Origin: Elusimicrobia bacterium CG1_02_37_114
GTDB lineage: Bacteria > Elusimicrobiota > Endomicrobiia > CG1-02-37-114
Reading direction: 5' to 3'
DNA: 14,218 bases
Assembly: GCA_001871125.1 (NCBI GenBank)
Contig: MNXB01000049.1
Coordinates: 1-14,218, forward strand
In this document: piece after piece, positions 1 to 14,218 of the stretch
Position numbering within the stretch: the stretch's first letter is position 1
Layout of the letters: each line of letters opens with the position of its first letter
Position numbers and translations under genes: made by a program
Notes under the pieces: model-generated
Seen by the model: only the letters and a program-made list of their open reading frames with translations
Told to the model about the DNA's origin: nothing
Databases searched by the model: none

Positions 1-608
1 CAATATTCCATGAAGATGATGATTTTAAGTATTTTTTGAAGTTGCTAAAAGAGAATAAAGATAAAAGTGATATTAAGATATATCATTACATTTTGATGAA
101 TAACCATGTACACATAATATTAAAAGCAGTAACAGGTAAATCACTAAGTGAAACATTTAAAAGGATAAATATCAGTTATACGCTATATTACCGAAGGAAA
201 TACAAAGGTGTTGGACATTTCTTTCAGGACAGGTTCAAAAGTTTTTTGATACAGGATGGTAAGTATCTACTTGAGTGTGGTAGGTATATTGAAATGAATC
301 CTGTTAAGGCAGGTTTAGTAGCAGAACCCGCCCAATATAAATGGAGTAGTTATAGAGTATATGCAAATGGTGAACATGATAGTATCGTTGACATAAATCC
401 TGAATATGAATCATTAAGTAATGACAAAGAAAAAAGAGAAGTGATATATAAAGAATATGTGAAAGATAGTAATTTAGACAGAAGAAATGAAGGAAGATAT
501 TTCAAGATAGGTGCTTACGGTTCGAAAAATTTTATAGAAATGCTGAATGAAAAAGGATTGAAGTCTGCGTGGTCACATAGCGGTCAACCCAAGAAGAAGT
601 CAGAATAA
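1..608 (+). mobile_element. 5'-truncated HuH/Y1 tyrosine transposase (IS200/IS605 TnpA or RAYT-like, COG1943-type). The reading frame is open to base 3, so the true N-terminus lies upstream of the window.
   Basis: Extending the frame to the window edge gives IFHEDDDFKYFLKLLKENK..., then IKIYHYILMNNHVHIIL (the HuH motif, HVHII), FQDRF, YIEMNPVKAGLV and the C-terminal YKWSSY tyrosine motif. These are typical of Y1 transposases. Stop TAA at 606-608. Confidence 0.75.
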
Positions 609-612
609 GTAT

Positions 613-630
613 TAGAACCGTCCCCATTCT
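613..630 (-). repeat. One copy (reverse complement) of the GC-rich motif AATGGGGACGGTTCT, immediately 3' of the transposase stop.
   Basis: gaaccgtccccattc at 616-630. Its reverse complement matches 5613-5627 over 15/15 bases and 5315-5325 over 11/11. Confidence 0.45.
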
Positions 631-635
631 TTTTT

Positions 636-1604
636 ATGTTGAAAATAAATAATTTATCTGTTGAGTATTATTTGCGCAATAAAACCATTAAGGCTCTACG
701 CAATATTTCATTAGACCTCCGACGTAATGATTCAATGGGAATTGTAGGTGAATCCGGCAGCGGTAAAACTACTCTATCTATGGCAATTCTTAAACTGATT
801 TTACCCTATGAAGGCAGAATTACATCGGGAGAAGTATTGTTTAAAAATAACGGGAGTATTATAAATTTAACCAATCAGACAGAAAGAGAAATGAGGCAGA
901 TAAGAGGTAATAAGATATCCATTGTATTTCAGGACCCTTTTTCTGCACTAAATCCTGTAATTCCCGTTGGCGAACAAATAACTGAAACATTAAAAGCGCA
1001 TAAAATTTCAGGAGACTTAAAAGAGACGGTTTTAAACATTTTGAAAGATGTTCAACTCAATGATAACGAGAGAATTTTCAGGTCATATCCGCATGAGCTC
1101 AGCGGTGGAGAAAGACAGAGAATATGTATAGCTATTTCAGTTGTTACGCACCCGGCTGTACTGATTGCCGATGAACCAACAACCGCACTTGATGTAACAA
1201 CACAAAAGGAGATACTTGACCTTATTTCAAATATATGGAAGAACTCTTCATTATCGCTTATTTTGATAACACATAATATGCACTTAGCTGTGGAACGGAC
1301 GAAGAGAATAACAATAATGTATGCAGGAGAAATAGTTGAGCAATCCGAAACGCAATCTATTATCAAAAGCCCGAAACACCCATATACTGTTGCTTTATTT
1401 AATGCTATACCTGGATTCAGGAAATCAAGGTTGACGGGGATAAAGGGTAATGTGCCTGACCTCTCAAATCTGCCGGAAGGTTGTAAGTTTTATGAAAGAT
1501 GCGAGAAGAGAATGGATGTGTGCAAAAAGGAAGAACCTGAATTGTTGAATATAGAAAATAATCATTTTGTCAAATGTCATCTCTACAGGAGTAATAGTAA
1601 ATAA
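636..1604 (+). CDS. ABC transporter ATP-binding protein of the oligopeptide/dipeptide type (OppD/DppD-like), with the C-terminal Oligo_HPY extension.
   Basis: Walker A GESGSGKTT, Q-loop FQDP, ABC signature LSGGERQR, Walker B LIADEPTTALD, H-loop ITHN. C-terminal PKHPYTVALFNAIP...EGCKFYERC, typical of OppD/DppD. Confidence 0.85.
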   Translation: MLKINNLSVEYYLRNKTIKALRNISLDLRRNDSMGIVGESGSGKTTLSMAILKLILPYEGRITSGEVLFKNNGSIINLTNQTEREMRQIRGNKISIVFQDPFSALNPVIPVGEQITETLKAHKISGDLKETVLNILKDVQLNDNERIFRSYPHELSGGERQRICIAISVVTHPAVLIADEPTTALDVTTQKEILDLISNIWKNSSLSLILITHNMHLAVERTKRITIMYAGEIVEQSETQSIIKSPKHPYTVALFNAIPGFRKSRLTGIKGNVPDLSNLPEGCKFYERCEKRMDVCKKEEPELLNIENNHFVKCHLYRSNSK

Positions 1605-1618
1605 GGTGAGTGGGAATT

Positions 1619-2518
1619 ATGGACAATAAGGAATTTCTTAAAACAGTTGACATTTTCAAAAATTTTTCAGAAACATCTATGCAAAAAATAATATCTGCGG
1701 CTGAACTCGGTAACTATCCTGCCGGTAAAGTAATATTTTTTGAAGGAGATCCCTCCAGTCATCTTTATATAATTGTTACCGGGCAGGTAGAGATAACAAA
1801 AAAAATATCCACTGAATCAGAAAAAATGTTATCTGTTCTTGGAATCAGGTCTATTTTTGGTGAAATGAGTCTGTTTTCTAATGAGCCAAGGACAGCAGGA
1901 GCCAGAACAAAAACATTTATGAATTATTATAAAATCCATCGCGATGTTCTCCTGGGAATATTTGCTACTGACCATAAAGGTGCATCAGAAACATTCAGGT
2001 TATTATTATTGACGACACTTCAAAGATTAGAGGAAACTGACCGTGAGCTTGCAACAGTTTATGAGATAAATCAGTTAATGGTAAAAGGATTGACATTAAA
2101 AGAATTCTGTCGGGCGGTTATTAAACTATTAAACTATTCTGTTCCGAAGGTTGATTCGGGATTAATCTATGTTTTTGATGAAGGTGTACAGGGATATAAC
2201 CTGCTGGGTAATGTTGGAATAGATAATGCCCCGTTGATTCTTCCGGCTATTTCTCCGATAGTGCGGTCGGTAGGGAACAAGATAATTGGCGGTAGGATTG
2301 AATCCACGATAATTGATGACCCCGGAGTTATATATCAGATGATGAAAAACATTTCTCCTGCAGAAACATTGATGGTCCTGCCACTGGCTAAAAAGAATAA
2401 CCTGATAGGGTTTGTCTTATTGTTGAATAAAAAAGAAAGGATATCTCATAGTGAGAGCACGGTAGATTTAATTAACTCCATAGCGGTTCAACTTTCCAGT
2501 GCAATCGAAAGACAGTGA
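1619..2518 (+). CDS. Cyclic-nucleotide-binding (CAP/Crp-type cNMP) domain fused to a GAF-like domain. No recognisable output domain. The ORF track starts at GTG 1610, but ATG 1619 with RBS AAGGTGAG is the more likely start.
   Basis: N-terminal half: IFKNF...YPAGKVIFFEGDPSSHLYIIVTGQVEI...FGEMSLFSNEPRTAGARTKT, matching the cNMP pocket FGE..L.....R.A...A. C-terminal half, LIYVFDEGVQGYNLLGNVG...LMVLPLAKKNNLIGFVLLLNK, is GAF-like. It sits 14 nt after the oppD-like stop and 16 nt before the oppF-like start. Confidence 0.6.
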   Translation: MDNKEFLKTVDIFKNFSETSMQKIISAAELGNYPAGKVIFFEGDPSSHLYIIVTGQVEITKKISTESEKMLSVLGIRSIFGEMSLFSNEPRTAGARTKTFMNYYKIHRDVLLGIFATDHKGASETFRLLLLTTLQRLEETDRELATVYEINQLMVKGLTLKEFCRAVIKLLNYSVPKVDSGLIYVFDEGVQGYNLLGNVGIDNAPLILPAISPIVRSVGNKIIGGRIESTIIDDPGVIYQMMKNISPAETLMVLPLAKKNNLIGFVLLLNKKERISHSESTVDLINSIAVQLSSAIERQ

Positions 2519-2534
2519 GATATAATTTTGTTGA

Positions 2535-3284
2535 ATGTTGAGACCTGACCCCGTACCTATTTTAGAACTTAAGAATGTAACCAAATGTTTTAAAAAGTTT
2601 ATCGCTGTTGAGGATGTTTCATTTAAAGTTTTACAGGGAGAAATACTGGGGCTTATCGGGGAATCCGGCAGCGGTAAAACAACGATAGCAAAACTGATTG
2701 TAGGACTTCACAGACCTGACAGTGGAGAGATAATTATTGATGAATTAGCATCAAAAATACAACTGATATTCCAGGACCCTTATTCTTCTTTGAATCCAAA
2801 ACTTTCAATCGGGACTATAATAGGCGAAGTAATACACAGACGCTGTATGAATGATAATACAAAACTGTCACGAAAACAGATAGTTGAAGAAGCAAAAGAA
2901 TATCTTAATATTGTTGGTTTACCAATCAATATTCTGGACAATTATCCGCATCAGTTTTCCGGCGGACAGAGACAGCGGATAGCAATAGCCCGGGCCCTTG
3001 CCCTTAAACCAGGACTTATTATTGCTGATGAACCGCTGTCACAACTTGATGTCTCAATACAGGCACAGATAATAAATTTGTTTATGGAACTCAAGGAAAA
3101 ATATGGTCTTTCATATGTTTTTATTTCACATGATTTGCTTGTAGTGAACACTCTTTCCGATAGAATACTTATAATACAAAATGGCAGAATAGTTGAAGAA
3201 AATTCACCTGACAGGATTTTTCAAACACAGTCCACTGACTATACCAGAAGACTGGTTACCTCCCTGCCAGGATTTGATTTATAA
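2535..3284 (+). CDS. ABC transporter ATP-binding protein of the oligopeptide/dipeptide type (OppF/DppF-like).
   Basis: Walker A GESGSGKTT, FQDPYSSLNP, signature FSGGQRQR, Walker B IIADEPLSQLD, H-loop ISHDL. Shorter than the upstream ATPase, with no Oligo_HPY tail, which is the OppF-like pattern. Confidence 0.85.
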   Translation: MLRPDPVPILELKNVTKCFKKFIAVEDVSFKVLQGEILGLIGESGSGKTTIAKLIVGLHRPDSGEIIIDELASKIQLIFQDPYSSLNPKLSIGTIIGEVIHRRCMNDNTKLSRKQIVEEAKEYLNIVGLPINILDNYPHQFSGGQRQRIAIARALALKPGLIIADEPLSQLDVSIQAQIINLFMELKEKYGLSYVFISHDLLVVNTLSDRILIIQNGRIVEENSPDRIFQTQSTDYTRRLVTSLPGFDL

Positions 3285-3300
3285 GCGTAAGGAAATTATA

Positions 3301-3385
3301 ATATAAAAGGGTAAACCCTTAATTCCAGGAATTTATATAAAAGGGTAAACCCTTAATTCCAGGAATTTACCCTTTAGGGTTTTAC
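3301..3385. repeat. REP-like structured intergenic repeat, locus 1. It is a perfect 34-bp tandem duplication (3301-3334 = 3335-3368) of atataaaagggtaaacccttaattccaggaattt, followed by a second hairpin module accctttagggtttta.
   Basis: Read directly from the sequence. Each unit carries the hairpin AAGGG-taaa-CCCTT and the palindrome AATTCCaGGAATT. The trailing ACCC-ttta-GGGT is followed by TTTTA. It lies between the oppF-like stop and the cca-like start. Confidence 0.8.
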
Positions 3386-3390
3386 TTAAA

Positions 3391-4806
3391 ATGAATATAA
3401 AAAATATTATCAAGATATTATCTGGAAAAACAAAACCTGGCCAGAAAATATACCTGGTTGGCGGATTCCTGCGGGATGTTTTATTGAAAAGAAAAACCAA
3501 TGACCTGGATTTTGTTGTAAACAAAAATATTCGGGATTTTGTAAATAGCATAGCTTTGAAACTCAAAGGCAAAGTTATAATACTTGATGACCGGAACCGT
3601 ATATACCGCATAATCGTTTCAGGTAGCGACGGGGAAACCTGCAATTTAGATTTTTCACACATGCAGGGAAAAAATATTCAACTGGACTTAGATAGAAGAG
3701 ATTTCACGATAAATGCAATGGCAATGGATATAGAACACAAAGACATTATAGACCCATTCGGTGGTATTAAAGATTTAAATAATAAAATCATACGCAAAGT
3801 GTCGGACAGAATATTTAACGATGACCCGTTGAGGTTGCTGCGTGCATACAGGTTTCAGGCAGAATTAGGGTTTGACATTGAGCAGGATACCAGCAAACTG
3901 ATAAGAAAATATGCAAGGTTTATTAAGAAACCGGCAAAAGAAAGAGTCCGATACGAACTATTGAAGATACTCCAGACCAACGACTCATCAAAAATCGTTG
4001 ATGTCCTTGATAAACAGAAATTACTGGAACCAATCTTTCCTGAAATACTTGTTATGAAAAAAAGTGCCCGCAGGTTTTATTTTCATCCCGAGGGATTATG
4101 GCAGCATTCAAAAGAAAGCCTGGTAAGTCTGGAGATAATATTAAAAAATGTCAAAAAACTTTTCCCTCAATCTTCAGAAAAAATTATCAGGCATATAACG
4201 CCAAGAATAGGGCTAATCAAATTCATTACTTTGTTCCATGATTTAGCAAAACCTAAATCCATAAAAAGAATAAATAACAGAATAAGATTTTTCGGCCATG
4301 AGAGAGAGGGAGCGAAAAAAATCGCCAGGATTATGGGACGGTTAAAATTCAGTAACAAAGAAATATCTATTGCAGAGAAAATTGTAAAAAACCATATGAG
4401 ACCGGGAAATTTACTGCAGGCAAAAATACTTACTGAACGCGCAATATATCGTTTCTTCCGGGATTTGGGTGATGAAACCGTTGATTTGTTATTGCTTTCC
4501 TTTGCTGACAGGCATTCTTATCTAAAAATCAGAGCTACCAAAAAGGAAGTCTCTGACTATAAAAAATTTGCCGGGTTAATGATTGAAAAATTTTTTAAAC
4601 AAAAAGAACTGGAAAAGAGGGAAAAAATTGTCAACGGACATATAATAATGAAGAAATTCGGTCTAAAGCCAGGTCCGATAATTGGCAAATTATTAAAAAT
4701 TGTTGAGGAAAACTATATATTGGGGAAAATAAAAACCACAGAACATGCCTTAGAGTTTATAAAAACTAAATGCAAAAGATTGCTGAGAAATTTACAAAAC
4801 TCTTGA
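3391..4806 (+). CDS. cca: tRNA nucleotidyltransferase / poly(A) polymerase family protein with a C-terminal HD domain (CCA-adding enzyme-like).
   Basis: N-terminal head IYLVGGFLRDVLL (GGxxRD), DLDF, RRDFTINAMAMDI, DDPLRLLRAYRFQAELGF. C-terminal HD region HPEGLWQHS...FHDLAKP...GHE. Confidence 0.7.
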   Translation: MNIKNIIKILSGKTKPGQKIYLVGGFLRDVLLKRKTNDLDFVVNKNIRDFVNSIALKLKGKVIILDDRNRIYRIIVSGSDGETCNLDFSHMQGKNIQLDLDRRDFTINAMAMDIEHKDIIDPFGGIKDLNNKIIRKVSDRIFNDDPLRLLRAYRFQAELGFDIEQDTSKLIRKYARFIKKPAKERVRYELLKILQTNDSSKIVDVLDKQKLLEPIFPEILVMKKSARRFYFHPEGLWQHSKESLVSLEIILKNVKKLFPQSSEKIIRHITPRIGLIKFITLFHDLAKPKSIKRINNRIRFFGHEREGAKKIARIMGRLKFSNKEISIAEKIVKNHMRPGNLLQAKILTERAIYRFFRDLGDETVDLLLLSFADRHSYLKIRATKKEVSDYKKFAGLMIEKFFKQKELEKREKIVNGHIIMKKFGLKPGPIIGKLLKIVEENYILGKIKTTEHALEFIKTKCKRLLRNLQNS

Positions 4807-4831
4807 CAATACAAGTTTTGTCTTGTATAAT
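4803..4831 (+). promoter_or_regulatory. Perfect-consensus sigma70-type promoter TTGACA-17 nt-TATAAT with an inverted repeat TACAAG-n6-CTTGTA in the spacer (candidate operator), upstream of the XRE regulator gene.
   Basis: TTGACA at 4803-4808, a 17-nt spacer, TATAAT at 4826-4831. The palindrome tacaag (4810-4815) / cttgta (4822-4827) overlaps the -10. The -35 overlaps the TGA stop of the cca-like gene. Confidence 0.5.
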
Positions 4832-4873
4832 AATAGTAGGTGAAGGATGTTAAAAAATTATGAGGTGACTGAA

Positions 4874-5200
4874 ATGACAAACATTAGACTAGAAAAAATT
4901 GATTTTCATTTGAAGAAAAAATTGAAAAACAAAGAGTTCAAAAAATACTTTAAACTAGAAAAAGATAAAGTAGAACTGGCACAAAAAATATCTGAACTAA
5001 GGCAAGAGAAAAATTTAAAGCAAGCTGACCTTGCCAAAAGACTACATGTTTCTCAACAGTTTATTTCTCAGATTGAGACTGCTCAAGAAAATAATCTAAC
5101 AATAGATACTTTATTGAAGTTAGCTGAATCATTAGGTAGAAGTGTTGAGATTTCATTTCCTAAAGTATCTAAACAACATAATAGACTTATTGTTGCTTAA
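4874..5200 (+). CDS. XRE-family (Cro/C1-type) helix-turn-helix transcriptional regulator. Antitoxin-like or mobile-element repressor context. An in-frame alternative start exists at 4847.
   Basis: HTH LKQADLAKRLHVSQQFISQIETAQENNLTIDTLLKLAESLG. The RBS GAGGTGA at 4862-4868 lies 5 nt before ATG 4874. Confidence 0.7.
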   Translation: MTNIRLEKIDFHLKKKLKNKEFKKYFKLEKDKVELAQKISELRQEKNLKQADLAKRLHVSQQFISQIETAQENNLTIDTLLKLAESLGRSVEISFPKVSKQHNRLIVA

Positions 5201-5312
5201 GATTTTTTTGATTTTCAAAAAATCTTTTGCTATTATAATACATTACTAATTACGTAAATATTCACTCGCTGATGTCAAGGGTTTGACAAATTACTTTTTG
5301 TTTAATGTGTGA

Positions 5313-5325
5313 ATAATGGGGACGG
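5313..5325 (+). repeat. Partial copy of the AATGGGGACGG motif, overlapping the RBS region of the PIN-like remnant.
   Basis: aatggggacgg at 5315-5325, an 11/11 match to the other two copies. Confidence 0.4.
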
Positions 5326-5339
5326 AGGTAATTAAAACT

Positions 5340-5645
5340 ATGAAAAAACTTAAAATATATCTTGATACTTCTGTGATAAATTTCTTATTTGCTAATGATG
5401 TCCCTGAAGAAAAAGTAATTCCACCGCAAAAGATTGAAGATGCACAGCACATTGCCATTTCAACCTGTAACCAAATAGATATTCTTCTATCATGGAACTT
5501 CAAACATCTGGCTAATATACAGAAACAGATTTATGTTAAAATAGTAAATGAAAAAGAAGGTTATTTTTATCCGTTGATTTTAACAAATCCAATGGAGGTT
5601 ATATATGAGAAAAATGGGGACGGTTCTGATACTTTGGGAAAGTAG
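5340..5645 (+). pseudogene. PIN-domain-like nuclease remnant. The N-terminal strand and the C-terminal half are present but the middle roughly 60 aa appear to be deleted in frame.
   Basis: MKKLKIYLDTSVINFLFAND is a PIN N-terminal D-containing strand. It is joined after about 10 aa to ...EDAQHIAISTCNQIDILLSWNFKHLAN...EGYFYPLILTNPMEVI, which reads like a PIN C-terminus. RBS GGAGGT at 5325-5330, 9 nt before ATG 5340. This is too short for a complete PIN fold. Confidence 0.4.
5611..5628 (+). repeat. Copy of AATGGGGACGGTTCT inside the 3' end of the PIN-like remnant. It is the exact reverse complement of 613-627.
   Basis: aatggggacggttct at 5613-5627 equals the reverse complement of 613-627 (15/15), and 17/18 when extended. 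Confidence 0.45.
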
Positions 5646-5670
5646 TGGATAAATGAAGCCGGGATAAAAA

Positions 5671-6216
5671 ATGGATATGGTTAAATTTGAAGATGTAGCA
5701 AATAAAGTTCTTGAGTTACGGGGAGAAAGAGTTATTCTTGATAGTGATGTCGCCAAACTTTATGGTGTCCAAACAAGGGATATAAATAAGGCAGTTAAAA
5801 ATAATTCGGACAAGTTTCCTGAGGGTTATATTTTTGAACTTAATAAAGTGGAATTTGAGGATTTGCGGTGTAAATTTTCCACCGCAAAATTTGCCAAAAC
5901 CCGGGTTATACCCAAGGCCTTTACTGAAAAAGGGTTATATATGTTGGCAACAATTCTAAAAAGCTCGCAGGCTACGCAGACAACAATAGCGATTATTGAA
6001 ACTTATGCAAAACTTCGGCAACTTACAAGGAATATAAAAGAACTTTCTGTTACCAAGAATAAAGGGACACAAAAATCACTTATGCAAAAAAGTGGGGGTT
6101 TGATAACGGAAATTCTTGACGATGGATTGAAAACATCTGGGAGTGAAACCACGATAGAGATTAACTTTGCCGTATTAAAACTCAAACATACTATTAAAAA
6201 AACAAAAAAGTATTAG
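5671..6216 (+). CDS. ORF6N-domain protein (KilA-N/antirepressor-related DNA-binding family typical of phages and conjugative elements).
   Basis: VILDSDVAKLYGVQTRDINKAVKNNSDKFPEGYIFELNKVEFEDLRCKF...RVIPKAFTEKGLYMLATILKSSQATQTTIAII matches the ORF6N signature LDxDLAxLYGVxTKxLNQAVKRNxxRFPxDFMFxL...P.AFTExGVxMLSxVLxS..A..VNI.I. Confidence 0.7.
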   Translation: MDMVKFEDVANKVLELRGERVILDSDVAKLYGVQTRDINKAVKNNSDKFPEGYIFELNKVEFEDLRCKFSTAKFAKTRVIPKAFTEKGLYMLATILKSSQATQTTIAIIETYAKLRQLTRNIKELSVTKNKGTQKSLMQKSGGLITEILDDGLKTSGSETTIEINFAVLKLKHTIKKTKKY

Positions 6217-6278
6217 AAATGCCATAAGATTGGTGACAGTTCTTAATTAAACGAATTATGAATTTTAGGAGAAAATCT

Positions 6279-6782
6279 ATGACTAAAAAAATTTTATTAT
6301 TGAGTTTACCGGTAATGTTTTTTGGTATGTGCGGTATCGCTCTATGTTTTTTAATGATAGGTGGTGACTGGACATCTGCGTTAACAGAAATAGTTACTTT
6401 CGGTAGCAGGGTCGTTTCTTCTGATGGGAATGTGTCGGTTATACAATCAGTAGGAAGCATCAATCTTGGCGGTGACAGGATTACAGGTGGTGATTACGAG
6501 GTTGTAGGCACTGTGGGTGCCGGGCTGATTACTATGGCTGGTCCTTCAGTAAACTTAGATAGTGTGAAGGTCTATCCCAACCCATATAAACCAGGCACAT
6601 GGACAATTTATGATAACTCTGTTCTTGGTGAAGGAGTTGTTTTTAGCGAGTTGACTGCGAATGCAAAAATAAAGATATTCAATATTGCAGGCGAATTTGT
6701 TGCTGACTTTGAAGAAACAGACAGCGACGGAAAATATCTCTGGGATACGCGAAATTCCAGCGGTGAGAAAATTGCCAGCTGA
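6279..6782 (+). CDS. Small secreted or membrane-anchored protein whose C-terminus resembles a T9SS type-A sorting domain (Por_Secre_tail) or a FlgD-Ig-like domain. It appears to lack the last roughly 15-20 aa of that domain.
   Basis: RBS AGGAGA at 6267-6272, 6 nt before ATG 6279. Hydrophobic N-terminus KKILLLSLPVMFFGMCGIALCFLMIGG. C-terminus KVYPNPYKPGT...AKIKIFNIAGEFVADFEETDSDGKYLWDTRNSSGEKIAS then stop, where CTDs normally continue GVYFY.... Confidence 0.5.
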   Translation: MTKKILLLSLPVMFFGMCGIALCFLMIGGDWTSALTEIVTFGSRVVSSDGNVSVIQSVGSINLGGDRITGGDYEVVGTVGAGLITMAGPSVNLDSVKVYPNPYKPGTWTIYDNSVLGEGVVFSELTANAKIKIFNIAGEFVADFEETDSDGKYLWDTRNSSGEKIAS

Positions 6783-7395
6783 CTCAAAAGGGACAACAAC
6801 TGCATCTTTCTTGAAAATCGGTGTTGGTGCGAGGAATATAGGACTTGGAGAGACAGGGGCAGTAAGTGAAGATGTAAATAGTGTGTACTGGAATCCTGCT
6901 GGATTAGCATCAATAAATGAAGGAGAAATATCACTGATGCATTCTGTCTGGCTGGAGACAATAAACTATGAACATCTGGCCTGCGGATTTCCTACAAAAT
7001 TTGGTAACTTGGGTGGTGCAGTAAACTATCTGTTTATGAGCGAGATGGATAAATATGACAATACCGGTGATAAACAATCGGAAAAAATGTCAGCAACAGA
7101 TATGGCTATAACACTGACATACAGCAGAAATGTTCTAATAAGATATAGATCTACCACAAAAGAACTTGAAGGAATTGCAGGTATAACTGCTGGTGTAGGC
7201 TTTAGATTCAGGGATTATTGTATTGACTATGCATGGACACCTTATGGCCAGTTGGGTGATACACATAGAATGTCATTATCAATGAAGTTCGGTAAAGAGG
7301 AAGAAGTAAAAAAAGAAGAAGTAGAAAAAAGAAGGCAGGAAGAGGAAGCCAGAAGGAAGAGCAAAAAATCGGCGTGTAGAAATCATATTGAATAA
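6685..7395 (+). CDS. PorV/PorQ-like (FadL-fold outer-membrane) protein fragment with a K/E-rich C-terminal tail. It has no signal peptide, and its 5' end overlaps the preceding ORF in a different frame, so it may be a frameshifted or fused pseudogene.
   Basis: ASFLKIGVGARNIGLGETGAVSEDVNSVYWNPAGLA resembles the conserved N-terminal motif of PorV/PorQ/FadL-like proteins (FLKIGVGARA.AMGGAF.AVADDASAIYWNPAGLA). Tail KEEEVKKEEVEKRRQEEEARRKSKK. The only in-frame starts upstream of the motif are TTG/GTG and are not preceded by a leader peptide. Confidence 0.4.
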   Translation: MQANLLLTLKKQTATENISGIREIPAVRKLPADSKGTTTASFLKIGVGARNIGLGETGAVSEDVNSVYWNPAGLASINEGEISLMHSVWLETINYEHLACGFPTKFGNLGGAVNYLFMSEMDKYDNTGDKQSEKMSATDMAITLTYSRNVLIRYRSTTKELEGIAGITAGVGFRFRDYCIDYAWTPYGQLGDTHRMSLSMKFGKEEEVKKEEVEKRRQEEEARRKSKKSACRNHIE

Positions 7396-7460
7396 ATAAA
7401 ATTTCGGATTGCTAAATGATAACTGGGTCCGGGGTTACAGGCAAATCCCGGAGGTTAAAT

Positions 7461-7481
7461 AATGGTCGGGCCGCCATTTTG
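7461..7481 (+). terminator. Weak candidate rho-independent terminator downstream of the PorV-like ORF: hairpin AATGG-tcgggccg-CCATT followed by TTTT.
   Basis: 5-bp stem (7461-7465 / 7474-7478) plus a T-run. It is part of a GC-rich patch, 7423-7476, that is unusual for this AT-rich window. Confidence 0.25.
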
Positions 7482-7541
7482 ATAAAATCAAGATAAGCGG
7501 CTTTTTAATTTTATGAAAAGAAGATAAATGGAGATAAGGAT

Positions 7542-9005
7542 ATGTGGACGAAAGAGAATTTACAGGAAATGCTCAAACAAAAATTAGAAGGATACCAATT
7601 CATGGTTGTTTCAAACAGAGAGCCGTACAGTCACGAATATGAAGGACGTAAAATAAAATGCTTTAAAGCCATAGGCGGTTTGGTTACCGCCCTGGACTCC
7701 GTATTACAATCTACGGGAGGTACCTGGATAGCATATGGTTCAGGTGATGCAGACAAAGACGTTGTTGATAAAAATGATATAGTCAGGATGCCGGTAAATA
7801 ATCCCAGGTATAACCTTAAACGAATATGGTTGACGAAAGAAGAAGAAAATGATTTTTATTATGGTTATTCAAACCAGGCATTGTGGCCGCTCTGTCATAT
7901 TGTATACAGGCAACCTTTATTTAATGTTTCGCATTACAATACATACTTAAACGTAAACAAGAAATTCGCTGCTGCTGTGTTGGACATTGCCGGTAAAGAA
8001 AAATCGTTTGTATGGACACAGGATTATCAGATGTGTTTAGTTGCCAAATTTATAAAAGAAGCCAACCCCGGAATAATTACGGCACTCTTTTGGCACATAC
8101 CATGGCCAAATCCGGAAGTGTTCAGAATATGTCCGCAAAAAATTGAAATCATGGAAGGTTTATTGAGTAATGATTTATTAGGGTTTCATATACATTATCA
8201 TTGCCACAGGTTTCTTGAGGCTTGTGAACAGGAAATTGAAGCGAAAGTACAGTGGGAAGAAATGTCCGTTACCTATAAAGGTCATACTACTTTGGTAAGG
8301 CCGTTTCCAATAAGCATTGATACTCAAAATGTAGCTTCACAGGCAAACTTACATTTTGTAAAAAATGAAATTGACAATTTACCAGACGAAATAGACCCTC
8401 CGTATGAAATCCTTGCGGTTGGCGTGGATAGAATTGATTATACCAAGGGGATAGTAGAAAAACTATATGCAATTGACAGGTTTCTTGAAAAATACCCGCA
8501 ATATCAGGGTAGATTTGTCTTTTTTCAACAGGGAGCATTGAGCAGGTTACATATCAAATATTATAAGGAATACATTGATAGAATACAGGCCCTTACTGAA
8601 GAGATAAACTGGAAATACCGTTGCGGTAAATGGTATCCGATTGTACTTAACAATAGAAGAACAGAATATTACAGACAACTTGCATTATACAGAGCAGCGG
8701 ATATATGTATTGTGAGTTCATTACACGATGGTATGAATCTTGTATCAAAAGAATTTGTTGCTTCAAACACGGATTTTAAAGGTATGTTAATACTATCAAA
8801 ATTTACCGGTGCATCAAGAGAACTTAAAGAAGCGATTTTAATCAACCCTTATGATATAGAGAATTTTGCTGATTCTATAAAGGAAGCAATAGAATTGTCT
8901 CAGGATGAGAAAACAAGCCGTGTAAAGAAAATGCAGGAAACAATTGAAGAAAACAACGTTTACAAATGGGCAGGCAAATTTATTGAAAATCTGGCTAAAT
9001 TATAA
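7542..9005 (+). CDS. otsA: Alpha,alpha-trehalose-phosphate synthase (GT20 family, OtsA-like). A related GT20 sugar-phosphate synthase such as glucosylglycerol-P synthase cannot be excluded.
   Basis: GT20-like motifs: VVSNREPY, GGLVTAL, YYGYSNQALWPLCH, FWHIPWP, LLGFHIHYH, GVDRIDYTKG, SSLHDGMNLVSKEF, ILINPYD. RBS GGAG 8 nt upstream. Confidence 0.7.
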   Translation: MWTKENLQEMLKQKLEGYQFMVVSNREPYSHEYEGRKIKCFKAIGGLVTALDSVLQSTGGTWIAYGSGDADKDVVDKNDIVRMPVNNPRYNLKRIWLTKEEENDFYYGYSNQALWPLCHIVYRQPLFNVSHYNTYLNVNKKFAAAVLDIAGKEKSFVWTQDYQMCLVAKFIKEANPGIITALFWHIPWPNPEVFRICPQKIEIMEGLLSNDLLGFHIHYHCHRFLEACEQEIEAKVQWEEMSVTYKGHTTLVRPFPISIDTQNVASQANLHFVKNEIDNLPDEIDPPYEILAVGVDRIDYTKGIVEKLYAIDRFLEKYPQYQGRFVFFQQGALSRLHIKYYKEYIDRIQALTEEINWKYRCGKWYPIVLNNRRTEYYRQLALYRAADICIVSSLHDGMNLVSKEFVASNTDFKGMLILSKFTGASRELKEAILINPYDIENFADSIKEAIELSQDEKTSRVKKMQETIEENNVYKWAGKFIENLAKL

Positions 9006-9019
9006 TTAAATTTTAATTT

Positions 9020-9793
9020 ATGAATTATCTGTATAATAACAAGACTATATTGAGAAAGATTAAAAAAAGTAATAAGATTTTACTTTTTCTTGATTATGAC
9101 GGTACGCTTACGCCCATTGTTTCAAAACCCGAAGCAGCAGTTTTATCGCACAGAACAAAAAAAATACTTAAAATATTATCAAATGATTGCAGGTTTATAT
9201 TGGTCGTCATAACAGGACGTTCTGTTTCCGACATAAAAAAACTTGTTGGGATAAACAGGATTATATATATTGGCAACCATGGGTTCGAAATAAAATTACC
9301 CGGCAAGGATATACTCTCTCCGGGAGACACAAAGAAACTGATGAAAGAAGTCAGTGCAGATATTAAATGTAGAATAAAAAACGTAATGGGAGCGTACCTT
9401 GAGGACAAAGGATTGACCCTGAGTTTACACTGGCGTAATGTAGATAAAGCGGATAATACTAATTTGAGAAAAATAACTAGAGGAATTAAGGAAGATTATT
9501 CCTCCAGATTAAGGTTTATTAAAGGCAAAAAAGTTTTGAATCTCGTCCCTCTGTCCGGGATAGATAAAGGGAAAATAGTGAATGCACTTTTAACACAGAC
9601 TGTTTCAACCCGGAATAACGTCTCTATCGTTTATATAGGCGACGATGTAACCGACGAATATGCTTTCAGAGAATTGAAAGGGAAAGGCATAACAATACGT
9701 GTAGGCAGGAATATTAAATCAAGTGCCAGGTATTATTTAAATAATACCGGCGAGGTCTATAAATTCTTATATTTCCTAAAGAGAATGTATTAA
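9020..9793 (+). CDS. otsB: Trehalose-6-phosphate phosphatase (HAD-IIB, OtsB-like).
   Basis: HAD motif I FLDYDGTLTP, motif III K...NLVPLSGIDKG, motif IV IYIGDDVTDE. Immediately downstream of the GT20 synthase. Confidence 0.7.
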   Translation: MNYLYNNKTILRKIKKSNKILLFLDYDGTLTPIVSKPEAAVLSHRTKKILKILSNDCRFILVVITGRSVSDIKKLVGINRIIYIGNHGFEIKLPGKDILSPGDTKKLMKEVSADIKCRIKNVMGAYLEDKGLTLSLHWRNVDKADNTNLRKITRGIKEDYSSRLRFIKGKKVLNLVPLSGIDKGKIVNALLTQTVSTRNNVSIVYIGDDVTDEYAFRELKGKGITIRVGRNIKSSARYYLNNTGEVYKFLYFLKRMY

Positions 9794-9794
9794 T

Positions 9795-10256
9795 ATGAAA
9801 ACTAAGGATATTATGACTCAATCTGTAACCACAATTACACGGGAAACAACTCTGAACAAAATACTTGATATTTTTAAAAATTTTCATACTTTTCCAATAG
9901 TACCTGTAATTGACGAAAATAAAAAACTTATCGGAGTTATTTCTCTAAAAAATATAGTAGAGATATTTGAACCTACAAAAAGTACCCTGATAAAATCAGC
10001 GCCATTCATTGACCAGAAGGAAGTAGATTTATTTGAATTAGAAATTACTGATGAAATGAAGCATTTATGTATAGCTGAAGATATGATGGAAAGTAAATTC
10101 GTTACATTGAATGAAGAAATGGATTTGAAAGAAGCATATAATCTTATGAGATTACATAATTTAGAGGAGATACTTGTAGTGAATAAAGAAAATATATTAG
10201 TAGGAAGGGTAGGTGTTTTTGATATAGTCCGTACAGTGTTTGTAACTAAAAAATAG
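9795..10256 (+). CDS. Tandem CBS-domain (Bateman) protein. Its start codon is 1 nt after the otsB stop.
   Basis: Two CBS-like segments: DIMTQSVTTITRETTLNKILDIF...IVPVIDENKKLIGVISLKNI and FVTLNEEMDLKEAYNLMRLHNLEEILVVNKENILVGRVGVFDIV. Confidence 0.7.
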   Translation: MKTKDIMTQSVTTITRETTLNKILDIFKNFHTFPIVPVIDENKKLIGVISLKNIVEIFEPTKSTLIKSAPFIDQKEVDLFELEITDEMKHLCIAEDMMESKFVTLNEEMDLKEAYNLMRLHNLEEILVVNKENILVGRVGVFDIVRTVFVTKK

Positions 10257-10266
10257 CAGATAAAAT

Positions 10267-11472
10267 ATGAATACCTTATTAACTTTAGGCGTAATTTTTC
10301 TATCGGCACTTGTACTTGCTAAGGTAATAGATAAAATAAAGCTTCCTTCTGTGACAGCATATTTATTATTAGGACTTTTAATTGGTTATTCCTTTTTTAA
10401 CATTATTCCTAATGAACTTATAAAAGCTACTGATTTAATTTCAAATATAGCATTAGGATTTATTGCATTTTCTATAGGCAGAAACTTCTCCTTCGATACT
10501 TTTAAACGGATAGGTAAGTCAATAATGTGGATTTCTATATTAGAAGCATCGGGAGCATGGTTAACTGTTACAATTTTATTCTTTTTGTTATTAAAACAGC
10601 CTATTTATATATCTCTCTTGTTTGGAGCTATATCTGCTGCAACAGCACCTGCGGCAACGGTTATGGTCGTGAGAGAATATAAGGCAAGAGGAAATTTTAC
10701 CAATGTACTTTTAGGAGTAGTTGCAATTGATGATGCATGGTGTTTAATAATATTTTCTATTTCGCTTGCTATTGCTAAGGCTTTGAATATCCCCGGAGTA
10801 AATCCTCATTTGATAAGAGTAATATTTAGCTCAATAAAAGAAATATTTGGTGCGCTTATACTTGGCGGAATCGTTGCTTTCATTATGTCTGTTTTAATAA
10901 AACACATACGAACACAGACAGAATTTCTTATATATACATTAGGATTTGTGTTGCTTAACACCGGGTTGGCTATATTGCTGCATTTTTCAGTTCTGCTCAG
11001 TAACATGTTTCTTGGAACGGTGATAATAAATATCAACAGAACAAGTGATAAATTTTTTGATACTTTAAGCAGTATTGATTCACCAATATATCTTTTATTC
11101 TTTGTCCTTGCAGGTGCAAATTTCGAGCTATCAGCATTAAAAAACATTGGTTTATTAGGGATATGTTATATAATCTTCCGTGTATCCGGTAAAGCATTAG
11201 GCGGATTCTTAGGCGGACAGATTTCCCAAGCACCTGAGAATGTAAAAAAATATATCGGATTAGGTTTGATTCCGCAGGCTGGTGTAGCACTTGGTTGTGC
11301 ATTGATAGCAAAAGCGAATTTTCCTTCTGTTGGTAGATTTGTATTCAATACAGTAGTTGCTACAACAATTATATATGAAATTATAGGTCCAATATGTACA
11401 AAACTTGCTCTACAAAAAGCGGGAGATATACCAACTTTTGTCAGTAAACCCATTGAACAGAAAAACATCTAA
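10267..11472 (+). CDS. Cation:proton antiporter (CPA2 / Na_H_Exchanger family, KefB/NapA-like membrane domain). It has no fused RCK/TrkA regulatory domain.
   Basis: Polytopic membrane protein, about 12 hydrophobic segments. LLLGLLIGYS, ALGFIAFSIGRNFSF, VAIDDAWCLIIFSISLA, GLIPQAGVALGCALIA are CPA-like signatures. Confidence 0.7.
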   Translation: MNTLLTLGVIFLSALVLAKVIDKIKLPSVTAYLLLGLLIGYSFFNIIPNELIKATDLISNIALGFIAFSIGRNFSFDTFKRIGKSIMWISILEASGAWLTVTILFFLLLKQPIYISLLFGAISAATAPAATVMVVREYKARGNFTNVLLGVVAIDDAWCLIIFSISLAIAKALNIPGVNPHLIRVIFSSIKEIFGALILGGIVAFIMSVLIKHIRTQTEFLIYTLGFVLLNTGLAILLHFSVLLSNMFLGTVIININRTSDKFFDTLSSIDSPIYLLFFVLAGANFELSALKNIGLLGICYIIFRVSGKALGGFLGGQISQAPENVKKYIGLGLIPQAGVALGCALIAKANFPSVGRFVFNTVVATTIIYEIIGPICTKLALQKAGDIPTFVSKPIEQKNI

Positions 11473-11490
11473 TGCTCGGGAGGCGACTAT

Positions 11491-12543
11491 ATGTTAAAAG
11501 ATATTTTAAGCACCTCTTTCTTAGATAATCGTATTTCAGACTACATACTTTTTATACTAATTTTTATCGCAGGTATATTAGTAATTAGAATACTTAAAAA
11601 CATCATTTTAAGTCGTCTTAAAAAATGGGCAAGTAAAACCACCACTACATTGGATGATTTTTTAATTCATGCATGTGAAAAAATATTGATTCCTTTATTG
11701 TATTTTGGTATTTTTTACCTGTCCCTGCAAAACCTGAACGTAAATCCCTCATTAATTAAAGTTATACAGGTACTGGGTATCGGTTTATTGACTTTCTTCG
11801 GTATTCGTTTTGCAGTATCAATGCTCAGTTATATAATTGACTCATATTTATCAAAGAAAGAAGCAGATACCACCAAAACACAAGGTATAAAGGTAATACT
11901 TCCTGTACTAAAAGTAGTTATATGGGGTATAGGCATTACTTTTTTATTAGATAATTTAGGATTTAAAATTTCAACTGTAATTGCGGGTTTAGGTATCGGC
12001 GGTGTAGCAGTCGCTTTAGCAGCTCAGGCAATTTTAGGCGACTTATTCAGTTATTTTGCCATACTTTTTGATAGACCATTTGAAATTGGTGATTTTATCA
12101 TTATTGGAGATTGCCTGGGAGTTGTGGAACATATTGGAATTAAAACTACGCGTATCCGCAGTCTCGGCGGAGAACAGTTAGTATTTTCCAATAGCGACCT
12201 TACTAATTCCCGTGTCCGCAACTATAAAAGGATGGAAAGACGCCGTGTAGTTTTTAAACTCGGCGTCACCTATCAAACCACTCTTCAGCAATTAAAAGAA
12301 ATACCGATAATAATTGCCAATATTATAAAAAATACTAAAAACGTAGAGTTTGACCGGGTACATTTTTTCTCGTACGGTGATTTTAGTCTTATTTTTGAAA
12401 TAGTTTATTATGTTCTCAGTAGTGATTATAACAAATATATGGATGTCCAGCAGGAAATTAATTTTGCAATCAAGGAAGGGTTTGAAAAACAAAAAATAGA
12501 GTTCGCTTATCCGACACAAACACTGTATTTGACAAAAACATAA
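11491..12543 (+). CDS. Small-conductance mechanosensitive channel (MscS family).
   Basis: Pore helix and beta-domain LGIGGVAVALAAQAILGDLFSYFAILFDRPFEIGDFIIIGDCLGVVEHIGIKTTRIRSLGGEQLVFSNSDLTNSRVRNYK, preceded by three TM helices. RBS GGGAGG. Confidence 0.8.
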   Translation: MLKDILSTSFLDNRISDYILFILIFIAGILVIRILKNIILSRLKKWASKTTTTLDDFLIHACEKILIPLLYFGIFYLSLQNLNVNPSLIKVIQVLGIGLLTFFGIRFAVSMLSYIIDSYLSKKEADTTKTQGIKVILPVLKVVIWGIGITFLLDNLGFKISTVIAGLGIGGVAVALAAQAILGDLFSYFAILFDRPFEIGDFIIIGDCLGVVEHIGIKTTRIRSLGGEQLVFSNSDLTNSRVRNYKRMERRRVVFKLGVTYQTTLQQLKEIPIIIANIIKNTKNVEFDRVHFFSYGDFSLIFEIVYYVLSSDYNKYMDVQQEINFAIKEGFEKQKIEFAYPTQTLYLTKT

Positions 12544-12558
12544 ATTAGTAGTTACTTA

Positions 12559-12626
12559 GGAATTCACCCTTTAGGGTTTTATCCGCAGGATTATCTAATT
12601 TATAAAAGGCTAAAGCCTTAATTCCG
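12559..12626. repeat. REP-like structured repeat, locus 2. It is a diverged copy of the 3301-3385 element with the two hairpin modules in swapped order, a circular permutation, flanked by GGAATT...AATTCC.
   Basis: ggaattcaccctttagggtttta at 12559-12581 versus ggaatttaccctttagggtttta at 3362-3384. tataaaaggctaaagccttaattcc at 12601-12625 versus tataaaagggtaaacccttaattcc at 3302-3326. The stem pair G:C changes to C:G (AAGGG/CCCTT to AAGGC/GCCTT), which preserves the hairpin. Confidence 0.75.
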
Positions 12627-12763
12627 TCAAAAAAGAAATTCCTATACTATTAAATTAAAGCTTTTGGCTCAAGATTGGGGGTGATGAAAAAAACTAAAAG
12701 AGATTGTTAATTCGGAAAAACATTTCCGAGAGTAGTCTAATAATTACAAAAGGAGGCAGAAAA

Positions 12764-13633
12764 ATGTACGACGATGATTTAACTAAGGGTATAAATAAGG
12801 CAAAAGAGAAAATGCAGTCCGTAATGAAAAAAGGGCCGCTGATACCCGTGCTTATTATTGCGGGTATTCTGATATTTTTCATGTATTTAGCGCCCTGGGT
12901 CCAGATTGGGCCTGGTGAAAGAGGAATTGTCCTTAATTTTGGCGCTGTTCAAAAGAACGTATTTGGAGAAGGGCTGCATTTCAGGATACCTGTGGTGCAG
13001 AAGATTGCCGTAATGGATGTCAAGGTTCAGAAATCCGTAACAAATGCCGCGGCTGCATCGTCTGACCTTCAGGAAGTGACCTCGGATGTTGCACTTAATT
13101 ATCACATAGTGCCGGACAAGGCAAATCTTGTCTATCAGAATATAGGTGTACAATTTAAGGAACGAATTATAGACCCTGCGGTGCAGGAGGTGGTAAAAGC
13201 TGTGACAGCCAGGTATACAGCAGAAGAGCTTATCACAAAGAGGCCGGCAGTAAGCGAGGCAATGAGAGCAAACCTTGCTGAAAGACTTTTAAAGCATAAT
13301 ATAGAGGTTGACGCATTTTCTATCGTCGGGTTCAGCTTCTCCAAGGCATTTACGGAAGCGATTGAGTCAAAACAGACAGCGGAACAGCTTGCGCTAAAAG
13401 CAAAGAGAGACCTGGAGAGGATAAAGATAGAGGCAACACAGACAATTACAGCAGCCAGGGCAGAGGCCGAATCCCTGAGACTCCAGAAAGCAAATATTTC
13501 AACCGACCTTATAGAACTCAGGAAAATAGAGGCAAACCTTAAGGCTATAGACAAATGGAACGGGATACTGCCTCAGGTTACGGGTAGCGGTGCAATACCA
13601 TTTATAGGAGTAGGAGACATACAGAAAAAATAA
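12764..13633 (+). CDS. SPFH/band-7 (prohibitin/stomatin-like) membrane protein.
   Basis: RBS AGGAGG at 12751-12756, 7 nt before ATG 12764. N-terminal TM LIPVLIIAGILIFFMYL, then GERGIVLNFGAVQKNVFGEGLHFRIPVVQKIAVMDVKVQ (band-7 core) and a long A/E/R-rich coiled-coil tail. Confidence 0.75.
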   Translation: MYDDDLTKGINKAKEKMQSVMKKGPLIPVLIIAGILIFFMYLAPWVQIGPGERGIVLNFGAVQKNVFGEGLHFRIPVVQKIAVMDVKVQKSVTNAAAASSDLQEVTSDVALNYHIVPDKANLVYQNIGVQFKERIIDPAVQEVVKAVTARYTAEELITKRPAVSEAMRANLAERLLKHNIEVDAFSIVGFSFSKAFTEAIESKQTAEQLALKAKRDLERIKIEATQTITAARAEAESLRLQKANISTDLIELRKIEANLKAIDKWNGILPQVTGSGAIPFIGVGDIQKK

Positions 13634-13659
13634 TCCAATAATCTTGTCTGGAGTAGAAT

Positions 13660-14218
13660 ATGTGTAAGACAAAAATTATTTGTACCATAGGTCCTGCATC
13701 AGAAAAACCTGCTACGATAGAAGGAATGATAAAATCAGGCATGGATATTGCACGGCTGAATTTTTCACACGGCACTCACGAACAGCACGAAAAACGTATG
13801 GTTATTATAAGAAAAGCATCAAATAAATTGAATAAAAGCATAGGGATTATGCAGGATTTACAGGGTCCGAAGATTCGCATCGGTAAATTCAAACCAGGTA
13901 TAAAAAGCATAGTCTTACAACCCGGGGAGAAATTTATTTTAACTACTGAAAATTACCCGGGAGGGGATAGAAACAGAGTCAATTTAGATTATAAAAGATT
14001 GCACAGGTACCTTGCTAAAAACGATAGAATATTTCTTGATGATGGTAAAATAGAACTATTAGTAAAGAAGGTTGTTAATAGAAATATTGAATCCGAAGTG
14101 ATTGTCGGCGGTGAATTATCGGAACGTAAAGGGGTCTCTTTACCGGACAAGACTATACCGCTGCCTGTTATTACTCGGCAGGATATAAATGATTTGGATT
14201 TCGGCATGAAACTGGGAG
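13660..14218 (+). CDS. pyk: Pyruvate kinase, N-terminal part (3'-truncated by the window end).
   Basis: KIICTIGPAS, DIARLNFSHGTHEQH, IMQDLQGPKIRIG, SERKGVSLPD. No stop codon before the window end. RBS GGAG about 5 nt upstream of ATG 13660. Confidence 0.8.
   Translation, partial: MCKTKIICTIGPASEKPATIEGMIKSGMDIARLNFSHGTHEQHEKRMVIIRKASNKLNKSIGIMQDLQGPKIRIGKFKPGIKSIVLQPGEKFILTTENYPGGDRNRVNLDYKRLHRYLAKNDRIFLDDGKIELLVKKVVNRNIESEVIVGGELSERKGVSLPDKTIPLPVITRQDINDLDFGMKLG

Follow-up and report, generated by a model that had tools for sequence, protein, structure and literature searches.

A truncated RAYT-like gene at the edge of an Elusimicrobia contig probably belongs to a repeat-bounded TIRYT unit within an oppABCDF operon

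Introduction

The stretch of DNA analyzed here (hereafter the window, i.e., all 14,218 nucleotides taken from contig MNXB01000049.1) comes from Elusimicrobia bacterium CG1_02_37_114 and opens inside a Y1/HuH transposase-like gene, the product of which is listed in GenBank as OIO75032.1, "hypothetical protein, partial". The same window contains two loci of structured hairpin repeats, and the original prediction read these together with the gene, i.e., as a RAYT accompanied by the REP-like family that it disseminates. The locus raises the question of which transposase family this gene belongs to, and which repeats, if any, are its partners.

Canonical RAYT genes (the REPtron subclasses 2.2, 2.4, 2.5, 2.7, and 2.8) are accompanied by REP hairpins with a 5′ GT[AG]G tag. 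A different arrangement was described by Di Nocera, De Gregorio and Rocco in 2013 (PMC3733652), who found TIRYT genes located between inverted repeats that share the sequence GGGGWSAS and form moderately abundant families. The corresponding proteins are subclass 2.1 of TnpA-Y1 in Quentin et al. 2018 (PMC6006769), who reported that REP-like secondary structure is absent from the vicinity of the genes, and RAYT Group 1 in Bertels et al. 2017 (PMC5581495).

Results

Identity of the Y1 gene at the window edge

The gene is cut by the window edge, as originally proposed, with residues 26–226 and a TAA stop codon present and the first 25 codons lying outside. The full-length gene (Y1c; 9293–9973 in the longer contig L001) encodes a protein of 226 aa. 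The features of this gene are as follows:

3 to 608, plus strand: HUH/Y1 coding sequence, fitting the TIRYT / TnpA-Y1 subclass 2.1 / RAYT Group 1 family, from its translation and a PF01797 match (E 2e-10)
105 to 113, plus strand: HuH motif, H60-V61-H62 in NNHVHII, invariant and aligned with H59-M60-H61 of 4ER8
285 to 287, plus strand: predicted catalytic tyrosine Y120 in CGRYIEMNP, invariant (alignments A1 and A2) and aligned with Y115 of 4ER8
336 to 353, plus strand: YKWSSY, the non-catalytic "SS" tail motif, with Y137, W139, and S141 invariant

H60-V-H62 is unchanged across the 28 and 35 homologues in alignments A1 and A2, respectively. The tyrosine motif had been placed at Y.WSSY; alignment with 4ER8, the solved structure of E. 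coli TnpA-REP, instead puts the catalytic Y115 on Y120 of RYIEMNP, a single predicted catalytic tyrosine on a predicted helix (112–127) that follows the last core strand, and aligns YKWSSY with DWPFSTF, which follows the catalytic helix. Class 2 proteins have a Y---NP signature (PMC6006769), seen here as YIEMNP, with N124 invariant and P125 in the alignment consensus.

By its motifs, profile scores, and predicted fold, we classify the protein as RAYT-like and not IS200, in agreement with the original prediction, and it is indeed longer than an IS200 TnpA (226 aa vs a median of 152 aa; PMC6006769). The profile searches that had been suggested gave the PF01797 match listed above and a borderline RAYT result, with the NCBIfam model REP_Tyr_transpos scoring 78.7–80.6 bits against a cut-off of 80 (78.7 for the window gene); the transpos_IS200 model scored 17–18 bits against a cut-off of 55. 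The best structure match was 4ER8, both by profile (E 9e-7) and with an AlphaFold model (pLDDT 85.5), for which the best Foldseek match was 4er8_A (E 1e-8, TM 0.75), followed by ISDra2 and IS608, and all of the top 30 matches were TnpA-REP or IS200-family transposases.

Within the RAYT-like proteins, the sequence fits the published TIRYT / TnpA-Y1 subclass 2.1 / RAYT Group 1 family. The motif set described for subclass 2.1 (NHVH, FQ or W[EQ], YIELNP, and the SS motif listed in Table 1 of PMC6006769, with a length of ~238 aa) is represented here by NNHVH, GHFFQDRF, YIEMNP, and KWSSY, and a C-terminal extension is also present. In this subclass, the extension is an HTH-like domain (Bac_DnaA_C, HTH_23, or HTH_28). 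Our Pfam search of the 226-aa protein found nothing beyond Y1_Tnp, leaving the tail unmatched, and the model shows helices at 167–208; a 307-aa paralogue nearby (Y1b) has a faint DnaA_C match in Pfam and a DnaA match with an E value of 2.8e-4, i.e., a possible DnaA_C-like helix-turn-helix. Approximately two divergent copies per genome and a broad, patchy taxonomy are further likenesses to subclass 2.1 and Group 1. The family is very large, with 12,931 clusters at 50% identity (E up to 1e-10).

A repeat-bounded unit in the opp operon

In longer contigs from this population, the gene is seen to be part of a 752-bp unit located between the inverted repeats AAAGWATGGGGACGGTTCT...AGAACCGTCCCCATTCTTT, which are about 19–27 bp long with the core GGGGACGGTTCT. 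The repeat that truly flanks the gene within the window had been missed. It is listed here with the host gene that follows:

607 to 633, no strand assigned: right terminal inverted repeat AAGTATTAGAACCGTCCCCATTCTTTT, the inverted partner of 9247–9273 in L001
636 to 1604, plus strand: oppD-type ABC ATPase with ABC_tran and oligo_HPY domains, the host gene directly downstream of the unit

This right repeat covers the last two bases of the transposase stop codon, leaving 2 nt between its end and the start codon of oppD, and the left repeat contributes the final codons and the stop codon of oppC. The gene had been correctly located within an ABC-transporter operon, one that was thought to lack its permease and substrate-binding protein genes; oppA, oppB, and oppC are in fact found just upstream of the window edge. 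The order in L001 is oppA, Y1b, oppB, oppC, Y1c, oppD, a gene encoding a cNMP-binding protein, and oppF, such that the Y1c unit lies between oppC and oppD, co-oriented with a complete oppABCDF operon. Two further units lie within 10 kb upstream of the Y1c unit, giving three in 10 kb.

All three genes on the extended contig (Y1a, Y1b, and Y1c) lie between inverted repeats that have GGKGACRG as their core, and the Y1 gene in locus L135 is bracketed by inverted repeats with the core GGGGACAC. Comparison of the units of the two 226-aa paralogues, Y1c (752 bp) and Y1a (756 bp), demonstrated that their homology coincides exactly with the unit, from the outer end of one repeat to that of the other. 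No target-site duplication was found at the ends of these two units, and no tnpB gene adjoins any of the three copies. Y1a and Y1c are 86% identical at the nucleotide level, with a dS of 0.54 and a dN/dS of 0.17; the paralogues are thus old, and give no sign of recent movement. Our search of the strain contigs for empty sites or presence-absence variation found none, with the unit always at the same place, and the sole strain variation seen was a 17-nt duplication at a solo repeat (see below). Elusimicrobia units sit tightly between co-oriented genes, and of 15 loci checked, 14 have an upstream gene in the same orientation as the unit. Many lineages have a TTGACA box after the left repeat; downstream of the core in the Elusimicrobial left end we found no such box.

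Conservation, copies, and pairing of the repeat core

The best inverted repeat near homologues of the gene contains GGGACGG in 39 of 56 loci, which span Elusimicrobia, Deltaproteobacteria, Nitrospirota, Omnitrophota, Planctomycetia, CPR, and Firmicutes. The 10-mer GGGACGGTTC occurs 140 times in 428 kb vs 0.8 expected, and a literature search for this motif returned only unrelated primer matches. The published GGGGWSAS is matched exactly in only 6 of the 56 loci. For example, the core of the L135 gene (GGGGACAC) is an exact match, and the window core (GGGGACGG) matches at 7 of 8 positions, departing at position 7 with G rather than A; the core of the neighboring paralogue (GGTGACAG) also matches at 7 of 8. 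Repeat subtypes could be distinguished as GGGGACGGTTCT, GGGGACGGAGGT, GGTGACAGTCT, and GGGGACACATC.

Self-complementarity of the core flanks is seen in one register, where 59% of the pairs are Watson-Crick, vs 41–43% with the flanks permuted and 33–42% in other registers. Stems around the core in the window organism are weak (-0.2 to -4.3 kcal/mol; most z-scores are close to 0), and the flanks of the Y1 units contain GGGGACGG-type repeats, with no GTAG-tagged hairpin.

Copies of the repeat also occur away from the genes, with 9 in a 32-kb composite and ~19 distinct copies in 607 kb of related contigs that are partly redundant. The solo copies in the window are as follows:

5312 to 5337, plus strand: solo repeat AATAATGGGGACGGAGGTAATTAAAA of a second subtype, oriented as a left end, just before a PIN-like open reading frame
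5609 to 5635, plus strand: solo repeat GAAAAATGGGGACGGTTCTGATACTTT of the same subtype as the repeats of the window gene, oriented as a left end, upstream of an ORF6N gene
6229 to 6250, plus strand: solo repeat ATTGGTGACAGTTCTTAATTAA, resembling the repeat of the 307-aa paralogue Y1b (ATGGTGACAGTCTTTAC)

The first of these shares 19 consecutive bases (AATGGGGACGGAGGTAATT) with a repeat flanking a homologue in Elusimicrobia UBA5214 (L007), and carries the 17-nt tandem duplication in two strain contigs; the second is 92% complementary to 607–631, with an exact 14-mer match. Gene-less repeat pairs were identified at L097 and L106, inverted doublets in L011 and L041, and tandem arrays also exist, with small duplications located at the motif. 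We considered a model in which the repeats act as gene cassettes or portable ribosome-binding sites, and rejected it as a general rule, as solo left-end repeats precede open reading frames in only a few of ~14 cases.

The hairpin repeats form a separate family

The two hairpin loci that had been reported are present, and exceed chance expectation:

3301 to 3385, no strand assigned: hairpin cluster of two 34-nt units followed by ACCCTTTAGGGTTTTA (fold z-score -2.4), not part of the transposase unit
12558 to 12633, no strand assigned: second cluster of the same family, with modules permuted and a compensatory stem change

The first cluster is identical in 11 strain contigs, and the compensatory change in the second converts one stem from GGGT/ACCC to GGCT/AGCC. 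Allowing up to 3 mismatches, AAGGGTAAACCCTT has 7 matches vs 1.7 expected, a number reached in 0 of 200 shuffles. Absence of the motif elsewhere in the genome had been named as an outcome that would separate the two observations; the family is in fact abundant, with at least 119 matching stretches at at least 63 distinct sites among the 80 metagenome loci listed, and three loci in the 32-kb composite. Its modules occur in mosaic arrangement and in either orientation, and the stems covary. In these respects (short intergenic palindromes, many copies, module mosaics, and covarying stems) the family resembles REP/BIME/REPIN elements, but it differs in having no visible GTAG or CGTC tag, no adjacent RAYT, and no Rfam match; our Rfam search over the whole window (E up to 1) found no match at the repeats or hairpins, the sole match being an unrelated riboswitch. 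A terminator scan did not call the hairpins as plus-strand terminators.

The proposed pairing of the RAYT-like gene with the ACCCTTTAGGGT / AAGGGTAAACCCTT hairpins was not supported: the three Y1 genes on the extended contig carry the GGKGACRG-core inverted repeats instead, and no hairpin flanks any of these, nor any of the six examined in total (Y1a, Y1b, Y1c, L135, L120, and L115, the last being Y1c itself on another contig). Conversely, no Y1 gene adjoins a hairpin in loci chosen for containing one. A hairpin pair in L132 was considered as a candidate REPtron and rejected, as it encloses a histidine-kinase gene and a coiled-coil open reading frame and no transposase; this pair also overlaps the end of the gene encoding the kinase's response-regulator partner. 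The hairpins are a real, abundant, modular family, separate from the Y1 unit and positionally unrelated to it.

Discussion

We consider it likely that the window opens inside a TIRtron, i.e., a repeat-bounded 752-bp TIRYT unit within oppABCDF, with its mechanism drawn by analogy with E. coli TnpA-REP and the TnpA proteins of IS608 and ISDra2. By this mechanism, each repeat would be bound by the protein in single-stranded form, the 12-nt core being held between short complementary flanks. Cleavage and rejoining at the repeat would use a metal bound by H60/H62 together with Y120, and repeat-bounded segments would be moved or copied without target-site duplication. Expression would probably occur by read-through from the host operon, since the Elusimicrobial left end has no TTGACA box. 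Cleavage at the repeats is something we infer for these proteins from their relatives; our search of the literature, including that from 2021 onward on TnpA-Y1, TIRYT, and RAYT Group 1 function, found no report of biochemical activity for a TIRYT or a subclass 2.1 protein and nothing new on this subclass. The borderline NCBIfam score, the weak stems, the mismatch at position 7, the fixed site, the age of the paralogues, and this lack of reported activity all count against the TIRtron explanation.

The main competitor is that the TIRYT is now a fixed, domesticated host gene, with the repeats serving as protein-binding or regulatory sites and nothing moving any more. The constant site in every strain contig examined and the old paralogues under purifying selection agree with this, as do the usually low copy number and divergent copies of class 2 genes (PMC6006769, PMC5581495) and the TTGACA box of many lineages, and a dimer could just as well recognize the self-complementary flanks as double-stranded DNA. 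We regard domestication as rather unlikely, given that three units occupy unrelated sites within 10 kb, that paralogue homology ends exactly at the repeat ends, that solo copies occur along with gene-less pairs, doublets, and tandem arrays, and that small duplications lie at the motif.

Far less probable is the model of the original prediction, in which a canonical, single-copy RAYT spreads its cognate REP/BIME elements, these being the hairpins. The RAYT-like protein and the real, structured, and abundant hairpins with covarying stems would suit it, and the gene-less repeat pair at L097 encloses a truncated hairpin module; against it, GGGGAC-type inverted repeats and not hairpins are found wherever both flanks of a Y1 gene are visible, the hairpins lack GTAG and GTGG tags, the Y1 genes are multi-copy here, and 2.7 kb separate the gene from the closest hairpin. 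An ordinary IS200/IS605 insertion sequence at a contig edge is scarcely credible: the PF01797 match, the weak IS200 model match, and the multi-copy neighborhood are outweighed by Y---NP in place of Y---Q, an IS200 score far below its cut-off, a protein of 226 rather than about 150 aa, ends that are inverted repeats and not same-orientation subterminal hairpins, the absence of tnpB, and copies that are 86% identical rather than near-identical.

The TIRtron reading agrees with the systems described by Di Nocera et al. (PMC3733652) in its RAYT-like Y1 gene with GGGG-A/T-C/G... terminal inverted repeats, in repeats at a roughly fixed distance from the gene that sometimes overlap its ends, and in single, dimeric, and clustered repeat copies. 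It differs in its core, GGGGACGG(TTCT), in host phyla that lie outside their survey, and in units that sit inside an operon and have no TTGACA box at the left end. The E. coli REPtron (4ER8; PMC3479197) offers the best sequence and fold match, with the HuH motif and catalytic tyrosine aligned and the gene likewise bracketed by cognate repeats in inverted orientation; unlike it, our unit has no GT[AG]G-tagged long REP hairpin, its conserved element lies between complementary flanks (the loop position) and not at the stem foot, and its protein has an extra tail of ~85 aa and is not single-copy. With the IS200/IS605 TnpA proteins (IS608, ISDra2) it shares the HUH/Y1 fold, the absence of target-site duplication, and an orientation bias relative to neighboring genes. 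The significantly self-complementary flanks of the core are at odds with the report of Quentin et al.

The window gene, itself truncated, belongs to a kind of transposase-like gene ("TIRYT") that is very common and has been described before, and for which (as TIRYT, subclass 2.1, or RAYT Group 1) our literature search found no reported function. Beyond the published descriptions, we found the self-complementary tendency of the core flanks, and an Elusimicrobia unit that is without a TTGACA box and fits closely between genes of the same orientation. Our results are mainly corrective, in that a GenBank "hypothetical protein, partial" receives a name, its real partner repeat is identified, and the tempting RAYT-REP pairing proves coincidental. 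On a more speculative and less probable reading, the TIRs of the largest RAYT group, REP-less in the literature, may be REP equivalents, i.e., small stem-loops with the 12-nt loop GGGGACGGTTCT that the enzyme would read as single-stranded DNA; solo, doublet, and tandem copies might then be REPIN-like passengers, and the TTGACA-less Elusimicrobia unit might survive co-oriented in host operons such as opp by borrowing their transcription. A core conserved from Firmicutes to CPR, with flanks that tend to pair, may point to a recognition element of the hairpin type in a group described as having none, and the three units within 10 kb, of which two split the opp operon without breaking it, offer a natural test case for dependence on host transcription.

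A TIRYT-type transposase gene

All genes in the window lie on the forward strand, in DNA of 28-46% GC with positive GC skew throughout. Frame 3 is stop-free from nt 3 to a TAA at 606-608, and its 201-residue product, entered in GenBank as "hypothetical protein, partial" (OIO75032.1), matches the Pfam Y1_Tnp (E 2e-10) and NCBIfam REP_Tyr_transpos profiles. Longer contigs from the same population (30-62 kb), which we retrieved using the neighbouring ABC ATPase, show that the full-length product has 226 aa; the composite of two of them, L001 and L090, differs from the window at 35 of 14,218 positions, with window position 1 at L001 position 9366.

The original prediction was of a RAYT-like protein and not a minimal IS200 TnpA, and profile scores, sequence comparison and fold all agree with this. 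The NCBIfam REP_Tyr_transpos score is 78.7-80.6 bits (cut-off 80) versus 17-18 bits for IS200 (cut-off 55). The only convincing match of the family profile to a solved structure is E. coli TnpA-REP, 4ER8 (E 9e-7), and 4er8_A is also the best match of an AlphaFold model (pLDDT 85.5; E 1e-8, TM 0.75), with the ISDra2, IS608 and IS200 transposases ranking below. Pairwise alignment places the catalytic tyrosine of 4ER8, Y115 (PMC3479197), on Y120 of RYIEMNP, so that Y.WSSY, proposed earlier as the tyrosine motif, is not the nucleophile but a conserved motif of the tail. The catalytic residues are intact, and H60, H62, Y120, N124, Y137, W139 and S141 are invariant among 28 aligned homologues. The family is very large, with 32,482 matching clusters of 50%-identity representatives at an E cut-off of 1e-3 and 12,931 at 1e-10.

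RAYT-like genes between terminal inverted repeats (TIRs) have been named TIRYTs, and the units TIRtrons, with TIRs that share GGGGWSAS and form moderately abundant families of singles, dimers and clusters (Di Nocera et al. 2013, PMC3733652). Most TIRYTs fall in TnpA-Y1 subclass 2.1, i.e., RAYT Group 1 of Bertels, which is characterized by the motifs NHVH, FQ/W[EQ], YIELNP and an SS tail motif, a C-terminal extension resembling a helix-turn-helix and "no REP"; its members have a median length of 238 aa, and genomes carry on average 1.9 divergent copies (Quentin et al. 2018, PMC6006769). The motifs of the window protein (NNHVH, GHFFQDRF, RYIEMNP and KWSSY) agree with this set, and the arrangement of its unit is already described in these two papers.

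Repeat-bounded units within a complete opp operon

On the longer contigs the gene order is oppA (SBP_bac_5), a 307-aa Y1 gene, oppB, oppC, the 226-aa Y1 gene, oppD, a cNMP-binding gene and oppF, of which the window holds:

3-608 (+), Y1 gene, cut by the window edge
607-633, right repeat of the Y1 gene
636-1604 (+), oppD
1610-2518 (+), cNMP-binding gene
2535-3284 (+), oppF

Since all opp genes are found, the operon is complete, with three interruptions and no gene lost. The apparent absence of permease and SBP genes noted earlier arose because the window edge cuts the operon, and the proposal that the transposase gene interrupts it is borne out by its position between oppC and oppD. The third interruption, the cNMP-binding gene, is separated from oppD and oppF by gaps of 5-16 nt; its product has a weak, below-threshold GAF_3 match, and we found no repeat on its flanks.

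Some 9 kb further upstream, an NYN/YacP gene and a radical-SAM gene flank a second 226-aa Y1 paralogue. Both 226-aa genes are bracketed by an inverted pair (left AAAG(A/T)ATGGGGACGGTTCT(A/G)AT..., right ...AGAACCGTCCCCATTCTTTT), and the 307-aa gene is flanked by a perfect 27-bp inverted pair, CATGGTGACAGTCTTTACTTATTTACA. Local alignment of the two 226-aa loci demonstrated that homology begins and ends exactly at the outer repeat ends, giving units of 756 and 752 bp, and that the sequence outside is unrelated, with no target-site duplication. oppC reads through the left repeat, ending ...DPKVWGRF* with its stop codon within it, and the right repeat terminates 2 nt ahead of the oppD ATG. The two coding sequences are 86% identical (dN 0.09, dS 0.54, dN/dS 0.17), which marks both copies as old and under purifying selection. 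In the upstream paralogue the right repeat carries a 12-nt tandem duplication, CCCCATTCTTTT, on its outer edge (L001 819-842).

Conservation of the repeat core

We took 80 homologue loci from species-representative genomes, of which 56 had usable flanks; for each of these we compared the 200 nt on either side of the gene and kept the best inverted repeat. This repeat contains GGGACGG in 39 of the 56 loci and GGGAC in 50, across Elusimicrobia, Deltaproteobacteria, Nitrospirota, Omnitrophota, Planctomycetia, CPR groups and Firmicutes. In 428 kb of sequence we counted 140 copies of the 10-mer GGGACGGTTC, versus 0.8 expected. The sole departure from the published TIRYT description is in this core: that of the window gene, GGGGACGG, has G in place of A at position 7 of GGGGWSAS. 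The neighbouring paralogue core, GGTGACAG, matches seven of eight positions, and that of a fourth Y1 gene, on related contig L135, matches exactly (GGGGACAC).

In many lineages TTGACA comes immediately after the left copy, at a constant distance from its core and about 55 nt ahead of the start codon (left repeats in L013-L044, e.g., L018 2449-2480); it is absent after the left core in the window organism and its close relatives L007, L009 and L030, where only 32-39 nt separate the start of the repeat from the ATG. The next gene upstream points in the same direction in 14 of the 15 loci checked, and in the closest Elusimicrobial relatives the two are 11-43 nt apart.

Complementary arms of 7-10 bp enclose the core in Firmicutes, e.g., AGGAAGCA-TGGGGACGGTTCTT-ATGCTTCCT in L067. 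We scored 144 distinct instances, always pairing 5' flank position i with 3' flank position i+1. Over positions 1-7 this register yielded 59% Watson-Crick pairs, against 34-39% for other registers, and several pair types were seen at each position. Permuting 3' flanks among instances gave 41.2 +/- 1.3% (maximum 44%); restricting the set to one instance per locus (54 loci) gave 59.5% versus 43.0 +/- 2.1% (maximum 51% in 1000 permutations). The permuted values should not be taken as probabilities, since the instances are phylogenetically related. The 54 loci include 13 different stems of at least 5 bp; those of the window organism, AAAGAAT/ATTCTTT or AAAGTAT/ATACTTT, fold weakly (-0.2 to -4.3 kcal/mol). 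We regard self-complementarity as a genuine tendency that is marginal in the window organism and strong in some other lineages; either a hairpin in single-stranded DNA or a palindromic binding site in double-stranded DNA could account for it.

Solo, paired and arrayed derivatives

Derivatives of the repeats exist apart from the units. Three solo copies, each in left-end orientation, lie in the window:

5312-5337, subtype GGGGACGGAGGT, with 19 consecutive bases matching the repeat of the L007 homologue; precedes a PIN-like ORF
5609-5635, the window gene's own subtype; precedes an ORF6N gene
6229-6250, GGTGACAG subtype; precedes the ORF after the ORF6N gene

Window 607-631 is 92% complementary to 5610-5634. 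We tested whether solo copies generally precede ORFs, and this did not hold. A 17-nt tandem duplication, TGAATAATGGGGACGGA, in contigs L002 and L094 (window 5306-5322) ends ...GGGGACGGA inside the solo core; in a comparison of three intergenic regions it is the only structural difference that separates the strain contigs. The small PIN-like ORF (5340-5645, +; KIYLDTSVI..., without Pfam match) and the ORF6N-domain gene (5671-6216, +) are preceded by an HTH_3 gene (4847-5200), whose sigma-70 promoter at 4803-4831 matches the consensus at 12/12 positions. The region resembles an islet of accessory genes.

Gene-less repeat pairs occur on related contigs (L097 2375-2655, L106 1767-1860), and REPIN-like inverted core doublets lie near the homologous gene in a Peregrinibacteria genome (L011 695-745, 1229-1280, 2386-2436) and a Planctomycetia genome (L041 2386-2442, 3079-3135). 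Tandem arrays of 3-5 left-end units with 30-58-bp spacing lie upstream of the homologous gene at three loci:

L037 2280-2460, Omnitrophota single-cell genome
L067 2238-2330, Metabacillus
L073 1959-2050, Clostridia MAG

A separate hairpin family

The two structured palindromic repeat loci reported earlier are both genuine and span 3301-3385 and 12558-12633. They are built from the modules AAAAGGGTAAACCCTTAATTCC, GGAATTYACCCTTTAGGGTTTTA and TCCNNNAGGAT, which recur in opposite orientation 4.2 kb beyond the window (L090 about 16930-17030). Scanning metagenomes for AATTYACCCTTTAGGGTTTTA gave at least 119 stretches, with at least 63 distinct sites of shuffled modules among the 80 loci listed, from related groundwater metagenome contigs, so the motif does occur elsewhere. 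Stems covary (GGGT/ACCC, GGCT/AGCC, TGCT/AGCA, GTCT/AGAC), and clusters are identical across strains. The modules have no GTAG/CGTC tag or Rfam match, and no associated transposase was found among the loci listed: their 607 kb contain three Y1 genes (window locus, L120 and L135), none adjoining a hairpin, which argues against the hairpins being the cognate repeats of the RAYT-like gene. The original prediction is partly confirmed as an observation and partly supported as an interpretation; gene and hairpins are real, and their pairing is not supported. A histidine-kinase gene and a coiled-coil ORF lie within the one inverted hairpin pair that we inspected, which also overlaps a response-regulator gene at the end of the latter. 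A truncated module enclosed by one gene-less repeat pair is taken as a chance meeting of two intergenic residents.

A full-length nhaA-I RNA, a family typed in Rfam as a cis-regulatory riboswitch, lies at 7425-7479 (+; 54.3 bits, gathering score 37, E 1.3e-8), upstream of a run of apparent osmotic-stress genes (7542-12543: trehalose-6-P synthase, trehalose phosphatase, CBS protein, Na+/H+ exchanger and MscS).

Proposed working of the unit

A domesticated host gene is a less likely reading of the Y1 gene, and a serious alternative all the same, because the unit is fixed in all strain contigs examined and the paralogues are old. As a transposase working in the manner of TnpA-REP and IS608/ISDra2, the enzyme would recognize the conserved core on single-stranded DNA, and would cut and rejoin there via a metal on H60/H62 and Y120; since the repeats are inverted, it would act on opposite strands at the two unit ends. 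The co-orientation of neighbours could stem from insertion into a specific strand at replication forks, or from selection for expression by read-through.

Follow-up and report, generated by a model that had tools for sequence, protein, structure and literature searches.

The window, the whole 14,218-nt stretch of DNA that was analysed, comes from Elusimicrobia bacterium CG1_02_37_114. On its plus strand, a RAYT-type Y1 transposase gene is followed by an oppD-like gene, a gene for a protein with a cyclic-nucleotide-binding (cNMP-binding, CNB) domain and a GAF domain, here called the sensor, and an oppF-like gene:

1..608, plus strand: 3' portion of a gene for a RAYT-like Y1 (IS200-type) transposase, truncated at the window edge (Pfam Y1_Tnp 9.3e-10)
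611..626, no strand assigned: right inverted end of the RAYT unit, AGAACCGTCCCCATT, which pairs with AATGGGGACGGTTCT left of the gene
636..1604, plus strand: oppD-like ABC ATPase, 322 aa (ABC_tran 7.5e-29, oligo_HPY 7.5e-20; NCBIfam DppD/OppD models 2e-82, 2e-77)
1619..2518, plus strand: sensor gene, 299 aa, encoding a cNMP-binding domain, a long helix and a GAF domain (ORF, profiles, alignment, model)
2535..3284, plus strand: oppF-like ABC ATPase, 249 aa (ABC_tran 6e-31; NCBIfam DppF/OppF/NikE models 1e-67 to 3e-60)
3301..3369, no strand assigned: perfect tandem duplication of a 34-bp unit in the spacer 3' of oppF (TRF: 2.0 copies, 100% match)

The opp operon and its ATPases

A first-pass annotation had described a protein of about 300 aa with a CAP-type cNMP-binding domain and a GAF-like domain between OppD- and OppF-like genes, gaps of 14 and 16 nt, and a transposase immediately upstream. 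These descriptions hold: the ORFs lie as placed, the spacers measure 14 nt between oppD and the sensor gene (1605-1618) and 16 nt between the sensor gene and oppF (2519-2534), and the upstream gene is Y1_Tnp/RAYT-like. It scores 39 bits with Y1_Tnp against a threshold of 23, and 63 bits with NCBIfam REP_Tyr_transpos, below the cut-off of 80. The full RAYT gene encodes 226 aa and lies between oppC and oppD (L003 9293-9973).

Both OppD and OppF are ATPases of the ordinary importer type. The Walker A, signature, Walker B and H-loop motifs of OppD, as read from the translation, are all intact, and its C-terminal oligo_HPY domain holds four cysteines. The motifs of OppF are likewise intact, and Pfam finds no oligo_HPY domain in it; this is a normal variant, because the OppF of the nearest canonical C-D-F locus, 50% identical to the window protein, is short too. 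In the nearest outside OppD/OppF pair (L107), the order is the canonical C-D-F and the D and F genes are adjacent and overlapping. In the window the 900-nt sensor gene stands between them.

As the first-pass annotation stated, genes for a permease or a binding protein are missing from the window, because the contig ends there; the genes are present upstream in longer contigs of Elusimicrobia bacterium CG1_02_37_114. Five contigs (L003-L006, L011) carry oppB and oppC just 5' of RAYT-oppD on one strand, and three of these (L003, L004, L006) also carry a complete oppA further upstream on the same strand. In these three, SBP_bac_5, BPD_transp_1_N with BPD_transp_1, OppC_N with BPD_transp_1, OppD and OppF are all found on one strand, and the gene set of an Opp/Dpp-type (peptide/nickel) ABC importer is complete, with the substrate-binding protein and both permease genes outside the window. 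The full operon reads oppA, RAYT, oppB, oppC, RAYT, oppD, sensor, oppF.

This layout refutes the earlier suggestion that OppD and OppF form an orphan pair controlled by a cNMP/GAF module and serving a purpose other than transport, which drew on the lack of permease and binding-protein genes in the window and runs against the importer-type character of both ATPases. The suggestion is left extremely improbable. A variant without oppABC may exist, since RAYT-oppD directly adjoins an unrelated gene in contig L012, but the RAYT gene of L012 is a hybrid, which makes this contig either a product of recombination or a chimeric assembly. An assembly artefact was also rejected as the source of the D-sensor-F order, which recurs across ENA, JGI, NCBI and Logan assemblies, in over 14 contigs.

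Between oppD and oppF, the operon strand shows no terminator-like site, and promoter-like sites in that interval do not exceed their frequency in shuffled sequence. The sensor gene is predicted to be co-transcribed with oppD and oppF. The 34-bp duplication 3' of oppF contains a small palindrome, GGGTAAACCC, and is present at the post-oppF site in all covering contigs of the species (13 loci) and absent elsewhere among the fetched loci; together with its palindrome, it is probably a mark of the operon end.

Architecture of the sensor protein

The middle ORF spans 1610-2518 when read from a GTG codon. An ATG at 1619 gives the 299-aa protein, whose N-terminus, MDNKEFLK, aligns with the N-termini of its homologues. 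The following parts can be distinguished:

1712..1969, plus strand: cNMP-binding beta-barrel, residues 32-117, or 35-120 if counted from the GTG (cNMP_binding 7.2e-20)
1856-1897, plus strand: phosphate-binding cassette FGEMSLFSNEPRTA, residues 80-93, with the canonical G-E...R-T-A pattern
1973..2083, plus strand: connecting helix of 37 residues (119-155) with the family motif RELATVYE (DSSP on the AF2 model; conservation in the family alignment)
2087..2515, plus strand: GAF domain, residues 157-299 (homology through family members; GAF fold)

The CNB domain adopts an eight-stranded beta-barrel fold and matches PF00027 (71.2 bits, E 7e-20; cut-off 27.5). Within its cassette, Gly-81 and Arg-91 are invariant across 34 relatives, and Glu-82 and Ala-93 are conserved in at least 90% of them. 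By analogy with the C-helix of CRP, the 37-residue helix is probably a dimerisation and signalling helix. The C-terminal half scores 23 bits with Pfam GAF_3, below the cut-off of 27 and covering only the last 53 residues; its assignment as GAF is supported by homology through family members and by the GAF fold of the AF2 model (pLDDT 93.4). The profiles proposed in the first-pass annotation thus confirm cNMP_binding in the sensor and oligo_HPY in OppD, whereas the GAF match falls short and oligo_HPY is absent from OppF.

Domain profile searches found no enzymatic or DNA-binding output domain in the sensor, in agreement with the earlier description, so it must act through contact with another protein. 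A role as a CRP-type transcription factor was considered and rejected: no helix-turn-helix family matches, and the NCBIfam CRP model, with a cut-off of 266 bits, scores 42 and covers the CNB part only. In the CRP/FNR-type cAMP receptor proteins MtbCRP, GlxR and Thermus CAP, a helix-turn-helix occupies the place where the sensor carries its GAF domain, and without that element the sensor is not a transcription factor of this type. From its domains, the middle gene product is predicted to be a soluble receptor for a cyclic nucleotide.

Pycsar effectors fuse a cNMP-binding domain to a TIR or membrane domain, whereas the sensor lacks an effector domain, and its locus lacks a cyclase partner and is flanked by transporter genes rather than defence genes. 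A defence system of the Pycsar-like or ABC-ATPase kind was rejected, PADLOC having returned generic domain-level matches only.

The sensor family and its link to pilT

Proteins of about 300 aa, mostly from Elusimicrobiota, make up the uncharacterised family to which the sensor belongs; the sensor shows full-length homology (E 1e-78 to 1e-20) to about 35 cluster representatives of that size. In 16 distinct loci, a family gene follows pilT directly, 4-213 nt separating the two. The pilT-linked relatives share the two-domain architecture and are 29-44% identical to the window sensor over the full length; they are unnamed and uncharacterised, and no description of a pilT and CNB-GAF pairing was found in the literature. 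One of them, OIO73905.1, is encoded in the same MAG together with its PilT, OIO73906.1, and is 43% identical to the window sensor.

The window sensor differs from this mainstream in context, sequence and phylogeny. Its gene follows oppD and not pilT. The protein ends at AIERQ, straight after the last GAF helix, and lacks the conserved C-terminal tail ENI..EE..R.RL.R...W of the pilT-linked relatives. In a simple neighbour-joining tree, which carries no support values, it groups in a separate subclade with tail-less, non-pilT members. The other members of this subclade lie in four different neighbourhoods with unrelated contexts, among them a TetR gene, a peptidase-like gene and fusion to a receiver domain, and the family accordingly lacks a consistent ABC partner. 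The window sensor is a diverged paralogue of the pilT-linked family, an offshoot that lost the tail and left pilT. That it is a recent duplicate of the copy in its own genome is not supported, given the 43% identity and its grouping with tail-less proteins of other organisms.

One alternative holds that the sensor still serves type IV pilus retraction through PilT, and that its place in the opp operon only couples its expression to peptide availability. The 16 pilT-linked loci and the PilT encoded in the same MAG speak for it. Against it, the genome already has a pilT-linked copy that has diverged widely from the window sensor, which moreover lacks the tail typical of the examined pilT-linked members and sits in the tree with non-pilT proteins. 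This alternative is quite improbable.

Origin of the insertion and possible gating of OppDF

The D-sensor-F order was found in one species only, where over 14 independent assemblies carry it; the comparison covered 4 other subclade members and 18 distinct tailed-clade loci. The species itself turns up repeatedly in public groundwater metagenomes. The sensor gene is inserted between two genes that overlap in the nearest relative (L107), yet it stays intact across these assemblies at 99-100% identity, and most variants are synonymous (the commonest has 3 synonymous changes and no non-synonymous one). The sensor gene between oppD and oppF is a lineage-specific insertion, and this placement, as a one-lineage event, should not be read as a system. 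The literature yielded no account of this kind of gene order, in line with the earlier remark that neither proposed arrangement was recognised as a described system.

The ends of the RAYT unit were defined by aligning two RAYT copies that are 91% identical. Its inverted ends are perfect over 12-15 nt, and the right end stops about 10 nt ahead of the oppD start codon. Apart from a degenerate copy at 6232, a motif search found the end motif GGGGACGGTTCT only at 614-625 (minus strand) and 5616-5627. These ends nowhere flank the sensor gene, and insertion by the neighbouring transposase finds no support. The first-pass annotation had held that its proposal would fall if the arrangement were unique to this contig and traceable to the transposase. 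The order is indeed restricted to a single species, but it is found in many assemblies and is not traceable to the element. A recent foreign origin likewise finds no support: the GC content of the sensor gene matches that of neighbouring genes, no relatives were found on viral contigs, and almost all relatives found are from Elusimicrobiota, with one from a Planctomycetota MAG (L013).

A rearrangement specific to this lineage may have brought the sensor into the opp operon as a passenger that uses the operon's transcription, its position between oppD and oppF being meaningless and its action directed at some other partner, or at none specific to transport. The chance of this lies somewhat below even odds, close to that of the gating considered further on. 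The single-species distribution, the scattered neighbourhoods of the subclade relatives and the canonical D-F order of the nearest outside relative all favour it, and the GC content is consistent with an intragenomic move. Two other junctions of the operon hold insertions of the selfish RAYT element that are spaced just as tightly, with gaps of 25-27 nt, so junction insertions are tolerated in this operon without functional meaning. On the other side, insertion between subunit genes that usually overlap risks disturbing stoichiometry, yet here it has become fixed and remains intact in many samples. In addition, no mobile-element ends flank the sensor gene, and a protein without an output domain needs a protein partner, for which the co-translated neighbours are the closest candidates.

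The reading put forward here, with a probability of roughly 0.4, is that the soluble CNB-GAF sensor gates the OppDF ATPases in response to a cyclic nucleotide. It builds on what is directly seen (gene order, domains and fold, family and paralogy, a complete operon and a single-lineage distribution), and adds a predicted ligand, predicted dimerisation and OppDF as the predicted target. Encoded within a complete oppA-B-C-D-F operon, where its gene sits between oppD and oppF and is predicted to be transcribed with them, the sensor would dock on the OppD/OppF nucleotide-binding dimer. Its cAMP- or cGMP-bound state would then allow or block ATP hydrolysis, and peptide uptake would be set post-translationally by the cell's cyclic-nucleotide level.

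The common strand, the 14- and 16-nt gaps, the complete operon and the intact ATPase motifs support gating, as do the canonical cassette conserved in the family, the confident model and the lack of an output domain. Insertion into a usually overlapping pair that nevertheless stays intact in more than 14 assemblies points the same way, and the family's conserved neighbour elsewhere, PilT, is a motor ATPase too. The occurrence of D-sensor-F in one species, the lack of a consistent ABC partner and the RAYT-filled junctions elsewhere in the operon count against it. The first-pass annotation's proposal of importer gating by a dedicated sensor subunit is plausible from operon position in this one species. 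A broader version, in which CNB-GAF proteins are cyclic-nucleotide governors of motor ATPases, the tailed members acting on PilT and the tail-less window copy re-targeted to OppD/OppF, is rather unlikely.

Soluble signalling proteins are known to bind the ATPases of ABC importers, as EIIA-Glc does with MalK and PII with Urt and Nrt (PMC10710835); like the sensor, they are small and lack enzymatic output, and action of the sensor on OppDF would resemble the EIIA-Glc clamp on MalK. EIIA-Glc and PII differ from the CNB-GAF sensor in fold (PTS EIIA and PII), in sensing phosphorylation state or 2-oxoglutarate/ATP, and in having genes that do not lie between two ATPase genes; their binding has been shown, whereas that of the sensor is predicted. 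SbtB resembles the sensor as a nucleotide-sensing regulator encoded in its transporter's own operon, with the bicarbonate transporter gene sbtA, and locks the transporter in its ligand-bound form. It is an adenine-nucleotide sensor of PII-like fold with a secondary transporter as target, whereas the sensor is a CNB-GAF protein encoded beside ABC ATPases.

The known signals that control ABC importers directly at the protein level are PTS state, PII proteins and c-di-AMP, a short list that cyclic nucleotides would join if the sensor gates OppDF. This would be the first peptide ABC importer under post-translational gating by cAMP or cGMP, exerted via a dedicated subunit encoded between its ATPase genes, and the two-domain module would be simple, testable and perhaps reusable. 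If there is no gating, a conserved and uncharacterised pilT and CNB-GAF gene pair in Elusimicrobiota is still defined, a by-product more general than the opp placement, which points to cyclic-nucleotide control of pilus retraction. The two paralogues in a single genome are natural controls for each other.

The oppD-sensor-oppF genes and their operon

The sensor, a protein with a cyclic-nucleotide-binding (CNB) domain and a GAF domain, is encoded between an oppD-like and an oppF-like gene. ORF coordinates bear out the first-pass annotation on the three-gene order, the single strand, and the intergenic gaps of 14 nt (1605-1618) and 16 nt (2519-2534).

Features around the sensor gene in the window
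up to 608: Y1_Tnp/RAYT-like transposase gene, truncated by the window edge, upstream of oppD (Pfam/NCBIfam)
611-626: right end of the RAYT unit, defined by alignment of two copies
636-1604, + strand: oppD-like ABC ATPase gene, 322 aa; Pfam ABC_tran and oligo_HPY
1610-2518 from GTG or 1619-2518 from ATG, + strand: sensor ORF; Pfam cNMP_binding, E 7e-20
2535-3284, + strand: oppF-like ABC ATPase gene, 249 aa; Pfam ABC_tran only

The ATG at 1619 was chosen as the sensor start because it gives a 299-aa protein whose N-terminus, MDNKEFLK, aligns in register with those of all homologues. NCBIfam groups the two ATPases with the DppD/OppD and DppF/OppF/NikE importer ATPases, and their translations retain intact Walker A, signature, Walker B, and H-loop motifs. 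The oligo_HPY profile matches OppD and is absent from OppF (Pfam). Within this OppD region (window 1480-1590, residues about 283-316) are four cysteines, CKFYERCEKRMDVCKK...VKCH, with the spacing of an iron-sulfur cluster motif that some OppD/DppD proteins are reported to contain; the entire cysteine region is missing from OppF.

The OppD protein is present on many contigs and is assigned by NCBI to Elusimicrobia bacterium CG1_02_37_114. Three longer contigs of the organism (L003, L004, and L006) carry, on one strand, genes for SBP_bac_5 (oppA, 556 aa), Y1_Tnp (307 aa), OppB (321 aa), OppC (279 aa), Y1_Tnp (226 aa), OppD, the sensor, OppF, and a CCA-adding enzyme, so that three of the four opp junctions hold an inserted gene. 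Two further contigs (L005 and L011) agree from the cut end of oppA onward. An orphan ATPase pair with a non-transport role, one of two options in the first-pass annotation, is refuted because the operon is complete in these contigs; the window starts too late to include oppA, oppB, and oppC. On the operon strand, which alone matters for co-transcription, no terminator-like site was detected from oppD to oppF; the sole match of the scan lies on the minus strand 3′ of oppF. Promoter-like sites were not enriched relative to shuffled sequence. The sensor gene is predicted to be co-transcribed with oppD and oppF within a complete importer operon.

Domains and fold of the sensor

The sensor is a soluble CNB-GAF protein that lacks an output domain and has a cyclic-nucleotide pocket predicted to be intact. 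About 35 full-length relatives of 300-335 aa were retrieved from 1.84 billion cluster representatives. Across an alignment of 34 relatives, the phosphate-binding cassette (FGEMSLFSNEPRTA in the window sensor) is kept: G81 and R91 never vary, and conservation is at least 90% at E82 and A93. The cNMP_binding call has an E-value of 7e-20. The GAF call falls below threshold on the window sequence alone (GAF_3 23 bits, cut-off 27) and is recovered from the family: GAF_3 matches 26 of 34 members (best E-value 5.3e-11), GAF_2 matches 19 (best 1.7e-16), and a profile of the C-terminal half matches the solved GAF domains 4mcw (7e-17), PDE5 (1e-14), and PtsP (1e-11). A confident AF2 model from the family alignment (pLDDT 93.4, pTM 0.79) comprises a beta-barrel and an alpha/beta domain joined by a helix of 37 residues (119-155). 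Its top full-chain Foldseek matches are CRP-family proteins, over the CNB part.

Neither a DNA-binding nor a catalytic domain was found in the sensor, as first annotated. CRP/FNR factors carry an HTH domain and Pycsar effectors an effector domain; the sensor has neither, which excludes both classes, and its only PADLOC matches are generic. No relatives were found on viral contigs. In the literature searched, no opp operon containing a CNB-GAF gene was described, nor any such gene adjoining pilT; the earlier remark likewise recognised no described system in the opp arrangement.

A pilT-linked family and its tail-less offshoot

Outside the window species, about 25 full-length loci of the family, drawn from species-representative genomes, metagenomes, and single-relative look-ups, were probed by tblastn with the window OppD and OppF and the neighbour gene from the family locus L001. 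In no case was an Opp ATPase present within 5-6 kb of the sensor gene. Instead, the sensor gene lies directly 3′ of a PilT-type ATPase gene in 16 distinct loci, with gaps of 4-213 nt (L001, L013-L014, L016-L020, L022, L024, L028-L034, and L036-L037). By lineage, the pair is found in 16 distinct loci of Elusimicrobiota plus a single Planctomycetota MAG; two lineages (L015/L035 and L021) are exceptions. The PilT-type ATPases are 66-87% identical to the L001 PilT, and NCBI annotates the neighbour as "type IV pili twitching motility protein PilT". This conserved pair appears undescribed so far. It suggests cyclic-nucleotide control of pilus retraction and is a broader lead than the opp placement.

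One such pair (L029; pilT 3911-4996, sensor 5001-5966; PilT OIO73906.1, sensor OIO73905.1) shares its MAG with the window sensor, OIO75034.1. Since OIO73905.1 is 43% identical to the window sensor, the latter is a second, diverged paralogue. This paralogy relies on metagenomic binning, backed by at least two MAGs: the pair recurs in two more MAGs of the species, one of which (PIV accessions) also lists the window sensor.

Beyond the GAF domain, the pilT-linked proteins examined continue into a shared, conserved C-terminal tail (ENI..EE..R.RL.R...W). By contrast, the window sensor terminates directly after the last GAF helix and clusters with other tail-less proteins in a neighbour-joining tree without support values; a further profile search added P0330.

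Neighbourhoods of tail-less relatives
P0134: short contig, neighbour unidentifiable
P0139: 3′ of a peptidase-like gene
P0135 (L106 697-2133): CNB-GAF module with a fused C-terminal receiver domain, 3′ of a stand-alone receiver gene
P0330: overlaps a TetR gene; HAMP-cyclase 6 kb away

The receiver fusion of P0135 means that the CNB-GAF module can be wired into phosphorelay signalling. No ABC ATPase lies near any of these four, so the D-sensor-F order was seen only in the window species, where more than 14 independent assemblies carry it (99-100% identity).

Origin and possible action of the inserted sensor

Outside the species, the nearest OppD is P0027 (54% identity), encoded in a canonical oppC-oppD-oppF locus with overlapping D and F genes; the OppF of this locus, likewise short, is 50% identical to that of the window. 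The other top OppD matches combine two ATPases in one fused protein, and being matched twice inflates their scores. It follows that the sensor entered what had been an ordinary D-F pair. The nearby transposase, first regarded as a possible source of the arrangement, is a 226-aa Y1_Tnp unit with at least two copies in the genome, 91% identical (window 1-626; L003 60-860 and 9232-10032). Alignment of two copies defines its ends as the perfect inverted repeats AATGGGGACGGTTCT and AGAACCGTCCCCATT. A motif search found no RAYT end beside the sensor gene, and the insertion is thus not traceable to this element.

Without an output domain, the sensor must work through protein contacts. We tentatively favour ligand-dependent docking on the OppD/OppF dimer (probability about 0.4), because the gene persists despite separating two subunit genes that normally overlap, a motor ATPase is likewise the partner of the mainstream relatives, and there are precedents for such regulation. 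These include EIIA-Glc with MalK, PII with Urt/Nrt, and SbtB with SbtA, along with CNB domains fused to MFS transporters (PMC10710835). Population variants of the sensor differ from the window copy mostly synonymously (commonest variant, 3 synonymous and 0 non-synonymous; most divergent, 7 and 4), a pattern that, in small numbers, is consistent with a working gene. Almost as likely, the sensor is a passenger whose position carries no functional meaning: the arrangement occurs in one lineage, subclade relatives lack a constant neighbour, and two selfish insertions are tolerated at other junctions of the same operon. That the sensor still acts on PilT is improbable, as a tailed paralogue already exists in the same genome. 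Second-messenger gating of the importer, the other first-pass option, may apply. A sensor that acts on Opp would be a variant of transporter control through soluble signal proteins; one that does not would be an ordinary lineage-specific insertion.

On one short contig of the species (L027 483-1381), a 1-nt indel splits the sensor gene into 82-aa and 230-aa products, reflecting either a sequencing error or a rare disrupted allele. Within operons, RAYT copies sit very tightly between genes (gaps of 6-27 nt) and share the operons' orientation; the 307-aa gene between oppA and oppB is a further, third Y1_Tnp gene. A hybrid RAYT on L012 (2086-2890), with its left end from one copy and the remainder from the other, joins an NYN_YacP gene straight to RAYT-oppD. 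This junction reflects either a genuine 9-kb loss of oppABC and the genes preceding it, or a chimeric assembly spanning the repeat. A solo exact RAYT end motif, GGGGACGGTTCT (5616-5627, plus strand), lies just 5′ of an ORF6N-domain gene (5671-6216) and a 2-mismatch copy just 3′ (6232-6243, plus strand); the two may be REP-like elements bracketing this gene. Between oppF and the CCA-adding enzyme gene is a perfect 34-bp tandem duplication (3301-3369; two copies of ATATAAAAGGGTAAACCCTTAATTCCAGGAATTT), present at the same site in every covering contig of the species (13 loci) and absent elsewhere in the fetched loci. Downstream, an osmotic-stress-looking cluster unrelated to the sensor finding (7542-12543) encodes trehalose-6-phosphate synthase and phosphatase, a CBS-domain protein, a Na+/H+ exchanger, and an MscS-type channel.

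Follow-up and report, generated by a model that had tools for sequence, protein, structure and literature searches.

Two loci in the 14,218-nt contig of Elusimicrobia bacterium CG1_02_37_114, the whole of which was analysed here (hereafter the window), are very probably clusters of a REP repeat associated with a RAYT (REP-associated tyrosine transposase), locus 2 (12559-12625) in the REPIN form and locus 1 (3303-3385) in the form of a three-arm BIME. The kind of repeat is already known. As described in PMC8266576 and PMC6006769, E. coli and Pseudomonas carry REP, REPIN and BIME elements as short palindromes spread across intergenic DNA, with a domesticated HUH/Y1 transposase located among its own REPs. 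By contrast, the present REP family of 24-nt arms is apparently undescribed. A literal sequence search with the motif strings gave no occurrence in searchable papers, no family of Rfam 15 matches either window locus even at E <= 10, and none reached its gathering score in 20 external arm loci.

The repeat unit and the two window loci

The unit shared by both loci, here called an arm, comprises 24 nt of the form GGAATT-N-A-xyz-TTYA-z'y'x'-TTTYAT, in which xyz and z'y'x' are complementary stem triplets. Its parts are a 5' flank (GGAATT-N), a 5-bp hairpin (A-A-xyz / z'y'x'-T-T) with a TTYA loop, and a 3' flank (T-Y-A-T). Locus 2 is a head-to-head doublet of two inverted arms, 67 nt in total: a plus-strand arm at 12559..12582 (GGAATTCACCCTTTAGGGTTTTAT, i.e. 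GGAATT-C-A-CCC-TTTA-GGG-TTTTAT; 38.8 bits, E 5e-6, with covariance model R1), a 19-nt spacer at 12583..12601 (CCGCAGGATTATCTAATTT), and a minus-strand arm at 12602..12625 (ATAAAAGGCTAAAGCCTTAATTCC; 42.1 bits), which on its own strand reads GGAATT-A-A-GGC-TTTA-GCC-TTTTAT. Locus 1 begins with a perfect 2 x 34-nt tandem (3301-3368), followed by ACCCTTTAGGGTTTTAC, and contains three arms. Two minus-strand arms with stem GGG/CCC lie in the first and second tandem units (3303..3326, 40.7 bits; 3337..3360, 40.8 bits), and a plus-strand arm with stem CCC/GGG (3362..3385, 40.4 bits) stands tail-to-tail with the latter. The duplicated unit also includes a truncated plus-strand arm head, GGAATTT, at 3328..3334 (weak R1 match at 3324-3342, 10 bits), which together with the AATTCC just before it forms an AATTCC-A-GGAATT palindrome. 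Over the window, R1, whose training set included the window arms, detected exactly these five arms at 38.8-42.1 bits, the next-best match scoring 12 bits.

The initial annotation, made from the letters of the window, had reported that hairpin sequences of locus 1 recur at 12559-12626. The recurrence is real, the letters are as it described them, and the repetition is far above chance: AAGGNTAAANCCTTAATTCC occurs three times in the window against 0.07 expected, a count reached in 0 of 200 shuffles, and GGAATTNACCCTTTAGGGTTTTA twice against 0.00 expected. The start was placed correctly, but the motif stops at 12625, one base earlier than proposed. The same annotation had distinguished two modules, B (the plus-strand arm of locus 2) and A (the minus-strand arm), in circularly permuted order with respect to locus 1. 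Although the swap in order is seen, the modules are not distinct. The reverse complement of module A (GGAATTAAGGCTTTAGCCTTTTAT) equals module B at 19 of 24 positions, and the five mismatches fall on the free position N and on two compensated stem pairs, so that A and B are one unit on opposite strands and the permutation is better described as head-to-head versus tail-to-tail arrangement of a single 24-nt unit.

To the right of the doublet lies an extension at 12626..12650 of the plus strand (GTCAAAAAAGAAATTCCTATACTAT), with a weak R1 match on the minus strand at 12630-12646 (8 bits). This 25-nt extension, RTYAAAAAGGAAATTCCTATRYTAT, is present at four of five insertion sites of the doublet, namely the window and three of the other four (L046, L061, L093), and ACTTA closes the left flank at three of the five sites. 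The extension may be a decayed third arm or may reflect a target preference.

Both loci lie between co-directional genes and start 15-18 nt past a stop codon, the location that REPs prefer according to PMC3733652. In locus 1, the final arm stops 5 nt short of the ATG (3391) of the gene for the CCA-adding enzyme and so stands where a ribosome-binding site would be; the Band-7 gene at 12764, unlike the CCA-adding enzyme gene, has a clear AGGAGG. Between the two loci, an nhaA-I (Na+) riboswitch was identified at 7425-7479 (plus strand; 54.3 bits against a gathering score of 37). The genes directly downstream of it encode OtsA and OtsB (trehalose synthesis), a CBS protein, a Na+/H+ exchanger and MscS, a run that looks like a sodium-responsive osmoprotection operon.

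Stem covariation, copies and arrangement of the arms

A difference between the module A stems of the two loci (AAGGG/CCCTT versus AAGGC/GCCTT) had been taken in the initial annotation as a G:C to C:G change that keeps pairing, and as a sign that the hairpin is under selection. The difference is real and pairing is kept; it is the difference between two arm subtypes and one case of a general rule. This rule emerged from arms collected without any stem requirement, the stem positions being left free. Among 176 distinct arms so collected, 152 were fully complementary in their triplets. When 128 distinct arms were aligned without gaps, 89.4% of the cells of the 5-bp helix were paired, compared with 65.5% in shuffles, and 140 cells were changed on both sides, compared with 52. 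The covariation score was 0.52 against 0.11, a value reached by 0 of 500 shuffles, and all slid controls were far lower; stem substitutions in this larger alignment are thus compensatory well beyond chance. These counts are per sequence and not per evolutionary event, and two triplets, GGC and CCC, supply much of the signal; at least 11 different perfectly paired triplets are in use. The hairpin of the arm is kept by selection, through many compensatory stem variants. Folding energies contribute little to this: as DNA, single arms form very weak hairpins (-1.9 and -3.5 kcal/mol), and because the fold of locus 2 taken in its entirety is no more stable than that of its shuffles (z = -1.2), the case for the hairpin rests on covariation and not on energy.

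Copies of the arm were sought in other genomes. Scanning one genome per species for the exact motif gave 42 loci, of which about 24 carry the bipartite motif and the rest are chance matches, several of them in coding sequence (e.g. hemL). A metagenome scan with flanks and loops fixed and both stems free added 56 loci. Arm-bearing MAGs carry the labels Dehalococcoidia, Chloroflexota, Bacillota, Parcubacteria, Peribacteria, Desulfobacteraceae, Planctomycetes, Latescibacterota, Neomarinimicrobiota and Thermodesulfobacteriota; in all, arms were found in MAGs assigned to more than 10 phyla, at loci whose GC content ranges from 0.32 to 0.65. Over all loci, 27 of 262 arms detected by regular expression lie inside long ORFs, in a set that includes the chance coding matches. 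No match was found in 2.9 million viral contigs, and a phage origin of the arms was rejected on this count.

Longer versions of the window contig are available, all of which carry the two loci without any difference. They reveal a third, intergenic cluster of four arms 4.4 kb beyond the window (L099, 16932-17021), bringing the arms in about 32 kb of the source organism's contig to nine, every one intergenic. In related metagenome contigs, the identical 67-nt doublet is found at three other sites, and a short version lacking the spacer at a fourth (L061). One of these copies adjoins a tRNA gene and one lies within a larger inverted-repeat element. The related contigs L047 and L058 carry the 67-nt doublet as part of a larger, roughly 150-nt repeat whose ends are the inverted repeats GTAATTGTTTAGC...GCTAAACAATTAC; this larger repeat occurs in two different genomic contexts. 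In six loci labelled Chloroflexota or Bacillota (L022, L024, L053, L056, L068, L083), a canonical 55-nt doublet is placed between conserved GC-rich flanks (...GATCGCCGAGGTCGCTGAGATTTCC / CTGCGTCTTCTGCGTGCTCCGCGGT...), which have the look of an imperfect inverted repeat from a separate repeat family.

Arms occur singly, as inverted pairs, as direct repeats and in arrays (L079, L090, L095, L111, L113). Distinct neighbour pairs comprise 54 head-to-head, 33 tail-to-tail and 20 direct ones. Spacers between arms measure 4 to 44 nt, and head-to-head doublets 46-73 nt. The stem triplet is shared by direct neighbours in 16 of 20 pairs, in contrast with one of 54 head-to-head and one of 33 tail-to-tail pairs. 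Inverted neighbours are thus heterotypic, so that the two arms of a doublet cannot pair into a single long, perfect hairpin and local hairpins are favoured. Regular arrays of heterotypic doublets were observed in L095 (10-268, period 93 nt), L092, L060 and L111 (9060-10591, period about 91 nt); since their linkers are conserved as well, these arrays were tandemly amplified. Inspection of the flanks of the listed copies revealed no consistent target-site duplication, which is the expectation for insertion of the Y1 type.

A RAYT gene flanked by arms

All ORFs within 2.5 kb of arms were translated and clustered without preselection. Apart from duplicates on the same contig, the recurrent neighbour was a single divergent family (41-62% identity) present at five unrelated loci. 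Its product has about 177 aa, an HHPPH N-terminus, the HUH motif NHYH and the tyrosine motif NYIHHNPVKHG. The four members scanned all match Pfam Y1_Tnp and all exceed the cutoff of NCBIfam NF047646, "REP-associated tyrosine transposase" (84-111 bits, cutoff 80), whereas the IS200 model gave 21 bits at best against a cutoff of 55. One member matched E. coli TnpAREP (PDB 4ER8) with E 1e-12. The gap from arm to gene end is 5-40 nt, at both ends wherever the locus extends; the contig of L029 holds the downstream flank only.

Six more homologues (47-60% identity) were fetched blind from 330 clusters, and all six proved to be arm-flanked, four with canonical or near-canonical arms and two with recognisable variants. 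Altogether, arms directly adjoin the RAYT gene in 11 of 11 loci examined, all from other organisms. Canonical arms are numerous in L111 (Latescibacterota), with 13 upstream and six downstream of the RAYT gene, and in L113, with about 25; L112 has canonical arms too. A minimal locus is found in L114 (Falkowbacteria, 9969-10560), where a plus-strand arm 12 nt upstream of the gene and a minus-strand arm 5 nt downstream form with it a unit that is inserted between ftsW and murG of the cell-division cluster and looks like an IS. In most RAYT loci a plus-strand arm stands by the start and a minus-strand arm by the stop of the gene, L048 and L092 being exceptions; this is the geometry of window locus 2 with a gene in place of the 19-nt spacer. 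More distant homologues are accompanied by variant arms, as in L108 (GGAATACACCCTTTAGGGTG) and L110, and RAYT and REP appear to co-evolve, arm variants tracking RAYT divergence in L108, L110 and L114.

Two observations concern the surroundings of these genes. In L113, a pair resembling a diversity-generating retroelement (bAvd and a reverse transcriptase, 2818-4320) lies 1 kb from the arm-rich RAYT locus. The RAYT homologues of L110 and L115 share a neighbourhood of HAD hydrolase, aminotransferase, phosphoglycerate dehydrogenase, lactamase_B and DUF3006, followed by RAYT, which suggests vertical inheritance of RAYT in that Chloroflexi-like lineage. Protein P0089 was considered as the RAYT of the window organism and rejected for its Chloroflexi-like syntenic context.

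In the window organism, whose genome is fragmentary, a tblastn search of the contig of about 32 kb and of related metagenome fragments yielded no cognate HHPPH-type RAYT; its sole find was an unrelated gene of the TIRYT type. The window itself opens with the 3' part of a different Y1/HUH gene (3..608, plus strand; 226 aa when complete), which bears motifs NHVH and YIEMNP and scores 78.7 bits with NF047646 against the cutoff of 80. By comparison with the classes of PMC6006769, this gene is TIRYT / subclass 2.1-like and not the partner of the GGAATT arms. Its terminal inverted repeat AAGAATGGGGACGGTTCTAATACTT lies at 607..631 (minus strand), with the partner upstream of the gene, outside the window. 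In L105, three genes of this type, which carry NHVH and YIEMNP, are contained within 10 kb (121-801, 6440-7363 and 9293-9973), the gene at 3-608 of the window being a truncated one of them. Two encode 226 aa and one 307 aa with a DnaA_C-like tail, and they are wedged in an oligopeptide ABC transporter operon with gaps of about 26-28 nt. Their own inverted repeats are AAGAATGGGGACGGTTCTRATACTT, or CATGGTGACAGTCTTTAC / GTAAAGACTGTCACCATG, and the repeat AAGAATGGGGACGGTTCT... is close to the GGGGWSAS consensus of TIRYT elements. As each of these Y1 genes is flanked by its own, different inverted repeats, they were rejected as partners of the arms. Solo repeats of the GGGGACGG type, copies of the terminal inverted repeat at 607..631, also occur in the window away from any Y1 gene, at 5315-5332, overlapping the start codon of a 109-aa ORF at 5316, and at 5613-5634, near the end of that ORF and just upstream of an ORF6N-domain gene.

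By analogy with REP/TnpAREP and IS200/IS605, the hairpin of the arm would form on transiently single-stranded DNA, where the cognate HUH/Y1 RAYT (TnpAREP) would recognise it together with the flanking motif, cut beside it and rejoin the strand. Such cleavage and rejoining would spread arms or doublets into intergenic sites. On the same analogy, the RAYT would be the enzyme that mobilises the arms and ssDNA its substrate, and the organism of the window presumably has, or once had, a RAYT of this sort. Strictly heterotypic doublets might fold into a defined four-way junction, and this junction could be the real substrate.

Competing readings and known systems

The initial annotation had left a choice between a substrate for a hairpin-recognising HUH transposase and a structured RNA element. 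Direct support was obtained for the former, through the Y1/HUH family that arms flank in all 11 loci examined and whose four scanned members exceed the RAYT cutoff. The latter, in which the repeat acts in cis as an RNA (a terminator, an mRNA-stabilising 3' structure, a regulator or a ribozyme), is improbable. The corresponding fold would be a small four-way junction with outer stem GGAAUU/AAUUCC, two 5-bp hairpins and inner stem UUUYAU/AURAAA. Arm covariation fits RNA pairing equally well, both loci are co-directional, intergenic and just past stop codons and thus probably transcribed, near-identical sequence across phyla is odd for a selfish repeat, and RNA-level action of REPs has been reported for other bacteria (PMC3733652, PMC8266576). 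An RNA role, however, leaves unexplained the tight tie to a DNA transposase gene, and it is at odds with arms that occur singly, in both orientations and in long arrays. G-T and A-C mismatches within arms number 7 and 6, respectively, and this balance means that neither strand is favoured and is of no help in telling RNA from DNA. Nor did the Rfam searches described above recover a family at the window loci or, at gathering score, at the external ones. No T-run follows any hairpin on the plus strand at either locus, and an intrinsic terminator was discarded because the one terminator-like site is weak and on the opposite strand. A self-cleaving ribozyme, considered in view of the apparent circular permutation and the junction shape, was likewise discarded, as the hammerhead core CUGANGA is absent on inspection and no Rfam ribozyme matched. 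An RNA-level function as mRNA 3' structure might at most be a secondary role of the arms.

That the arms are dsDNA binding sites for a host protein (a nucleoid protein, gyrase or a regulator) with a part in chromosome structure and no mobility is very unlikely. E. coli REPs and BIMEs are reported (PMC3479197) to bind host proteins, IHF among them, and a protein making sequence-specific contacts would be well served by the conserved flanks GGAATT and TTTYAT. A reader of dsDNA, however, would not demand triplets that vary freely while staying complementary, and the flanking of RAYT genes by arms and the identical copies at unrelated sites would be left unexplained; binding of host proteins could be a secondary role at most. 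Hardly credible is a MITE whose two arms are terminal inverted repeats bound as dsDNA by a DDE transposase: head-to-head doublets of 46-73 nt with 24-nt inverted ends do resemble very small MITEs, and identical doublets are present at several sites, but single arms, direct arrays and tail-to-tail pairs are common, the spacer varies from 4 to 44 nt, the listed flanks lack a consistent target-site duplication, covariation inside each arm is unexpected for such a repeat, and the only recurrent neighbour gene is of the Y1/HUH and not the DDE type.

Other candidates were set aside on anatomy. The window copy GGAATTCACCC lacks the AAC core of an integron attC site, RYYYAAC/GTTRRRY ends are missing by inspection, arm arrays have no ORFs between arms, and no integrase recurs nearby. 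A CRISPR repeat, a recombinase core site, an uptake sequence and a type III antitoxin array were rejected because arms occur in both orientations with spacers of 4-44 nt, have neither cassettes nor unique spacers, and lack a matching partner gene.

The reading of the loci as REP clusters agrees with several of the features that define known systems. The arm, with its 24 nt, 5-bp stem and 4-nt loop, falls within the 20-50 nt of a hairpin-forming REP; inverted doublets and alternating clusters reproduce REPIN and BIME organisation; a RAYT gene lies among the same REPs, as in a REPtron, in all 11 loci of other organisms; and the associated proteins combine the HUH motif and a Tyr in Y---NP with scores over the RAYT cutoff. 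A feature that differs is the tag, GT[AG]G or CGTC in canonical REPs (PMC3733652). Column composition of the 128 arms shows no such tag and an invariant GGAATT-N-A 5' of the stem, and for this reason the arms are not canonical GTAG-REPs. Untagged, "atypical" REPs are known for TnpAY1 subclass 2.6 and class 3 (PMC6006769), whose tnpAREP genes, like the RAYT genes studied here, can be flanked by non-GTAG secondary structures.

The closest parallels are the REP/BIME elements and TnpAREP of E. coli (the REPtron, group 2 / subclass 2.2). Both systems have short extragenic palindromes as single copies, inverted pairs and arrays; in both, inverted partners belong to two alternating REP subtypes (Y and Z in E. 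coli BIMEs, heterotypic stems here); and in both a single HUH/Y1 gene, encoding a homologous protein (the 4ER8 match above), lies among its own REPs. By contrast, where the arm has GGAATT-N, a 5-bp stem, a TTYA loop and a conserved 3' flank, the E. coli REP shows a GTAG tag on its 5' side and a stem that is long and bulged; it is also lineage-specific, whereas the arms are near-identical across many phyla. Pseudomonas REPINs (RAYT group 3 / subclass 2.5) share with locus 2 the unit of two inverted REPs with a short spacer, and with the arms a short, perfect stem; the apparent co-evolution of RAYT and REP noted above is a further likeness. They differ in that the arms have no GTAG tag and the two stems of a doublet are systematically unlike, and the Pseudomonas RAYT carries DH[LF]H (PMC6006769) in place of NHYH and the HHPPH N-terminus. 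TnpAY1 subclass 2.8 (Quentin et al. 2018, PMC6006769), with which the present family was compared by description, is similar in its HYH motif, Pro-rich N-terminus and relatives in unrelated phyla, and dissimilar in its long canonical GT[AG]G REPs. IS200/IS605 elements (IS608) likewise combine a Y1/HUH enzyme with subterminal ssDNA hairpins and no target duplication, and the minimal L114 locus is IS-like; but the protein described here fits the RAYT and not the IS200 model, tnpB is missing, and the hairpins spread without the gene.

For the window, a candidate "novel structured RNA" is replaced by a concrete, testable identity. As a kind of bacterial repeat the family is ordinary; its distribution is unusually wide. 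Arms break metagenome assemblies and could pass for regulatory RNAs, which makes the covariance model of practical use. Being untagged and short in the stem, the family offers a compact substrate-enzyme pair for the question of how a Y1 enzyme recognises a minimal hairpin, and it also serves the question of whether REPtrons move between phyla.

To our knowledge, work on REP/RAYT systems has been almost confined to Proteobacteria, in which REP sequences are lineage-specific, and the current view holds REPIN-RAYT systems to be lineage-specific and vertically inherited. Near-invariant REPs were found here under the labels Elusimicrobia, several CPR groups, Chloroflexota, Desulfobacterota, Planctomycetes, Latescibacterota and Marinimicrobia, with host GC of 32-65%. 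We tentatively consider, at somewhat less than even chances, that they represent an undescribed REP/RAYT lineage in which the 24-nt REP is nearly invariant across phyla. If so, either REPtrons have been repeatedly transferred horizontally or the substrate requirement is unusually strict, and each option would contrast with the view of REPIN-RAYT systems as lineage-specific and vertical.
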